From the NCBI GenBank assembly GCA_965197905.1, contig CBDAOB010000004.1, forward strand, positions 1,984,001 through 2,048,000: DNA of 64,000 bases. Reading direction: 5' to 3'. How positions within the stretch are numbered: the stretch's first letter is position 1; each line of letters opens with the position of its first letter. The notes under the pieces were generated by a model. The model did not search any database. It saw only the letters and a program-made list of their open reading frames with translations, and was not told the DNA's origin. Of the stretch, positions 1 through 64,000 are shown piece after piece. The translations under genes and the position numbers were made by a program. This DNA comes from Candidatus Latescibacterota bacterium (GTDB lineage: Bacteria > Latescibacterota > UBA2968 > UBA8231).

Positions 1-1074
1 GTTCGCAGTCGACGGGTCTATCCCTTGCGAGACGACAAGATCATCACCTCCTGGAACGGGCTGATGATCGAGACCTACGCCTACGCCTATCGCGTGCTGA
101 AGGATCAGGCGTACCAGCGCACCGCGGAAGCGGCGGCGGAATTCGTTCTAAAACATATGCGAACGCCGGATGGAGGGTTCTATCGAGTCTACCGCAATGG
201 ACGCGCGAAATATCCCGCCTACCTGGAGGACTACGCCTTCCTAGCCCGGGGTTTGCTGAGTTTGCACCGGTCCGGCGACGACGAACGCTGGCTGGCGGAA
301 AGCGAAACCGTGGTCGATCAGATGCTGCGCCGTTTTTGGGATGCGGACGCGGGAGGATTCTATTACACAGAAGGGGGTGCTGATCTGATCGTGCGCATCA
401 AAGACGGCCAAGACTCCGCCTTGCCGTCCGCCAACGCGGTGGCGGTCGACGTGCTGTTGGACCTCGCCGAAGTCACCGGGGACAAGGCGTATCGGAAGCA
501 GGCTGGGCGCTGTCTACGGTCGTTCGGTGGCATGATGCAAGCCCAGCCCCAGGGGTTCATTCGCATGATCGCCGCCGCCGATCGGTACCTGAAGTCCCAA
601 CCCAAGAGTTTCCCGGCCGCCTTCTCGGGAATCTCGCCACCACCCTTAACGGAACCAGTGGTCCAGGCGCGCCTGCGGACGGAGACCACCGCTCCAATCC
701 CCGGACATGCATTCGCGCTGTCGGTCGATCTGTCCATCCAACCGGGGTGGCACCTGAACGCCTACGACCCATTTGCGCGAACCCTGCTGCCCACCTCGAT
801 GACCCTGAACTTCGATCTGCCCTTGACAGTTCTCGACACCACCTATCCCGCCAGCCAGCAGTTCTATTACGAAGCGCTCGACGAAACCTTGAATGTCTAC
901 CAGGGTGAGGTGTCGCTGGGCGCACGGTTGCAACTACAACCCCATGCGCCCACCGGCGCCAAAGGAGTGATCCGCGTTCTCATACAATATCAGGCGTGTG
1001 ACGATACCCGGTGCTTGCCCCCTGGCGAGCTCCAGAAGACGGTGCCAATCTCGGTTGGCGCGCGAACCGAGTAG
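1..1074 (+). CDS. Thioredoxin-domain protein of the YyaL/SSP411 (DUF255) family, 5'-truncated by the window, with a C-terminal DsbD N-terminal-like domain
   Basis: Frame is open from base 1; motifs RDDKIITSWNGLMI, YLEDYA, DSALPSANAVA; C-terminal GWHLNA...YQACDDTRCLPP. Confidence 0.85.
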   Translation, partial: VRSRRVYPLRDDKIITSWNGLMIETYAYAYRVLKDQAYQRTAEAAAEFVLKHMRTPDGGFYRVYRNGRAKYPAYLEDYAFLARGLLSLHRSGDDERWLAESETVVDQMLRRFWDADAGGFYYTEGGADLIVRIKDGQDSALPSANAVAVDVLLDLAEVTGDKAYRKQAGRCLRSFGGMMQAQPQGFIRMIAAADRYLKSQPKSFPAAFSGISPPPLTEPVVQARLRTETTAPIPGHAFALSVDLSIQPGWHLNAYDPFARTLLPTSMTLNFDLPLTVLDTTYPASQQFYYEALDETLNVYQGEVSLGARLQLQPHAPTGAKGVIRVLIQYQACDDTRCLPPGELQKTVPISVGARTE

Positions 1075-1140
1075 ATCAGTAAAAGGTAGTTTGTCTGAGG
1101 GTGGCTCGGACTCGGCGCCCACCAACGGGCGCCCCACATA

Positions 1141-2202
1141 TCAGACCAGCTGTCCGCCGCAGGAGCTGCCCGCCCCCGCCGTACAGCCGTAACAGTGGTC
1201 CTCGACCGCAATGTCGCCGTCGTTGAAGGACTTCAGTGTTTCCACCGACCAGATCGTCTTCGGGTGGCGACCGGAAGGGATCTCCACCATCTGATTGAAA
1301 TCGCAATCGTAGATCTGTCCGTCCCAGCCAATAGAAATCAGGTCGCGACACATCAGGTTTTCCACCGCGGAGCGGTTAAAACTGTTGACCAAGAGCATCA
1401 TGTACTCCAGCACTTGATCTGCGTGTTTCAGGTCGTAGAGAAACCGCTTGATCGGCATATTGGTAATCGTGAAGAGTCGATTGAAACGGACCCCGAAATC
1501 CTCCAACAAACGCTCTTTGTAGTCGCTTTCCAACTCGTCCTGGGCGGGAGGAAGAAACGGCCCCACTGGATTGTAGACGAGGTTTAACACCAGGTCGCCC
1601 TCGCCGTAGCCCAGCTCGTTGAGCAAACGCAAAGCGCATATACTCTTGTCGAACACCCCTTTGCCCCGTTGCTGCTCGACGTTTTCGCGAGAGTAACAGG
1701 GGAGGGAAGCAATAACCTCTACGCTGTGTGCTGCCAGAAACGGCGCGGTGTCCTCCTGCCCTTCTTCGACCAGGACGGTGAGATTGCAGCGGTCGATAAC
1801 CTTATGTGTGCGCGCTCTGGATTCCCGCACCAGATATCTGAAAACGGGGTTGAGCTCGGGAGCGCCGCCGGTGATATCCACGGTGTCTAATTGCTCACCT
1901 CCGGGGGTATCCATGAGCTCGACAACGCGCCCCGCGGTGTCCGAGGTCATCTGTTCCCGCCGATGTGGACCGGCTTCCACGTGGCAATGTCGACAGGTCT
2001 GGTTGCACAGTTTTCCGACGTTGATCTGCAGCGTTCGCAACGGACGTCGGTTTAACGAACAACCGCTTTTCGCCAACCGTTGGGCGAAGGAGGGCCAGGG
2101 GCCAGCCAGCTGATCCTTGTCCAGCTTTGATTCCGCCGGAGCGATCGTAAGTAGAGGTGTGGTCATTGGCTGTCCAGATTGAAGGGGATGAGTGTAACCC
2201 AT
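1141..2202 (-). CDS. arsS: ArsS-like radical SAM protein (DUF3641 C-terminus); start may be ATG at 2166
   Basis: LQINVGKLCNQTCRHCHV (CxxxCxxC), DITGGAPELNP, YDCDFNQM, C-terminal HCYGCTAGAGSSCGG. Confidence 0.85.
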   Translation of the reverse strand: MGYTHPLQSGQPMTTPLLTIAPAESKLDKDQLAGPWPSFAQRLAKSGCSLNRRPLRTLQINVGKLCNQTCRHCHVEAGPHRREQMTSDTAGRVVELMDTPGGEQLDTVDITGGAPELNPVFRYLVRESRARTHKVIDRCNLTVLVEEGQEDTAPFLAAHSVEVIASLPCYSRENVEQQRGKGVFDKSICALRLLNELGYGEGDLVLNLVYNPVGPFLPPAQDELESDYKERLLEDFGVRFNRLFTITNMPIKRFLYDLKHADQVLEYMMLLVNSFNRSAVENLMCRDLISIGWDGQIYDCDFNQMVEIPSGRHPKTIWSVETLKSFNDGDIAVEDHCYGCTAGAGSSCGGQLV

Positions 2203-2260
2203 TTATCAGCAGCACGCAATTTTTTTCGCGAGCGGGGAAGGCGTTCCCAGCGCCAACGAG

Positions 2261-3145
2261 CTACTGGGTGCCGTTCAGGATCAATGCGAGCGAAAAGATG
2301 GTGCCGCTCAAGGTGTTAGTACCGGCCAGGACATGCAACAGCTCGGCCTGTACCGCCGTGCCCGGCGACAGCGAATAGATGACTCCCGGACTGAGCTTGG
2401 TAAAATGTTGATCCCCGACGACCAGGTTCGGTAAGGCGCCGCCGCCGCCGGGCAAGGGTGTCACCACGGTTTGACCGGCGATATCAGGTGGGGTCGAACG
2501 GTTGCGGACCCCATCGAGCGCAATCTTGGTGAGCACCGGACCAAGGTTGTACCCTACCTCCACTCCGTAGACCAACTCGTCGTGCAAACGTCCACCTCGT
2601 CGGCGGAACCCCAAGCCGCCGGTTACATACCCCGCCAACGGCCACAGGCTGCGGCCTGCGAGCAGATGGATTTCACCGTCTAACTTTGCCGAACCGAGTG
2701 GCGGTCCGTCGTTTGCCGGCCGCTGGTCGTACCCCAGAGGAAACTTGACACCCGTCTGAATCGAGAACGCCAGTGGATCGGGTAACAGCTGCCGGCGCAC
2801 TGAAAGGGTGATATCGCCAAACCCAACGGTGTTGACGATTTCCCGATTGGTTTCGATGCCCCCGCCAAACAGCACGTCGCGCTCAGAACGCAACCCTTTG
2901 AACGGCAACGTGGCGACCATGGTTGCGTTCTCTGTGAGACCGTATTCCAGGTAGAGATTGAGGTTGGCGTCGCGAAACGACGCATCCTCGAACGCCGTCT
3001 GTTCTTCGAGAATCTGCAGCCTGTCGCCCAAATGGTTGAATTCCTCGGTGGTAGAAAAATAAGACGAGCCGACCTTGAGGAAGTAGCTTCCCTGCTCTTG
3101 CACCCAGGTGCCCGCCCAGCAGCGTCCGGCCAACAACCCCACCAC
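2261..3145 (-). CDS. Putative outer-membrane beta-barrel protein; true start probably slightly upstream (frame stays open through a signal-peptide-like stretch to about 3200)
   Basis: Alternating amphipathic strands (LNLYLEYGLT, GFGDITLSVR, YGVEVGY); upstream in-frame LATLALLVVGLLAG. Confidence 0.6.
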   Translation of the reverse strand: MVGLLAGRCWAGTWVQEQGSYFLKVGSSYFSTTEEFNHLGDRLQILEEQTAFEDASFRDANLNLYLEYGLTENATMVATLPFKGLRSERDVLFGGGIETNREIVNTVGFGDITLSVRRQLLPDPLAFSIQTGVKFPLGYDQRPANDGPPLGSAKLDGEIHLLAGRSLWPLAGYVTGGLGFRRRGGRLHDELVYGVEVGYNLGPVLTKIALDGVRNRSTPPDIAGQTVVTPLPGGGGALPNLVVGDQHFTKLSPGVIYSLSPGTAVQAELLHVLAGTNTLSGTIFSLALILNGTQ

Positions 3146-3221
3146 CAGAAGGGCAAGAGTCGCTAGAGGCGCACCGACAGCACGGCGTCTCGAGTCCAGG
3201 CCCGGTCTTCGCGGTCACGTG

Positions 3222-3902
3222 CTATGGGTATTTGAGAAATCGGGTATCGGGGTTGGCGCGTTTCCAGCTGTCCCAACGTCCCACCGAGGACTGAAACTCC
3301 TCGAGCTTGCGACCCGCATAGAAACCTCCGATACTGGTCAATCCATCCTCCCCGTCCATATGGTACCACAAGCTCTCGGTGTCGTAGTCAAACAGCACGA
3401 AGGTGCTGCGATACAACCACCCGCTGGCGCTCATGGTGAGAACCCGATCGTCTATCTCGCGGCTGTACACGCCAGCCAATCCAACGATCGGTCAGTAAGC
3501 GACCGCCACATGGGTGTCGCCAAACACCTCGTTGGCGACCTCATGGGCGCTCATTACGCCGATGGAGTAGGCCCGAGGCATATCGTTGAGTCGGGTGCCA
3601 AGAATCAGGAACGTCGCATTTTCGGCGGGATAACCATCCTCTTCGGCGGATAACATCTGCGGATTGAGAATGGGACGCAGCGAGAAAGGCCCGCTGCCTA
3701 TCTCGAACTCATCGGGCTCAAAGCCGAACTCGTTCTTGGCGTAGGTGACGTCCCACCTCTTGCCCGTTTTGTCGACGATGAAGATGCGCCCGGCGTCGCC
3801 TTCGATACCGAAGGGACCCGAAGGACTGCCGGAAGAATCACCGCATCCAGAGATCCAGAAAAGGCAGGGAAACAGCAATGCTGCAACGATTCTCAATCGC
3901 AC
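3222..3902 (-). CDS. DUF3179-like lipoprotein, candidate selenoprotein copy 3 (226 aa; TGA at 3492-3494 read as Sec)
   Basis: ORFs 3492-3902 and 3222-3479 are in one frame: VAVAY-TGA-PIVGLAGVYSR; TGA aligns with Cys of ISVTFCPLT in 7664-9124; lipobox ISGC. Confidence 0.85.
3444..3491 (-). promoter_or_regulatory. Candidate bacterial SECIS element (copy 3)
   Basis: After UGA: lower stem CCGAUCGU/ACGAUCGG, upper stem GGCUG/CAGCC, loop GCGUGUA. Confidence 0.6.
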
Positions 3903-3915
3903 GGCGGCTTCGCTT

Positions 3916-4584
3916 TCACGGATAGCGCAGGAATTTCGACTTTGGATGATTGTTCCACCAGGTGCTCCACCGGGTGACGGTAGATTCGAATTCGGACAGC
4001 TTGCGGTCGGCGTAGAAACCGCTGATACCCGTCAATCCATCCTCCCCAGGTAGATGATACCACATGGTTTCCGTCTCGTAGTCGAAGAGCACGAAGGTGC
4101 TGCGATAGGTCCACCCGCTGGCGCTGAGAGTTAGGACGTTACCATCGATTTCGCGGCTGTACACGGCAGCCAGGTCTACCAGCGGTCAGTAGGCGACAGC
4201 GACATGAGTCTCGCCGAATTTCTCGTTGGCGATCTCGTGTCGACTCATGACGGCGATGGGGTAAGCCCTGGTAAAGCCGTTTAGCTGCGTCGCCAAGACG
4301 AGAAAGATCCCAGCCGTCTCCGGGTAGCCTGACTCTCCGGGAGCCCACATGAGGGGGTCGTTGATCGGTCGAATGGCAAACGGACCAAGACCGAATTGGA
4401 AGCCAGACGGCTGCAGATCGTACTGGTCGCGGGCATGAGTTACGTCCCACGATTTCCCCGTGCGATCGGTGATCAACACGTTGCCTTCTTCTTGAAACAC
4501 CCGCGCGGGGCCCTGGGGCTCCTCCACGTAATCGGCGCATCCGGACCAAACGAGCGCCGCTGCAAGAAGAATGAACTTGGTCAA
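3916..4584 (-). CDS. DUF3179-like lipoprotein, candidate selenoprotein copy 2 (222 aa; TGA at 4186-4188 read as Sec)
   Basis: ORFs 4186-4584 and 3916-4164 are in one frame: VAVAY-TGA-PLVDLAAVYSR; lipobox WSGC; TTG start. Confidence 0.85.
4155..4185 (-). promoter_or_regulatory. Candidate bacterial SECIS element (copy 2)
   Basis: GGCUG-CCGUGUA-CAGCC hairpin beginning at the 15th nt after UGA. Confidence 0.55.
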
Positions 4585-4615
4585 GTAGCCTATCCTGCTG
4601 TGTGTAGGTTGCGGC

Positions 4616-5332
4616 TCAGGGCCGTGGTCGATAGCGAGAAGGCCGTTTCGGGTACCGCATAAATTTAGTATCGGGATGTTCTTCTTTCCACCGCTCCCAA
4701 GTGGTTCGGGTGGAGTCGAGTTCTGGCAGGATGCGGTCCTTGTAATATCCCGAAATGGCCGTCAATCCTTTGGTACCCTTCCTGGGATACCACAAGCTTT
4801 CCGTTTCTTTGTCGTACAACACAAAGGTTCTGCGGTAGGTCCACCCGCTCGGTGCCAAGGTCAATGTGCGGCCATCTATCTCGCGGCTGTACACGGCCGC
4901 CAGGTCCACCAGCGGTCAGTAAGCCACTGCGGCTTCGGTATACCCGATTGTTTCGTTCACGATTTCATGGCGCACGATCTGGCGGATCGCGTAGCTCCGT
5001 GCGTCGCCCTCGAAACTTGCTCCGATAATCTGTTCCTTTGCTTGACGCGAGCGCAAGTTTGGATAGTCCTGTTCATGAGAACGGATCATCTCGGGATGAT
5101 TGATCGGCGGAATCGTATTCTTGCCGATACCGAACTCGAACCCGGAAGGGGCCATCCCGTACTTCTCGACGGCGTGGGTGATATCGAAGCGTTCGCCGTA
5201 CCGATCAGTTATGAAGACGGGTCCACCTCCCGACCGAGCCTGCGTTGTGTTCCCGGCTGGGACCGGACCGCAGGCTATAAGAAGACAGGACACCAGGACG
5301 ATCGCGGGAGACCCTGCGTAAGCTCTGTTCAT
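4616..5332 (-). CDS. DUF3179-like lipoprotein, candidate selenoprotein copy 1 (238 aa; TGA at 4916-4918 read as Sec)
   Basis: ORFs 4916-5332 and 4616-4909 are in one frame: AAVAY-TGA-PLVDLAAVYSR; lipobox LIAC. Confidence 0.85.
4883..4915 (-). promoter_or_regulatory. Candidate bacterial SECIS element (copy 1)
   Basis: GCGGC-CGUGUACA-GCCGC hairpin beginning at the 16th nt after UGA. Confidence 0.55.
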
Positions 5333-5354
5333 GCGGTGCTCCGTGCCGGCGACA

Positions 5355-7445
5355 TCATCTGTCCACGGGGGAAGCCGCGCCGGCTACTGAGGCTCGAGTT
5401 TCGCCATCGCTGGACGCGGCCGTTGCCCCATTCCGTCGCGGTATTCCGAAACTGAATCGACTGCCCTTGCCAGGGCCGTCTGACTCGGCGCGGATGTATT
5501 GGCGCTCAACGATATAGCGCGAGATCGCCAATCCGATTCCGGTTCCCTGTTTGCGGGAAACCGCATCGCCCGCCTGTTCGAACAAGTTGAAGATCCGCTT
5601 CAGCGCATCGGACTCTATGCCCTCGCCGCTATCGATGACCTGGAATTCCAGATCGTCGCCGGCCACTTGAATCTCGACCCGGATTCCATCTCCAGAATCG
5701 GTAAATTTCAACGCGTTATCCAGCAGATTGGCCAACACCTGGGCAATCCGATCGCCATCCGCTACCGCTGTGAGTCCGTTGGGCTCGGCCGGTCCCCGGT
5801 AACTCACTTCGATCCCCTTTTTGGCGCCCATTTCGCGGTACGACTCCAACACCTCCTGCACGATGGGATCCAGATCCACTTCGGAGCGATTCATCTGCAG
5901 CCCCTGCCCTCGGTCGATGCGCGAGAAATCCAGCAGGTCGTCCACCAACCGAATTAGCCGCGCGGTATTGTGACCCATGATCTCGACCCGTTTGCGCACC
6001 TGTTCCAAGGTCTCGCGCTGTACCTCCCCCGTCTGCTCGAGAAACTCCTCTGTTAGAAACATCTGGTTGATGATGCGGCTGAAGCCGTCGAGAGAGGCGA
6101 GGGGTGTCTTGAGCTCATGAGAAACCACCGAAAGAAGGTGTGATTTATAGGAGTTCAGACGCTCGAGTTGCGCGTTCTGTTGCTCCAGTTGCGCCTCTGA
6201 GAGCTGAAGATCTGCGGTGCGAGACCGGATTTGATCCCGAAGGTGGTCGGTCGCTTCCCGCAGACGGTGGACCATGATATCGAACGCCGTGTAGAGCTGG
6301 CCAATCTCATCCTCGCGCGGATACGGTTGGGGATCGGCGCGCAGGTCCCCGCCTGCTACGCGTTCCGCCATTTTGCTTAGATTCAGCACCGGCTTTACCA
6401 CCATCGACTGGCTGAAAACGAGGGTTAGTGCGAGGCTGATCCCGATCACCACGGATCCCAGAATCAGAAACCCGTTTCGCAAGGTCTTGGAGGGAGCAAA
6501 AATAACATCGGTAGGCGCGTCGAAGATGACTGCCCAATAGTTGTCCTCGCTCAGCGGATCGTATTGAATTTTTCCGGCGCCGTGCATGCACCGGTGAGTA
6601 CTCTCGTCATGGCCTCTCTCCGGTTCGCAGGCCACATAAAGGCTTGCCGACTGTTGCGAGGCCAGTACTGCGGCCAGCCGCGGGTGCACCTCGATAAGAG
6701 TCGTTTTTAGCCCCAATCCGTCGGATTCTGGCGTGCGGTAAAGCATGCGGCCCCGCTGATCGACAATAAAGGCGCGTCCCTGGTCGACTGGATTGTTCAA
6801 CCCTGACAACAAGCGACCGGGATCGACGCGGACGGTGATCGTTCCCACCGTAGGTCCACCGGGTCCAACGACGGGAGCCCCGACCCAAAAGGTGGGAATC
6901 GATCCCTCAGTCTCGGAAGAAAGGAGCGGCGAAACGTAGACAGTGCCTTTGCTCAGCGAGATCGTTTGCCGAAAATGATCCGTCGACCGCTGGCGCAACT
7001 GGTCGCGGGTGACCAGGCGCGCAACTCCATCCTGAACGAGAATCCGCATCCGCTCGCGGCCCGATCGATCCGTTAACACGATTTCCACGCATTCCGGGTG
7101 GGTTTCGGCCATGGAAATAAAGAGATTCTCCAGCTGCGATGCAGTCGGCGGGTGGTCGGCCGGCGGGCCCGGGTTTCCGTCCCTTGCCACCAGGAACGCC
7201 TGCACCGGCTGCATGTTGGCCATAAAGAGCGCCTTGCGGGATTCATCGCGTATGTAGTCGGAAAAGCTCTTCGAGACGGCCTCGATGCCGAGCCGGAACT
7301 TATCTTCCGCCAGTTCCTCCAGGGCATCCTGACTTCTGGCGTAGGCGAGGTATCCAAGAACCAGAAGCCCGATTACCTGCAGACTCCCCAGGACCAGAGC
7401 TGACTTGATTCGAAAAGACAAATGGCGAGAGCGATTCATACTCAC
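5355..7445 (-). CDS. Membrane sensor histidine kinase (TM-Cache-like-TM-HAMP-HisKA-HATPase)
   Basis: Two TM segments, DEIGQL (HAMP), VSHELKTPL (H box), NLLDNALKF (N box), DSGEGI, GTGIGL. Confidence 0.92.
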   Translation of the reverse strand: MSMNRSRHLSFRIKSALVLGSLQVIGLLVLGYLAYARSQDALEELAEDKFRLGIEAVSKSFSDYIRDESRKALFMANMQPVQAFLVARDGNPGPPADHPPTASQLENLFISMAETHPECVEIVLTDRSGRERMRILVQDGVARLVTRDQLRQRSTDHFRQTISLSKGTVYVSPLLSSETEGSIPTFWVGAPVVGPGGPTVGTITVRVDPGRLLSGLNNPVDQGRAFIVDQRGRMLYRTPESDGLGLKTTLIEVHPRLAAVLASQQSASLYVACEPERGHDESTHRCMHGAGKIQYDPLSEDNYWAVIFDAPTDVIFAPSKTLRNGFLILGSVVIGISLALTLVFSQSMVVKPVLNLSKMAERVAGGDLRADPQPYPREDEIGQLYTAFDIMVHRLREATDHLRDQIRSRTADLQLSEAQLEQQNAQLERLNSYKSHLLSVVSHELKTPLASLDGFSRIINQMFLTEEFLEQTGEVQRETLEQVRKRVEIMGHNTARLIRLVDDLLDFSRIDRGQGLQMNRSEVDLDPIVQEVLESYREMGAKKGIEVSYRGPAEPNGLTAVADGDRIAQVLANLLDNALKFTDSGDGIRVEIQVAGDDLEFQVIDSGEGIESDALKRIFNLFEQAGDAVSRKQGTGIGLAISRYIVERQYIRAESDGPGKGSRFSFGIPRRNGATAASSDGETRASVAGAASPVDR

Positions 7446-7663
7446 TTGGCCACGAAGGTTATTCTGTCATGGACTACCGCAATAGATGCCTGTCGGTTAC
7501 CGTGGGATTCGTCCGCGGGTGACGGAGCTCGGTAGATCCCAACGAAACCGAAACTACAGTTGCTTCATCTAACAAACAGATTGAGATTCCTGCTACAACT
7601 GCCACAATTACCACCGGCTCCTCGGTGCACGACGCAGGTGGGTAGAAACCTCCGGAGGGCAAC

Positions 7664-9124
7664 ATGTTGGCCACGGTTTTGATTGCAACACTCTTGTTCG
7701 TCGGAACTCCTTTGTATGCAGGACTGTTCGACGATTTCGAAGATGTGGGCGAGCTGGGAGATCACGTATTCTCTGGCGGCCCCGGTGTCGATGGAATTCC
7801 CGCCATGAACAACCCTACGTTCGTGAGTCCCGAACAGATCGGCTACGTTCGCGAAGACGATCTGGTGCTGGGCATGTTTGTGGGCGGTGTCGCCAAAGCG
7901 TATCCGGAAAATCTGGGTTGGCGGCACGAGATCATCAACGACATTATCGGTGGACAGCCCATCTCAGTGACCTTCTGCCCCTTGACCGGAACGGGTCTGG
8001 TGTTCGCCGCCGCCGACGAGCAGGGTCAGCAGTTCGAGCTGGGAGTGTCAGGACTGCTCATCAACAGCAACCTGGTCATGTACGATCGCCGCGATTTCCG
8101 CACCCTTTACCCGCAGATGATCTACACGGGAATCACCGGCGACTTCAAGGATCAAAGGCTCGAGCTTTTGCCGGTGGTCGAAACCACCTACCGTTTGTGG
8201 AAGCAGATGTATCCTGAAACCGAGGTCGCCCAATCGGGAACGGGGCTCGAGGCGTACGGGGCTCGGGCGAACAGTTACGCAACGGACCCCGCGATTTACG
8301 AACGCTACCCGTATATATCGTCGCTGGGCGATTACCGGACATCGAACGACTACATCATCTTTCCATGGACTACCTCCGAGCCTGATCTCTCCTTGTTCGA
8401 GGTCAAGGATGTGGTGCTCGGGGTGTGCAGCGGCGACCAGACTATAGCGTATCCGTTTATAACCATGCCCTCACAGGCGGTGATCAATGACGAAATCGCC
8501 GACCTGAAATTCGTCGTCGTCTACGACGCGGCAAACAAAACTGCGTTACCCTTTGACCGAACGGTCAACGGCCAGGTCCTGAGTTTTTTCCAGGTGAAAT
8601 CCGACTCGGAGCTTCCCGTCGAATTCATGGACGTCGAGACTCGAAGCCGGTGGGATATGCGTGGTCGCGCGCTGGAAGGACCTCTCGAGGGCCGCCAGCT
8701 TCAACAGGTACCGGCCTACAACTCTATGTGGTTTGCCTGGAGCACCTACTGGCCGGATACGGCGGTATGGGACGGTGAGGGTACTATCGACGATCCGCCC
8801 GAGATTACCGCGGTCTCGGAGAGTCAAGACCTCACGCCTGTGTATTTCTCATTGGCGCAGAACTACCCGAACCCGTTCAATCCTTTCACCCAGATCGAGT
8901 ACAACCTCGCCGCGACCGGCCACGTTCGCCTGTCGGTATTCAACGCCGCCGGCCAGCGGATCCGCACCTTGGTGGACGGAGTAGAAGGGCCGGGACTCTA
9001 CTTGCGCGGTTGGGATGGCCGTGATGACAACGGGGCGCTCACCGGCAGCGGGGTTTACGTCTATCGGCTAGAGCTCCCGGAAGCGGGGGTCACCGAGTCG
9101 AAGAAGATGATTCTCGCGAGGTAG
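7664..9124 (+). CDS. Full-length Cys-form DUF3179 protein with C-terminal FlgD-Ig/secretion-sorting-like domain
   Basis: Signal peptide; DGIPAM, HEIIND, VTFCPLTG, SGLLINSNLVMYDR, WFAW; tail LAQNYPNPFNP...WDGRDDNG...SGVYVYRL. Confidence 0.85.
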   Translation: MLATVLIATLLFVGTPLYAGLFDDFEDVGELGDHVFSGGPGVDGIPAMNNPTFVSPEQIGYVREDDLVLGMFVGGVAKAYPENLGWRHEIINDIIGGQPISVTFCPLTGTGLVFAAADEQGQQFELGVSGLLINSNLVMYDRRDFRTLYPQMIYTGITGDFKDQRLELLPVVETTYRLWKQMYPETEVAQSGTGLEAYGARANSYATDPAIYERYPYISSLGDYRTSNDYIIFPWTTSEPDLSLFEVKDVVLGVCSGDQTIAYPFITMPSQAVINDEIADLKFVVVYDAANKTALPFDRTVNGQVLSFFQVKSDSELPVEFMDVETRSRWDMRGRALEGPLEGRQLQQVPAYNSMWFAWSTYWPDTAVWDGEGTIDDPPEITAVSESQDLTPVYFSLAQNYPNPFNPFTQIEYNLAATGHVRLSVFNAAGQRIRTLVDGVEGPGLYLRGWDGRDDNGALTGSGVYVYRLELPEAGVTESKKMILAR

Positions 9125-9201
9125 TACTCCCACTGGCCCCGAGTCGGTTTTCACCTTCTCCTGACGTCGGACCCGCAGCCGCCCCCGCGCTGGGTTTCTA
9201 A

Positions 9202-9230
9202 TTGACATGCGGCAGCACACCCAGTACGTT
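9202..9230 (+). promoter_or_regulatory. Putative sigma70 promoter
   Basis: TTGACA-17 nt-TACGTT upstream of 9289. Confidence 0.4.
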
Positions 9231-9288
9231 TCTCGGTCCGATTCTGCATCAATACCTTCACACCTGACTTTCCACGGGAACCGACCGA

Positions 9289-10749
9289 ATGACGGGTTCT
9301 TTTCGACAAGCTGTAGTTGCAGGTTTCGCACTATTTGCGCTTCTCATTTCCGCTGCTGGCGCGCAGTCTACTGAGGAGCTCTTGCGTGAGCTGGAGCAGT
9401 TGAAAAAGGAAGTCGAGCGCCGGCGCGCTTCCCTCAACCGCGAGCTCAGCGTCTTGAAACAAGCTCTTGGCAGCCAGGAATCCGCTTCCCAGATCCCCAG
9501 CGTTGAGGCGGGTATGATGACACGTACCGAGCTTGAGGCGGAGCTGCGAATGATGCGGGAAGAGCTGCAGATTCTGCGTGAGGAGATGGCGAAGAAACGC
9601 CCCGCTGGAACCGCCGGAAGGGTTAAGATCCAGGGGCAGATGAGGACTCGTATTGAATGGATCGACAACGATTTCCAGATCGGTCGAGCCGACCTGGCGC
9701 ATCTGTTGCGCACGCGGGTGAGCGTCATTGGAGCGCCGTACGATGATACGAAGGTCGTGGTGCAAGCGCAGGATTCGCGGCTCTTCGGAGAAGAGAGCAG
9801 CACCTTGGGGGACGGCAGCGGCGATCAAATCGACTTCCACCAGGCATACGTGCAGTTGGACCAGGTCTTTGACCAGCCCATTACCTTGAAGTTTGGGCGT
9901 CAGGAAATCGTTTATGGGGGCCAACGCCTCGTTGGCGCGGTTGGGTGGCACAATGTTGGCCGCAGCTTCGATGCGGCATCTATACGTATCGGTAGCGACG
10001 CCTACGTCGACCTGTTCAACGCGAAACTGGCAGAGCGTGGGACACTCGACAGGAATCTCTATGGTGTGTACGGTCATGCGGAAAGCCCCGCGCGGGTTAT
10101 CTGGGAGCCGTACCTGCTTTTCGAGCACGACAAGAACTCCCTTCCCGACAACATCAAACGCGCCACCGTCGGGTTATACGCCACCGGCTTTTTCACCGGC
10201 ACCTCCGGCCACGGTTTCAGCTACGAGTTGGAAGGAGCCCTGCAAGCCGGAGAACGGGCGGGGCAGGATGTGCTGGCATTTTTGGGCGCCGGTTCGGCCA
10301 GTTACATCTCTCCCAGTTGGCGCAAGCACAAGGTGACCCTGGGCCTCGATTTCCTCTCCGGAGATGACGACCTGAACGATACCGACAACAAGGCCTTTGA
10401 CACGCTGTTCGCCACCAATCACAAATACTATGGCTTGATGGACTTGTTTTTTGCCGAAAAAACCAATCACGCCGGCCAGATGGGACTCATGGACGCCATA
10501 CTGAAGGGCCAAATGAAAGCCTCCGACAAGGTCAAACTCAGCCTGGATGTCCACCACTTTCAGCTGGTGGAAGGCGCCGAGAAGGTGCTCGGACAGGAGA
10601 TCGACACCACCGTCGACTACACCTACAACCAGGCCTACCGTCTCCAGTGGGGCGCCGGAGTATTCGTGCCTGGAGACGCGATGAAAACTAGATCGGGCGG
10701 TGATGAAATCGCTTTCAAGTCGTATTTGCAGACAATAGCTGCGTTTTAA
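9289..10749 (+). CDS. Alginate-export (AlgE-like) family outer-membrane barrel with an N-terminal coiled coil
   Basis: QDSRLFG, HQAYVQL, GRQEIVYGGQRLVG...W...RSFDA, SGDD, FATNHKYYGLMD; terminal Phe. Confidence 0.8.
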   Translation: MTGSFRQAVVAGFALFALLISAAGAQSTEELLRELEQLKKEVERRRASLNRELSVLKQALGSQESASQIPSVEAGMMTRTELEAELRMMREELQILREEMAKKRPAGTAGRVKIQGQMRTRIEWIDNDFQIGRADLAHLLRTRVSVIGAPYDDTKVVVQAQDSRLFGEESSTLGDGSGDQIDFHQAYVQLDQVFDQPITLKFGRQEIVYGGQRLVGAVGWHNVGRSFDAASIRIGSDAYVDLFNAKLAERGTLDRNLYGVYGHAESPARVIWEPYLLFEHDKNSLPDNIKRATVGLYATGFFTGTSGHGFSYELEGALQAGERAGQDVLAFLGAGSASYISPSWRKHKVTLGLDFLSGDDDLNDTDNKAFDTLFATNHKYYGLMDLFFAEKTNHAGQMGLMDAILKGQMKASDKVKLSLDVHHFQLVEGAEKVLGQEIDTTVDYTYNQAYRLQWGAGVFVPGDAMKTRSGGDEIAFKSYLQTIAAF

Positions 10750-10808
10750 TCGCTCCGGAGCGCGGTCGGTCCGACCATTCTCGCTTCGCGCTTACTCAAG
10801 GAATCGCC

Positions 10809-11582
10809 ATGGCATCCCTCAAGATCAATTTCATAGGTCACGCCTCCTTCCGGATCGAATCTGAGAAGGGCACAGTTATCTATTTCGATCCCTGGTTCGA
10901 CGACAACCCGACGTCGAAGGCGAAACTCGCCCAGGTCCGGAAGGCGGACATCGTCGTTGCGACCCACGGTCACCGCGACCACATCGGAGATGCCTACGAG
11001 GTGTGCAAGCGGACCAAAGCGAAGTTCGTGGGGTGTTACGAGTTGTGCCTAGTCGCCGAAAGCCACGGGCTAAAAATGGGGAGCCGCGCGGTGCCGATGA
11101 ACCCGGGTGGCACGGTGCGCATCAAGGACGTTCAGCTCACCATGACTCAGGCTCATCACTCGCTATCACTTTCATCTCACGTTATTCCCGGTTCCGCGCC
11201 GGACGGACAGCTGTTTCACGCCGACGGTGCTGTCTGCGGTTTTGTCCTGGCGTTCGACAACGGGATCACGGTTTATGATACATCCGACACCTGCCTGTTC
11301 AGCGATATGCAGCTGATTAGCCAGATGTACGGGCCGCAAATTGCGATTATGCCAGTGGGTGGCCAATTTACCATGGGCGTTCGTGAAGCGGCCCGCGCCG
11401 CCAGTTATATTCGGCCGGATGTCCTGATTCCATGTCACTACGGTCCAGTGATGGGACAGCACGCCGACATAGGCGAGTTGCGCCGAGAGGTGCGATTCCT
11501 TTCACCCAATGTGCAGATTGCCGAACTAAAGCCGGGTCAAACCCTTTCCTACAGATCCAGCAGTCATTCCGTAGGTCGCTAG
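10809..11582 (+). CDS. Metallo-beta-lactamase-fold metal-dependent hydrolase (UPF0173-like)
   Basis: GHASF, IYFDPW, THGHRDH, SDT, IPCHY. Confidence 0.85.
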   Translation: MASLKINFIGHASFRIESEKGTVIYFDPWFDDNPTSKAKLAQVRKADIVVATHGHRDHIGDAYEVCKRTKAKFVGCYELCLVAESHGLKMGSRAVPMNPGGTVRIKDVQLTMTQAHHSLSLSSHVIPGSAPDGQLFHADGAVCGFVLAFDNGITVYDTSDTCLFSDMQLISQMYGPQIAIMPVGGQFTMGVREAARAASYIRPDVLIPCHYGPVMGQHADIGELRREVRFLSPNVQIAELKPGQTLSYRSSSHSVGR

Positions 11583-11711
11583 ACGGGTTCACGGTGCCAT
11601 CGGGTCTTCGGTTAAGCGGCTGCCAACGGCCGATTGTCTAAATACAAGCATTAGTCCGCTCGAGTCCGCATGTGAGTAATCGGCGACCGCCAACCACATA
11701 AGGGAGAAAAA

Positions 11712-13022
11712 ATGGCGCGTTTCACCTGGCTAAAGCTCGCGGCTCCGTGTGTCGTCCTTCTCGTGTTGACGCAATGTGGTAAGCAGGGTGAATCGGGCAG
11801 GGGAAGTGGCACCGGACAGCGGTCCTGGTCCGGCAGGCCCGGCTCGAGCGGGGGAGCCATTCCCGTGCGGGCGGAGAGCGTTACCAGAGGCAATATTACC
11901 GCTTTCGTGGAAACACATGCGCGCCTAGAGGCCGAAAGATGGGTTGATATTCTTGCCCGTACGACTGGCCTAGTAACGCGGATTGCCGTAGAGGAAGGCG
12001 ATCGCGTAGTGGCCGGACAAGTGCTGGCACGCCTCGACCAGGAAGAGATGAAGCTGCGGGTGCGGCAGGTGGAGGTTGCGTTGGAGCAGTCCCACGCGGC
12101 GTTCGAGCGCACCAAAGTCCTGTTCGATCGCGAGCTGGTCAGTGAGGAGGAGTACGATGCGGCAAAACATCAGGTCCAAGACATTGAAGTAGGACTGGAG
12201 GAGGCGAAATTCAATCTATCCCATACCACGATTCGGGCCCCGATGGCGGGTCTGGTCATGCGCCGCTCCACTGAGGTTGGACGCTTGGTCCGCACCAACG
12301 ACCAGATCTTCTCCATGGCCGACGTGGAACCCCTGCTGGCGCGTATTCACATTCCGGAGAAGCGGATGCGGCAAGTGCGTGTCGGCCAGCGGGCACACTT
12401 GAGTGTAGATAGCTTCCCCGACCGAATTTTTGACGCCTCGGTGCGCATGATCAACCCCGGTGTGGATCCGCAAAGCGGCACCGTCAAGGTCACCCTCGAA
12501 GTTCCGCCCCACGGCGCCAGCCTCAAGCCCGGCATGTTCGCCTCGGTGCGCATCATTACCGAGCAGCACGACGGCGCCTTGATCGTTCCGAAACAGGCGC
12601 TGGTATTGGAGACGGATGAGGACGATCTGTTTATTTTCGCGGACAGCGTTGCCCGGCGGATCTCGGTCAAGCTGGGACTCATTGATGGCAACCGGGTCGA
12701 GGTACTGTCCGGCTTGCAGGCGACTGACCGCGTTATCACGATTGGCCACGAGGGGCTCAAGGACGGCGCCAATGTGCGACTGGCCGGAGCCCCGCCGGCG
12801 TCACCTGAAGCCGACAAGGCGCCCCCAACCGGGGCCGGTGCGGGAGGGGGTGGGTGGAACCCGGGTGGACCGTCGGGAGGCGACGGGCAAGGCCGGCGAT
12901 CGATGCCGGATTCGGCCACCTTCATTCAACGAGCGCAGGGTCGCGGCATGAGCGAAGCAGACGCGATAGCGCGCTGGAAGCGCATGTCTCAGCGATTCGA
13001 GAATCGCAACGCTGACGATTGA
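11712..13022 (+). CDS. RND efflux periplasmic adaptor (membrane fusion lipoprotein)
   Basis: Lipobox LTQC; VEEGDRVVAGQVLARLD, IRAPMAG, LKPGMF. Confidence 0.92.
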   Translation: MARFTWLKLAAPCVVLLVLTQCGKQGESGRGSGTGQRSWSGRPGSSGGAIPVRAESVTRGNITAFVETHARLEAERWVDILARTTGLVTRIAVEEGDRVVAGQVLARLDQEEMKLRVRQVEVALEQSHAAFERTKVLFDRELVSEEEYDAAKHQVQDIEVGLEEAKFNLSHTTIRAPMAGLVMRRSTEVGRLVRTNDQIFSMADVEPLLARIHIPEKRMRQVRVGQRAHLSVDSFPDRIFDASVRMINPGVDPQSGTVKVTLEVPPHGASLKPGMFASVRIITEQHDGALIVPKQALVLETDEDDLFIFADSVARRISVKLGLIDGNRVEVLSGLQATDRVITIGHEGLKDGANVRLAGAPPASPEADKAPPTGAGAGGGGWNPGGPSGGDGQGRRSMPDSATFIQRAQGRGMSEADAIARWKRMSQRFENRNADD

Positions 13023-13025
13023 GTT

Positions 13026-16000
13026 GTGACGCTAGTCGAGTTTTCCACTTCCCGCCGGGTTACGGTGGCCATGTGTATGGTCGCCATCGTTGCCTTTGGC
13101 CTGGTTGGCTTCGATCGACTGGCGGTCAATCTCCTTCCGGACATCACCTATCCCACCATTACCGTACGAACCGAGTTTCCCGGAGTTGCCCCCGCTGAGG
13201 TCGAGCACCTGATCTCGGAACCACTGGAGGAGCTGGTGGGGGTCGTTGGCAACGTCATCCGCGTGAGTTCTATCTCGCGGCCGGGCATATCCGATGTTGT
13301 GGTGGAGTTCGCTTGGGGGACCAACATGGACTTCGCCTCCCTCGACATTCGCGAAAAGCTCGATCTCGCCCAGCTGCCTTTGGAGGCAGAACGGCCGATC
13401 CTCCTGCGTTTCGATCCCTCCCTTGATCCGATCCTTCGAATCATGCTCTACGGCAACGATAACCTGTTGGAGCTGCGCCGTCTCGCCGACGAACGTGCCA
13501 GGCTCGAACTCGAGAGCCTCGAAGGGGTGGCTGCCGTGCGCATAGCGGGGGGAATGGAAGAAGAGATCCAGGTCGAGGTGGAGACCTCGCGGCTGGCCAA
13601 TCTCGGGATCTCCATCGATCAAGTGACCAATCGGCTGGCCGCCGAAAACGTCAACCTGACAGGAGGTTTGCTCAAGGACGGCGAAGCTGAATTTCTGGTG
13701 CGTACCATCAATGAGTTCCAGGATCCAGAGGACATCGCCGCAGTGATCGTAGCCAGAATCGGCTTGGCCCCGATCAGACTCGGGGATGTCGGCAGGGTCT
13801 TCAGAGGCCACAAAGATCGGGATATTATTACCCGGTACGATGGCCGCGAGGGCGTTGAGATCGCCATTTTCAAGGAGGGGGATGCCAACACGGTTGTCGT
13901 GTCCGACGCCGTCAAAGACAAGCTGAGCTTGCTTTCCCAGGAAGGCGGCGGTTTGCTGCAAGGGGCCAAGGTGGAGGTCGTCTTTGATCAAGCGACGTTT
14001 ATCGAACAGGCGGTCGACGAGGTTTTGAACGCCGCTGTCCTAGGTGGCATTCTGGCGATTTTCGTTCTCTATCTTTTCCTGCGGGATTTGAAGAGTACAG
14101 CCATTATCGGCCTTTCCATTCCCATCTCCGTCGTCGCCACCTTCTTCGCCATGTACGCCTCGGGGATAAGCCTCAACATCATGTCCCTCGGCGGCCTCGC
14201 GCTTGGGGTGGGCATGCTGGTGGACAGTTCCATAGTAGTTTTGGAAAGCGTACAGCGCTACAAGTCGCAGGGGGAGTCCCCGTTGCGGGCGGCCAGAGAA
14301 GGCAGTAGCGTGGTCGCCAAAGCCGTCGTGGCGGCGACCCTGACCACGATCTGCGTGTTCGTGCCGATCGTTTTCGTCGAGGGTGTTGCCGGCCAGCTCT
14401 TTGCCGATCAGGCCCTTACGGTCACCTACTCGCTGGTCGCCTCTTTGATCGTTGCGTTGATGCTGATTCCGATGTTGGCCTCTCTGTCTATGAACGGCGC
14501 CGAGGATGAGCCATCGACCGCCGGGATTGCGGTTCGCGCTCCCGCGCATGGTCTGCGACTCTTGATCTGGGTTTTCCGCCGTATCGGTGGCCTGTTGTCC
14601 ACTTTGGTGTGGCCGCTGGTCTGGCTCTTTGAGGGGATCTATGAAGCCCTAGCCAAGCGCTACCCGGCCGTTCTCGCGTGGGCCTTGCGCCACCGGCCGA
14701 CTGTTATCGTGGGGTTCGCGGTGATCGCCGTCACCGTGCTTTCTATGGCTTCGAGGCTGGGAGTCGAGCTCATCCCCGAAATGAGTCAAGGCGAATTCCT
14801 GGTTGACCTTGAGTGGTCCGCAGGCACGTCGTTAGAACAGACGGCGGCGGGTGTGGCCATGATTGAAGCGGAACTCGGAAGGTTGCAGGGTGTGGCCTCG
14901 GTGTTCGGTCGCGTCGGATCCAGCGGCGAATCCGGCGGTGACGCGGGCGAGAAGAAGGAGCATGTCGCCCAGTTGCATGTGCGGCTCGAGGTGGGAACCG
15001 CGCGCGAGGACGAGACGTGGGTGATGAGACAGGCCCGCGACCGCTTACGCAGCGTGCCCGATCTCAATATTCTGTTCTCCCGGCCTTCCTATTTTTCTTT
15101 TCGCACACCCATCGAAGTGGAAATAAACGGCAACGACCTTGAGACCCTGAGGCTCCTGGCGGCGGAAGTGGTGACACGTGTGCAGACGATTCCCGGATTG
15201 ACCGATGTCGAATCCAGCGCTCAAGAAGGGCAGCCAGAGGTGCAGGTAAGGTTCGATCGCCGACGCATCGCCGAACTTGGAACAACCATTCAGGCCGTAG
15301 GCGAGTTGCTTCGCAATCAGCTTCAGGGCGACGTGGCCACCGAGCTGAACCGAAAGGATCGCACGATCGACATCCGCGTGCGCTCCACCCAAGAAGAGCG
15401 GCGCAATCTGGACGACCTGCGGCAGTTGATCGTTAGTCCTGCGTCGTATCCCGTTCCCGTGCCTCTGGAGGCGGTAGCGACCGTGCACCTGGTCGACGGC
15501 CCGGCCGAGATTCGCCGTCTGGACCAGGAGCGAGCCGCCGTGGTGACGGCGAATCTGAGCGGCCGCGATCTGGGTAGCGTAGTGCGGGATATCGAGGTGG
15601 CGACCGGTGACATCGCCATTCCCGAAGGATTCGATATCGGCGTTGCGGGGCAGAACGAGGAGATGGTGCGGTCCTTCGACAGCCTGAAGTTCGCGCTGGC
15701 GTTGGCCGTGTTTCTGGTGTATCTGGTGATGGCATCCCAGTTTGAGTCCTTATTGCACCCCTTGGTTATCATGCTGACCATTCCACTCGGTCTCGTCGGC
15801 AGCGCCCTAGGCCTGATGATCACCGATCAAACCATCAGTGTGGTCGTCTTGATCGGCCTGATCATGCTCGCCGGCATCGTCGTCAACAACGCCATCGTAC
15901 TGGTTGACTACATCAACCACCTCAGACGGGTCGAACACCTGAAAAAATTCGAAGCCGTAGTAGAGGCAGGCCAGGTGCGTTTCCGTCCGATTTTAATGAC

Positions 16001-16169
16001 CACGACGACAACGGTGCTTGGCCTCTTACCGATGGCGGTGGGGCTGGGTGAAGGTGCAGAGATCCGGGCTCCCATGGCGATTGCGGTGATCGGCGGGCTG
16101 CTGGTCTCCACGGTGTTGACTCTGGTGGTCATTCCAGCCGTGTATACGGTGGTGGATCGCAGTCCATAG
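13026..16169 (+). CDS. RND efflux permease (AcrB/AcrD/AcrF family), subunit 1
   Basis: 1047 aa; GMLVDSSIVVLE, GIVVNNAIVLVD, RFRPILMT. Confidence 0.95.
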   Translation: MTLVEFSTSRRVTVAMCMVAIVAFGLVGFDRLAVNLLPDITYPTITVRTEFPGVAPAEVEHLISEPLEELVGVVGNVIRVSSISRPGISDVVVEFAWGTNMDFASLDIREKLDLAQLPLEAERPILLRFDPSLDPILRIMLYGNDNLLELRRLADERARLELESLEGVAAVRIAGGMEEEIQVEVETSRLANLGISIDQVTNRLAAENVNLTGGLLKDGEAEFLVRTINEFQDPEDIAAVIVARIGLAPIRLGDVGRVFRGHKDRDIITRYDGREGVEIAIFKEGDANTVVVSDAVKDKLSLLSQEGGGLLQGAKVEVVFDQATFIEQAVDEVLNAAVLGGILAIFVLYLFLRDLKSTAIIGLSIPISVVATFFAMYASGISLNIMSLGGLALGVGMLVDSSIVVLESVQRYKSQGESPLRAAREGSSVVAKAVVAATLTTICVFVPIVFVEGVAGQLFADQALTVTYSLVASLIVALMLIPMLASLSMNGAEDEPSTAGIAVRAPAHGLRLLIWVFRRIGGLLSTLVWPLVWLFEGIYEALAKRYPAVLAWALRHRPTVIVGFAVIAVTVLSMASRLGVELIPEMSQGEFLVDLEWSAGTSLEQTAAGVAMIEAELGRLQGVASVFGRVGSSGESGGDAGEKKEHVAQLHVRLEVGTAREDETWVMRQARDRLRSVPDLNILFSRPSYFSFRTPIEVEINGNDLETLRLLAAEVVTRVQTIPGLTDVESSAQEGQPEVQVRFDRRRIAELGTTIQAVGELLRNQLQGDVATELNRKDRTIDIRVRSTQEERRNLDDLRQLIVSPASYPVPVPLEAVATVHLVDGPAEIRRLDQERAAVVTANLSGRDLGSVVRDIEVATGDIAIPEGFDIGVAGQNEEMVRSFDSLKFALALAVFLVYLVMASQFESLLHPLVIMLTIPLGLVGSALGLMITDQTISVVVLIGLIMLAGIVVNNAIVLVDYINHLRRVEHLKKFEAVVEAGQVRFRPILMTTTTTVLGLLPMAVGLGEGAEIRAPMAIAVIGGLLVSTVLTLVVIPAVYTVVDRSP

Positions 16170-16200
16170 AGACGGCCAACGGCACAACGAGAATTTTGTT

Positions 16201-19200
16201 ATGAAGCTGTCTGAAATCGCGGTTACGCGGCCCGTTACCATGGTGATGATCGCCATTTGTATGGTGGTGCTGGGCGTGGTCTCTTTGAGCCGGCTCCCCC
16301 TTGAGCAGTTACCGGCCATCTCCTCATCGGGAATCACGGTTTCGGCGGACTATCCCTCCTCTTCTCCCGAGGAGGTGGAGCGACTCATCGCCCGCCCGTT
16401 GGAAGAAACCCTTGCCACCATGGGCAATGTCGACCGTATCAATGCGACCTCCAGCCGCAACGGCGCCTCCGTCCGCGTCGATTTCGTCGCCGGCACCGAC
16501 ATGGATCTGGCGAATATGGAGATCCGCGAATACGTGGACCGTGCACGTGGTCTGCTGCCGGCGGATCTCGACCGCATCCGAATTCGGCGCTGGCAGAGTG
16601 ACCAGCGTCCCATCCTCTATATCAGCATGGCCTGGCGCGGGGGTGGAGATCGACTGCTCGATATCGTGACCAAGGTCGTCGAACCGCGGTTGCTGAGAAT
16701 CGATGGGGTCGCTAACGTCACCGTCAGAGGGGTGCAGGAAAAGCAACTGATCGTCGAACTGAACCAGAAGCAGCTCGAATCCCACGACGTGGCGCTTCCG
16801 GCCCTCGGTCGCCAACTACAGCGCAACAACATAAACGTCTCCATTGGAAGAATTCGCGATGGAGACCAGCGCTATCTGGCTAGGGCCCTGGGCGAGTTCA
16901 CCCAGACGGATGAGATCGGCAAGCTGCCGGTTCGGGGCGGCGCCTTCCGGCTTGAGGATTTGGGCGAGGTGAAATACGACTATCCGGAGAAGAGGTCGTT
17001 CGATCGGCTGAATGGGGTGGATGCCGTTACGGTCCAGGTCTACAAATCGTCCGCCGCCAACGTCGTTCAGGTAGCCACCCAGGTGCGTACCACCCTCGCC
17101 AAGATCGGAGACCAATACGGGTCCGACCTGGATGTCGAGATCGTTCGCGACCGCGCCAAGAGCGTGATGGACGAGCTCAACAATCTCAAAGATGCCGCTT
17201 TTCTCGGTGCTTTTCTGGCCGTGGGGATCATCTATCTGTTTCTGCGCAACATCCGCAGTACGCTGGTGATCGGCATCGCCATCCCTACCGCAGCCCTCTG
17301 CGTGTTTACCGGCATGTACGTCGCACGGGAGTTCTTCGAATCGACGATCACGTTAAACATGGTTTCGATGATGGGACTGATGCTCGCTGTGGGCATGCTC
17401 GTCGACCCGGCGGTTGTCTGCCTGGAGAGCATCTTTCGGCGCCGCCAGGAAGAAGGGCAGGACGCCCGGGCCGCGACCCTCACCGGAAGCAACGAGGTGG
17501 GCATGGCGGTGTTCGCTTCAGGGCTGACGACGATGTGCGTTTTTATCCCCTTCTTTTTCCTGTCCACCGGCCGCGTCTCCACTTGGATGCGCGACGCCGG
17601 AATGACCATTTGTCTGGCGATCGCCGTGTCCATGATCGTAGCCCTTACCCTGATTCCGCTGGCAACCTCGCGCCTTTTTCAGGACAAACTTGCGCGGCTG
17701 GATCCGTGGATCAAGAGAATTGTCGCGGGGGCGGCGCTGTGGTTTTTTGGGTGGAAACTACAACAGGCCGGCTGGCAAGGCAGTCTGGAGTGGGCCAGTG
17801 CCTGGGTTCACCGTCTGGCCGGCACGTTTGCGGCTATCGATTGGGTTTCCGGGGTCGTCCTGGGGGTTTCGCTGTTGACCCTTGGAGGGCTTCTGCGCCG
17901 CATGCGGAAAAACGGCATGCGGCAATCCTATGTACGCCTGCTAGGTTGGACGTTGCGCCATCGACTGACGACGTTGATGGCGAGTATCGCACTGCTGGGT
18001 AGTGGTGTCTACCTCTATCTTCAGATCGAACAACGCGGGACCCCGTGGACGCCGGAAAGACGGGTCGATATCACGGTGGAAATCGACCGCAGCTACAGTT
18101 TGGAAGAAGTAGCGGAGTTGTTTTCCACCATCGAGTCGGTAATTCTGGCCAAGAAATCGGAATTGGATATCGAATCCCTTTCCACCAATTTTCAGCAGCG
18201 GAGAGGAAGCATTACCGCCCGGCTCGTAGATGCGGACGCCGGACGGCTGACCTCCATGGAGGCCGGACGTTCCATACACAAGCTGCTACCGCCGCAGGTT
18301 GGCGTGAACTACAAGATGGGCCGCCAGCGCTCTTGGGCCGGACCGCTTCTTGGGGTTGAGGTGCAGTTGCAGGGCCCCGATCCGCAAGTGCTGGAGGTGT
18401 TGGTCGAAGAGGTGGAAACGCGTCTTGAGCGTCTGGGTCCTGTGCAGGACGTGGACAGCAGCTTGGAGGACGGGGATGAGGAGATTCTGGTGGAGATCGA
18501 TCGCGAGCAGGCGTTGGAGTACGGCCACTCACCGCGGGAGGTGGCGACCACCATCGCCACCGCATTGGGAACCCGGAGAACAAGCAGCTTCAAGGCGCCC
18601 GAGCGCGAGATCGGCATCGTTCTGCAGTTGCGCGAGGAGGATCGCGCCGATCTGGCGAACCTGCAAAACAGCAGGGTGAGCAACTCCGGGGAAAATCCGG
18701 TGCAGCTGGCTAGCCTGGCGAGCTTCACAGCGCGTAAGGGACCCAAGGATCTCAAACGGGAAGACCGACAACGAAACGTGACGGTTTTTGCCAACACCGA
18801 AAGCCGTCGTCAGGCCTTCCAGCTTATGGGCACCGGCAAGCGTCCGGGGCAGCTCACTGTCGAGATGTCGAAGATGGAGTTGCCCTCCGGTTACTCCTGG
18901 GACCTGGGTCGTTCCGCCAGATGGGCGCAACAGGACTCGCAGGAGAACAACTTCACGCTGCTATTCGCCTTGTTGCTCATCTATCTGATCATGGCGTCGC
19001 TGTTCGAATCGCTGATTCATCCGTTCACGATCATGCTGGCGATCCCGTTCTCTCTCATTGGGGTCGCCCTGGGGTTGTATGCGTTCTCCATTCCCCTGGA
19101 TAACAATGCCATTCTCGGACTCCTCATTCTTTTTGGCATCGTAGTCAACAACGGCATCGTGCTCATCGACCACATCAACCAGTACCGCCGGCAGGGCATG

Positions 19201-19479
19201 GCTCGGTACGATGCCATTATCCGCGGCGGCCAAAACCGTATGCGTCCCATTTTGATGACGGCTTTTACAACCATCCTCAACCTGATGCCGCTGGTGGTCC
19301 CCATGGTCTATGGCACCGCCGAGGGGTTCGCTCGCCGCTGGGGACCGGTCGGGTTGGTCGTCGTGTGCGGCTTGGCCAGCTCGACGGTGTTGACGTTGGT
19401 ATTTGCGCCTACGCTGTATTCGCTCACCGACGACCTTGCTCTGTGGTTGCGTCGGGTGATTCGCACCGCACGCGCGTAA
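16201..19479 (+). CDS. RND efflux permease, subunit 2
   Basis: 1092 aa; GMLVDPAVV, GIVVNNGIVLID, RMRPILMT. Confidence 0.95.
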   Translation: MKLSEIAVTRPVTMVMIAICMVVLGVVSLSRLPLEQLPAISSSGITVSADYPSSSPEEVERLIARPLEETLATMGNVDRINATSSRNGASVRVDFVAGTDMDLANMEIREYVDRARGLLPADLDRIRIRRWQSDQRPILYISMAWRGGGDRLLDIVTKVVEPRLLRIDGVANVTVRGVQEKQLIVELNQKQLESHDVALPALGRQLQRNNINVSIGRIRDGDQRYLARALGEFTQTDEIGKLPVRGGAFRLEDLGEVKYDYPEKRSFDRLNGVDAVTVQVYKSSAANVVQVATQVRTTLAKIGDQYGSDLDVEIVRDRAKSVMDELNNLKDAAFLGAFLAVGIIYLFLRNIRSTLVIGIAIPTAALCVFTGMYVAREFFESTITLNMVSMMGLMLAVGMLVDPAVVCLESIFRRRQEEGQDARAATLTGSNEVGMAVFASGLTTMCVFIPFFFLSTGRVSTWMRDAGMTICLAIAVSMIVALTLIPLATSRLFQDKLARLDPWIKRIVAGAALWFFGWKLQQAGWQGSLEWASAWVHRLAGTFAAIDWVSGVVLGVSLLTLGGLLRRMRKNGMRQSYVRLLGWTLRHRLTTLMASIALLGSGVYLYLQIEQRGTPWTPERRVDITVEIDRSYSLEEVAELFSTIESVILAKKSELDIESLSTNFQQRRGSITARLVDADAGRLTSMEAGRSIHKLLPPQVGVNYKMGRQRSWAGPLLGVEVQLQGPDPQVLEVLVEEVETRLERLGPVQDVDSSLEDGDEEILVEIDREQALEYGHSPREVATTIATALGTRRTSSFKAPEREIGIVLQLREEDRADLANLQNSRVSNSGENPVQLASLASFTARKGPKDLKREDRQRNVTVFANTESRRQAFQLMGTGKRPGQLTVEMSKMELPSGYSWDLGRSARWAQQDSQENNFTLLFALLLIYLIMASLFESLIHPFTIMLAIPFSLIGVALGLYAFSIPLDNNAILGLLILFGIVVNNGIVLIDHINQYRRQGMARYDAIIRGGQNRMRPILMTAFTTILNLMPLVVPMVYGTAEGFARRWGPVGLVVVCGLASSTVLTLVFAPTLYSLTDDLALWLRRVIRTARA

Positions 19480-19509
19480 ACCTCACCTTCAACCATCATC
19501 AGGGAAATT

Positions 19510-20868
19510 ATGCGATTAGAGCGTATCCTGGCCTTGGCTCTGTTGCTCTCGTCGGCAGCCTGGGCGAAAGTCTTAACGTTGGATGAATGTGTCGACCGAG
19601 CACTGCGTTTCAACGCCGACGTCCGCCTCGCGGAACATACCATGCAGAGGTCCGCGGCGGACGTGCGCGCCGCCCGCGCCGGTCTTCTCCCAAGCGTAAA
19701 CGTTACAGCTCTCGGGTACACCCGTTCCCGTACCGGACCCTCCATCCGCACCCAGGAAAACCCTACCGGAGAGACCGATCCGACGACCGGCCAGCGCATT
19801 TTCGCCGAGGAGGAAACCCAGATCCCGGCCATAGATCGAAACTCCTATTCCTTCAGCACGACCCTCAACCAGACCATTTTCGATGGCAACCGTCGTTTGA
19901 ATACGTGGCGCTCGGCCCGCCGCGAAGAAAAGGGTGCTGAGTGGAGTTTCAAGGGACGCCAAGCGACGGTTGCCGCCGCCGCCAAACAGGCGTACTACCA
20001 GCTGCTGAAGGCGACTGAGTTGGTCCAGGTTCAGGAGCAGGCCATGCTACTCAGCGAAAAGCGATTGGAAGAAGCCCGCGCCCGTCACCAGGTAGGCTCA
20101 GGCACCCGGGTCGATGTGTTGCGGCTCCAAGTCGCCCAGGAAAACGCGCAGGTTCAACTGTTGAATGCAGAGGAAAGCGTCGCCCTCGCACGGGCCGAGC
20201 TCAATCACATCATGGGCGAAGAGATTACCGCGAAAACCGAGATACAACCCATCGATGCCACGGCTTGGAAGGAGATCGGAAACTCGGATGACGTGGCCTC
20301 CACGCTGGCCGACGTAGAACGAAAGAATCCATCGCTGTTGGCCGTGCAGGCCGGCCTCGCCGCCGCCGAGACCAGCCTCAAAGCCACTCGGGCGGCCCGC
20401 TATCCACAACTGAACGGCAGTGTCAACTACAGCCGCAACAACGAGGTTTTCGACCGCATCTACCAGGACTTGGATCAAAACTACCGGCTAAACCTGAGAC
20501 TCACGGTTTCCTATGACATCTTCGATGGTGGGATAAAAAGCGCCAGCATCGACCGCTCTCGAGCTGCACTCGAATCGGCGCGGATCGAACTGGAAAAAGA
20601 GGAGCGCGAGCTGGCGTTGGCGGTGGAAACGGCCCGACTGGGCCATGTTCGGTTGTCCAAGGTGTTCCGCATCGCCGAACGTACCGTGGAGCTGGCGCAG
20701 CAGGATCTGCTCATGGCGGAGGAGCGCTACCGCGTCGGCAAGGGCCGTTTGCTGGAGGTCCTGGACGCCCAAGTGGGATTTATCGAAGCGAAAAACAATC
20801 TGGTCAGAAGCCGGTACGATCTCATGAACTCCCGCGCCGAGCTGCAACGTTTGCAAGGAACCTGGTAG
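19510..20868 (+). CDS. TolC-family outer-membrane efflux protein
   Basis: LTLDECVDRAL, AYYQLL, ERYRVG...LEVLDAQ; directly follows the RND genes. Confidence 0.92.
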   Translation: MRLERILALALLLSSAAWAKVLTLDECVDRALRFNADVRLAEHTMQRSAADVRAARAGLLPSVNVTALGYTRSRTGPSIRTQENPTGETDPTTGQRIFAEEETQIPAIDRNSYSFSTTLNQTIFDGNRRLNTWRSARREEKGAEWSFKGRQATVAAAAKQAYYQLLKATELVQVQEQAMLLSEKRLEEARARHQVGSGTRVDVLRLQVAQENAQVQLLNAEESVALARAELNHIMGEEITAKTEIQPIDATAWKEIGNSDDVASTLADVERKNPSLLAVQAGLAAAETSLKATRAARYPQLNGSVNYSRNNEVFDRIYQDLDQNYRLNLRLTVSYDIFDGGIKSASIDRSRAALESARIELEKEERELALAVETARLGHVRLSKVFRIAERTVELAQQDLLMAEERYRVGKGRLLEVLDAQVGFIEAKNNLVRSRYDLMNSRAELQRLQGTW

Positions 20869-20892
20869 CCCGACAACCGCACTTATTGCGAG

Positions 20893-20935
20893 ACAAAACA
20901 AAGCGGGACGACCGCCTGGCGATCGTCCCGCTCTT
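20893..20935. terminator. Intrinsic terminator between convergent genes (U-tract on the minus strand)
   Basis: Stem AGCGGGACGA/TCGTCCCGCT flanked on the left by AAAACAA. Confidence 0.7.
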
Positions 20936-20969
20936 CGCAGCTAACGGGGGGAGTCAGTTGCCAGCCGTT

Positions 20970-21761
20970 TTAGAATACGCCGTGGTCGACGAATCTAACG
21001 GTGATGGCTGCATCTGGCGAGCCGCTAACCAGTTTGAGGTTATACACCTCGGGTCCGACGAGAACCAGGGTGTGGAACGCATCTTTGCCCATCGAGGTAT
21101 CGAATTCGACGGCGCCATCGCTTTCGCGGACGATCTCGAAAACGATGTCGCTGCCGCGGATCGCCTCGATATCGAAGCAGCCAGCCGCTCGGCCTTCGGG
21201 CAAGCTGATCGCCTGGGCATTGAAACCCTCGACGTTGCAGACGGTGCGGAAAATCAGATTGCCTTCGGTCTCGGCACAGGCCTCACCCTCGGCCTGGGGT
21301 CCCATCTCGTTGGTAACCAATTCGTCGGTGCACTCAGGCGGATGAGGTTTGCCTTCCAAACCTTCATCACCTTCGCTCACGCCCATGTGCTCACCTTCGG
21401 GCGGCGGTTCTCCTTCTGGGGGCGGTTCGCCTTCGGGCGGTTCGCCTTCCGGTGGGGGCTCGCCTTCTGGGGGCGGGGCCGGCATCCACACGTCGGCGAC
21501 CCAGGCGCGCAGTTCGTCTAGGTTCAGCTCACCGTTGCCGTCGGCGTCCATCATACCGAACATGATCTCGACGACCTGGGCCTTGGCTTCCTCTGGATCT
21601 TCGGACATCTCCACATCCTCCGGCTTCTCCGTTCCTTCCGGGGGCTGCAGAATGAGCTTCGGCGGACTATCCGGCGGCGGCTCGTGGTGGTCTGCCTGGG
21701 TGAGGACTGGAAAAGCAGCCATCAATCCCAAGCATACGATTAAGGTCAGTCTCCTGATCAT
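20970..21761 (-). CDS. Secreted acidic protein with an EF-hand loop and Pro/Glu-rich repeats
   Basis: Signal peptide; DADGNGELNLDE; (P)PPEGE repeated five times. Confidence 0.7.
   Translation of the reverse strand: MIRRLTLIVCLGLMAAFPVLTQADHHEPPPDSPPKLILQPPEGTEKPEDVEMSEDPEEAKAQVVEIMFGMMDADGNGELNLDELRAWVADVWMPAPPPEGEPPPEGEPPEGEPPPEGEPPPEGEHMGVSEGDEGLEGKPHPPECTDELVTNEMGPQAEGEACAETEGNLIFRTVCNVEGFNAQAISLPEGRAAGCFDIEAIRGSDIVFEIVRESDGAVEFDTSMGKDAFHTLVLVGPEVYNLKLVSGSPDAAITVRFVDHGVF
21391..21480 (-). repeat. Intragenic 15-18 bp tandem repeats encoding PPPEGE
   Basis: Repeated CGCCTTCGGGCGGTT-like units on the + strand. Confidence 0.75.
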
Positions 21762-21927
21762 CTCAGTACTCCTCTCGATTGGGGGTGAATAAATCAGGCA
21801 AGGTTGTTTTCAAATCTCGTAACGGTTTTCAATACGGTTTAAAAAACCCTCCTTTCGACCGACATCAGATTGTGACCTGCTGGTTGGGTCGACAGGTACA
21901 ATCTACAACACCGGCCCTCACGCGGCC

Positions 21928-21966
21928 GTGAGGAATATCACCGTCAAATTGTGAGGGCCGTCACAA
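21928..21966. promoter_or_regulatory. Tandem CRP/FNR-family-like palindromic sites
   Basis: GTGA-ggaata-TCAC (21928-21941) and TTGTGA-gggccg-TCACAA (21949-21966). Confidence 0.55.
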
Positions 21967-22164
21967 TAGAAGGCCATCAAAGTACAAAACTTTGAGGGGG
22001 GCAACAACTCGAAAGTGATATCGACGCCTCTCTGGAGCAGCCGCATTCTCTCGCTCTCCGTTCCGTAACACATTGAAAAACATATCCTTAGGGGATATCA
22101 TTCGCTACCCCCAGATTGCCGGTCTCACGGCAAAACAGTAGATTTACTCAACTTCGAGGTTTAT

Positions 22165-23424
22165 ATGGAAATCTTGGGTGGACCGGTTTTTGGTGTTGCA
22201 GGTGCTGGCGAATCGCACGGCCCGGCTATTACTACGATCGTCTTCGGGTGTCCTCCGGGGCTTCGGTTGGACCGGGCTAGCATTCAATCGTATCTGAACC
22301 GGCGGCGCCCGGGAAGCAACAAGCTGGGAACTCCCCGCCGGGAAACAGACGAGGTGGTCTTACTGTCCGGCCTCTTCTCCGAGGGCAGCGAGACCCTGTT
22401 CTCTGGACCGCAACTGTCTGTAAAAAGTGAACTTGGAGATTCCTCGACCGTTTCTTACGAGAGTGGGCATACCACGGGAGAGCCGATCGCGGCGGTCGTC
22501 CTATCCGCGGCCAAACGATCGGCGGATTACGAGCAGCTCGCCGGTCCGGAAGGGGAGGTGCGTCCGGGCCACACCGATCTGGTCAAACACTTTAAGTCGA
22601 GGGGGTTCGACGATTTTCGCGGTGGAGGTCGATCCAGTTTTCGCTCGACCATTTCCGACGTGATCGGTGGTTCAGTGGCTCGCATCTACTTGGAGGAGCG
22701 CTTGGGAACGGTCATCTTCTCCTCCATCTGCCAGGTAGGCGAACTTCGCGCCGAGAAACGGCTTTCCGAGCATTGTGAAGAGCTTACCGCAGCCTCGCGA
22801 CCCATCCAACCTCAACAGCTGGCGGACATTCGGGTGCGTCTCGAAGCGTCGGAGGAGATCCAAACGTGGGACGCCGATTTTGCCGTCGCCGCTAGCGATC
22901 TGATTCGTTCGGTCCGCAGGGACGGCGATTCGCTCGGAGCAGCCGTAGAGATCGTGGCGGTAAATGTGCCCGCGCTCGTCGGCGAGCCTCTCTATCAAAG
23001 CTTGAAGCTGCGGCTCATGGGTGCGCTGGGAGGACTGCACGCGGTGCAGTCCTGCGAGGTCGGTTCGGGAAGTGAAGTCATAGCGCGAAAGGGTAGCGCC
23101 AACAATGACCCGATTCGCGCCTTAGGGTATACCAGCAACCATCATGGGGGCATGTTGGGTGGCATTACGACCGGCATGCCCATCGTTTGCCGCGTCGGGT
23201 TCAAACCAACCTCATCGATCAAACTACCGCAGGAGTCGGTGCGCAAGAATTTAGATGAGATCGAGTTTAGGTTGAAAAAGGGACGTCACGATCCTTGCGT
23301 AGGCGTACGCGCCGGTGTGACTCTGGAATCGCGACTCGCCATCGAGCTCATGAACGCGGTTTTGATGCACCAAACCAAGGACCTCGACCCCCGGGACTAC
23401 CAACTGTTTCCAGATCCTTCCTAG
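22165..23424 (+). CDS. aroC: Chorismate synthase
   Basis: GESHG, RRRPG, RPGHTD, GGGRSS, GGMLGGITTG, FKPTSSI, GRHDPC. Confidence 0.9.
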   Translation: MEILGGPVFGVAGAGESHGPAITTIVFGCPPGLRLDRASIQSYLNRRRPGSNKLGTPRRETDEVVLLSGLFSEGSETLFSGPQLSVKSELGDSSTVSYESGHTTGEPIAAVVLSAAKRSADYEQLAGPEGEVRPGHTDLVKHFKSRGFDDFRGGGRSSFRSTISDVIGGSVARIYLEERLGTVIFSSICQVGELRAEKRLSEHCEELTAASRPIQPQQLADIRVRLEASEEIQTWDADFAVAASDLIRSVRRDGDSLGAAVEIVAVNVPALVGEPLYQSLKLRLMGALGGLHAVQSCEVGSGSEVIARKGSANNDPIRALGYTSNHHGGMLGGITTGMPIVCRVGFKPTSSIKLPQESVRKNLDEIEFRLKKGRHDPCVGVRAGVTLESRLAIELMNAVLMHQTKDLDPRDYQLFPDPS

Positions 23425-23506
23425 GCCCTGACACCTTACTTTCGACCGCAGCCCGCGGCGGGTTGCATGTTTACCCTCCAGAGCTGGGCAAGCAAAGAGA
23501 AGCCGA

Positions 23507-26233
23507 GTGGCTAACGAGCTGTCTGGACGAACGATGAAACAATCCTTCGACTTCGACGAAATCGGCAGATTGCCCGAGGTTGGCGACAACGTTGCCATCG
23601 CCACCCAGGCCCTCGAGCCGGGCACCACGATCTGCCACGACGACGCAAGCTTTGAGCTCGAAAGCCATGTCATGGAAGGGCACCGTTTTGCTACCGCCCC
23701 GATCGCAGAAGGTGACTACCTGCTCTCATGGCAACTGCCCTTCGGTCGAGCGCTGCGGCGCATCAAGGCGGGCGAGTACGTGTGCAACCGCGAGATTCTG
23801 GATGCGCTCAGTGTCCGCCGGTTGGACGTTGCCCTTCCCACGGAGCCGAACTTCGAAGATTGGCACAGCGAATACGCCTTGGACCCCGCCAGCGTTCAAC
23901 TGGGGCATCAGGTGTCCTCGGCCAAGGATGTGGGGTCCTTCCAGGGTATCGTCCGCCCGGGAAACAGAGGGGTAGGGACCAGAAATTATATAGTGGTTCT
24001 AGGAACGAGCTCGCGTACGTCCGGGTTCGCCCAGCTCTTGGCCGGACGACTGCAGCAGGATGTTGAATCGTGCAAACACATTGATGGCGTCGTCCCGATC
24101 GCCCACACCGAGGGAGGGGGCGAGGCAACGCCGAACAACCTCCAGCTGGTTTTGCGCACCATGGCAGGATTAATGGTGCACCCAAACGTCGGTGCGGTGC
24201 TGGCGGTGGACAGCGGCTCCGAGGCGATCAACAACCAGCTGTTGGCGCATTTCATGGAAACCGAGAACTACCCCCTGAGGCAGGTTCCGCATCGGTTCAT
24301 GTCGTTGGATCGGACCTTCGACGAAGCGTTGGCCGCCGGTGTAGAATGCCTGCGGTCATGGATCGAGCCGGTGGACGCCCTGCACCGGTCTGAACAGTCT
24401 CTCTCCAAACTCAAGCTCGCGCTCCAATGCGGTGGGTCGGACGCTTTCTCGGGGATCTCGGGCAATCCGTTGGCCGCTTGGATTGCCATGGAAGTTATCC
24501 GCGGCGGCGGGAGCGCAAACCTCGCCGAGACCGACGAGCTGATCGGCGCGGAGCCGTACGTCCTGCAAAACGTACGCGACGTGGAGACCGCCGAGCGCTT
24601 CCTGGCCATGATCAAACGTTTCAAGACATGGTCCGCCTGGCATGGAAATTCGGCTGACTCGAATCCATCTGGTGGCAACAAGCTGCGCGGCATTTACAAC
24701 ATTGTGCTCAAATCGATCGGTGCGGCGCGGAAGCGGCATCCGTCGGTACGTCTCGACTACGCCATCAATTACGGTGAATTGATGCAGCGGCCGGGGTACT
24801 ATTTCATGGACAGTCCCGGCAACGATCTGGAAAGCATAGCAGGGCAGGTAGCGGGGGGTTGTAATCTGATCTTCTTCGTAACGGGAAATGGATCGATCAC
24901 CAATTTTCCGATCGTTCCAACGATCAAGATCGTCACGACCACCAAGCGCCATGCTATGTTATCCAAGGAGATGGATGTCAACGCCGGAGCGTTCTTGGAT
25001 GGAACGCCAATGGAGGAATTGGGACGGCAAACCCTCGACCTGTCCGTGGCAGTAGCGTCGGGTCAACGAACTTCCGGCGAAGCTGCAGGGCATGCCCAGG
25101 TGCAGCTGTGGCGCAATTGGCAGCAAAACGATGGGACACAGCTGAACGAGCTCCTGAACCCGAGGTTACCGCCCGGGCAAGCGATCCCCATTCGAAACTA
25201 CGGCTCCGCGCTAGCGCTCAAGATAGAAGCGTTGCGAACTCCACGTGGGCCTGCCCTCGATCGGATCGGTCTGGTCTTGCCCACCAGCCTGTGTTCGAGT
25301 CAGATAGCCCGCATGACGGCAGAGGCCCTAAACACCAAGGGCATCGGACGAGAGCAGGGGATCTCGCGTTTCGTCGCCCTGGTGCATACCGAAGGGTGCG
25401 GCGTCTCCAGCGGTTATGCAGAGGATCTCCAATTGCGCACGCTGGTGGGGTATCTGACCCATCCCCTGGTGCACCGAGCATTTCTGATCGAGCACGGCTG
25501 TGAAAAAACCCACAACGACTACCTCCGCATCGAGCTCGAAAAGCTCGGAAAAGACCCAGGGGACTTCGGCTGGGCAAGCATCCAGTTGGATGGAGGGATA
25601 GAGGCGGTGTTGGGAAAGGTTGAAGATTGGTTTGCTGCGGAACTTGCCGCCGAGCCGGCGGCGGAGGTGGTTGAAGCAGGACTGGAAAGCTTGAGCGTCG
25701 GCCTCCTAGGGGCCGGCAAGGTGTCCGGCGAGGCTGCCACAGCTTTGCGGCAGGTGGCCGCCAACATCGTCTCAGAAGGCGGTACCGTAATCGTTCCGGA
25801 GAACGCACCTTTTGCCTTCGTGGAGCCGTTTTCAGCGCTCTACGAGGGAGCGCAGCCACTGGCCTCGCTGGGTTACGGCATGCCGCCGCTACAGCCGGGA
25901 TTCCATCTCATGGAGACGCCCACCGAGCACTGGGTGGAAACCCTCACCGGCTTGGGTGCCGCTGGAGTAGGAACTATAGTGGCCTACATCGGCGACCAGG
26001 CCGAACAGGGACATCCGCTCGTTCCGCTTCTGCGCGTTTCCGCGGAGGCGGCCCCCGCTCGTCATTTCGAAGCAGATCTCGATCTCGTGCTCGGGCAGGA
26101 CGTCGATTCCTGGGGTGATGCGCTGCTGCGTCTTCTTGCCGATACAGCTTCACGCCGGTACCAGCCTCGGGTGCTCGCCCAACGGAACACCGACTTTCAA
26201 CTTACGCGAGGTCTGCTGGGCACCTCGGCTTAG
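23507..26233 (+). CDS. UxaA/GarD-family sugar-acid dehydratase, long duplicated form; start may be 23533
   Basis: SAF domain (DNVAIA...GHRFA), GRGVGTRNYI-like motif, LQCGGSDAFSG, NPSGGNKLRG, FMDSPGND. Confidence 0.88.
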   Translation: MANELSGRTMKQSFDFDEIGRLPEVGDNVAIATQALEPGTTICHDDASFELESHVMEGHRFATAPIAEGDYLLSWQLPFGRALRRIKAGEYVCNREILDALSVRRLDVALPTEPNFEDWHSEYALDPASVQLGHQVSSAKDVGSFQGIVRPGNRGVGTRNYIVVLGTSSRTSGFAQLLAGRLQQDVESCKHIDGVVPIAHTEGGGEATPNNLQLVLRTMAGLMVHPNVGAVLAVDSGSEAINNQLLAHFMETENYPLRQVPHRFMSLDRTFDEALAAGVECLRSWIEPVDALHRSEQSLSKLKLALQCGGSDAFSGISGNPLAAWIAMEVIRGGGSANLAETDELIGAEPYVLQNVRDVETAERFLAMIKRFKTWSAWHGNSADSNPSGGNKLRGIYNIVLKSIGAARKRHPSVRLDYAINYGELMQRPGYYFMDSPGNDLESIAGQVAGGCNLIFFVTGNGSITNFPIVPTIKIVTTTKRHAMLSKEMDVNAGAFLDGTPMEELGRQTLDLSVAVASGQRTSGEAAGHAQVQLWRNWQQNDGTQLNELLNPRLPPGQAIPIRNYGSALALKIEALRTPRGPALDRIGLVLPTSLCSSQIARMTAEALNTKGIGREQGISRFVALVHTEGCGVSSGYAEDLQLRTLVGYLTHPLVHRAFLIEHGCEKTHNDYLRIELEKLGKDPGDFGWASIQLDGGIEAVLGKVEDWFAAELAAEPAAEVVEAGLESLSVGLLGAGKVSGEAATALRQVAANIVSEGGTVIVPENAPFAFVEPFSALYEGAQPLASLGYGMPPLQPGFHLMETPTEHWVETLTGLGAAGVGTIVAYIGDQAEQGHPLVPLLRVSAEAAPARHFEADLDLVLGQDVDSWGDALLRLLADTASRRYQPRVLAQRNTDFQLTRGLLGTSA

Positions 26234-26251
26234 GCGCCGCCAGCCTTATCG

Positions 26252-27328
26252 CTAGCGGCGCTGCATCAATTCTACGAAGTAGTCGAAGAGGTGAAAGCTG
26301 TCGTGGGGTCCGGGCGACGCTTCCGGATGGCACTGAATGGAAAAAATCGGTAGTTCCCGGTGGCGCATGCCCTCCACACACCGATCATTAAGATTCTCAC
26401 GGGTTATCTCCAAACATGCGGGTAACGAATCCGCCTCGATCCCCCACCCGTGATTTTCCGATGTAATCAAGACGCGACCGGTGGTGTTTTCCTTGATGGG
26501 TTGATTGGCACCCCGGTGGCCAAATTTGAGTCGGAAGATGGTCGCACCAAGTGCCAGCCCGAGAATTTCATGGCCAAGACATATTCCGAAGATGGGACGT
26601 TGCCCTATCAGCTGTTTGCAGGTATCGATGGCGTACTTCAAGGGTCTGGGATCGCCCGGTCCATTGGAAAGGAAGATTCCGTCTGGCTTCAACTCTAGAG
26701 CTTGATCGGCGGAAGTCGTGGCCGGTACGACCGTCACTCGGCAACCGGCGTCGACGAGTTTGTTGACTATGTTCCGCTTGATGCCGTAGTCAAACGCGAC
26801 CACGTGATGAGCTGCGTCGGCGGCTCCGGCTGCGTACGGCTCGCGGCAAGTAACCTCCTGAACCAGATCTACACCTTCGAGCCCGTCCCACCCTCGCGCC
26901 TTGTCCGCCAAGCTCGCGGGGTCGAGGTCCTCGGTGGATATCGCCGCGTTCATCACTCCGTGTATGCGAACGCGCCGGGTTAGCTCGCGAGTATCGATCC
27001 CCTCGACGCTGATGATCCCATGCTCCCGCAGGTAATCGGGCAGAGACTGGGTCGAACGCCAGTTGCTGGGGATGCGGCTCGATTCCTTGATCACGAACCC
27101 GCGGACGTGTGGTCGGTCCGATTCGTTATCGTCGGGATTGACGCCGTAGTTCCCAATCAGAGGATAGGTCATGGCGACCATTTGACCGGCGTAGGAAGGG
27201 TCAGTGAGGATCTCCTGGTAGCCCGTCATGCTTGTGTTGAACACCATTTCCCCACGGGACTCGCCGCGGGCGCCGAAAGAGCGACCTTCGAAAACCGTGC
27301 CGTCCGCCAAAGCCACCAAGGCCCGCAT
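26252..27328 (-). CDS. carA: Carbamoyl-phosphate synthase small subunit
   Basis: FNTSMTGYQEILTDPSY, LSNGPGDP, GICLGHE, HPEASPGPHD. Confidence 0.97.
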   Translation of the reverse strand: MRALVALADGTVFEGRSFGARGESRGEMVFNTSMTGYQEILTDPSYAGQMVAMTYPLIGNYGVNPDDNESDRPHVRGFVIKESSRIPSNWRSTQSLPDYLREHGIISVEGIDTRELTRRVRIHGVMNAAISTEDLDPASLADKARGWDGLEGVDLVQEVTCREPYAAGAADAAHHVVAFDYGIKRNIVNKLVDAGCRVTVVPATTSADQALELKPDGIFLSNGPGDPRPLKYAIDTCKQLIGQRPIFGICLGHEILGLALGATIFRLKFGHRGANQPIKENTTGRVLITSENHGWGIEADSLPACLEITRENLNDRCVEGMRHRELPIFSIQCHPEASPGPHDSFHLFDYFVELMQRR

Positions 27329-27436
27329 CGCCTATCCTTCTCTTTAAAATTCGGGGATGGTTGAACACAGCCTGCTCGACACCGTCCATGGTGCGAGGTA
27401 GCGTGTGAAGATAATAAGGAAGGCGGAGAAACGACG

Positions 27437-28474
27437 CTATGGGCGTCGCCGGACAATGCTGTGCTGGCGTCGGCGCGCACTCTCCTGCATATCCACCGCC
27501 GGATCGAACTCGCCCACAATCTCGACGCCGACGATCTCTTCGAGAACATCCTCGAGGGTGATGATTCCGGCGAAGTCACCGTATTCATCCGCTACCAAGA
27601 ACAGATGTTCCCGACGCTGCAGGAATTCCTTGAGGAGCTGGTCTAGTCGCGCCAGCTCCGGAACGAAATGGGCTCGGCGCTCCAACGCCGCCAGGGTCAG
27701 GTCATCTCGACCATCGGCGAGTGCGGTAAAGACTTCTCGCCGCATGACGAGCCCGATCATCGACTCTTTACTCTCGTCATACAGCGGAACCCGGCTATGG
27801 GGCCAACCGCCTCCCTGTTCTCGGGCTTCGCTCAAGGTCAAATTGCGATCCAGAGACATCACTACCGTTCGCGGGGTCATAACATCACCTGCGCGCAATC
27901 CGTGCAGGTTCAGAATATTGCGAATGATGCGCTCCTGCTCCGGGGCAATCGAGCCGGCTTGGCGACCCATCCTAGCGATGATCTTGATCTCATCCGCGGA
28001 GATGTCTTGGGTCGCAGAGGCGCTGCGGGTGATAAGACGGGTAATGAACTGATTCAACCATATGAGTGGAGTGAAAAACCAGACCAGCCATTGTATTGGG
28101 CCGGCAATGAATCTGGCCAGCGATCGTGCGTAGAGCACCCCGACGGTCTTGGGAACAATCTCGGAGAAAACGAGGACTGAAAGGGCCAAAGCTCCGGTAA
28201 AATAGACCTCACTACTGCGGCCGAACACGCCGGCGAAAGCGGCCCCGGCAATTGCGGCCCCGCCGGTGTTGGCCAGGGTGTTCAGCGACAGAATGGCAGA
28301 TATGGGACGTTGAATATCCGCATAGAGGGCCTTGAGGATCTTACCGGACTTGCGACCCTGATTCGCCAGCAACTCGATCTGGCTTGTCGAGACTGAATAA
28401 AGAGCCGCCTCAAGGACGGAACACACGCACGAAATCGACAATACGGCCGCGGTGGCAATGATGAGTTCAGTCAT
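27437..28474 (-). CDS. CNNM/hemolysin-family (DUF21 + CBS) membrane protein
   Basis: SVLEAALYS, ILSLNT, FSEIVPK, DVMTPRT, HSRVPLY, DEYG...GIITLEDVLEEIVG. Confidence 0.92.
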   Translation of the reverse strand: MTELIIATAAVLSISCVCSVLEAALYSVSTSQIELLANQGRKSGKILKALYADIQRPISAILSLNTLANTGGAAIAGAAFAGVFGRSSEVYFTGALALSVLVFSEIVPKTVGVLYARSLARFIAGPIQWLVWFFTPLIWLNQFITRLITRSASATQDISADEIKIIARMGRQAGSIAPEQERIIRNILNLHGLRAGDVMTPRTVVMSLDRNLTLSEAREQGGGWPHSRVPLYDESKESMIGLVMRREVFTALADGRDDLTLAALERRAHFVPELARLDQLLKEFLQRREHLFLVADEYGDFAGIITLEDVLEEIVGVEIVGEFDPAVDMQESARRRQHSIVRRRP

Positions 28475-28585
28475 GCGTTGAATGTTGCGCGGAACGCGCT
28501 CCCAACGAAAAGAGAGGAGTTCCACCTTGCGGAACTCCTCTCTAATCCGAAGATCAACGGCGTCTCGGGGCGCCGCGGAAGGATT

Positions 28586-29041
28586 TTACTTCAGGTGCTT
28601 GTTGACCAACTTGGTCATTTCGAACATGCTGACCTGCTTCTTCCCTCCAAAGATAGGCTTCAGCTTATCGTCTGCATTGATCATACGCTTGTTCTGCATG
28701 TCCTGCAGTCGGTTCCGCTTAATATAGGCCCAAAGTTTCTTCACCACCTGCGTGCGCGGGATCGGCTTGGGTCCAACAACGGCGCTCAACGCTGCGTCCG
28801 GTTGCAGGGGACGCATAAAAGATGGGTTCGGTTTGCGTTTCGCCTTTTTCTTGGCCGCTTTCTTCTTTTTCGGAGCGGCCTTTTTCTTCTTGGCGGCGGC
28901 TTTCTTCTTTTTCGGAGCGGCCTTTTTCTTCTTGGCGGCGGCTTTCTTCTTTTTCGGAGCGGCCTTTTTCTTCTTGGCGGCAGCCTTCTTCTTTTTCGGA
29001 GCAGCCTTTTTCTTCTTGGCGGCAGCCTTCTTCTTTGCCAT
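28586..29041 (-). CDS. Histone-H1-like Lys/Ala-rich protein fused to a SWIB/MDM2 domain
   Basis: Repeated KKKKAAA/KKKKAAP, then RKPNPSFMRPLQPD...RTQVVKKLWAYIKRNRLQD...NKRMINAD...SMFEMTKLVNKHL; RBS AAGGAG. Confidence 0.92.
   Translation of the reverse strand: MAKKKAAAKKKKAAPKKKKAAAKKKKAAPKKKKAAAKKKKAAPKKKKAAAKKKKAAPKKKKAAKKKAKRKPNPSFMRPLQPDAALSAVVGPKPIPRTQVVKKLWAYIKRNRLQDMQNKRMINADDKLKPIFGGKKQVSMFEMTKLVNKHLK
28850..29036 (-). repeat. 21-bp (42-bp higher-order) tandem repeat encoding KKKKAAA/KKKKAAP
   Basis: Direct reading of TTCTTCTTTTTCGGAGCGGCC / TTTTTCTTCTTGGCGGCGGCT units. Confidence 0.9.
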
Positions 29042-29246
29042 GATCAACTCCTTCTGTGGCGGAAAACGCGGCTTCGCGGTGTTCTGTTTTAGGATTTATA
29101 CGCCGGGTCGTCAGTCTTGCGGTTACTTTGGAACGCCGGTCAAACTACCCCATCGACCACCTCCTCTCCAGGAGTTCGGCGCATTTCCCGGTGCTCCTTC
29201 GAACAGATCCTCCCCCGGGAGAGCTAGAGAGAAACTTATTTCGTCA

Positions 29247-29276
29247 AAAATAGCACGTGGCAGACGAAATAGTCAA
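29247..29276 (-). promoter_or_regulatory. Putative sigma70 promoter for the histone-like gene
   Basis: TTGACT-18 nt-TATTTT with an extended TG. Confidence 0.45.
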
Positions 29277-29336
29277 GCAGAATTGCGCCAATTTCAGAGG
29301 GGAAATGGCGGACTCTTCGGAAGTGTGGGGGCGTGA

Positions 29337-29365
29337 TTGACACTGCGAATTCGGTCCTCTATTTT
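29337..29365 (+). promoter_or_regulatory. Putative sigma70 promoter for the proC operon
   Basis: TTGACA-17 nt-TATTTT. Confidence 0.5.
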
Positions 29366-29432
29366 AGCACAAGTTCGGTATTTCTTCGCCAGTCGATTCC
29401 CACAAAACCTAAAATTCTGTCAGTGCGCAGCC

Positions 29433-30242
29433 ATGATCGAGAACTGCAACATCGGGGTGATCGGAAGCGGCAATATGGGCGGCGCCCTGATCAGCGGCCT
29501 GTTGAAGACTGGTCGCGACCCCGCCCGCATCACGGCTGTGGATATTCGTGACGAGGTGCTGGAACCGTTGCGTGCGCAGGGCGTGAAAACCAACTCCGAC
29601 TTGAAGGCGGCAGTACACGGGCAGGACGTGGTCGTTGTTGCAGTCAAACCGCAAATCGCAAGCAGCGTGCTCGTCTTGATCGCCCGGGAGCTGCAGAAGA
29701 GCCATCTCGTCGTGTCGATTATGGCAGGTGTCAAGACCGCGACGATCGAAGCCGAATTTGCCGAGGAGATACCGGTAGTGCGCGTCATGCCACAAACGCT
29801 CGTCTCGGAGGCCGTAGGCGCATCGGCGTTATGCAGGGGTAGTTTCGCCACCGCCGACCATCTGTCCTTGGCTGCGTCAATCTTCGACGATGTCGGCATT
29901 ACTGTTACGGTCGACGAGGCTCAGATGGACGCCGTTACCGGCTTGTCCGGGTCCGGTCCCGCGTATGTCTATACAATTATAGAAGCGATGGCGGACGGTG
30001 GCGTACGCATGGGTTTGAGTCGCGAAGTGGCGCTCAAGCTGGCGGCGCAAACAGTTCGTGGGGCGGCGCACCTGGTGTGTGATAGCGGCGAGCATCCGGC
30101 GATTTTGCGCGAGCGGGTGACCTCCCCAGGAGGCACTACCATCATGGGATTGCACAAGTTGGAGAAAAAGGGGATCCGGGATGCGTTGGTGAGCGCTATA
30201 ACGGCCGCCACCGAGCGTTCAGCGGAACTGGGCGCTACGTGA
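29433..30242 (+). CDS. proC: Pyrroline-5-carboxylate reductase
   Basis: IGSGNMG, AVKPQ, RVMP, GLSGSGPAY, VTSPGGTT. Confidence 0.96.
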   Translation: MIENCNIGVIGSGNMGGALISGLLKTGRDPARITAVDIRDEVLEPLRAQGVKTNSDLKAAVHGQDVVVVAVKPQIASSVLVLIARELQKSHLVVSIMAGVKTATIEAEFAEEIPVVRVMPQTLVSEAVGASALCRGSFATADHLSLAASIFDDVGITVTVDEAQMDAVTGLSGSGPAYVYTIIEAMADGGVRMGLSREVALKLAAQTVRGAAHLVCDSGEHPAILRERVTSPGGTTIMGLHKLEKKGIRDALVSAITAATERSAELGAT

Positions 30243-30841
30243 TCGCCATCATCGACTATGGGATGGGCAATCTTCGCAGCGTTGAAAAGGCATTTGAACA
30301 TCTAGGTTGTGAAGCCAGCATTTTCGACGATCCCGTTGAGACCTCCTTGGCCTCTCACCTTGTCTTGCCAGGTGACGCGGCCTTTGGGGATGCCATGAAC
30401 AACCTGCGAAAGGGAGGATGGGTGGATCGCATCCACGAACACATAGAAGCGGGCCGACCTTTCCTTGGCATATGCGTAGGTTTGCAACTCATGTTCTCAG
30501 AAAGCGAGGAGTTGGGCAAGCATCGAGGGCTCGGGCTGCTGCCAGGACGCATCAAACGTTTCCCGGCGAGCGAACGGGTTCCCCAAATAGGTTGGAACCA
30601 GGTTTCCTTCAAACGCCCCTTGGATATCCTCGACGCCGTTCCCGACAACAGCTTTTTCTATTTCGTGCATTCGTATTACGTAGAGACGGAGTCGGCCGAT
30701 GACTGCGTCGCTACAACCGAGTATGGACTGGAGTACACCTCCATCGCCGCTCGCGAGAACGTCTTCGGAGTCCAGTTTCACCCAGAAAAAAGCCAGCAAC
30801 ACGGCTTGCGCCTCCTGCGGAACTTCGCGGCGCAATCCTAA
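30239..30841 (+). CDS. hisH: Imidazole glycerol phosphate synthase, glutaminase subunit
   Basis: IIDYGMGNLRSV, GICVGLQ, YFVHSY, QFHPEKS. Confidence 0.97.
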   Translation: MIAIIDYGMGNLRSVEKAFEHLGCEASIFDDPVETSLASHLVLPGDAAFGDAMNNLRKGGWVDRIHEHIEAGRPFLGICVGLQLMFSESEELGKHRGLGLLPGRIKRFPASERVPQIGWNQVSFKRPLDILDAVPDNSFFYFVHSYYVETESADDCVATTEYGLEYTSIAARENVFGVQFHPEKSQQHGLRLLRNFAAQS

Positions 30842-30843
30842 GA

Positions 30844-31617
30844 ATGCTGGCCAAGCGCATCATCCCCTGCCTGGACGTCAAGAATGGGCGCAATGTGCGC
30901 GGAGTACGGTTCTCTGCTGATCGCGATGCCGGTGATCCCGTCGAGCTCGCCACGCGCTACGACTTGGAGAAGGCGGACGAGTTGGTGTTCTACGATATCA
31001 CTGCATCGGCAGATGGCCGTGCAATCGTGCAGAATCTGGTGGAGCAGGTTTCCGAACGCGTGTTCATCCCCCTCACCGTGGGCGGGGGAATACGAACCTT
31101 CGCCGATATTCGCGAGATTTTGAAGAGTGGCGCCGATAAGGTGTCGATCAATTCAGCGGCTGTGCACGACCCGGATATCATTCGGCAGGGAGCCGAAAGT
31201 TTTGGCAGTCAGTGCATCGTCGGGGCCATTGATGCCTTGCGCAAGCCGAATTCGCAGGGAGAGGCTCCCAGTTGGGAGATTTATATTAATGGGGGGCGCA
31301 AGGCAACTGGTATCGATGCGATCGAGTGGGTTGAAGAGTTGGTCGGTCGAGGGGCCGGCGAGTTAGTGCTCAACAGCATCGACGCCGATGGCACTCGAGA
31401 AGGCTACGACCTCGAGCTGAATCGAACGGTGGCGAATCGCGTCGAGGTGCCGATTGTCGCCTCCGGCGGGTGTGGACACGTGGAACACATCCATCAGGTG
31501 TTGACTGCCGGCCAGGCCAGCGCTGCCCTTGCCGCATCGATCTTTCACTTTGGAGACTACACTATCCAGGAAGTGAAATACTACTTGAGCGAACGCGGCG
31601 TTCTCGTGCGCAACTAG
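30844..31617 (+). CDS. hisF: Imidazole glycerol phosphate synthase, cyclase subunit
   Basis: MLAKRIIPCLDV, GDPVELA, PLTVGGGIR, ALAASIFH. Confidence 0.97.
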   Translation: MLAKRIIPCLDVKNGRNVRGVRFSADRDAGDPVELATRYDLEKADELVFYDITASADGRAIVQNLVEQVSERVFIPLTVGGGIRTFADIREILKSGADKVSINSAAVHDPDIIRQGAESFGSQCIVGAIDALRKPNSQGEAPSWEIYINGGRKATGIDAIEWVEELVGRGAGELVLNSIDADGTREGYDLELNRTVANRVEVPIVASGGCGHVEHIHQVLTAGQASAALAASIFHFGDYTIQEVKYYLSERGVLVRN

Positions 31618-31727
31618 ATCGCCAAGCTACTGGGTGCCGATTCTCTTTTCGCAAATCCAGCCGCTTCCTCCGCAGTATTCATCACAGCAGCCGGTACGCT
31701 CGGCCTCTCCCCCACCAGGTACGAACC

Positions 31728-32879
31728 GTGAGTCACAAGACAAATCCTTCTGAAGATCGCGCCAGCCGGCTAGCCGATGTCCGCCGCCTGGTCGTGAAGG
31801 TGGGAAGCAGCAGCATCACCACTCACGACAATCAGTTGAATCGGCCGGTACTGAGAGACCTGGTAAAGGACGTTGTGTCTCTGCGGGAGAAGGGGTACGA
31901 GGTTGCCATCGTATCTTCGGGTGCGGTGGCGGCAGGTGTCGGCCGCCTCGGCTTGAAGGCGAGGCCGCAGGCGATAAGTGAGCTCCAGGCCGTTGCCGCC
32001 GTCGGACAAAATCTGTTGATGCACACCTACGAAGGCATGTTCCGGCGCGCGGGGGTCCCGATCGGCCAGGTCCTGCTGACGGCCGACGACATACTTCACG
32101 ATCGCCGCCGCTATCTCAACCTGGAGAACACCTTTCGCAAGTTATTCGGCTTCGGTGCGATACCCGTGATCAACGAAAATGACAGCGTAGCCGTGGCCGA
32201 ACTCAAGCTGACCATTGGCGAAAACGACATGTTGGCGGCCTACGTTTCGAACCTCATCGGCGCCCACTTACTGGTAATCCTTTCGGACGTCGAGGGCGTG
32301 TACGCTGGATACAGTACTAACGGCCCGCAGGGACACGTGGTGAACCAGGTTGAGTACGGCGATGACCGTCTGGAGCAGATGATCGGCGCTTCGACAAGCC
32401 GTAGCGGGAGTGGCGGTATGGAGACCAAAATCCGCGCCGCACGTTTGCTGATGGCGTGTGGTGAGATGACCTTGATCGCACATGCACGGAAACACCGGCT
32501 GGTGGACATCCTTTCCGGCGGCGATCTGGGAACGCTGTTTATTCCGAAGAAGAAACGGCTGCGGAGCCGCAAGCGCTGGATCGCATTCGGATCGTCGTGC
32601 AAGGGTCGCGTGGTGGTCGATCATGGGGCCGAACGCGCGTTGGCTCGGCAGGGGAAGAGTCTTCTGCCTGCAGGCGTCGTGTCGGGAGACGGCGCCTTCG
32701 CTGTGGGGGATGTCGTGCGGATCGAAAACGAAAGCGGAACGGATCTGGGGCGTGGGCTGAGTCGCTATAGTCTCTCCGAACTCAATAGGATTTGCGGCAA
32801 GAGCAGTAAGCAGGTGGAAAAAATATTGAAACGTCAGGCGACCGAAGTGATCCATCGCGACGATCTAGTTCTTTTTTGA
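31728..32879 (+). CDS. proB: Glutamate 5-kinase with PUA domain
   Basis: VVKVGSS, VSSGAV, AAVGQ, INEND, GGMETK, SLLPAGV, IHRDDLV. Confidence 0.95.
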   Translation: MSHKTNPSEDRASRLADVRRLVVKVGSSSITTHDNQLNRPVLRDLVKDVVSLREKGYEVAIVSSGAVAAGVGRLGLKARPQAISELQAVAAVGQNLLMHTYEGMFRRAGVPIGQVLLTADDILHDRRRYLNLENTFRKLFGFGAIPVINENDSVAVAELKLTIGENDMLAAYVSNLIGAHLLVILSDVEGVYAGYSTNGPQGHVVNQVEYGDDRLEQMIGASTSRSGSGGMETKIRAARLLMACGEMTLIAHARKHRLVDILSGGDLGTLFIPKKKRLRSRKRWIAFGSSCKGRVVVDHGAERALARQGKSLLPAGVVSGDGAFAVGDVVRIENESGTDLGRGLSRYSLSELNRICGKSSKQVEKILKRQATEVIHRDDLVLF

Positions 32880-32903
32880 GCCCAATGCAAACGGTCTGAT
32901 ATC

Positions 32904-33224
32904 GTGCCGACGCCAAGACCACGTTCGGTGGTCAAACCATCACGATGGAAGCCCGCTCTCTTTCTCGTCGGGGCCGTATTTGTCATCTACTTTCTCGTCG
33001 CCGGCGAGCACGGTTCGATTCGACTCTGGCAAGCGGACCAGGATCTGACCGAATGGCAGATGCGGGTGCAACAGCTGGAAGACCAGAACGACAGTCTCAG
33101 AGTGATTCTGGCAAAGTTGGAGACCGACCTCGAGTACATCGAGAAGGTGGCGCGCGAGGAGTACGGCATGGCTAAAAAGGGGGAACGGATCTACCGCATT
33201 CAACAAGCGCCCAAAAGCGAGTAG
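32904..33224 (+). CDS. ftsB: Septum formation initiator (FtsB/DivIC family)
   Basis: One TM helix, coiled coil, YIEKVAREEYGMAKKGE. Confidence 0.85.
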   Translation: MPTPRPRSVVKPSRWKPALFLVGAVFVIYFLVAGEHGSIRLWQADQDLTEWQMRVQQLEDQNDSLRVILAKLETDLEYIEKVAREEYGMAKKGERIYRIQQAPKSE

Positions 33225-33229
33225 GGCGC

Positions 33230-34024
33230 ATGCCTCGGCATATCCTCAAGACCAAAGCGATCGTACTGCGTTCGTGGCGAATGGGTGAGACGAGCAAACG
33301 GGTCGCCTTTTACACCGAGGAACAGGGTAAACTAACGGCGATCGCCAAGGGTGCGAGGAAACCCAAAAGTAAATACGGAGGTTGCCTCGAGCTCATGAAT
33401 GAAGTCGATGCCGTCGTATATCTGCGACCCGACCGCGATCTGCAGACCTTGAGTGACTGCGACCTCGATCGTTCGTTTCCCAAACTCGTCGGGGATTTGG
33501 AACGGCTTTCCTTCGGCAGTGCGGCATGCGAATTGGTGGATCGGTTGACCATAGATTGCGAACCGAACAAACATCTCTACAGCTGCCTCTCGGGTGTGCT
33601 GGGAGCTCTCGAAGAGGTGTCCTCGCCTCAAACAGAGCCCGTATTCTGGTACTTTCAGCTGCGTGTATGCCAGGCACTGGGATACCGGCCCGAATTGCGT
33701 CACTGCGTGTCGTGTGGCGGAGAACTGGTGGATCACGACCGTCGGTTCAGCACTGCCCTGGGGGGTGTTGTCTGTAGCTCCTGTTCGGTGACGACTAGTC
33801 AGCAGTGCATGCGAATATCACAGGAAAGCGTTAATTTTCTCGCCCATCTCCAGGGATTGCGAACCTACCACAGAGAAGCCATTCCGGACGCGCCGGGAAA
33901 CGCGCGCGAGCCCAGGCAGATCCTTAGCGGTTTCCTCGAGTTCCACGCGGAGTGGCGCGGTTCGCTGAGGTCACTGGAGTTTTTGAAGGAGCTGTCGGAA
34001 GAGGGCAGCGCGACGAGATATTGA
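33230..34024 (+). CDS. recO: DNA repair protein RecO
   Basis: AIVLR...[18 protein letters not shown]...CSSC zinc site. Confidence 0.93.
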
Positions 34025-34035
34025 GGAGCCATGGC

Positions 34036-35340
<1,305 letters not shown>

Positions 35341-35369
35341 AAGGCGCGGTTGGCGTTGATCTCGGCTGC

Positions 35370-35398
35370 TTGACCACCAAATTGTCAGGCAGTATACT
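35370..35398 (+). promoter_or_regulatory. sigma70 promoter for tRNA-Leu/tig
   Basis: TTGACC-17 nt-TATACT. Confidence 0.65.
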
Positions 35399-35418
35399 CT
35401 TATTTACCAATAACTTCT

Positions 35419-35502
35419 GCGAGAGTGGCGGAATTGGTAGACGCGCCAGATTTAGGATCTGGTGCCCGTAAGGGCGTGGGGGTTCGAGTCCCCCCTTTCG
35501 CA
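35419..35502 (+). tRNA. tRNA-Leu (anticodon TAG); CCA not encoded
   Basis: Acceptor GCGAGAG/CTTTCGC, D arm TGGCGGAATTGGTAGACGC, anticodon arm CCAGA-TTTAGGA-TCTGG, long variable arm, GGTTCGAGTCC. Confidence 0.97.
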
Positions 35503-35521
35503 CATTCGAAAGCTGTAATAG

Positions 35522-36832
35522 GTGAAAACGAGCGTCGTAGAAAAGGGCAAATGGGAACGGGAGCTCGAAGTCGAGGTTCCCGCCGAGCGGATCGACGGCG
35601 AAGTCGATAAAGCCTACAAGAAGTACCAGAAAAGCATTCAGGTTCCCGGGTTCCGCAAGGGCAAGGTCCCTCTGAAGGTCATCAAGTCCCGTTACGGCGC
35701 TTCTATTCGGGGCGACGTCATCAGCGATCTGCTACCTCGCCTGGTAGAGGAAGCGACCCGGGAAAGTGGTTTGACGCCCGCCGCCCCCCCTACGATTCAG
35801 AAACTCGACCACAACCCGGGCGAATCGTTGACCTTTACCGCCTCTTTGGACATTTGGCCAGAGGTGCAGGTGGAGAATGTGGAAGGGCTCAAGGCCACCA
35901 AAATGGTGCACGAGGTGACCGACGACGAGGTGGAGCAGCAACTTCAGGAGTTGCAGAACCAGCAGGCCACCGAAAGTTCCGTCTCGGGGCCCCTAGAGAA
36001 AGAGAATGTGTTGATTGCCGACCTCCAGAAGCTGGATACAACGGGTGTACCCATTGTGGGCGAAAAGTACGAAGAGCGGTATTTCGTCATCGGATCGGAG
36101 AATGCGCCCAGTCCGGAGTTTGAAGAGGCATTGATCGGCATCAGCGTTGGTGAACAACGCCGGGTCAAGTTTTCCTACCGGGACGATTTTCCCAACGAAG
36201 AATTGGCGGGGAAAGAGGAGTTCTTCGAGGTTACGGCCAGACAGATTCGAACGCGAACATTGCCAGAATTGGACGACGACTTCGCCAAGGATCTGGGAGA
36301 ACAGTTCGAATCCTTGGAAGGCCTGCGCGGGCATCTGCACAAGCAATTGAGCCAGCGCTGGGAGACGTTGTCACGCCAACAGCTGCGCAGCAGTTTGACG
36401 GAAGAATTGATCAAAGCCAACTCGCTCGAACTTCCCGAACGTATGGTCGAAAACTATCTGCGGACTTTGAAGCGGGAACGAGCGGAGCGCGAGGGCCATT
36501 CCCACGATCATCATGATCACGACCACGATCATGACCACGATCATGGAGATGACGAAGAGGAGACGGCAACAGCGTCCGCCGAGGAACGGGCGAGCGCGGT
36601 CAGGCAGTTGAAATCCTACCTTTTAGTAGACGCGGTCCGCGAGTCGGCGGGGGTTGCCGTCGAGGATGAGGAGTTCGAGGAGTTTCTGTCCACACGAGCG
36701 GAAGATTCGGGGATGAAGGTCGGGGAGTTGCGCCGATCCAAATGGGCGGACAACCTGCGCAAGGAGCTGGAAGAAAACAAGGTCTTTGATTACCTCATCG
36801 AACGCGCCGAGATCGAAGAACAGAGCGTGTGA
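35522..36832 (+). CDS. tig: Trigger factor with a His/Asp-rich insert
   Basis: [28 protein letters not shown]; lies upstream of clpP-clpX. Confidence 0.95.
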
Positions 36833-36866
36833 TGGGTGGCAACCTGGTGGCGGGGAGAAAAACGGA

Positions 36867-37475
36867 ATGTCACTGATACCCATGGTCATCGAGCAAACCG
36901 GACGCGGCGAGCGCAGCTACGACATCTACTCTCGCTTGCTCAAGGAACGGATCGTTTTCATCGGGACTCCGATCAACGACCCGATCGCCAACATGGTAAT
37001 CGCCCAGATTCTGTTTCTCGACTCGGAGGATCCGAAGAAAGAGATCTCTCTGTTCGTCAATACCCCCGGCGGCTCGGTTGCGGCGGGAATGGCGATCTAC
37101 GATACCATGAAATACATATCCGCCGACGTAGCGACCACCTGCATGGGCCAGGCGTCCAGCATGGGAGCGGTGTTGTTGGCTGGCGGAGCCCAGGGCAAAC
37201 GCCAGGCGCTGCCCAATTCAAGGATTCTCCTCCACCAGCCGATGGGTGGGGTGGGAGGGCAAGCTGCCGACATCGAAATCCACGCCCGCGAGATTATCAA
37301 GATCCGCCAGCAGCTGAATGAGATCCTGGCTACGGATACGGGCCAACCGCTTGAACGCATCGAGAGGGACACGGAGCGGGATTTCTTCATGGGTCCCGAA
37401 GAAGCGATCGAATACGGCCTCATCGACCGGATAATCGAACCGCAGGCAAAACACACCGAGCAGGCGACGGCCTAA
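36867..37475 (+). CDS. clpP: ATP-dependent Clp protease proteolytic subunit
   Basis: [34 protein letters not shown]. Confidence 0.97.
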
Positions 37476-37500
37476 CCGACGCGCCGCGAACAGACCAGAC

Positions 37501-38751
37501 GTGATGCGAAAGAGACCACCGAAAAGCGACCCACGTTGCTCATTCTGCGGACGCAGCGCCAACCAGGTGGAAAAGATCATCACAGGTCCTTCCGTCCACA
37601 TCTGCAATGAATGCGTTAAACTCTGCAACGAGGTCCTGGCGGAGGAGAAACGTCAAACCCTGCCGTGGGAGACGGGTAGTCTTCCCAAACCGACCGATAT
37701 CAGAGCATTCCTGGACGAGTATGTCATTGGCCAGGAACAGGCTAAGAAGATCCTTTCCGTTGCCGTCTACAACCATTACAAACGCATTCGTTCCAACATC
37801 TCCATGGAAGGGGTGGAGCTGGAGAAGAGCAATATCCTCTTGGTCGGTCCCACTGGCACCGGTAAGACCCTGCTGGCGAACACCCTCGCCAAGGTGCTGC
37901 AGGTCCCTTTTTCTATCGCCGACGCAACGATCCTGACCGAAGCCGGGTATGTCGGCGAAGACGTGGAGAATATCCTCGTGCGTTTGCTACAGGCCGCCGA
38001 CTACGACGTACAACGGGCGGAGAAGGGTATCCTCTACCTCGACGAGGTCGACAAGATTGCTCGCAAGAGCGCGACGCCGGCGGTCAGCCGCGATGTTTCA
38101 GGAGAAGGGGTTCAACAGGCCCTCCTCAAGATCATCGAGGGAACCATCGCCAACATTCCCCCGAAGGGAGGACGCAAACATCCCGAACAGCCGATGATCC
38201 AGCTGAACACCCGCAACATCCTGTTTATTTGCGGGGGGGCCTTCGAAGGGCTAGACAAGATTATCAGTCAGCGCGTTGGTCGTCGAACGATCGGATTCGG
38301 GTCTGGCTTGCACGAACCGGAAGAGGCGGAGGGCGAGGAGATCATGGCGGATGTGCAGCCGGAAGATCTGTTGGCTTACGGGCTGATCCCGGAGTTCGTG
38401 GGTCGGGTTCCAGTCGTCACCGCGCTCGAAGAGCTCGGTGAGGACGATCTCTTTGATATTCTCACCGAACCGCGCAACGCTATAATAAAACAGGCGCAGC
38501 GTCTTTTCGAAATGGATGGAGTCGAGTTGCAGTTTACGGAGGAAGCGCTTCGCAAGGTGGTCGATCTGACGGTCAAGAAAGGCACCGGAGCACGTGGGCT
38601 CAGGTCCGTGCTAGAGCAGGCGATGATGGACATCATGTACGATGTTCCGTCGCAGGCGGGTGTCACCAAACTCGAGATCACCGCCGAGATGATCGAAAAG
38701 GGTGTGGAGGAAATCGACGACGAGGACGAATTGGAGCGCAAAAGGGCGTGA
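37501..38751 (+). CDS. clpX: ATP-dependent Clp protease ATP-binding subunit
   Basis: CSFCGR...[33 protein letters not shown]. Confidence 0.98.
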
Positions 38752-38773
38752 TTCGACCGGACACCCGTATGGC

Positions 38774-39394
38774 ATGGAGTTTTCGACCGCAGAGTTCGTC
38801 ATTGGCGCCGCCAGCCCCGCAGACCTGCCCAACAACGGTTACGCCGAGATTGCCTTCGCCGGCCGTTCGAACGTCGGCAAATCCTCGCTCATCAACAAGC
38901 TGTTAAACCGCAAGAAGTTAGCACACACCAGCTCGACTCCTGGCAAAACCCGGCAACTGAATTACTACTTGATTGACGAGAGGTTCTACTTCGTCGATCT
39001 TCCCGGATACGGATACGTGCGCGGGGGAGTCAACCTGCGCAATCAACTCGGCAAGCTGACCGAGGCCTATCTTCAGTCGCGGCAACAACTTGTCGCGGTA
39101 CTCCAACTGATCGATGCACGAAACGGGCCGACCGATCAAGACTTGATCATGGTGGATTGGCTGCGCCAACGCCACACAGATTTCTTGCTGGTTTTTACCA
39201 AAGTGGACAAGATGACCCGCAACAAATGGAATACAAAATTGCGGCGTTTGGAGTCGGACGGACACCTGGGCGGCCTCTCGTTCGTCTCTTTCTCTGCCAC
39301 AACGGGCGAGGGCAGCCGCGACATTCAGCAATGGATGGGTGATGCCCTGAAAACCGCACCGGAAAATGCGGTTGCCCGGGGACCCGGACACTAA
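38774..39394 (+). CDS. yihA: Ribosome biogenesis GTPase YihA/YsxC (EngB)
   Basis: GRSNVGKSSLIN, PGKT, DLPGYGY, TKVDK. Confidence 0.95.
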   Translation: MEFSTAEFVIGAASPADLPNNGYAEIAFAGRSNVGKSSLINKLLNRKKLAHTSSTPGKTRQLNYYLIDERFYFVDLPGYGYVRGGVNLRNQLGKLTEAYLQSRQQLVAVLQLIDARNGPTDQDLIMVDWLRQRHTDFLLVFTKVDKMTRNKWNTKLRRLESDGHLGGLSFVSFSATTGEGSRDIQQWMGDALKTAPENAVARGPGH

Positions 39395-39396
39395 TC

Positions 39397-40677
39397 ATGC
39401 CGGCCAAAATCGTGTTGGGCGCGCAATGGGGGGACGAGGGCAAGGCAAAGGTCGTCGACTACATGACCTTGAGCGCCGACATCGTGGCCCGCTACCAGGG
39501 CGGGGCAAACGCCGGTCACACGGTGCAGGTGGGCGACAGCACATTCGTGTTTCACATCATTCACTCCGGCATCATTCACTCAGACAAGATCTGTGTTATT
39601 GGCAACGGAGTAGTAGCGGATCCGGTTGCCCTTATCGCCGAGCTGGACGAGCTAGAGAGCCGGGGGATTCTCGTCGCCGACCGTCTTTTCATCAGCGGCA
39701 ATGCCCATGTGGTCATGCCCTATCACAAGGCGCTGGAGAAAGCGGAGGAGGAAGACCCATCAGGGCTGACGCTGGGTACCACCCTGCGAGGCATTGGGCC
39801 CTGTTACCGCGACAAGATCGAGCGCTCCAACGGTGTCCGTATGACCGATCTCATGCGCCCCGACAAACTGCGCGATAAGTTGCGTTCGGCCATTCAATCC
39901 AAGAACGAGATTTTGGCGCGCATTTACGCTGCCGACGTGATCGACCAGAACGACACAATTGATGAATTCGTCGCCTATGGCAAGCGCCTGCAACCGTACG
40001 TTACCGACACATCGGCGCTCCTCAACAACGCCCTCGATGGCGGGAAAACGGTCCTTTTCGAGGGCGCCCAGGGCACGTTGCTGGACGTCGACCACGGTAC
40101 CTACCCCTACGTTACCTCCTCGAACACGACCGCGGGTGGGGCGTGCACCGGGAGCGGAGTCGGCCCTACGCGGATAGCCGAAGTAATCGGTGTCACCAAG
40201 GCCTACACCACCCGCGTCGGCAACGGTCCTTTTCCGACAGAGCTGGACGACGAAAACGGCGAGCGCATCCGTGCCATAGGCCATGAATACGGTGCGACGA
40301 CGGGGCGCTCCCGCCGCTGCGGCTGGTTCGACGCTCCCATCGTGCGGCTCGCCGGGCGGATCAACGGTTTGATGAGCATCGCGCTCACGCGCCTGGATGT
40401 GCTGGACACCCTCGAGCGCCTGAAGCTGTGCGTGGCATACGACTGCGATGGCACCGAGTTGTCCGAGTTCCCCTCCGACCCGGAACAGCTGGAAAATTGC
40501 AAACCGATCTACGAGGAACTGCCAGGGTGGCAGGTGGGGACCACGGCCGCGCGTCGTTTCAACGACTTACATCCTAACGCTCGTCGCTACGTCGACCGCA
40601 TTTCGGAGTTGACGGGACGACCGGTTTCACTGATTTCTGTCGGACCCGAACGAGAGTCCACCATCGACGTCTCTTGA
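39397..40677 (+). CDS. purA: Adenylosuccinate synthetase
   Basis: GAQWGDEGK, GGANAGHT, EGAQGTLLD, GATTGRSRRCGWFD. Confidence 0.98.
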   Translation: MPAKIVLGAQWGDEGKAKVVDYMTLSADIVARYQGGANAGHTVQVGDSTFVFHIIHSGIIHSDKICVIGNGVVADPVALIAELDELESRGILVADRLFISGNAHVVMPYHKALEKAEEEDPSGLTLGTTLRGIGPCYRDKIERSNGVRMTDLMRPDKLRDKLRSAIQSKNEILARIYAADVIDQNDTIDEFVAYGKRLQPYVTDTSALLNNALDGGKTVLFEGAQGTLLDVDHGTYPYVTSSNTTAGGACTGSGVGPTRIAEVIGVTKAYTTRVGNGPFPTELDDENGERIRAIGHEYGATTGRSRRCGWFDAPIVRLAGRINGLMSIALTRLDVLDTLERLKLCVAYDCDGTELSEFPSDPEQLENCKPIYEELPGWQVGTTAARRFNDLHPNARRYVDRISELTGRPVSLISVGPERESTIDVS

Positions 40678-40684
40678 TAATCTG

Positions 40685-41590
40685 ATGTTGCCCGAAATCG
40701 ACCCCAGGTCGCCCGGCGCCAGACTCCGTAGTTTGATCGCCGAAAAGACGGTCGTCCTTCCGGGCGCCTTCAACGCCGCGGTCGGGCTATTGGCACAGCA
40801 GGCAGGATTCGAAGCGGTCTACATTTCCGGGGCTGGTCTCGTCAACGGCACCGCGGGATACCCTGACATCGGCCTGTTCACTATGGATGAAATGGCGACC
40901 CAGGCGAGTTACATCGCCCGGTCGCTACGCGTGCCAGCGATCTGTGACGCCGACACCGGCTACGGCGAGGCGCTGCAGGTTATGCGAACAGTGCACGCGT
41001 ATGAGCAGGCGGGGTTGGCCGGGTTGCACCTGGAGGATCAGGTCGCGCCGAAACGCTGCGGACATCTGGATGGCAAGAGCCTGGTATCGGCCGCCGATAT
41101 GGAACGCAAGCTGACGGCGGCCGCAGCCGCTCGGTCCAGTGAGGACTTTTTGTTGATCGCCCGCACCGATGCGCGCAGCGTCGAAGGGTTCGAAGCCGGC
41201 GTCGAACGGAGCTTGCGGTATCTGGAGGCCGGCGCCGACGCCATTTTTCCCGAAGCCTTGGAATCTCGAGACGAGTTTGCCGAATTTGCCGAGCGGGTGG
41301 ATGCGGTTCTCATGGCGAACATGACTGAGTTCGGCAAGTCACCCATCATTTCCGTCACCGAATTTGCAGTAATGGGGTACCGCATGGTCATCTTTCCCAT
41401 GACCGCGTTTCGCGTTATGATGAAATCGGCGGAGGAGCTGTTTCGAGATCTTCGCGCTAAAGGCACACAGATCGATTGGCTTTCACAGATGCAGACTCGA
41501 GAAGAGCTCTATGCACTTTTGCGGTACGACGAGTACGCCAAGATGGATTCCGCGGTCGCGAGAGGTTCGAGCACGGATCAAGAGGTCTAA
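40685..41590 (+). CDS. prpB: Methylisocitrate lyase
   Basis: DADTGYG, HLEDQVAPKRCGH, ARTDA, NMTEFGK. Confidence 0.9.
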   Translation: MLPEIDPRSPGARLRSLIAEKTVVLPGAFNAAVGLLAQQAGFEAVYISGAGLVNGTAGYPDIGLFTMDEMATQASYIARSLRVPAICDADTGYGEALQVMRTVHAYEQAGLAGLHLEDQVAPKRCGHLDGKSLVSAADMERKLTAAAAARSSEDFLLIARTDARSVEGFEAGVERSLRYLEAGADAIFPEALESRDEFAEFAERVDAVLMANMTEFGKSPIISVTEFAVMGYRMVIFPMTAFRVMMKSAEELFRDLRAKGTQIDWLSQMQTREELYALLRYDEYAKMDSAVARGSSTDQEV

Positions 41591-41620
41591 GAAGCGATCC
41601 TCTATCCCGAGATTGATGCA

Positions 41621-42751
41621 GTGAAAACGGAAGATTACAGTCCAGGTCTGGAGGGAATCGTCGCCGGTGAGTCGGCGATTTCTAGCATTGACGTTCAGCG
41701 CAATCGGTTGCTGGTGCGCGGGTACGACCTTGCCGACCTCAGCGAACATTGCAGATTCGAAGAGGTCGCCTACCTCTTGCTGCACGATGATCTTCCCAAC
41801 GCATCGGCACTTTCCGAATTTGAGAACACCATCGATCTTCGCCGCGGCCTGAGCGATCCCACTCTCGAGTTACTGCGGCGCGCGCCGCTCCGGTCCCATC
41901 CGATGAGCCTACTGAGGACGGCCGTCTCGGCGTTGTCCCTGGAGGATCTGAATGCGGGCGATCGCAGTGTCGAAGCCGAACGACGGAGGGCGGTGGAGCT
42001 GTTGGCGAAGATTCCTACCATCATCGCGGCCGGCTACCGCCTCGCATCGGGCGCAGAGCCTGTTGCTCCGAAGCCGGAATACTCCCAAGCAGCCAATCTG
42101 TTGTACATGTTGCGGGGATCGGACCCCGACGATCACGAGGTGGCCGCTTTGGACGTCTCCTTGATACTCTACGCCGAACACGGGTTCAACGCGTCGACCT
42201 TCACGGCTCGAGTTGTGGCGTCGACCTTGAGCGACCTCTATGCCAGTATCGTTGCAGCCATTGGTGCGCTGGCGGGACCATTGCACGGCGGGGCTAATGA
42301 AAAAGCGATGGAGATGCTGGAGCAGATCGGTTCGGCAGAGGTGGCTGAGCACTGGGTGTTGAACGCGCTGGCCGAGAAGCGAAAGATCATGGGTTTTGGT
42401 CACCGCGAGTATAGAACGGGTGACTCTCGCGTGCCGATCATGAAGGCGGTTGGCCGCAAACTTGCAACTATTCTGGATGACAGCCGGTGGGTCGATATCG
42501 CCGATGTGGTCGAACGCACGATGGATCGCGAGAAGGGTATTTTCGCGAATGTCGACTTCCCCTGTTCGTATGTTTACTACATGCTGGGGATTCCGATTCA
42601 GCTCTACACTCCGATCTTCGTCTCGAGCCGGGTAACGGGGTGGGCAGCACACATCATGGAGCAGCTCGCCAACAACCGTCTCATCCGGCCCGCACACCTC
42701 TACCTCGGACCGGCCTGGCGTCGTTTCTTGCCTCTCTCAGAGCGGGGGTGA
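41621..42751 (+). CDS. prpC: 2-methylcitrate/citrate synthase
   Basis: YSPGLEG, YAEHGFNAST, GPLHGGANE, MGFGHR, NVDF; adjacent to prpB. Confidence 0.85.
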   Translation: MKTEDYSPGLEGIVAGESAISSIDVQRNRLLVRGYDLADLSEHCRFEEVAYLLLHDDLPNASALSEFENTIDLRRGLSDPTLELLRRAPLRSHPMSLLRTAVSALSLEDLNAGDRSVEAERRRAVELLAKIPTIIAAGYRLASGAEPVAPKPEYSQAANLLYMLRGSDPDDHEVAALDVSLILYAEHGFNASTFTARVVASTLSDLYASIVAAIGALAGPLHGGANEKAMEMLEQIGSAEVAEHWVLNALAEKRKIMGFGHREYRTGDSRVPIMKAVGRKLATILDDSRWVDIADVVERTMDREKGIFANVDFPCSYVYYMLGIPIQLYTPIFVSSRVTGWAAHIMEQLANNRLIRPAHLYLGPAWRRFLPLSERG

Positions 42752-43306
42752 GCCGGCGTTCGCGCTTGATCGGCGCCGCCTTTGCAACAGTGTATCCCTG
42801 ATTTCTAGCAGGAACGCCTGAACCACCGGGGTCTGGTAGTCAGGGTAGGTCCATGGCTGCGGCTGGCATTTTCCCTTTTGGAAAAACAGCGTGGTTTCGG
42901 CAAACAGCCCCGGGCCTATGCAGATGCGGTGTCCGCTGTATTTCGTCGTCGCCAGTACGAGACTCTCTACCGAAACCAAACCAGGATCGATGTTGGCGCG
43001 CCGACAGAGCGCTCCTTGCTTCTCTTCCGCCAGCTCTTTCTCGATCTCCATGGTTTTCCGTTTTACGTCATAAAGCGAAGCGGGGTCCACGGGATCGCCC
43101 ACGCGGAAAAGCTGCTTGATCAGACCACCACCCATCTCGTCGTGGTAGTAGGTCGAGAAATCGAACGGGAAGGTGGAGCTGCGACTCGTGATCGATCCCA
43201 GGTGGCGTTCGATCTTCTCCGAGGCTTGGGCCATTTCCGTCGCACCAGGAGTCAAAGTGGCACAGATCAGGGCGGCAGGCTCTACCGGCTGCTCAAAGAT
43301 GGGCAT
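42737..43306 (-). CDS. DUF4416-like protein
   Basis: YYHDEMG, RRANIDPG, LATTK, HRI, WTYPDY. Confidence 0.75.
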   Translation of the reverse strand: MPIFEQPVEPAALICATLTPGATEMAQASEKIERHLGSITSRSSTFPFDFSTYYHDEMGGGLIKQLFRVGDPVDPASLYDVKRKTMEIEKELAEEKQGALCRRANIDPGLVSVESLVLATTKYSGHRICIGPGLFAETTLFFQKGKCQPQPWTYPDYQTPVVQAFLLEIRDTLLQRRRRSSANAGSPPL

Positions 43307-43309
43307 TGC

Positions 43310-44725
43310 TCAGTTCGACTCCCCGGCTTCCACGGGGTGGTCGCTGTCTTCGATTACCCGCATGGACTTCCACGCCCCCGATCTAAATCTCAAGTAGAAT
43401 ACGATGCCCGCCGCGACGATGTAGGCGCACATGAGTGTCCACAACGTCCAGACTCCCACGTCGAAGAGTGCGACCCCAACAACAGCGGGAATGAGCATCA
43501 CTAACCAGCTCAAGCCGATTGAGCCCAACATCACGTAGCGCGTATCACCGGCCCCTTTCAAGGCAGATGTAAACACGATATACATGCCGTCGAAAACGCA
43601 GTACACTGCGACGATTCGCAACAGTCCCTCGGCCAGGTTTTGAGCGGCCACAAAATCCTCCCCGTGTGCGCGAAAGCCGTACGGCATCAAGAACAGCGCG
43701 GGCACGCACAAGTACAAAAGAGCCATCGTGCCCATATAACCCAGGGCAAGGTGCATGCCAGACCACGTGCAATATTCGGCCTTGTCGGGAAAATTCTCAC
43801 CCAGATGCTGTCCGACCAGGGTAGACACGGCGATGCCGCATCCAATCAACGGCATGAATGCCAGGCTGTTGACGTTGAATGCCATGTTGGTCGCCGCCAG
43901 TTCGACCGTGCCCAGTCGTCCCACTATGAGAATGAAGAAGGAGAACGCCATGACATCGAGCATGAAGTTTACACCGCTTGGGACACCGAACCTCAGCATC
44001 CGGCGAAAGAGTTCCCCATCGAATCTCCACTGGCTCAGAGTGCCGAACTCCTCACGGTTTTGGCGTTGTAGGATTAGCAGTCCTAACAACAGCGCCGAGA
44101 ACGCAGCGGCCAGGTTGGTGGCCCAGGCCGCCCCACGGATCCCCATCGCGGGGAATCCCCAATGGCCGAAGATGAGGGCATAGTCGAGTCCGATATTTAT
44201 GCCGGTAGCGGAGGCGTTTACAATCAAAACAACCCACGTCTTACTCTGGCCGCTGTAAAAGCAGGACAGCACAGTTGCCAGGACAATGGGGCCTGTTCCG
44301 AAACAAAGGATACGAAAGTAGGCGACCTCCTCGGCGCGAATCGCGGGATCGTGGCCGATGAGGTCAAATAGCGGCCGGGCAAGTGGGAGCAAACCGAGAG
44401 CGGCGATTCCTGCTCCCCAGGAGAGATGCGTGCCCTGCCAGATGGAGGCACCGACGCGGTCGCGCCGTCGAGCTCCTACATACTGTGCGACAAAAACGTT
44501 TACGTATCCGGCAAGCCCCAAGAAGAAACTCACAAACACAAAGTTGCTTATCCCTGCCGGGAGTGCGGCGGCCATCGATTGAGTGGAATGCCAAGTCAGG
44601 AACACCCGATCGACGAAATGCTGAATGCTCCAGCTGGCGGTACTGAGAATCAGCGGCAAAGCGAGGGCGAGGAAATCTCGGTATCCTCCGACACTGCCCC
44701 ACCGGTCGCGCACGCTTGCAAGCAC
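43310..44725 (-). CDS. MATE-family efflux transporter (start codon uncertain)
   Basis: LALPLILS, FVDRVFL, VAQYVGA, MGIRGAAWAT, ALKGAGDT. Confidence 0.92.
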   Translation of the reverse strand: MLASVRDRWGSVGGYRDFLALALPLILSTASWSIQHFVDRVFLTWHSTQSMAAALPAGISNFVFVSFFLGLAGYVNVFVAQYVGARRRDRVGASIWQGTHLSWGAGIAALGLLPLARPLFDLIGHDPAIRAEEVAYFRILCFGTGPIVLATVLSCFYSGQSKTWVVLIVNASATGINIGLDYALIFGHWGFPAMGIRGAAWATNLAAAFSALLLGLLILQRQNREEFGTLSQWRFDGELFRRMLRFGVPSGVNFMLDVMAFSFFILIVGRLGTVELAATNMAFNVNSLAFMPLIGCGIAVSTLVGQHLGENFPDKAEYCTWSGMHLALGYMGTMALLYLCVPALFLMPYGFRAHGEDFVAAQNLAEGLLRIVAVYCVFDGMYIVFTSALKGAGDTRYVMLGSIGLSWLVMLIPAVVGVALFDVGVWTLWTLMCAYIVAAGIVFYLRFRSGAWKSMRVIEDSDHPVEAGESN

Positions 44726-44901
44726 TTTGATTACGGCTCCAGGCTCGTTGTGAGTGGATTGAAAACGGTAGAAACATTTCGATGGCCGCGAGCTTTGAGA
44801 CGGTCCAGACACCGCAGACGAGGGCCACGTCGGCACCGTCTGCGCGGACGTGTTTGGCGATGCGATCGCTGCTGTCGATTGTGAGTGACAAACGGTTTAC
44901 G

Positions 44902-45650
44902 GTGCGCCGTGCTAAGGCGCACATCTTCAGTGGGTGCGAATCCCACCCGGCAAGGGTCGCTCCAGCCGGTAGCAATCGGAGCAGTGGTGGAGGCGACGAA
45001 GCCGCTGAAGCCTCCGGTGTAGAGGGTCGCCTTGGGCGACTTGGCGAGCACACAGGCCGTAACGTGAGTAAACGCTGAGCAGGCCTCGAAAAGTGTAATG
45101 CGGAAGCCGACCTGCCCGTAAACCAGGGAAGGCCGCTGCAGCTGGGGAAGTCGAGCGACAAGCGCACCCAGCTGTTCCGCCGGGGTAGTGGCGACAGCAT
45201 GTGTGTAAGAGGAGATGTGGCGCAACACGGGAAGCCTCATCCGGTGGAAGCAGCGAGTGCCTCCAACCGGTAACCCGCGAGGGCCAGACTGGGCTGGATG
45301 AGGTGGCGGACAGGCGCGTAGTACCGAGGAAGCCGGGTAACTCCGGTGGAGGGAAGGGGCCTGACTTCGGACATGCTGCGGAAGTGCAGAGGGTTGGAGA
45401 GTGGCGTGAGCCTATTGCCTCCAGCAGTAAGACTAGTATGCATCGGAAGCAGCTTGACTACCAGGTGAAGTCCTTGTGGCGTGTGCCTGGATGTGACGTT
45501 CGTCGGGAAGCCGGATGCGGGAGATCCGCACGTCCGGTTTGAGGCGGCGGGAACTGGAAACGTAGCGATGGGAGTCGGACTGAGGGCTATGGCGAAAGCC
45601 ATGGGGAACCCACCGAACCCTAAGGCTGGCGCGCCAGTTCTCGACCCTAC
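44902..45650 (+). mobile_element. Group II intron with no intact ORF (749 nt)
   Basis: 5' GTGCG; domain V GAAGCCGGATGCGGGAGATCCGCACGTCCGGTTT (45507-45540); domain VI ending CTCGACCCTAC; EBS1 CGTAAACC (45117-45124) complementary to flank GGTTTACG (44894-44901). Confidence 0.92.
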
Positions 45651-45724
45651 CCCATTGATCAGAGCATCGGATGGATTAATATTAGCGACAGGCGGCTCCG
45701 AATAACTCTCTATTAGAAGAAAGC

Positions 45725-46360
45725 ATGTCAAAGAAAACCAAAACCGTTAAGAAAACGCAAAGAAAAGCGTTCGGTATTACCGTTCTCAAAGCAGCGGACA
45801 AAAGAATCCGAAGTCTAAAAAGCGAATACGAACCGTTCGTTCACGGCGGCAAGTTTTGGAACTCCAGCTGGCTGATCATGGACTTCCTGAAACGTCAAGG
45901 TGTTCCGCAGAACAGCCGGGTAATCGAGGTCGGATGTGGGTGGGGTCTGGCTTCCATATACTGCGCCAAGAATCACGAGGCAAGAGTGACCGGCGTCGAT
46001 ATGGATTCGGCCGTATTTCCCTATCTCAAGCTGCACGCGGAAGTCAACGATGTACGGGTCAAAACCGAGCGTATGAAGTTTCAGGATCTCAGAAAGAAGA
46101 CGCTGTCCAAATTCGACCTCATGATCGGTGCGGACGTATGCTTCTGGGACGAGTTGGTGGACCCCCTGTACAAATTGATTCGACGAGGCGTCAAAGCCGA
46201 CGTTCAACAGATCATTGTCGCCGACCCGGGACGCCCACCGTTTCTAAAGGTCTGCGACCGCTGTTGTGACAAGCTTGGCGGGATAACGAAGGACTGGGAA
46301 ATCTCAGGATCGGTTCGAGCCAGCGGCACCCTCCTGATCGTGGGGTCTCTACCGCACTGA
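45725..46360 (+). CDS. Class I SAM-dependent methyltransferase (lysine-methyltransferase/Methyltransf_16-like)
   Basis: GGKFWNSS, VIEVGCGWGL, IGADVCF, VADPGR. Confidence 0.85.
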   Translation: MSKKTKTVKKTQRKAFGITVLKAADKRIRSLKSEYEPFVHGGKFWNSSWLIMDFLKRQGVPQNSRVIEVGCGWGLASIYCAKNHEARVTGVDMDSAVFPYLKLHAEVNDVRVKTERMKFQDLRKKTLSKFDLMIGADVCFWDELVDPLYKLIRRGVKADVQQIIVADPGRPPFLKVCDRCCDKLGGITKDWEISGSVRASGTLLIVGSLPH

Positions 46361-46379
46361 GGGCAGTCACCGGTCTGAT

Positions 46380-47372
46380 TCAAAATCGGTTTACCTTGTC
46401 GACGATGTTCAGCAAGGTTTCGCCCTTCACGAGTTTCTTGCAGTTTTCGATCAATAGTGCGAGGCGGCGTTGGTCGATATCCCGGCCGGCCGCCGCCACG
46501 TGAGGGGTCATCAGGAAATTCGGCGCTTGCCACAATGGGTGATCGCTCGGAAGAGGTTCCTCCTCGAAGACGTCCAGCGCTGCGCCCCCAATAAACCCTT
46601 CTTTCAAAGCAACTACGAGGTCTTGCAGTTTTACGCTGGTCCCGCGACCAATGTTGACGAAGATAGCCGAACGTTTCATCAGCTTGAAACGATCCAGGTC
46701 GAAAAGCCCTTCTGTTGAGGGAGTCTGAGGTGCAGTCATGATTACGAAGTCGGCATGGGGCAAATGGTCGTTTAATCGCTCGGGGCGGACGAGTTCGTCA
46801 ACACCATCTGGCGTTTCGGGCACTCGCGGGTCGACTCCGGTCACCATCATGCCGAAATGTTTGCAGTGAGCTGCCGTGGCCGCTCCGATGCCTCCCACGC
46901 CTATAATCAGAGCTTGCGCTCCTGGAAGATTGGCCAGCTTTCCTTTCTCAAGCTGGGGAACCCAACGCCCGCGAAACTGTTCCGGTAGATAGTGGTGCAG
47001 CCCTCTCGAAAACGCCAAAACGAACGACATGATGTGTTCGCTAATGCAGTCGTTGAATATTCCCCTCATATTGGTTACGATCACCGAGCTGGATACCAAC
47101 TCGGGGAAATAGAATTCGGGAGAAGGTCCCGCTTGTGGGCAGGCAAGCCATTTCAACCGGCCGGCCGATTCGAGGAGTTCGGCATCCATCACGCCGAATG
47201 CTCCTATGGCAATCGGAAGCGCATCGAGCGCCTCCTGACGAGTTTCGCATATCTGTATTTCGAGCTCGGAAACCTCTTCGCCTATCGCCGCGGACCAAGC
47301 CCGTTCTCGCCCGGTTGCTGGTGGTAGGAATACGAATCTCAAACTCGACTTGCCCCTTTCGTCGGTTGTCAT
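46380..47372 (-). CDS. D-2-hydroxyacid dehydrogenase
   Basis: IIGVGGIG, FVNIGRG, AALDVFEEEPL, TPHVA. Confidence 0.92.
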   Translation of the reverse strand: MTTDERGKSSLRFVFLPPATGRERAWSAAIGEEVSELEIQICETRQEALDALPIAIGAFGVMDAELLESAGRLKWLACPQAGPSPEFYFPELVSSSVIVTNMRGIFNDCISEHIMSFVLAFSRGLHHYLPEQFRGRWVPQLEKGKLANLPGAQALIIGVGGIGAATAAHCKHFGMMVTGVDPRVPETPDGVDELVRPERLNDHLPHADFVIMTAPQTPSTEGLFDLDRFKLMKRSAIFVNIGRGTSVKLQDLVVALKEGFIGGAALDVFEEEPLPSDHPLWQAPNFLMTPHVAAAGRDIDQRRLALLIENCKKLVKGETLLNIVDKVNRF

Positions 47373-47441
47373 TGATCACGCAATATAGGGTCTCCTACGG
47401 GTCGCAACAATTTATGTTCCCCGGTTCCTATTCGAGGGTCC

Positions 47442-49499
47442 GTGCCCGCTAGTCGATTCGCAGCCGCATTGGTCCTCGCACTCGGGATAGCAGCAGTTTT
47501 GCGGTTTGCTGCATTGTTATGGGGAACACCTGCCCACCATCCCGACGAATTCAATCTCGTTTATTGGCCGCTCTACTTTTTTAGTGGCGACCTGAATCCG
47601 CAACACACCGTTACTGCATTCTACCCCGCTCTGCAGTATTACCTTCTGGGGTTTCTCTACGCCGTCTATTTCCTACTGCTAAATCTCCGAGGAGTGCCGT
47701 GGACAATCGACGAGCATGTTGCCCACGGGTTTTTCTGGGGCGCAGACGATTTGCTTTCGCTCGCGCGCTGGACGAGCGCCGTTTTCGGTGTAGGCACGGT
47801 GTTGGTTGTTGCCCTGATCGCCAGGGGGCTGTATGGGCGCAAGGCCGCCGCGATCGCCGGCATGTTGATGGCGCTTTGTTCGATCCACGTCCGCCAAAGT
47901 CCCCTGGCAGCGGTAGACGTTCCCATGACCTTCTGGTACGTGGGTGCGATGTGGGCCAGCGTACAGTTGTTCCACAACGGCGCAAGGAGCCTCTACCTCC
48001 TTGCGGGGGGTCTGGTCGGTCTGGCAGCCGCCACCAAATATCCCGGTGCCCTCGCAGGCGCTGGTGTTTTTGCCGCCCATGCAATGGCGCGACGCAGTTT
48101 TGCGGATCGCCGCATCTTGCTGTCCGCCTTCGCTGCCTTGGGCATGTTCTTCCTCGCGTCCCCTTACACCATCCTCGATTACGGTGTGTTTCTCGACCAT
48201 TTCCAGAGGGAACTTTCGCACCTTCGCGGGGGACACGGTCAGGACCTGGGACTGGGTTGGTGGTACCACTTGAAGGTTAGCATCCGGTACGCATTCGGGT
48301 GGGTGGGCCTGCTTATATTTGGGGGGGTGGTCGTCGGCGCCGTTCGGCGCCGGCACCCTTCGTGGATTCTCTTGGCGGCCTTCGCCAGCTACTACCTGGT
48401 CATGGGGTCCGGCCAGGCCGTGTTTGTGCGTTACGCCTTGCCCCTGATCGCCTTGCAGGCGGTGCTTATATCCGGATGGCTGGGAAGTATCCGCAGCCGG
48501 TGCTGGCAAATGGCTGCCATTCTTCTGACCCTCGCTGAGCCGGCGTACGCTTCGACCAGGGTCTCCCAGCTGTTGAGTGCGACGGATACCCGACTACAGG
48601 CGAGTGCTTGGTTGGATCAGCATGTGTCTTCGGGAACGGCCTGTTGCAACTTTGGTGGATGGGCGGGCGATCCGGCGCCGGTCACGGTGCAAGACCTATG
48701 GTGGAAGATCCGCCATTTCGAACGAGGATTTGGGCAGCGGCAACTGGACGAAATGGTTCCGTTTCTTATGGGCACGCTTGACCGACCCGTCTTCAACTTC
48801 GTCGTCGGGCACGATAAATTACAAGATGCGTACGGCGACATGAGCGTGGTGGACAAATTTCGGTGTGAGTACGTTCTGCTGCATCGACATCCCCTCGTTT
48901 ATTCATTTGTCGATTCAAGCTTTGCTGAGCAACTCAAGTCCGCCGCATTTCGAGTTGCCCGTTTCGAGCCCCCTGGTTTGAGCCGATCCAGGCCGACTTA
49001 CGATCCGATCGACGGATACTACGTTCCGATCGCCCATTTTGGTGCGCTGCGGTGTCCCGGTCCGGACATCGAAATATGGAGAACGAGCGCCAGCGATTTC
49101 CCGTCTGGCCGCGATTCAGCGGAGCGCTCTTTCGCTCGAGCATACGCAAGCGCGGGAGCGATAAGCCTGCAACAGGGTGATCCCGCCGACGCCTTGGAAC
49201 TCGTCCTACGCGGCTTTACCTTGGACAAAACCTACGCGGGCAACTACATGGTCTCGGCACACGCGTATCGAGCATACGGTCAACTCGATCGAGCACGTCA
49301 GCTCTTTGAAAAGGCGCTTGCTATTGTTCCGGATGACCTACACACGCGGCTAGATCTGGGCAACCTGCACATAGCTATGAACAATCCACAACTGGCGGCC
49401 GGCTGTTTCAAACGAATCCTGTCGTCGAATCCGAATCACCCTGACCGACTGCAGTTGCAGCATTTTATCCAGCGGCAGGAGACCAGTTTACCTGACTAG
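47442..49499 (+). CDS. GT-C (ArnT/PMT, GT39/83-like) membrane glycosyltransferase with C-terminal TPR
   Basis: LRF...HHPDE, many TM helices, GLAAATKY, FVRYALP, DTRLQASAWL; TPR helices at the C-terminus. Confidence 0.8.
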   Translation: MPASRFAAALVLALGIAAVLRFAALLWGTPAHHPDEFNLVYWPLYFFSGDLNPQHTVTAFYPALQYYLLGFLYAVYFLLLNLRGVPWTIDEHVAHGFFWGADDLLSLARWTSAVFGVGTVLVVALIARGLYGRKAAAIAGMLMALCSIHVRQSPLAAVDVPMTFWYVGAMWASVQLFHNGARSLYLLAGGLVGLAAATKYPGALAGAGVFAAHAMARRSFADRRILLSAFAALGMFFLASPYTILDYGVFLDHFQRELSHLRGGHGQDLGLGWWYHLKVSIRYAFGWVGLLIFGGVVVGAVRRRHPSWILLAAFASYYLVMGSGQAVFVRYALPLIALQAVLISGWLGSIRSRCWQMAAILLTLAEPAYASTRVSQLLSATDTRLQASAWLDQHVSSGTACCNFGGWAGDPAPVTVQDLWWKIRHFERGFGQRQLDEMVPFLMGTLDRPVFNFVVGHDKLQDAYGDMSVVDKFRCEYVLLHRHPLVYSFVDSSFAEQLKSAAFRVARFEPPGLSRSRPTYDPIDGYYVPIAHFGALRCPGPDIEIWRTSASDFPSGRDSAERSFARAYASAGAISLQQGDPADALELVLRGFTLDKTYAGNYMVSAHAYRAYGQLDRARQLFEKALAIVPDDLHTRLDLGNLHIAMNNPQLAAGCFKRILSSNPNHPDRLQLQHFIQRQETSLPD

Positions 49500-50027
49500 C
49501 TTGGAGATCTGCTTGAACTCAGGTCTGTCGGCCCGCCCCAGCAACTCGAACAACGCCATTTCGACGGAAGTGATCTCAACACCAGCGCGCTCCATCCTGC
49601 GGAGTCCAACCTTCTTGTTCTCCTGCGTGCGCGAGGCAACCGCGTCCCCAATGACCTCTACGTGATAACCACTTTCCAATAAATGTATCGCTGTTTGATA
49701 TACGCATACGTGTGACTCGAGCCCTACGAGCAGAACCTGCCGGCGACCCGTGGACTCGAGCGCCTCGACGAACTCCTGCAGGCCACAGGCACTAAAGCAA
49801 TTCTTCGGCTGCGGTTCGAATCCTTCCAAGAGCTCTGCCAATTCGGGGATGGTGCTGCCCAACCCCTGTGGATACTGCTCTACCCAGAGAACAGGCAGGT
49901 CGAGAATTCTCGCCCCGCGAACCACGGTCCGCAGTTTGGCCACAAGTGACGTCCTCTCGGCCATTGCGGATACCAGCTTCTCCTGGACATCGACGATCGC
50001 GAGAGCAGTATGGCTCTGGGTAAGCAT
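49488..50027 (-). CDS. Isochorismatase-family hydrolase
   Basis: IVDVQEKL, EQYPQGLG, KNCFS, ESHVCVYQT. Confidence 0.92.
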   Translation of the reverse strand: MLTQSHTALAIVDVQEKLVSAMAERTSLVAKLRTVVRGARILDLPVLWVEQYPQGLGSTIPELAELLEGFEPQPKNCFSACGLQEFVEALESTGRRQVLLVGLESHVCVYQTAIHLLESGYHVEVIGDAVASRTQENKKVGLRRMERAGVEITSVEMALFELLGRADRPEFKQISKLVR

Positions 50028-50030
50028 GGA

Positions 50031-50735
50031 TCAAACTCCTGGGTACCGGTTCAAGAGATCGCGCACAAGAATGAGAAGCATGTCGAAAGGATCCCTCAAT
50101 ATGCATTTCCACACGGAGATCGTTGAACCAGGGGCGTTCCTCCAATGCACCGGAGCAAAGAAAATCTTCAAGCCAAATTTATGGGCCAGGTAAAAGATCT
50201 CCACGTCGATGGTCCCTCCGTCGTTGCGACAGTTTGAAAAAATGAGCTGGGCGGCCTCGCGGGTAAAGGCTTTGAACCCGCACTGACTGTCCGCAACCGC
50301 CTTCTTGAATACGAAAAGGTGTGCGAAAATAAGAAACGTCAATCCCATGATGCGCCGAGCTCGGCTCTCGCCCTCCTGATAGGTGCGCACCCCAACAACC
50401 AAATCGTGACCGCTCTCAAGGCGGGGGATAAATGCTTCGACCTCCTCGATTCTGGTCGCGTGGTCAGCATCCATAAACAAGATGCAGTCCCCCTTAGAGT
50501 CGAGACAGCCTGCCTTTACGGCCGCCCCTTTCCCCATGTTGCGTGGCAAACGCAGCAGCCTCACCGCTGGATGGGGATTGGAAGTTACGAGTTCCCCAGT
50601 GCCATCGGTGCTTCCGTCGTCCACTACCACAAGTTCGAAGGGGTAATCTGCGTGTGCGAGGTATTCCAGCGCATCCCGAATGGTTGCCTCGATTCGATGG
50701 CTCTCGTTATAGGCTGGTATTACGACCGACAACAT
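50031..50735 (-). CDS. GT2 polyprenyl/dolichyl-phosphate glycosyltransferase
   Basis: SVVIPAYNE, VDDGSTD, NMGKGAA, FMDAD, DSQCGFK. Confidence 0.9.
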   Translation of the reverse strand: MLSVVIPAYNESHRIEATIRDALEYLAHADYPFELVVVDDGSTDGTGELVTSNPHPAVRLLRLPRNMGKGAAVKAGCLDSKGDCILFMDADHATRIEEVEAFIPRLESGHDLVVGVRTYQEGESRARRIMGLTFLIFAHLFVFKKAVADSQCGFKAFTREAAQLIFSNCRNDGGTIDVEIFYLAHKFGLKIFFAPVHWRNAPGSTISVWKCILRDPFDMLLILVRDLLNRYPGV

Positions 50736-51337
50736 GGCCATTCCTCCACCTTGACACCCCGTAGATAGAAGAAAAAGAGGCCGCGCTCGAATCGTTCGAT
50801 GCGAACGTCGGAACGCTTCAGCAGCTCAAAGATATCTGACCAGTTGCGCAGCCACCAACTGATACAATCCTGCTCTTCGCGGAGCTGGGTGCCGAAACAT
50901 TTGACGGATGGGGGATAGACCGGGATGGGTAGCTGACAGAGCCAGAAAATCAACCGCAGGTAAAACGTGTCGAAGTGATCGATGAGGAACAACCTGCCAT
51001 TTCCTTTTAATACTCTCTTCGATTCCCCGAATAGAAGCTCTAGATTCGACGTCGTACGGAAGTGGTGAAGGGAATGGGTACAGATCACGCGATCGAACGT
51101 AGCCGACGCGAAAGGCAACCGGGTGCCGTCTGCAACGATTCTGGAAAAGTGTTGCGCCGATTTAGTCGGGCGGTACAGATCGAGACCGTAGAGCCCTTGT
51201 GCCCCGGATGCCGACATAAGATCCAGCGCCTCTCCGGACCCGCACGCGATATCCAGTGTTTTGATGCTAGTGGTATCGCCCAGTAAACCGAGACGCCGGA
51301 GCTTTTTTCGGTAGGTGCGCAAACGCCGTCCCACCAA
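50720..51337 (-). CDS. Class I SAM-dependent methyltransferase (start probably further upstream, near 51415)
   Basis: LDIACGSG, LPFASATFD, SLHH. Confidence 0.85.
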   Translation of the reverse strand: MVGRRLRTYRKKLRRLGLLGDTTSIKTLDIACGSGEALDLMSASGAQGLYGLDLYRPTKSAQHFSRIVADGTRLPFASATFDRVICTHSLHHFRTTSNLELLFGESKRVLKGNGRLFLIDHFDTFYLRLIFWLCQLPIPVYPPSVKCFGTQLREEQDCISWWLRNWSDIFELLKRSDVRIERFERGLFFFYLRGVKVEEWPCCRS

Positions 51338-51451
51338 CGCCTTGCTGTGGTAGGCTCCGAGCCAGGGTTCGGTTTCTGGTTGGTGAGATTTCGGGTGACG
51401 GCTATGGTCGGTCAGGGGTACGCCCTCTCGATGCTGGGGTGGAAGGTGGTG

Positions 51452-52474
51452 TCATAACCATGCTGCTTGTTTCGCCCACTGGACCGCTTGTATCATTCCT
51501 CGCGACAGATCCGTGATTGGACGGTAGCCCAATACCGCCTTCGCTCGCTCGATGCTACATCCCATGTGACGGGCGGCCTCGCCGGCTAGGTGTAGATCCA
51601 TCGCGTACAGATCCAGCCGCGCCAAGAATTCGTCAAGAAAAGCGCATGCTGTGGCCACAAACATGGGGTATCGACGCGGGCGGACGGTAACGCCTTGCGC
51701 CTTGGCAATCTCATCGAATACCTCTCGCCAACGATAGACGGGATCATCGGCGACGAAATAGGTGTTTCCGGCTCCACCGGGAACCGTCAAGGCCAGTCCA
51801 ACACATTGTACCAGATTGTCGATGTACACCGCGCTCACCGCATTCTCTCCATCGCCAAACATGGGGGGGCGCCCGTCTCTCGCAGTCAGAAAGGCTCGAA
51901 GCTGGCGACGGGGAAAACGTGGACCGTAAATTGTAGCAGGCCTGAGCACGACCGCTTCCGTTTCCGTTCCCTCAATCGTTGCCCACACGACCCGTTCGCC
52001 CTCTAGCTTGCTTCTGCCGTAATGACTCTCCGGGTTAGGCGGATCGCTTTCGCGCATGCGATCGGATGCGCTGTGCCCAAAACCGGCTGCGGCATTGCTA
52101 CTGATGTAGACCACACGCCGAGCTCCGGTTTCCGTTGCTACGCGAACTATGTTTTCCGTGCCATCTCTATTTATCGCATAGAGTTCGGAAATCTTCGCTG
52201 GGTGGATTATGCCGGCCGCGTGCAGCACGAGATCGGGATTCGAGCTGAACGCCCGAGCCACCGCGTTTTCATCACGAACGTCTGCGGCGTGGATCTCGGC
52301 CACTCGGTCCGGTAGCCCGCCCTGGGTGACCTGGTCGGGGGCGACCATCACGTGCCAACGATAATCGCGCAGCGAACCCTGCCAGAATGGATCGTCCGCC
52401 GAGTCCAAACGTTGCAGAAAACGATTCGTCAACCAACCCGGAAAGCCCGTCAGCAGCCCCAGCTTACGCGGCAT
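51452..52474 (-). CDS. NAD-dependent epimerase/dehydratase
   Basis: LTGFPGWL, HAAG, YISS, YGRSK, LRPATIYGP. Confidence 0.88.
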   Translation of the reverse strand: MPRKLGLLTGFPGWLTNRFLQRLDSADDPFWQGSLRDYRWHVMVAPDQVTQGGLPDRVAEIHAADVRDENAVARAFSSNPDLVLHAAGIIHPAKISELYAINRDGTENIVRVATETGARRVVYISSNAAAGFGHSASDRMRESDPPNPESHYGRSKLEGERVVWATIEGTETEAVVLRPATIYGPRFPRRQLRAFLTARDGRPPMFGDGENAVSAVYIDNLVQCVGLALTVPGGAGNTYFVADDPVYRWREVFDEIAKAQGVTVRPRRYPMFVATACAFLDEFLARLDLYAMDLHLAGEAARHMGCSIERAKAVLGYRPITDLSRGMIQAVQWAKQAAWL

Positions 52475-52479
52475 GTCGA

Positions 52480-53850
52480 TTACCGAAAGAAGGTGGGATA
52501 CGCCTTGCCTTCCGCCTCCCGCTTTATCAGCAGGGCGAGTTCCATCAAGTGGTAATCGCCCCACATGGCAGATTCGCCGCAGGGTATCTTACGACCTCGG
52601 GGAACGTAGTCCCATCCGTTGGGTTGATGGTATATGGCGTGCAAGAGCAAACCCTGATGTCCGGGGTTGGCCGAGAGGTAGGGTAGGTCCAGCAATGCGT
52701 CGGCGATGGTCAGGCCAGCGGAACGATACCGATGCCCGTCTGCACTATTTTTCTTCAGCAGGTAGTTGCCCAACCGCAAATATCCTTGAGCGCAGATGGC
52801 AGCCGCGGAGCTATCGAGCGGCTCCACATCGTTGTGCGGGTCTGATGGTTTCTTCGTTATCCTACCAAATCTAAGGGTTCCCGGCGCTCCCGTGTCCCAA
52901 AACGGGACTCCATCCGCAAAGCTGTTATCAAGGTAAAACTCTGCGGTAGCCCGCGCGGCTTTTTCCATTCTCTGGATTATCGAACGTTTGGATCCGAATG
53001 GCTGCACGTCTGCTGCTTTTATCTGGGCGAAGTATTCGAGCTGTTCGGCGTAGCCGCATAAGATCCATGCCAAGCCACGAGTCCAGGTGGAGAAGGGAGA
53101 GTACCCCTGTTGGGTACTCGGACATCTATATTGGCCATCCGCCACGTTGAATATGGACTCGTGGGCGACTCTCCCAGGAACGTCGAATGAATCGCGGTCG
53201 TCGCCATAATACACGTTGAAGCGAGCGGTTGTGTCTGCATGTTCAATCAACCGGCCGAGCAGGCTCACCCTTTCGTCCCCCTCTGCCATGAGGACGTGCC
53301 CCAGTGTATGCGCCAATCCAAGTATGCGGAGGGAGCGGAGGGTATCTGAAAATAAAGACTGTGGACCGTTGAATGAGTGGATGTACCCACTGCCATACGC
53401 CGTTTCGCTCCAACGGGAAGCCTGGACGGCGCCCGACACCTTTATCGCCAGCTCATAGAGATCCAATTCTCGTTGGTGGAACGGAATGCGGCCCTCCAAC
53501 ATGAGGCGCCTCAGATTTCCATACGTCGACATGTTGTTGAAACCATGGTCGTGAACACCAACATGGGACACGTGCGGGGCCATCTGCTTTACCGTCAGCT
53601 CCCGGCCCATTTCTAGAAACTGTGTATCTTCCGTCATGTCGAACTGAAGTATGGCGCAGCCGTACTGAAATCCTTGAGTCCACTCAGTCCAACCGCGCGT
53701 AGTGTACTTACCCCGCTCCGTAAAAACCGGAGTTCCTTTGGCGGGATTCCAACGACGGTTCAATTCGTGAATCTTGCCGGCGCTGAGCTCCAGGAACCGG
53801 TCAATTTTCGGGTTCAGGGTGGACGCAGTTAGGCCAGTTGCGATGCGCAA
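52480..53850 (-). CDS. Glycoside hydrolase, GH88-like (unsaturated glucuronyl hydrolase fold)
   Basis: WTEWTQGF, HDHGF, STQQGYS...STWTRGLAW, DSSAAAI, WGDY. Confidence 0.75.
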   Translation of the reverse strand: MRIATGLTASTLNPKIDRFLELSAGKIHELNRRWNPAKGTPVFTERGKYTTRGWTEWTQGFQYGCAILQFDMTEDTQFLEMGRELTVKQMAPHVSHVGVHDHGFNNMSTYGNLRRLMLEGRIPFHQRELDLYELAIKVSGAVQASRWSETAYGSGYIHSFNGPQSLFSDTLRSLRILGLAHTLGHVLMAEGDERVSLLGRLIEHADTTARFNVYYGDDRDSFDVPGRVAHESIFNVADGQYRCPSTQQGYSPFSTWTRGLAWILCGYAEQLEYFAQIKAADVQPFGSKRSIIQRMEKAARATAEFYLDNSFADGVPFWDTGAPGTLRFGRITKKPSDPHNDVEPLDSSAAAICAQGYLRLGNYLLKKNSADGHRYRSAGLTIADALLDLPYLSANPGHQGLLLHAIYHQPNGWDYVPRGRKIPCGESAMWGDYHLMELALLIKREAEGKAYPTFFR

Positions 53851-53985
53851 GTAGCTTGCCCTTTCAGTTGGAAATTTCGCGAAGAAATTATTCCCATGCT
53901 TATGTCCGGTCAACCAGATCGAGCATGAGCACATTGACGATTTGCTGGAGACAGTACGGCGTTTTCGCTACCTTACGGGACACCA

Positions 53986-56454
53986 ATGCCACGTCCAAAT
54001 GCCAGACTACTCACCTCCAACCTATTCCTTGCCACCACCCTGCTCGCCGGCACAATACTCCGCTTAACGGGATTCACTCGGGGAGCAAGCGATTCTTCCG
54101 AAGATGCCCTCAGTACGGGCGCGGGCAGCTTCCATCGCTTCCATCCCGATGAGGAACTCGTAGTTGGCGGCGCCCTGGTTCCGTTCGACTGGCTGACTCC
54201 TCCCTTTACCGTTTACGGAATCCTGCCGGCTCATCTTCTGCGACTCTCGCTTTACGTCTTGGGCTTGATTTTCGATTGGCCGCACCTCGATCTTGAAGAT
54301 CCCGAGAGCGTCCGTCGTGTCTATTACGTTGCAAGAGGGCTTGCCATCTTCTTTTCTCTGGGCACGATGCTACTGGTATGGCTCATCGCAAGAAGACATA
54401 TGGGAAGCCTGCAAGCCAATCTGGCGTTGGCCTTTGTTGCCTACGCGCCAGGAGCGGTGCAACAAGCCCATTTCTTCATCGTCGACGGTCTGTTCGTATT
54501 CGCGGCCACGGCGGCACTCGGTGCGATCATCGAGGCTGCAAAAACGAGAGATGTCATCTGGTTTGCGATCAGTGGGCTGATGATAGGCGTCTCGATCACC
54601 GTTAGAATGAACGGGGTCGCGCTGGCGGCGGTTCTCACGATCTTCTGTCTGGTCGGGCACGGCGGGATGCTCGCGCGAGGAAGCCGAAACGCTGCGTTGG
54701 CGCACCTTGCAGTCGCCTTCGTAGCTGCTCTATCCACGGTGATCCTGGTGCAACCTAATTTGGTTGTTCGGCCGGATCTTCTTTTTCTCGCCAATGCCCC
54801 CAAGGATTTCAGCCTCGCTGTCCAGTTTGCGCGCGGCGAGATTCTTCAACCCTGGAACCTGATCGACTACCACGCCCTGCCGTATATCTACCATTGGACG
54901 GATCTGTTGCCCTTGGCTATTGGCGCGGTGGGGACCGTATTCGGCGCGGTTGCAGTTTTTCATGCGGTTCGAGTCGGTGGAAGTGCGCACCTGGCTCTTT
55001 TCATGTGGCTGGTTCTTTACTTCCTGCAGTTCGGCGGTTTGTTGGCAAAATCGGTGCGCTACGTCCTGCCGATGGTTCCCGTTATCGCAATTCTGACCGC
55101 CGACCTTCTGGCACGAATCCGGTCCAAGCGACAACGGCTAGGTGTCCTGTTGATCGCGGTGGCAACCTTGCCGACCGCGGTCGCGGGTATCTCCTTCGGA
55201 CAGGTGTATACCGAAACAGACAGTCGTCTACTGGCGGCCCGCTGGATCGAAAGGAACGTACCGTTGGGAGGCTCGGTGGGGGTGGAAGGGGGTGGCTTCT
55301 CCGTGCACGGCCTCTTGAACGAATCCCGGATTGAGAAGACCTGGCTCGATCTGCCACAGATTTTCTACACCTCTCCCTATCTGCTTTGCGGCAGCCGATT
55401 GGATCTCTTGCGACGGCGCCTGGTGAAGATGGACTTCCTCGCTGTTGTCGATGCCAACCGGATGGCTCAGTACCGGGCTGTGCCGGATCTCTTTCCCGTC
55501 GTCGCCGGCTTCTACGACAAACTGGTCGATGAACGGTTGGGGTTCGAGCTCGTGAAGCGGTACAAGGTGAGTCCCGGTCTCTTTGGGATGCAATTCGACG
55601 ACAGCAGGTCCGAACCGTCGTTTATCGGCTACGATCACCCGGCCGTTCTGATCTATCGCGCCGACAGAAGCAAGATGGATACATCGCTGAAAATGTGGCG
55701 ACGCGAGCTGTTCAGCGACGACAACTGTTCCGACAAGCTGTTACTTGCGGCCGCGAGCGATCTCAACAGTGGAAACTACGAATCGGCCCAGCTGAGGGTT
55801 GCCGACACCCTGAGCAAATTCCCCCATGCGAAGACGGCCTATCTGCTTGAAGCCGAGATCCACTCGATTCAAGGCCGGCATGCCGCCAGCGCGGCCGCAC
55901 GGCAGAGGTACGAGCCTGAAAGCGGCGCCGGCGGTACCCTCCAGGCCGCCAACTACGGCACCATCCATCTCATTCCCTCGTCCTCCGCGCTAACCCTTGT
56001 GGAGCTTGGCCTGGAGGATTTAGCGGTGCGGATTCTGGAGGAAGGCCTGGAGGGAGTCCACAGATACGACGAGGATGTGGCCAAAGCTACGGCGTCGTCC
56101 TACTCGGAGGTCGCGAAGATGATGTTCGAGAAACGCCGGTTAAAGGAGATGGAGCAAACCCTGAATCTTTCCCTGCGGATTCATCCGACATCCGCCGCGC
56201 TGAATGTTCTTGGCACATTGGCCTACGGCCACGGCAAGACGGTGGTTGCCATGGATCATTGGGAACGATCGTTGGAAATCGAGGACAAGCAGCCCCAGAT
56301 CCACGCTCTGCTGGGGAAGGCGAATCTCGACAAAGCGGGAGATGCCACGTCTGCGTATCACCATCTCGAGCGTGCCATTCTCCAGGATTCCAACATGGCC
56401 CCCCAGCTAAAGCCCTGGCTCGCCCGAGCAAGCGCGCTTTCCGCCAAGCAGTGA
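53986..56454 (+). CDS. GT-C membrane glycosyltransferase with C-terminal TPR
   Basis: FHPDEE, QQAHFFIVD, VRYVLP, DSRLLAARWI, EPSFIGYDHP. Confidence 0.8.
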   Translation: MPRPNARLLTSNLFLATTLLAGTILRLTGFTRGASDSSEDALSTGAGSFHRFHPDEELVVGGALVPFDWLTPPFTVYGILPAHLLRLSLYVLGLIFDWPHLDLEDPESVRRVYYVARGLAIFFSLGTMLLVWLIARRHMGSLQANLALAFVAYAPGAVQQAHFFIVDGLFVFAATAALGAIIEAAKTRDVIWFAISGLMIGVSITVRMNGVALAAVLTIFCLVGHGGMLARGSRNAALAHLAVAFVAALSTVILVQPNLVVRPDLLFLANAPKDFSLAVQFARGEILQPWNLIDYHALPYIYHWTDLLPLAIGAVGTVFGAVAVFHAVRVGGSAHLALFMWLVLYFLQFGGLLAKSVRYVLPMVPVIAILTADLLARIRSKRQRLGVLLIAVATLPTAVAGISFGQVYTETDSRLLAARWIERNVPLGGSVGVEGGGFSVHGLLNESRIEKTWLDLPQIFYTSPYLLCGSRLDLLRRRLVKMDFLAVVDANRMAQYRAVPDLFPVVAGFYDKLVDERLGFELVKRYKVSPGLFGMQFDDSRSEPSFIGYDHPAVLIYRADRSKMDTSLKMWRRELFSDDNCSDKLLLAAASDLNSGNYESAQLRVADTLSKFPHAKTAYLLEAEIHSIQGRHAASAAARQRYEPESGAGGTLQAANYGTIHLIPSSSALTLVELGLEDLAVRILEEGLEGVHRYDEDVAKATASSYSEVAKMMFEKRRLKEMEQTLNLSLRIHPTSAALNVLGTLAYGHGKTVVAMDHWERSLEIEDKQPQIHALLGKANLDKAGDATSAYHHLERAILQDSNMAPQLKPWLARASALSAKQ

Positions 56455-58857
56455 ATCGCAAACCATCCTGGGCTCTCGTCGCTGTCGTCATCTTGATACT
56501 GGGCGGAGCGGCCCGCTTCCATGGGATTGACCGGGACAGAAGCGACTTTCTGTTGCCGGAACGCACCGCTCTGGGAATAGGTCAGGAGTTCTACGAATTC
56601 CACCCGGACGAAGAAACCCTCGTTCATGCCGCTTTGCAGCTAGAGACACCCCTGAGCCCGCCGACTACCTCCTATGGATTGTTGCCTATCTACCTCGCAC
56701 GCGGAATCGTCGAAGCTCTTTCGATGGCGTACGAAGCCGATCTCAGCGACCTCGGCGCTTCTCCGTTCAGACCCCATCTCTTTGTTGCCGTAAGACTCTT
56801 CTCGGCCGGTCTTTCGATGCTGTGCCTGATTGGGCTGTGGGTCTTGGGGCGAGCGTATTTCAGTAGCTCCGTTGCGGCTCTTTCCACCGCCCTATTCGCA
56901 GCGTTTCCCATAGCCATTCAGCTCGCCCACTATTACACCGTCGACGGTGTCTTCACTCTAATGGTAGTGATCGCCAGTGCCTGTTTTATCAACGCGATCC
57001 GGTCATACCGGTATGACCTGTACTTTTTATGCGGTATCTGTATCGGGCTGACCGCGGCTGTCCGTCTCAACGGACTGTTGCTGCTCCCAACCCTCATCGT
57101 TGCCCATTGTGCCCTCGGCCCCGCCGAAAAGTCGCTCGTATCTCGGTTGAGACAGGCGGCTGACCTCAGGTTGTGGTGTGCCGGCGTCACAGCGGTGGTG
57201 ACCCTCCTCCTGTTACAACCGTATCTGCTGGTTCAACCCGAGTTGATGATGCGGGCAGAATCTTCGAATGACTTCGGGTTCTCAGCCCTGGTCGCCGGAG
57301 GAGAAATATTGCGACCGTGGTCGTTGTTCGATATCTCAACGCCGCCGTTTGTCCACTACCTTGCCAGGCTCATCCCTCTGGCTACGGGTTGGCCGATGGC
57401 CGCAATTTTGGTTCCGGCGATCATCCATGGTTTGTGGCGGGGCTCGATACCGAGGACCGTCTGTGCGACCTGGCTGTTGTTATACTTCGCGACGATCGGA
57501 GGACAGCACACGAAACACGTGCGTTATCTGCTGCCCATGTTGCCGGCGGCATCCTTGCTCGTGGCAGATCTTTGCGTCGCCTTCTACCTAAAGTTCCGCT
57601 CTACCGGCGCCAGAATGTTTACATGTTGCGCTATTGCCGCCCTCATCGGCTACACCTCCCTGTACGGCGTCGCCTTCGCCACGATCTATTCCGACGAGGA
57701 CAGTCGCATCACAGCCGGTAGGTGGGTGGAGGAAAACGTGCCCGCCGGAACTACGATCGGCCTGGAACGAGGTGGATTCTCCGTCCGGTCGACCATCAGT
57801 AGCACACGGTATCGCCACGAGCTGCGAAACCGGATTCCATTTTGGCACGCGGGGGTATCTGAGTTGCCGGGCGGCGACTCGAGTGCTCGAAGAGAGACTA
57901 CAGAAAATGAAGGTTCTCGTGATCGCTCAAGAGAATCGCAGCTGGCAGTTTCAAGCCGCAAGGGACCTTTACCCGGCTCTTTCGAGCTTCTACGAAGATC
58001 TCACACTCGGGATCTTGGGGTTCGAGCAGGTCCAGCTGCTTAAACAAGAGCCGTCTCTCTTTGGTCTTGGATTCGGGGAACCTAGATCCGATCCGTCCTT
58101 TACCGGATACGATCATCCCACGGTGCTGATATTCCGCAAAGCCAGCACCTTTCCCGAGCAGTTTGCGGCCTGGCAGAACAAGCTATTTCAGGAATCGGGA
58201 TGTGTGGATATTGCGTTCGAGGGGGCGGTTGAAGCTCTTCGGAAAAACCGCTTGGATCGGGTGGAGCAGTCAGTTCACAAAATCCGCCGGCTCGATCCCG
58301 ATGCCCTATACGTTCTACTCTTGCTCGCGGAAGGCATGCATCGGTCCGGAAAGTTGGACATGGAAGACAAGGCACTGGAAGGGTTCATGCGGGGTTACAG
58401 CGATCGCTCTCGATCGCTGTATCTGTTGCCATGGGCGACGGCTTCAAGCTATTTGATCGTTGGGCTCGAGGACCTGGCGTTGAGCGCCCTCCGAGACGGG
58501 GTGCACAAATCCCTCTTTGTGAAGGGCGCAGACCGGCGCAAGATGGCCAGTTCCTATCTCGACCTGGCCAACCGGTTGTACCTCCAGCACCAGATCCTTT
58601 CAGCAGAGCAGGTCTATCAGCTTGCCAACAGGATCCAGCCGGAGGTGACGGCACACAACGCGCTGGCATTGATCGCCTACAATCGAGGCCATTTTTCAAG
58701 CGCCGCCAGCTACTGGCAGGAATCGTTGGAACTCGAAGGGACACAAGCCGACGTACACGGCTACCTGGCGGAGCTCATGAGGAATCAACTCGGCGATCCA
58801 CACAAAGCCAGATTTCATTTACGACGCGCAGCAGAATTGAATCCCGATAACCTGTAA
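56451..58857 (+). pseudogene. GT-C/TPR paralog with a frameshift near 57825 (pseudogene or sequence error)
   Basis: N-terminal half (FHPDEE...GLERGGF) and C-terminal half (YLSC...DPSFTGYDHP...TPR) are in different frames but colinear with 53986-56454; GTG start overlaps the upstream TGA. Confidence 0.78.
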
Positions 58858-58873
58858 CCAATACGGAGGGACC

Positions 58874-59302
58874 ATGGCCGGTTATTATCTGTGGATGAAA
58901 GCCGTTCACATTATATCCATTCTCGTTTGGATGGGTGGTTTGTTGTTTTTTCCCTGGGTGCTGTTCTACCAGGCTCGGGAATCCAGCAGCGAAGCGCTAA
59001 CCGCCTTTGGAAAGACGGTGATGCGAGGGTTGATCAACCCGGCAGCAGTGCTGGCGTTAGTCACGGGCGTGTTGCTGATAATTGTCACGGGGGCCGGGGC
59101 GCCCGGATCCGGCGCTTGGATGCACCTCAAGATCGTTCTCATCCTCATGATCGGGGCCGTGCACGGAATTCTCTCCAAACATCGCAGGCTTGGCGAACGA
59201 GGCGAATCGACCAAGTCGCCGGCTTATTTCCGCGTCCTCTTCTATATCTTGTTGGCGCTGGCCATAGCGGTGGTATTCACCGTCGTCATGAAACCGTTCT
59301 AA
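58874..59302 (+). CDS. HemJ/CopD-like (UPF0093) membrane protein
   Basis: YLWMKAVHIISILVWMGGL, INPA, WMHLK, C-terminal VVMKPF. Confidence 0.75.
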   Translation: MAGYYLWMKAVHIISILVWMGGLLFFPWVLFYQARESSSEALTAFGKTVMRGLINPAAVLALVTGVLLIIVTGAGAPGSGAWMHLKIVLILMIGAVHGILSKHRRLGERGESTKSPAYFRVLFYILLALAIAVVFTVVMKPF

Positions 59303-59350
59303 CTTCGCCTTGCGAACCCTTTAGTTTCACGTGGGTATGGATGGAGCGCG

Positions 59351-60385
59351 ATGGCCAGTTTGATCGAGTGTGTTCCCAACTTCAGTGAAGGGCGAGCGCA
59401 CGGAAAAATCCGGAAAATTGTCGATGCACTTGTCAGGGATCCGAAGGTAGCGCTACTAGGGAGCGAACCGGGGGCCGGCGCCAACCGAACGGTGGTAACC
59501 ATCGCCGCCCCTCCCGGTGCGGTAGTGGACGCTGCGTTTCGCGGCATCGAAGCCGCCGCAAGCTGCATTGACATGCGCAAGCACCTGGGCGCACACCAAC
59601 GAATTGGGGCCACGGACGTATGTCCCTTTGTCCCGCTCACAGACGCAACCATGCAAGAGTGTGTTTCCTTGGCTAGGGAATTGGGTGCTCGCGTGGGAGA
59701 AAAGCTCGGTATTGCGGTTTACCTCTACGGTGAGGCTGCGACCCAACCGGAACGGCGGAAACTCACGGATGTACGTCGAGGCCAATACGAATCCCTCGAG
59801 TCAAAGCTGCGTACCGTTGAAGGTGCTCCGGACTTCGGACCGACCCAGCTAAACCCGAAGGCCGGCGCAACCGCGATCGGGGCGCGGGATTTTCTCATTG
59901 CCTGGAACGTAAATCTGGACAGTAAGGACGCCGTTCTCGCCGAGCGAATTGCGGCTATGCTCCGGGAAAGCGGGGGGCCGAAGCGCGACCCCACCGGGAT
60001 CGTAGAGCGGGATGGCAACGGCTGCCCGCTTCGCGTGCCGGGCCGGTTCAAGAGATTACAAGGCAGGGGATGGTTTATTCCCGAGCACGGCTGTGCGCAG
60101 ATCTCGTTCAATCTTCTCGATTACCGCACTTCGAGTTTGCGCGATATTTTCGAGGCCTGCCGCTCCGAAGCCGAGAGGTTAGGAAGTCGTGTAACCGGCA
60201 GCGAACTGATCGGCCTGGCGCCTTTGGAGGCGTTGTTGATGGCGGGAAAGAGCTATGTTCGTGAGCCCGACAACGACACGGTTCTTGTGGCAGCCGCCAT
60301 CGAGGGACTCGGCCTCAGCGGCCTGCGCCCATTTAATCCGAACGAGCGAATTATCGAATATGCGCTGAGGGCAACGCCGCGATGA
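59351..60385 (+). CDS. ftcD: Glutamate formimidoyltransferase (no cyclodeaminase domain)
   Basis: IECVPNFSEGR, NRTVVT, GATDVCPFVP, GARDFLIAWN, GSELIGL. Confidence 0.92.
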   Translation: MASLIECVPNFSEGRAHGKIRKIVDALVRDPKVALLGSEPGAGANRTVVTIAAPPGAVVDAAFRGIEAAASCIDMRKHLGAHQRIGATDVCPFVPLTDATMQECVSLARELGARVGEKLGIAVYLYGEAATQPERRKLTDVRRGQYESLESKLRTVEGAPDFGPTQLNPKAGATAIGARDFLIAWNVNLDSKDAVLAERIAAMLRESGGPKRDPTGIVERDGNGCPLRVPGRFKRLQGRGWFIPEHGCAQISFNLLDYRTSSLRDIFEACRSEAERLGSRVTGSELIGLAPLEALLMAGKSYVREPDNDTVLVAAAIEGLGLSGLRPFNPNERIIEYALRATPR

Positions 60386-60400
60386 CGCGAGGCTTTGGTG

Positions 60401-61279
60401 TCAGTAGAGCGTTCGATGCAGACGTTGCGGATAATCGGCAACGACCTCATTGTGCCGACCTAACAAGCGAAAAACAGCCACCATGGCATCCTTGGCGGTG
60501 CCGTCACGAAATCCCTTGTCGCGCTCGATAATCGCGAACCATTCTCTTAGGGCCGTGGCAAAATCGTCGTCCGCCGCGGCACAGCTGGCGACATTGAAAC
60601 GGGCATCCAGGTCGTCGGGATCCGCCGCCAATCTCGCGCGACACTGCGCCTCGCCACCGGCATCCTGGCAGGTGCGGACGAATCCGATTTGGGCCAGCAG
60701 CGCGTGGGCTTTTTCATATTCCGCATCTCCAGGTTCCACCCGCTTGACCAGCTCCTCCACCTGATCGAAATCCCCCTGTCGCAGCCGAATCTTAGCCAAC
60801 CCGAGGATGGCCTCGCTGTTGTCTTCGTTTTCCTGGAGCTGTGACTCGAACACATCTGCTGCTGACTGCAAGTCGCCCGCATCCACCAGATCGCGGGCCT
60901 CGTTCAATCGATCTTCCGCCTCGTTGTCTTCCGGCAGCACCACCAGAGGTCGAAGCAGCTTCTCAACCTCCTCCTTCGGCAGCGCCCCTGTAAATTCCTG
61001 AACCAGGCGTCCGTCCTTGACGATCTTGACAGCCGGGATCCCTTGAACCCCAAAGGCCATGGCCAGCTGTTGATTGTCATCCACATTGACCTTGGCCAAG
61101 GCGATGTCCGGACCCAGGGAATTCACCACCTCCTCCAGGATCGGTCCCAACGCGCGGCACGGGCCACACCAAGGGGCCCAGAAATCGATCACAATCGTTC
61201 GATCCTTGGAACCCTCGATCACGACCTCCTCGAATTCGGAAGCCTCGACATCGAATATCTTGGCGTTTAACGATTCCAT
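60401..61279 (-). CDS. Thioredoxin-TPR chaperedoxin (YbbN/CnoX family)
   Basis: DFWAPWCGPC followed by a TPR region. Confidence 0.9.
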   Translation of the reverse strand: MESLNAKIFDVEASEFEEVVIEGSKDRTIVIDFWAPWCGPCRALGPILEEVVNSLGPDIALAKVNVDDNQQLAMAFGVQGIPAVKIVKDGRLVQEFTGALPKEEVEKLLRPLVVLPEDNEAEDRLNEARDLVDAGDLQSAADVFESQLQENEDNSEAILGLAKIRLRQGDFDQVEELVKRVEPGDAEYEKAHALLAQIGFVRTCQDAGGEAQCRARLAADPDDLDARFNVASCAAADDDFATALREWFAIIERDKGFRDGTAKDAMVAVFRLLGRHNEVVADYPQRLHRTLY

Positions 61280-61371
61280 AATTATTCCTCCATAATACCT
61301 TCAAGCCCCATGTTGGCTGCTTGTCCGGATTTCGTGCATTGGATGCAAGGTTGTTGAAAAAAGTCGCATCG

Positions 61372-62421
61372 CTACTGCGATCTGCCGCGCCCCGCTATCT
61401 CCCACTCGTCCACAACCTCGCCGTTTCTGACCGGATATATCCGATCGTGGAGGTTGGTGGTCATGCCTCCATGAAGCGGAATGAACGACATGACGTCTCC
61501 CACTGCGAATGCGTGGGCCGAGCCGTCGACGTTGAGTTCGCCGTGTTCGACGTACATCTTTTCGAACCAAATCTCTGGGTGCTCGATGCAATAGCCGTAC
61601 GGAATGGGGGGATAGCTGGCAAGGGCTTTCATGCCGGCGTCAACGATAACGTGGCTGTGATGTCCAGCGCTCACGACAGTGACCACCAACCTCAGAGAGC
61701 ATCTCCCCGGGTTCAGATCGCTCCTTTCTTTGATCCGGGTCATGCCTTCGTAGGCGTAGGAGCCGATGCGGACCTCGGTGCACCCGAGTGCCTTGGATAT
61801 TTCCTCCTCTCCGGTCCCACCCCCACTTACCATGTGCAGCGGCAATCCAGCGCCGTTCATGAACGTCCTCACCTCTGCGATAAAAGGCGCCATCGACTCC
61901 ATGCTGGGGTAGGTCATGACCCCCATGAATTCCAGCCCGGGCGCACGATCGATCTCCTGGGCAAGCTCCAGGGTCTGCTGCGGCGACTGGGTTCCACATC
62001 GACCCATACCAGAGTCCATCTCTACCAGGACCCGGAGAATCAGGCCGTCCCGTGAGGCCTGGTCCGACAGACCGGCGACAACGGTTGAATTGTCTGCCGC
62101 GAGTGTGAGAGTGGCATCACTCTCGCGGATTAATTTCGACAGTCGTTCCAGCTTCGCGCGACCGAGTATATTGTACGGAATCAGGATGTCTTTGATGCCG
62201 CCGGCGACCATCGCCTCGGCCTCGCCCAGTTTCTGGGAACAGATGCCGATAGCTCCGTGGTCTATCTGCAGTTGGGCCAACCGCGGCGTTTTGTGGGTCT
62301 TCGTGTGAACCCGCAGGTCAATCTCCAGTCGATCACAGGCAGACTGAAGTGTCGTGATATTGCGCTCCAGAACATCCAAATCGACGATCAGCGCCGGCGT
62401 GTCCAGCTCGGTGTAGTGCAT
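61372..62421 (-). CDS. PLP-dependent DSD1/D-threonine aldolase-like (alanine racemase fold) enzyme
   Basis: LDTPALIVDL, RVHTKTHK, MGRCG, SGGGT, DAGMK, EHG. Confidence 0.88.
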   Translation of the reverse strand: MHYTELDTPALIVDLDVLERNITTLQSACDRLEIDLRVHTKTHKTPRLAQLQIDHGAIGICSQKLGEAEAMVAGGIKDILIPYNILGRAKLERLSKLIRESDATLTLAADNSTVVAGLSDQASRDGLILRVLVEMDSGMGRCGTQSPQQTLELAQEIDRAPGLEFMGVMTYPSMESMAPFIAEVRTFMNGAGLPLHMVSGGGTGEEEISKALGCTEVRIGSYAYEGMTRIKERSDLNPGRCSLRLVVTVVSAGHHSHVIVDAGMKALASYPPIPYGYCIEHPEIWFEKMYVEHGELNVDGSAHAFAVGDVMSFIPLHGGMTTNLHDRIYPVRNGEVVDEWEIAGRGRSQ

Positions 62422-62427
62422 CGCTTT

Positions 62428-63624
62428 CTAGCTCCCCCCTTCGAGAATCTCCAAATACCGAAACGCGTTGTAATCCCACGAGTACTCGCGGCGGACGTAC
62501 TCCTTCGCCTCCTCGCGTTTCGCGTCTTTATCAGCGTCTGACAAGCGATAGAATCGGTGAATCTGCTCCACAAATTCCGGGTAGTTGTTGGGCTCGACCA
62601 GGTAACCTCCCTCGCGCACGCTCTCTACGATGGCATCTACGGCGAACGCCACCACAGGAAGGCCCGCATACATACCTTCCAGCTGCGTCATTCCGAAACC
62701 TTCTGCATCGTGGGGGGTAGGTATGTTCGGAAAGAGGAAAAGATCGGCGCTCTGCCGCAACATGGCTACCACCTCTTCCGGTTGGTGCCCCACGAGCACG
62801 AGCCGCTCGCGAAGATTGGGGTGGGTCTGTAAAGCAGCTATGCGCTCGAAATCCGGCCCACCTCCGCAGACGACCACTTTGATGTCCGGATCGAGCATAA
62901 GCATGCCCTTCTCGAGAAATGCGGCGACGCCTTTCCGCGGAATCAGGCGACCGAAATTGAGAAGCACCCGCTCGCTGAATCGCATCCCGTGCTCATCTTC
63001 GAACCGTTTTGCGAGTTCCCGGCAGCGGTCGGATGGTAGCATCAAAGGTTCGATGCCTACATAGACGACCTCGATTTTGTCCTCAGGTATGCCTGCTCGA
63101 ACGGCAAGCTGCCGCGAGTACTGGCTGATCGCGACGACTCGATCACAACTCAGCGCGCCGCGCTTCATGAGCGTGCGGGCAATCCAATTACCGTAGGTCA
63201 TCTCCAAGGCGTAGATGGTGACTACGAAACGCACCGAACCCAGGTGTCGGAGCAGGGGAGCCATCGCCCCAGCCACCCCGTCACCAAAGTAGACCACGTC
63301 CACTTTTCGAAACACGACCGAGAACAGTGTCACGACGAAGGCGAACGGCAGAAACCATATCAAGTGTATGAGTGACTGACGATCCAGGGCCACCAACCTC
63401 ACATCCCTGTCGGTGGCAAGCCGCTTGTGCAGTTCGAAGCAATGTCTCTGTATTCCGCCGAGGGTGGGCGGAAACCGACGGGCGATGAAGAGAATTCTTG
63501 AGTTGGCGATAATCGAGCTCTCGTGGGGGCGGATTCGCCACAGCGAGGTGTTGATCCGCCGTGCGTGTCCCTCAAAATACCCAAATCTCATCTGGGAATC
63601 CAACGAACATCCCACCATTCTCAA
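62428..63624 (-). CDS. GT4-family glycosyltransferase (true start probably near 63515)
   Basis: FPPTLGGIQ, FGRLIPRKG, EGFGMTQLE. Confidence 0.9.
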   Translation of the reverse strand: MRMVGCSLDSQMRFGYFEGHARRINTSLWRIRPHESSIIANSRILFIARRFPPTLGGIQRHCFELHKRLATDRDVRLVALDRQSLIHLIWFLPFAFVVTLFSVVFRKVDVVYFGDGVAGAMAPLLRHLGSVRFVVTIYALEMTYGNWIARTLMKRGALSCDRVVAISQYSRQLAVRAGIPEDKIEVVYVGIEPLMLPSDRCRELAKRFEDEHGMRFSERVLLNFGRLIPRKGVAAFLEKGMLMLDPDIKVVVCGGGPDFERIAALQTHPNLRERLVLVGHQPEEVVAMLRQSADLFLFPNIPTPHDAEGFGMTQLEGMYAGLPVVAFAVDAIVESVREGGYLVEPNNYPEFVEQIHRFYRLSDADKDAKREEAKEYVRREYSWDYNAFRYLEILEGGS

Positions 63625-63629
63625 TCTTC

Positions 63630-63658
63630 TTGACAGTCGTCCCTTCCGATTGTATACA
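63630..63658 (+). promoter_or_regulatory. Putative sigma70 promoter for the aquaporin gene
   Basis: TTGACA-17 nt-TATACA. Confidence 0.55.
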
Positions 63659-63705
63659 TTTGGGACACAACGCGATCGAATGACTTACGGAGGGAGGATT
63701 TCGAT

Positions 63706-64000
63706 ATGGAAAGTCCGGTAAAGAGTTACTTGGCCGAGTTGCTGGGAACGTTCGTTCTCGTGTTCGTGGGTACTTCGGTAGCCACCTTGCAGGGATTTCT
63801 AAGCGGCTACGGAGACACCGGTTGGCTGGGAATCTCGTTTGCTTTCGGGTTCACACTCATGGTTCTGGTTTGGGTGATCGGACCCGCTTCGGGTTGTCAC
63901 ATCAACCCTGCCGTTACCATCGCTATGGCGTTGGCCGGCCGACATGCCTGGTCCCGAGTACCTGGATACGTTGTTGCCCAATTGATCGGTGCAACGGCGG
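63706..64000 (+). CDS. MIP-family aquaporin (AqpZ-like), 3'-truncated by the window and absent from the ORF track
   Basis: MESPVKSYLAELLGTFVLVFVG...ISFAFG...SGCHINPAVT (NPA motif); RBS GGAGG. Confidence 0.92.
   Translation, partial: MESPVKSYLAELLGTFVLVFVGTSVATLQGFLSGYGDTGWLGISFAFGFTLMVLVWVIGPASGCHINPAVTIAMALAGRHAWSRVPGYVVAQLIGATA

Follow-up and report, generated by a model that had tools for sequence, protein, structure and literature searches.

A tandem array of three single-domain DUF3179 lipoprotein genes in a Candidatus Latescibacterota bacterium, each with an in-frame UGA predicted to encode selenocysteine

DUF3179 appears in two reviews among the bacterial selenoprotein families, with the motif UxxC/T; the reviews cite PMC1976440 for its first report, from metagenomic data on a marine deltaproteobacterial symbiont. 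At NCBI, a 279-aa single-domain homolog (P0064) bears the name "DUF3179 domain-containing (seleno)protein," so annotators know that the family has members containing selenocysteine (Sec). Sec use in DUF3179 is not new, and the initial annotation of the DNA studied here, which pointed to Sec-containing members annotated earlier, was right by the evidence of both the reviews and the NCBI naming. Sec in lipoproteins is not new either: in the SAO system, SaoX and SaoC are described by Haft and Gwadz (bioRxiv 10.1101/2022.07.06.499078) as exported proteins with lipoprotein signal peptides and with Sec at Cys positions thought to be metal-binding. Multi-selenoprotein operons such as Tso and SAO place several selenoprotein genes side by side (PMC13188914), and the motif given for TsoY is UxxV.

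Here, we analyzed a window of 64,000 nucleotides (contig CBDAOB010000004.1, positions 1,984,001 to 2,048,000) that contains a tandem array of three DUF3179 genes, designated g1, g2, and g3, together with a full-length paralog:

4619..5332, minus strand: g1, predicted single-domain DUF3179 selenoprotein lipoprotein, 238 aa, Sec expected at residue 139, stop TGA at 4616-4618
4916..4918, minus strand: in-frame TGA of g1, the predicted Sec codon
3919..4584, minus strand: g2, second paralog, 222 aa, TTG start, Sec expected at residue 133, stop TGA at 3916-3918
4186..4188, minus strand: in-frame TGA of g2, the predicted Sec codon
3225..3902, minus strand: g3, third paralog, 226 aa, GTG start, Sec expected at residue 137, stop TAG at 3222-3224
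3492..3494, minus strand: in-frame TGA of g3, the predicted Sec codon
7664..9124, plus strand: full-length DUF3179 paralog of two repeats, with Cys where the array genes have the in-frame TGA and a C-terminal sorting domain of the T9SS type

Six ORFs are called in 3222-5332. The initial annotation held that they are really three genes, each interrupted by TAC-TGA-CCG, and both the reading frames and the Pfam matches bear this out: in all three, the frame stays open past the TGA as AY-U-P-[LI]-V-x-L-A-x-VYSRE (window motifs UPLV, UPLV, and UPIV), and the DUF3179 (PF11376) match spans the TGA (E values of 5e-38, 7.7e-31, and 2e-30; 131.6, 108, and 106.7 bits, all above the Pfam gathering cutoff of 27 bits). 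The alignment of the TGA column to the Cys of the 7664-9124 paralog, in the context ...VTFCPLT..., was likewise confirmed. In the ortholog L017 of that paralog, the second repeat carries Asp at this column. Full-length relatives were matched twice by the query in one frame; in contrast, g1-g3 match only positions 1-157 or 28-148 of the 292-position profile and lack the two-repeat architecture. The other two copies are 50% and 44% identical to g1 by alignment, and in the tree, g1, g2, and g3 sit in three separate clades, each with orthologs from other genera and all with TGA. As judged from these sequences, the three are old paralogs, not recent duplicates. Triplication had at first been counted as an unusual feature, but 8 of 80 related loci hold arrays of at least two copies, and such arrays are a general property of the clade.

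Compared with the DUF3179 family catalogued by Zhang and co-workers, g1-g3 belong to the same Pfam family and would share Sec in place of the conserved Cys, followed by Pro. They differ in motif: where the catalogued family has UxxC/T, the clade of g1-g3 has UPLV in 67 of 95 unique members, with V, A, I, Q, E, M, or K and never C or T at the +3 position. They also carry a lipobox and cover profile positions 1-157 of 292, which may be a further difference. The proposal of a UxxV motif without a resolving Cys holds for the window copies, which have A, G, or S at the relevant site, but not for the clade, in which a second Cys, at residue 192, lies ∼53 residues downstream in 59 of 95 members. Glu123 is conserved in 94 of 95 members and is among the residues conserved in at least 93% of the clade; His122 falls below that list and was dropped as a candidate ligand. 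Unlike the genes of the Tso and SAO operons, g1-g3 are paralogs of a single family, and the families and neighborhoods of the SAO system, which is mostly in Firmicutes, are unrelated to them. The TsoY model (NF047643) matched nothing in this genome at E ≤ 0.01, but it matched none of the control genomes either. NCBIfam offered no model for g1-g3 or P0064 at E ≤ 0.01/0.001, so the clade is without a curated subfamily model in the release searched.

We tabulated the codon at the Sec column across homologs. Among short-form homologs in fetched DNA, counted at 120 bits or more, TGA occupied the column in 104 of 105 matches from many phylum-level lineages (93 distinct sequences once duplicates were removed) and TGT in 1. 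Sharing of this exact position is therefore not attributable to chance. TGA short forms were also detected in Desulfobacterales-labeled genomes. In the protein databases, 24 of 38 short homologs carried Cys at the column and 4 carried W. The expected alternation of TGA and Cys is thus found in close homologs but breaks down farther out, where 10 of the 38, all more distant, have Q, R, D, S, E, or N; Cys or Sec is accordingly not found throughout the wider family.

The machinery for Sec insertion, for which a genome search had been proposed, was present in full: tRNA-Sec (anticodon tca), selA (556 bits), selB (330 bits), and selD (345 bits), with all three protein matches exceeding curated cutoffs. 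TGA also terminates two of the three array genes, g1 and g2, so the codon has not been reassigned genome-wide. Among the relatives' genomes holding a TGA short form, 14 of 15 had selA. In four same-family genomes (G008, G010, G022, and G023), selA was absent and there was no match at all.

Immediately past each UGA lies a putative SECIS-like hairpin:

4884..4902, minus strand: g1 hairpin (columns 26-44 of alignment A6), mismatched at one pair in the common register and compatible with a shifted register too
4154..4172, minus strand: g2 hairpin, UGGCUG / CCGUGUA loop / CAGCCG
3460..3478, minus strand: g3 hairpin, with a long stem below it, z = -2.19 versus shuffles

The hairpin begins 13 nt past the UGA with a 6-bp stem (U-G, G-C, G-C, C-G, U-A, and G-C), and its 7-nt loop, which is CCGUGUA in 62 of 93 sequences, opens 19 nt past the UGA. 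Across the 93 distinct homologous genes, 95.9% of 558 stem cells were paired, a level matched by none of 500 shuffles and compared with 18-58% in slid controls. Changes on both sides of a pair were seen in 20 cells, including G-C to A-U in 15 sequences and C-G to G-C in 4, and coding-level changes within the hairpin (Ala/Thr/Gly versus Ser/Thr) follow the RNA pairing. According to PMC13188914, the published bSECIS model calls for an apical loop of 3-9 nt, a stem of 4-16 bp, 16-37 nt from UGA to loop, a G within the first two loop positions, and a minimum free energy of -7.5 kcal/mol or lower. Loop length, stem length, and spacing lie within those ranges as given there. In contrast to the first-two rule stated in that source, the loop G is third in the covariation-supported register; it is second in the shifted register, which has a UGUA loop and suits Desulfobacterota-type sequences and g1. 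As a common register for the whole set, the shifted form was rejected, since only 66.7% of cells were paired, not above shuffles. The 48 nt after the UGA reached -7.5 kcal/mol or lower in 91 of 93 sequences, compared with 6 of 93 for the core hairpin by itself (median, -6.9 kcal/mol). Segments from g1 and g2 folded no better than shuffles (z = -0.81 and +0.23, respectively), and a search of 3000-5600 against Rfam found nothing at E ≤ 10. The sole Cys copy (L087 4918-5580) retains the hairpin and hence does not provide a clean negative control. We regard this predicted element as a clean, covariation-supported example of a SECIS within a coding region.

Together, the Sec machinery, the continued use of TGA as a stop, the covarying hairpin, the TGA column in 104 of 105 matches, and the Cys-bearing short homologs strongly support the selenoprotein reading that had been proposed from the window alone, and the in-frame UGA of g1, g2, and g3 is very probably decoded as Sec. 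SelB and tRNA-Sec would insert the residue at the UGA, with decoding directed by the downstream hairpin.

Other accounts of these codons were weighed against Sec decoding. Near-cognate decoding or a suppressor might allow the UGA to be read through with Cys, Trp, or Gly, as the four W entries and the departure of the hairpin from the published loop rule could hint. However, TGG was found in none of the 114 DNA matches covering the Sec column, so the W entries are most simply taken as TGA called under another code. The complete Sec machinery in the genome, the co-occurrence of TGA short forms with selA, and the compensatory changes that keep a hairpin directly past the UGA all point to Sec instead, and we consider readthrough with another residue highly improbable. 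Still less probable is a scheme in which each ORF pair gives two products, with translation ending at the UGA and the remainder either produced on its own or left untranslated. Gene callers have indeed entered the halves separately in databases, as 138-aa and ∼85-aa entries, and in-frame GTG and TTG codons lie beyond the UGA; yet the UGA falls midway in one confidently modeled beta-sandwich (pLDDT of 98 on either side), the Cys-containing short homologs in the databases are single proteins of 220-240 aa, and the reading frame is maintained through the UGA in all 104 TGA matches.

That the TGAs are nonsense mutations in pseudogenes, or assembly errors, is close to refuted. The window does seem to bear a 5-base indel at 3195 relative to two runs, but contigs from two independent studies (runs X1 and X2) cover the array, and none of the differences listed falls on the three TGAs. 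Moreover, the codon is TGA in the 93 distinct sequences, from many lineages, and all three old paralogs have retained it.

Putative signal peptides with lipoboxes were read from the translations of all three genes by comparison with the general lipobox pattern:

5270..5332, minus strand: g1 signal peptide, lipobox LIAC (Cys21), hydrophobic stretch before Cys
4537..4584, minus strand: g2 signal peptide, lipobox WSGC (Cys16), hydrophobic stretch before Cys
3843..3902, minus strand: g3 signal peptide, lipobox ISGC (Cys20), hydrophobic stretch before Cys

On this basis, g1-g3 are small lipoproteins predicted to be exported. A lipobox in every copy had been seen as another peculiarity of the array; instead, the lipobox Cys is aligned in 73 of the 76 unique homologs whose alignment extends that far, and is general to the clade. 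The mature g1, g2, and g3 proteins contain no other Cys.

The pLDDT of the AlphaFold model of g1 was 90.6 and rose to 98 at the UGA position, on either side of residue 139. In VIA-align, the top 42 rows were all Rieske domains (Z 6.3-3.1), with unrelated rows from Z 3.1; the match spans model residues 106-215, with ∼90-100 aligned residues that make up most of a Rieske domain, and its best Z, 6.3, falls short of the value of 8 below which the tool advises caution. Foldseek against the PDB returned nothing at E ≤ 0.001, a PDB sequence search with the full-length paralog gave only a chance-level row (E = 0.43), and the Pfam Rieske family (PF00355) had no match in the three proteins. Comparison by hhalign of the family alignment (A7) with 29 Rieske domains from relatives' genomes was nonsignificant (probability 0.3%, E = 0.18). 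In that nonsignificant alignment, which we treat as a lead only, the first ligand Cys position alone is kept, as Sec, and the other three are without Cys or His. The Rieske [2Fe-2S] domain was the best and only consistent fold match for g1, but its CxH...CxxH ligand set is absent from g1-g3. The predicted fold of the clade appears to resemble a Rieske domain without iron-sulfur ligands, and the Rieske domain is at most a scaffold relative of g1-g3, not a fellow member.

The genes around the array were compared across 80 related loci. Those in the window are as follows:

2261..3145, minus strand: outer-membrane-barrel-like protein gene downstream of g3, with no Pfam or NCBIfam family
1141..2202, minus strand: ArsS-type radical SAM gene (TIGR04167), 431 bits versus a cutoff of 300
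5355..7445, minus strand: sensor histidine kinase gene on the strand of g1, with its end 22 nt before g1

The barrel-like gene, whose true start probably lies just past the g3 stop, is the most conserved neighbor of the clade (18 of 80 loci). As a lead only, feature look-alikes of its product include a "Transporter family / Phenol_MetA_deg" cluster. ArsS is a recurrent but not universal neighbor (9 of 80 loci), a DsbD_N protein is found nearby in 6 of 80, and the histidine kinase adjoins in only 3 of 80. In the neighbor-gene clustering, no partner beyond the barrel-like gene exceeded 6 of 80 loci. A neighbor cluster spanning 34 loci was discarded as an antisense shadow ORF over the DUF3179 gene itself. 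As evidence, gene context is weak.

We propose a functional picture tentatively. The protein would be exported by the Sec translocon, lipidated at the lipobox Cys, and folded as a Rieske-like beta-sandwich lacking the [2Fe-2S] ligand set. A lone selenol would then sit in the loop past strand 132-139, perhaps where a Rieske domain has its first cluster Cys, and would serve as the reactive group, either in periplasmic redox chemistry or as a periplasmic binding site for a soft metal, metalloid, or chalcogen. A possible partner is the product of the downstream barrel-like gene. A more far-reaching version, which we offer as speculation and hold to be doubtful, is that the clade represents an enzyme type of its own, not described as such: a periplasmic lipoprotein that depends on Sec almost without exception and whose fold arose from a Rieske domain by loss of the iron-sulfur cluster, with a selenol now at the first ligand position, the only one retained. 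Such an enzyme might work with a dedicated outer-membrane barrel, in some lineages beside ArsS, on a metalloid or chalcogen substrate, and the three old paralogs might serve different substrates or assemble with one another like the two repeats of full-length DUF3179.

What this analysis adds to the known use of Sec in DUF3179 is that g1-g3 belong, as predicted from their sequences, to a single-domain, almost always Sec-containing lipoprotein clade with the motif UPLV, whose genes are frequently arrayed in tandem and frequently adjoin an outer-membrane-barrel-like gene. No paper in the literature searched addresses the function of DUF3179. That many lineages use Sec almost to the exclusion of Cys suggests that the selenol is needed for the chemistry, which makes the clade a reasonable target for learning what DUF3179 does. 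Gene callers split each gene in two, so the clade is systematically misannotated in genomes assembled from metagenomes for marine and sediment bacteria; recognizing it gives this genome back three predicted exported selenoproteins.

Between 3222 and 5332 on the minus strand, three consecutive reading frames emerge once an internal TGA is read through in each. These neighboring DUF3179 (PF11376) genes and their longer paralog are as follows.

5332 to 4619, minus strand: g1, 238 aa, internal TGA at 4916-4918
4584 to 3919, minus strand: g2, 222 aa, internal TGA at 4186-4188
3902 to 3225, minus strand: g3, 226 aa, internal TGA at 3492-3494
7664 to 9121, plus strand: full-length DUF3179 paralog

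The three genes with in-frame TGAs observed in the initial annotation are real: each contains one such codon, in the context TAC-TGA-CCG, and the described in-frame continuation was confirmed in all (A-Y-U-P-[LI]-V-x-L-A-x-V-Y-S-R-E, where U is selenocysteine [Sec]). The Pfam DUF3179 match spans the TGA in each gene (E 5e-38 to 2e-30) and is limited to positions 1-157 of the 292-position profile. The match of the paralog extends over the entire profile; this protein also bears a T9SS sorting domain, and Cys occupies its column aligned to the TGA. Because full-length relatives matched the short query twice inside one open frame, full-length DUF3179 comprises two repeats of the single domain of g1-g3; the second repeat bears Asp or Glu at the Sec column (loci L017 and L011). 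Six separate regions of a 1587-aa database protein (P0065) matched the short form, which makes it a multi-repeat DUF3179 protein. The organism still reads TGA as a stop codon, given that g1 and g2 themselves terminate in it. At the N termini, a hydrophobic stretch is followed by LIAC (g1), WSGC (g2), or ISGC (g3), which we take to be lipoboxes by their general pattern; the mature proteins have no Cys besides the lipobox Cys.

The initial annotation had read these codons as Sec and pointed to the Sec machinery as a check. In the genome (6.69 Mb, 5 contigs, 91% complete), we found tRNA-Sec with anticodon tca, together with selA (556 bits), selB (330 bits), and selD (345 bits), each above its curated cutoff, and UGA in g1-g3 is very likely decoded as Sec. 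Among 41 genomes (this one and relatives), 15 hold the TGA short form, that is, single-domain DUF3179 lipoproteins like g1-g3. selA scored above cutoff in 14 of these 15; the remaining genome (G005) has a completeness of 81%. Four genomes of the same family (G008, G010, G022, and G023) have neither selA nor any g1 match. Since kin are not independent, this co-occurrence is consistent with the Sec reading and is not a test of it. The selD match of this genome (G000:C4:606994-607911, locus L005) contains one in-frame TGA, and for that reason SelD is probably itself a selenoprotein.

To compare codons at the Sec column, six-frame translations (stops as X) of relatives' DNA were scored with an HMM built from 15 short-form proteins. 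Two overlapping locus sets were used: 10 loci from related genomes and, from contigs with one genome per species, the best 80 of 215 confirmed relatives. The column was covered by 114 of 115 domain matches. Within the short-form clade (at least 120 bits, n = 105), the codon was TGA in 104 genes and TGT in 1, while the weaker matches (<120 bits), mostly nearby full-length forms, had TGT or TGC (5), TGA (2), GAA (1), or GAC (1); TGG was found in none of the 114. Deposited labels of these relatives include Latescibacterota, KSB1, Calditrichota, Gemmatimonadota, Bacteroidota/Cytophagia, several Desulfobacterota groups, Planctomycetota, Myxococcota, and Krumholzibacteriia, among others, and the closest of the best 80 is a Candidatus Latescibacterota genome (88% identity). 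Protein databases mostly carry the two halves as separate entries of 138 aa and about 85 aa, and they also contain whole short homologs of 196-279 aa. In the 38 of these aligned with g1-g3, the column holds Cys in 24, W in 4, and Q, R, D, S, E, or N in 10. Because no TGG was seen in the DNA, we take the four W entries to be TGA translated under another code. The TGA-or-Cys pattern that the initial annotation proposed to tabulate held for the close DNA matches and most database homologs, and failed for the 10 with other residues, which are more distant (about 30-38% identity).

The sole Cys (TGT) copy among the close matches (locus L087, 4918-5580) forms a tandem pair with a TGA copy. A hairpin-forming sequence is retained after its codon; it may represent a recent Sec-to-Cys change. 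More distant DUF3179 forms with TGA at the Sec column carry a different motif, W-U-P-M-V (L015 2520-2984, minus strand; L036 5014-5478, minus strand; G026:C49; G030:C2; G021:C29), some within long open frames. Sec use therefore arose or persisted in other DUF3179 branches.

Removal of identical 75-nt segments left 93 distinct TGA sequences, which aligned without gaps (UGA at columns 10-12). Columns 26-31 pair with columns 39-44 in a hairpin that starts 13 nt after the UGA, its 7-nt loop beginning 19 nt after the UGA (CCGUGUA in 62 of 93). Of 558 hairpin cells, 95.9% are paired, versus 18-58% for slid controls. Compensatory changes occur at pair 28-42 (G-C to A-U in 15 sequences) and pair 29-41 (C-G to G-C in 4). 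None of 500 shuffles reached the observed covariation score or double-change count, a significance that is overstated because the sequences are related. The compensatory changes alter codon meaning, Ala, Thr, or Gly in the 5' arm tracking Ser codon choice or Thr in the 3' arm, a pattern that points to a constraint at the RNA level. The hairpin agrees with the bacterial SECIS model given in section 5 of PMC13188914 in the lengths of its loop and stem and in its spacing. That model also asks for a G at loop position 1 or 2, which is seen only when the pairing register is shifted to give a UGUA loop. Overall, the shifted register pairs 66.7% of cells, though Desulfobacterota-type sequences form a perfect 7-bp stem in it and g1 fits it better than the common one. 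Taken alone, the core hairpin is weak (median, -6.9 kcal/mol); the 48-nt stretch that follows the UGA reaches -7.5 kcal/mol or below in 91 of 93 sequences. In single-sequence folding, g3 was better than its shuffles (z -2.19), and g1 and g2 showed no gain over theirs. An Rfam search of 3000-5600 gave no match at E ≤ 10.

In a midpoint-rooted FastTree tree of 95 unique short-form proteins (branch supports not inspected), g1, g2, and g3 each fall in a separate clade together with orthologs from other genera. This three-gene array is also present in a same-genus genome. Together, these findings indicate that the triplication is old, and TGA has been retained in each gene since. At least two short copies in an array were found at 8 of the 80 loci.

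The genes flanking the array are as follows.

Same strand as g1, ending 22 nt upstream of it: sensor histidine kinase
2261 to 3145, minus strand, downstream of the array: family-less protein, 294 aa, no family match
1141 to 2202, minus strand, two genes downstream of the array: ArsS-type radical SAM gene (TIGR04167, 431 bits)
1 to 1074, plus strand: 5'-incomplete ORF, six-hairpin glycosidase-like region and C-terminal DsbD_N thiol:disulfide interchange domain

Beside short forms at the best 80 of 215 relatives' loci, we counted the family-less protein at 18, ArsS at 9, the DsbD_N protein at 6, and the kinase at 3, all lower bounds given many short contigs. Unsupervised clustering of flanking ORFs at these 80 loci yielded no further partner in more than 6. 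Nearest feature look-alikes of the family-less protein include a "Transporter family" cluster (18% of members with Phenol_MetA_deg), which we treat as a lead; from this cluster and the signal-peptide-like N terminus, we read the protein as a putative outer-membrane barrel. TIGR04167 is named "arsenosugar biosynthesis radical SAM (seleno)protein," and the recurrent ArsS neighbor is a possible link of the short form to metalloid chemistry. The DsbD_N protein could be a source of reducing power for a protein with a single selenol.

Contigs from sequencing runs of two studies (X1 and X2) span the array; their long pieces differ from it at 0 and 1 positions, and no change at the three TGAs is among the differences listed, which leave aside 106 others. 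Run X1 may be the source sample. Contigs of both runs carry an additional CCAGG (5 bases) behind 3195, in the interval separating g3 from the family-less gene. Including these bases gives that gene a GTG start directly downstream of the g3 stop and a complete signal peptide, which matches the 88%-identical relative. The window probably carries a 5-base indel here, the called start at 3145 being too short. At 4072-4233, run X1 shows a rise in summed contig depth from about 11-15 to 75-106, a further run (X5) reaches as much as 201, and many short contigs terminate at 4142-4202. The nearly invariant hairpin/AVYSRE nucleotides are common to other community members at 90% identity or more.

An AlphaFold2 model of g1 (41-sequence alignment) had a mean pLDDT of 90.6 and a pTM of 0.83. 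Residue 139, the Sec, ends modeled strand 132-139, which turns into strand 144-149, and the ten-residue blocks on either side each have pLDDT 98; a stop at 139 would therefore split one domain. Foldseek found no PDB match at E ≤ 0.001. In a VIA-align comparison with 48,161 representative chains, the top 42 rows were all Rieske iron-sulfur domains, with unrelated folds from Z 3.1. The best rows (3gce_A, 8hn2_B, and 3dqy_A) aligned 91-95 residues at 2.7-3.0 Å rmsd over model residues 106-215, with Z 6.3, in a range (Z < 8) that the tool warns may reflect a common arrangement. The consistency of the rows and the coverage of the domain favor a real likeness, and the predicted fold appears Rieske-like, short of proof. 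When 29 Rieske domains taken from relatives were compared by profile, the result was not significant (probability 0.3%); that alignment sets Sec at the first cluster Cys (C-P-H versus U-P-L) and S-G-W at H-G-W of the second box, a lead that Sec might occupy the first cluster Cys position. Residues at least 93% identical across the clade (n = 95) include D43, E123, U139, P140, R150, S162, G163, W164, Y166, D174, T177, and W181. The column of g1 residue 192 holds Cys in 59 of 95 unique sequences (G-L-T-C-I-S-G), G in 26, S in 6, and A in 4, with A, G, or S in g1-g3; only in a subset of lineages may this Cys serve as a resolving partner.

The listings of DUF3179 as a selenoprotein family in two reviews both cite Zhang and Gladyshev 2007 (PMC1976440), section 12 and table 2 of which still call the families OS_HP1-3; which of these corresponds to DUF3179 is a guess. 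One single-domain homolog bears the NCBI name "DUF3179 domain-containing (seleno)protein." The SAO system includes lipoproteins that carry Sec (bioRxiv 10.1101/2022.07.06.499078). Section 9 of PMC13188914 reviews operons with several selenoproteins, and the same review lists TsoY with the motif UxxV. By NCBIfam model, TsoY appears to belong to a different family from g1-g3; that model matched nothing in this genome or in control genomes. The searched literature did not yield the single-domain lipoprotein UPLV clade (TGA in 104 of 105 sampled genes), which supplements of the reviews or of the database paper PMC13326102 may list, nor its old tandem paralogs, covarying hairpin, recurrent barrel-like neighbor, or Rieske-like predicted fold. 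No discussion of function was found in literature naming DUF3179 or PF11376. g1-g3 thus add members to a selenoprotein family that is already catalogued, and their kind is known. As a tentative best guess, they might form a periplasmic selenol center for redox or soft-element chemistry.

Follow-up and report, generated by a model that had tools for sequence, protein, structure and literature searches.

In bacteria, group II introns that lack an ORF have been described as rare, and as lying nearly always beside a related intron-encoded protein (IEP) (PMC4424553; this and the papers below are cited for the parts that were available). In Thermosynechococcus elongatus, driver IEPs move the ORF-less TeI3 introns, a IIB1/CL family derived by one ORF deletion from a resident intron (PMC2882425). 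IIC-attC introns such as S.ma.I2 lack an endonuclease and insert site-specifically into attC; they belong to class C, enter the R'' box (TTGT/T) of the bottom strand, lie opposite to the cassettes, and use the attC hairpin together with a short EBS1 (PMC3001079, PMC7923331). Non-IIC introns in cassette arrays are UHB.I2, H.ha.F1 and H.ha.F2 (IIB), which are of the CL1 and E classes, are single or truncated, and are located after attC or inside cassettes, UHB.I2 in the cassette orientation; no guide match to an attC box is reported for them in the available part of PMC7923331, which cites one IIC intron in the attC top strand and, in that part, does not report guide-based entry into L''. The class F (IIF) g3 introns Ni.ha.I1 and D.a.I1 have no En domain, carry the alpha-prime element in a terminal loop, and have a 5-nt domain V loop; neither attC targeting nor an ORF-less mosaic form is described for them in the available parts of PMC3552965 and PMC3753933. 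Introns of class IIF self-splice in vitro, and EBS2 is dispensable for their splicing (PMC3753933).

The window analysed here, a stretch of 64,000 nt from a Candidatus Latescibacterota genome, holds a real, recently mobile, non-autonomous class F intron. Its attC-like target and its mosaic build appear to be new for introns of known kinds; neither a class F attC intron nor a transferable ORF-less domain IV came up in a search of the open-access literature. Like TeI3, the intron has no ORF, occurs in multiple recent copies, and has a related IEP in the same genome, encoded by the one full-length, reverse transcriptase (RT)-bearing relative, here called the driver. Unlike TeI3, it is of class F, its main target is attC-like, and its domain IV appears to be of other ancestry rather than the product of an ORF deletion from a resident intron. 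It shares with the IIC-attC introns the missing endonuclease and the site-specific attC insertion, but it occupies the top strand, in the L'' region and in the cassette orientation, instead of the bottom-strand R'' box; it is guided by EBS1 (7 nt), EBS2 (which covaries with the target) and EBS3, and the IEP is not of class C in the tree described below. The missing En domain, the alpha-prime terminal loop and the 5-nt domain V loop are those of Ni.ha.I1 and D.a.I1, whereas EBS2, 4 nt long and set 3-4 nt from the 7-nt IBS1, differs from that class. The features of the locus, in window coordinates, are:

43310..44725, minus strand: MATE transporter gene (MatE, Pfam 5e-42), start probably near 44725
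44888..44891, plus strand: IBS2, exon positions -14 to -11, three of four pairs with EBS2, preceded by TG (TA at most sites)
44895..44901, plus strand: IBS1, a full match to EBS1
44902..45650, plus strand: class F (IIF) ORF-less group II intron, 749 nt, from Rfam and comparison of copies
44956..44962, plus strand: alpha element in the loop of domain IB, from complementarity seen in the sequence
45093..45096, plus strand: EBS2 (4 nt), located in the bulge that separates ID(iii) from ID(iv), from covariation, unpaired in the constrained fold
45117..45123, plus strand: EBS1 in the d3 loop, from covariation, with the letters of the L' arm of several attC-like sites of the host
45153..45159, plus strand: alpha-prime, placed in a terminal loop at the end of a stem (a trait of IIE/IIF introns), from folding and PMC3753933
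45188, plus strand: EBS3 (G), pairing with the first base of the 3' exon, from covariation (43 of 50)
45235..45303, plus strand: domain II, from folding
45357..45503, plus strand: short ORF-less domain IV, related to ORF-less introns of the genome family f4, unlike the driver
about 45394-45424, plus strand: DIVa-like hairpin retained in domain IV
45507..45540, plus strand: domain V, AGC triad at 45509-11 and 5-nt loop, from the Rfam match and folding
45543..45648, plus strand: extended domain VI, bulged A at 45644, from folding
45651, plus strand: IBS3 (C)
45655..45682, plus strand: weak promoter-like element with 8 of 12 consensus matches (TTGATC at 45655-60, 16 nt, TAATAT at 45677-82)
45725..46360, plus strand: SAM-dependent methyltransferase gene, 74 nt after the intron

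An earlier note, made from the letters of this stretch, had described an ORF-less group II intron with GTGCG...AC boundaries, a canonical domain V and an extended domain VI, and all of these are present. The element begins with GTGCG and ends with GACCCTAC (AC terminus), in accordance with the GUGYG start and AY end of group II introns, and contains the catalytic triad and the AC bulge position of domain V and the bulged A of domain VI; the note's interval, which began at 44894, counted eight exon bases, and the true start is 44902. In the covariance-model search proposed there, both Rfam models exceed their gathering scores, group-II-D1D4-4 over domain I (44928-45067; 106.8 bits, gathering 49) and Intron_gpII over domains V-VI (45506-45655; 40.4 bits, gathering 40). 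The helices of domains I-VI can all be drawn. The minimum-free-energy fold of the whole intron, with a z of -1.33, is uninformative and misfolds the 5' end. Constraining domain I costs 5.2 kcal/mol and gives a fold in which EBS2, and EBS1 for the most part, are free of pairs; EBS1 lies in the d3 loop, a placement on which the earlier interpretation depended. Alpha-prime ends a stem-loop in DId3 and the domain V loop has 5 nt, two class F traits that are shared with IIE. The claim that the 749 nt lack an RT ORF also stands: the ORFs overlapping 44902-45650 are short or antisense, and the genome's 13 RT matches lie elsewhere. The assembly has not collapsed out an RT ORF: no difference appears in domain IV in the 582-nt short-read contig or the RNA contigs that span it.

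The same note had paired an 8-nt loop sequence with the 8 nt preceding the intron. The complementarity is exact (CGTAAACC at 45117-45124 against 44894-44901), and the chance of such an 8-mer complement anywhere in the intron is about 0.007; the functional EBS1, however, is most likely 7 nt rather than 8, since the last C of CGTAAACC closes the d3 stem, and since position -7 is G in 11 of 13 insertion sites, whereas -8 is G in only 4. Among 36 distinct hairpins, the four pairs of this stem form in 35, 36, 29 and 28, and some of the changes are compensatory. For the guide alignment, 80 related loci were reduced to 57 with a usable 5' boundary, which together with the window intron and the driver make 59 introns with 37 guide types. 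Pairing with the targets lies above all 2000 shuffles for each guide: 284 pairs for IBS1 against a shuffle mean of 116, 182 against 110 for IBS2 (with 27 full 4/4 matches against 2.3), and 43 of 50 against 17 for IBS3; the outcome is the same for the 59 rows or the 37 guide types, and the rows are related, so that these ranks are not a probability. Covariation places EBS2 opposite exon positions -14 to -11, plus or minus one, and trimmed a 6-nt candidate for EBS2 to 4 nt, whereas a canonical IBS2 adjoining IBS1 was rejected, there being no consensus at -12 to -8. The dinucleotide TA directly 5' of IBS2 is common across the family, without covariation; EBS2a as described in the available part of PMC8643678 was considered as its reader and rejected because it lies on the other side and does not fit the geometry. 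We note that in three relatives in one genome (L128, L140 and L147 in G056) domain I is interrupted after position 66 by a repeat-rich insertion.

The host genome (G000) contains 12 full copies of the intron, 99.7-100% identical, and one copy cut at 700 nt, 13 in total. The window intron is identical to 8 of the other full copies and differs by at most two changes from 3 further ones. The cut copy (C3:359767-360466) shares a 445 bp upstream cassette (98.7%) with the copy at C2:7475 and is taken as a duplication, which leaves at most 12 independent insertions; the 13 copies represent about 8 independent regions. The search for copies and for an RT-bearing relative, which had been suggested as a check, thus yielded both, the relative being:

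C3:1187174-1189158: RT-bearing relative (the driver), 1985 nt, encoding an intact 441-aa RT/maturase

The driver protein has a YADD motif and the Pfam domains RVT_1 and GIIM, and no other domain, and the driver intron equals the window intron at 229 of the first 230 nt, EBS1 and EBS2 included. In a quick RT tree, which leaves out at least 44 of the 80 genome loci as short or redundant, has g4, basal F, D and E unrepresented among its references of known class, and represents L102 by another RT of its locus, the driver groups with an A. caldus g3 ORF and with Ni.ha.I1 (SH-aLRT 99; 46.6% identity to Ni.ha.I1), which is listed as g3/class F in Table S2 of PMC3552965; the missing En domain and this g3-side placement are those of a class F IEP. 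The RT of the IMP-4 integron intron is separate in the tree (33% identity). Of the genome's other 12 RT matches, which belong to two other lineages, 11 are copies of a g1-like intron and the last is an RT that was left unplaced. Judged from the shared guides, the one full-length relative is the likely source of RT acting in trans, in line with the earlier description of a non-autonomous element; the genome is 91% complete, and a further driver may be missing.

An ORF-less copy lies directly 5' of the driver with no exon between them (C3:1186425-1189158). In the driver, one pair of the d3 stem is lost through a change private to it, at position 226. The eleven g1-like RT-bearing copies (for example C3:277000-279082; the copy viewed is followed by transposase-like sequence) lack a strand bias comparable to the one seen in the ORF-less family. 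At C5:668275-668349, a domain V-VI match stands alone, with no RT nearby, and the transposase end beside it we take to be IS91-like.

Domains II, III, V and VI of the window intron are 85-97% identical to the driver. Domain IV, in contrast, is 51% identical to the driver in this comparison and 57-60% to the driver and its clade in the per-domain one, and resembles the ORF-less introns of two genomes, G052 and G111 (79-80% in the 5' part, 83-87% at the 3' end). Per-domain trees of 21 introns, from which three introns were dropped where borders were not found, place domain I, domains II-III and domains V-VI with the driver clade (support 0.998, 0.948 and 0.996), whereas domain IV groups with eight ORF-less introns (0.996). 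Among 168 genomes of the phylum, matches to domain IV occur in 11 of the 22 genomes of family f4 but in 1 of the 75 of the host's own family, where the match is short and weak; the f4 matches for which both ends were examined proved to be ORF-less introns, 730-942 nt long and at varied targets, and a pattern scan of metagenome contigs for the ORF-less domain IV returned none. The intron thus appears, as far as these comparisons reach, to be a mosaic of two lineages, in which domain IV does not share the ancestry of the other domains. The simplest reading would be an exchange where domains III and V have their conserved borders, and tandem pairs like that at C3:1186425 would be natural substrates for it. 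In other intron classes, domain IV is the protein-binding part (PMC2882425, as available); recognition of the dissimilar domain IV by the driver is assumed. A family of ORF-less class F introns (L172-L199), present in multiple copies and at varied targets, has a domain IV of 170-173 nt in common; its members are found in genomes G101, G105, G106, G109, G111, G052 and G056. No GIIM-domain match was found in G109 and G115.

After in silico removal of the introns, attC-like arrays are apparent on C2 (1-36 kb) and C3 (289-363 kb). The sites have R'' (AAC) and R' (GTT) boxes and complementary L arms, are repeated between cassette genes, and are accompanied by integrase genes:

C3:203951-205219: full integron integrase, above the NCBIfam cut-off, far from the arrays
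C2:37246-37995, minus strand: truncated integrase-like frame (250 aa) next to the C2 array, oriented like the cassettes

The textbook pattern of extrahelical bases is not present in these sites. They were called with our own heuristic, which gives many false hits outside the arrays, and with our own profile built from this genome's sites, which gives 57 hits after intron removal, mostly in the two regularly spaced arrays, but did not pick up the long occupied site C2:34699, the empty half site C3:295147 or two other half sites. These replaced a strict attC pattern, with which only 3 sites were found, and a hairpin test by closing of the R boxes, which found 3 of 13, one of them in the wrong register.

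Eight of the 13 copies are located in attC-like sites or their remnants: five split complete sites, two lie in left arms without a right arm, and one is the duplicate. Of the remaining five, one is the window copy and four lie within open frames 345-549 codons long. The insertion point in attC-like sites is constant: on the cassette (top) strand, the intron enters 16-17 nt past the beginning of TAAC. In this register the R'' box is overlapped by TA and IBS2, the L'' region serves as IBS1, and the letters of EBS1 resemble those of the L' arm. All four occupied profile hits have an IBS1 match of at least 5/6 followed by C, as does 1 of the 45 other scored hits (8 of the 57, without an R'' box, are unscored); one empty attC-like site, C3:308226, has a perfect IBS1 but T at +1, and two matching sites, C3:293304 and C3:295147, are empty. 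With score thresholds set after the occupied sites were seen, the full target rule yields 37 sites genome-wide, 9 of them occupied (7 of 9 of attC type and 2 of 28 others, p ~1e-4), and a looser rule with T only yields 248 sites, 12 of them occupied. After masking, all 13 copies are found on the G-rich strand whichever of three scales is used, compared to 9 of 26 empty motif sites outside attC. Close to the C2 array the GC skew is weak, with values of 0.003-0.005 at 60 kb. The lagging-strand template is normally the G-rich strand, and this placement is as expected for endonuclease-less retrohoming at the fork. A strong strand bias is described for class F introns in the available part of PMC8919778.

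The closest relatives of the intron come from Candidatus Latescibacterota genomes. Three of the four close RT-bearing relatives (83% amino-acid identity; L043, L059 and one in G020), in two other genomes, occupy the same attC-like position, and in L043 an altered EBS1 matches an altered IBS1; the fourth, L044, has a left-arm-like site only. In G002 and G020, an intron copy lies 2-4 kb from an integrase-like gene. A convincing attC context was not found at any of 41 more distant genome relatives, for which the host-specific and hence biased profile gave no hit and no generic match was convincing, or at any of the 28 metagenome relatives (of 80) with both flanks; on these data, the attC habit is confined to a small clade. 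A truncated relative (L310, G119:C70), 86% identical in domain I, has the same EBS2 and a left-arm-like target and is missing its 3' part. The host genome also holds a second, different ORF-less intron of 827 nt (C3:348603-349429, minus strand), in another attC-like subfamily, inserted 14 nt after the start of TAAC at a site that its own EBS1 matches; its last 109 nt are 83-92% like domain VI of the attC clade, whereas domain I is about 61% identical, a contrast which suggests that its domain VI may have been exchanged too.

The window copy, which the earlier note had placed in its cognate target site, has a perfect IBS1, and to that extent the description holds; with IBS2 at 3/4, TG for TA and no attC hairpin, however, the site is a weaker side target of an intron whose preferred target is the attC-like left arm. 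No R''/L''/L'/R' structure was found around the insertion by hairpin test, profile or generic match. An empty allele with an exact 749-nt skip, joining 44901 to 45651, occurs in the public runs X1 and X5, and the locus is intron-less in a variant strain of run X2 and in the congeneric genomes G001 and G002, related genomes having been suggested as a place to look; the insertion therefore looks recent and unfixed. In X1, where the empty joint has a depth of 6.7, a 50-nt contig with only 20 of its letters in the intron spans the filled 5' junction at depth 5; this suggests that filled and empty alleles coexist in that sample. The divergent flanking genes proposed earlier are confirmed as MATE transporter and methyltransferase; the MATE start is put near 44725 because the longer 5' frame is closed in G002. 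The promoter-like TTGATC...TAATAT sequence is likewise present, although it fell below the cut-off of a promoter and terminator scan that returned no sites. The intron ends 4 nt 5' of the TTGATC hexamer, which is kept in G001 and G002; if this element is the methyltransferase promoter, the window copy lies outside that transcript. A tRNA with a TAG anticodon lies at 35419-35502 of the window.

Intron RNA contigs without differences occur in all four RNA runs at depths of 42-87, with no flank cover; the runs, given as contigs only, come from one study and are labelled sponge metagenome, and any copy may be the source. The host is probably sponge-associated. No splicing product, lariat or circle junction was found in the RNA contigs of the four runs. 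One RNA contig (X6) that starts exactly at 44902 was considered as a sign of excision and set aside, as the start was not repeated in X7-X9.

With good confidence, we interpret the 13-copy ORF-less class F intron as one that likely splices and retrohomes with the RT of its one full-length relative, and the window copy as a likely recent side insertion of an element whose guides match attC-like left arms. Intron RNA would be made from copies in transcribed cassettes or genes and bound by the driver protein; the ribonucleoprotein would then reverse-splice into the single-stranded lagging-strand template at TA-IBS2-spacer-IBS1-C and be copied to DNA. Every copy would match EBS1 because this pairing is how insertion happens, and attC left arms would be hit most because they carry the target motif many times on the right strand. 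The window copy, at a site that fits this motif less well and 5' of the putative methyltransferase promoter, is probably a dead end with poor transcription.

The excess of occupied attC-type sites under the full rule would also follow if the intron recognised the attC hairpin itself, as IIC-attC introns do, besides base pairing, and the window copy were a true error. We regard this as unlikely. When strand is counted, the contrast falls to 7/9 versus 2/11 on the preferred strand (p ~0.02), so that sequence and strand explain most of the excess and hairpin recognition is not needed; moreover, most empty full-rule sites carry the lowest passing scores, five copies including that of the window have no attC structure, IBS1 would be paired and less reachable in a folded attC top strand, and purifying selection against insertions in genes could yield the same excess. 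Spread by DNA-level duplication or cassette shuffling, in place of retrohoming, does hold for one copy, the truncated one at C3:360466 with the 445 bp cassette it has in common with C2:7475. As an account of the family we give it almost no credence: the other 12 sites have unrelated flanks, which refute it for 12 of the 13 copies, together with exact boundaries, guide matches and no target duplication, and the empty allele of the window differs by exactly 749 nt.

The mosaic build, in turn, could be explained away by a simple ORF deletion from the driver or a close sister, after which domain IV drifted. The almost identical first 230 nt, the origin of the TeI3 family by such a deletion (PMC2882425, as available), and a hairpin in domain IV that resembles the RBS-start-codon-like hairpin of the driver all point this way, yet domain IV is closer to the G052/G111 ORF-less introns than to the driver clade and groups with eight ORF-less introns (support 0.996), and the region of the deletion junction is common to introns of that type; the deletion is already disfavoured, and we consider it improbable. 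Finally, the position between divergent genes, 4 nt from a conserved TTGATC hexamer, invites the view that the insertion was selected because it regulates the methyltransferase gene or the MATE gene, for instance as a splicing switch. The sequence is the same as in the other copies, however, the empty allele coexists in X1 (6.7 versus about 5) and is the state in G001 and G002, and the putative promoter lies 3' of the intron, all of which make such a role very improbable.

In itself, the window copy is minor, a side insertion showing that the target rule works without attC. The invasion of attC has so far been described for class C introns, through the bottom-strand hairpin; top-strand entry of a class F intron by base pairing is a second route. 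The occupied and empty sites of one genome form a test set for target rules, including the role of EBS2 in homing. We propose, tentatively and with somewhat less than even confidence, that domain IV is an old, portable ORF-less module, which would recombine at the borders of domains III and V into RT-bearing class F introns and yield shorter, more numerous non-autonomous copies that keep the targeting of the host intron. Here it would have captured a ribozyme with guides that mimic the attC L' arm and become the parasite of an intron, which colonises arrays on the cassette strand, blocks attC in the DNA, and removes itself from the transcript. The mosaic domain IV suggests domain exchange, besides deletion, as a way in which non-autonomous introns can arise. 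A class F intron in the top strand could be spliced out of the cassette transcript and yet divide the recombination site at the DNA level, and may in this way lock cassettes in place.
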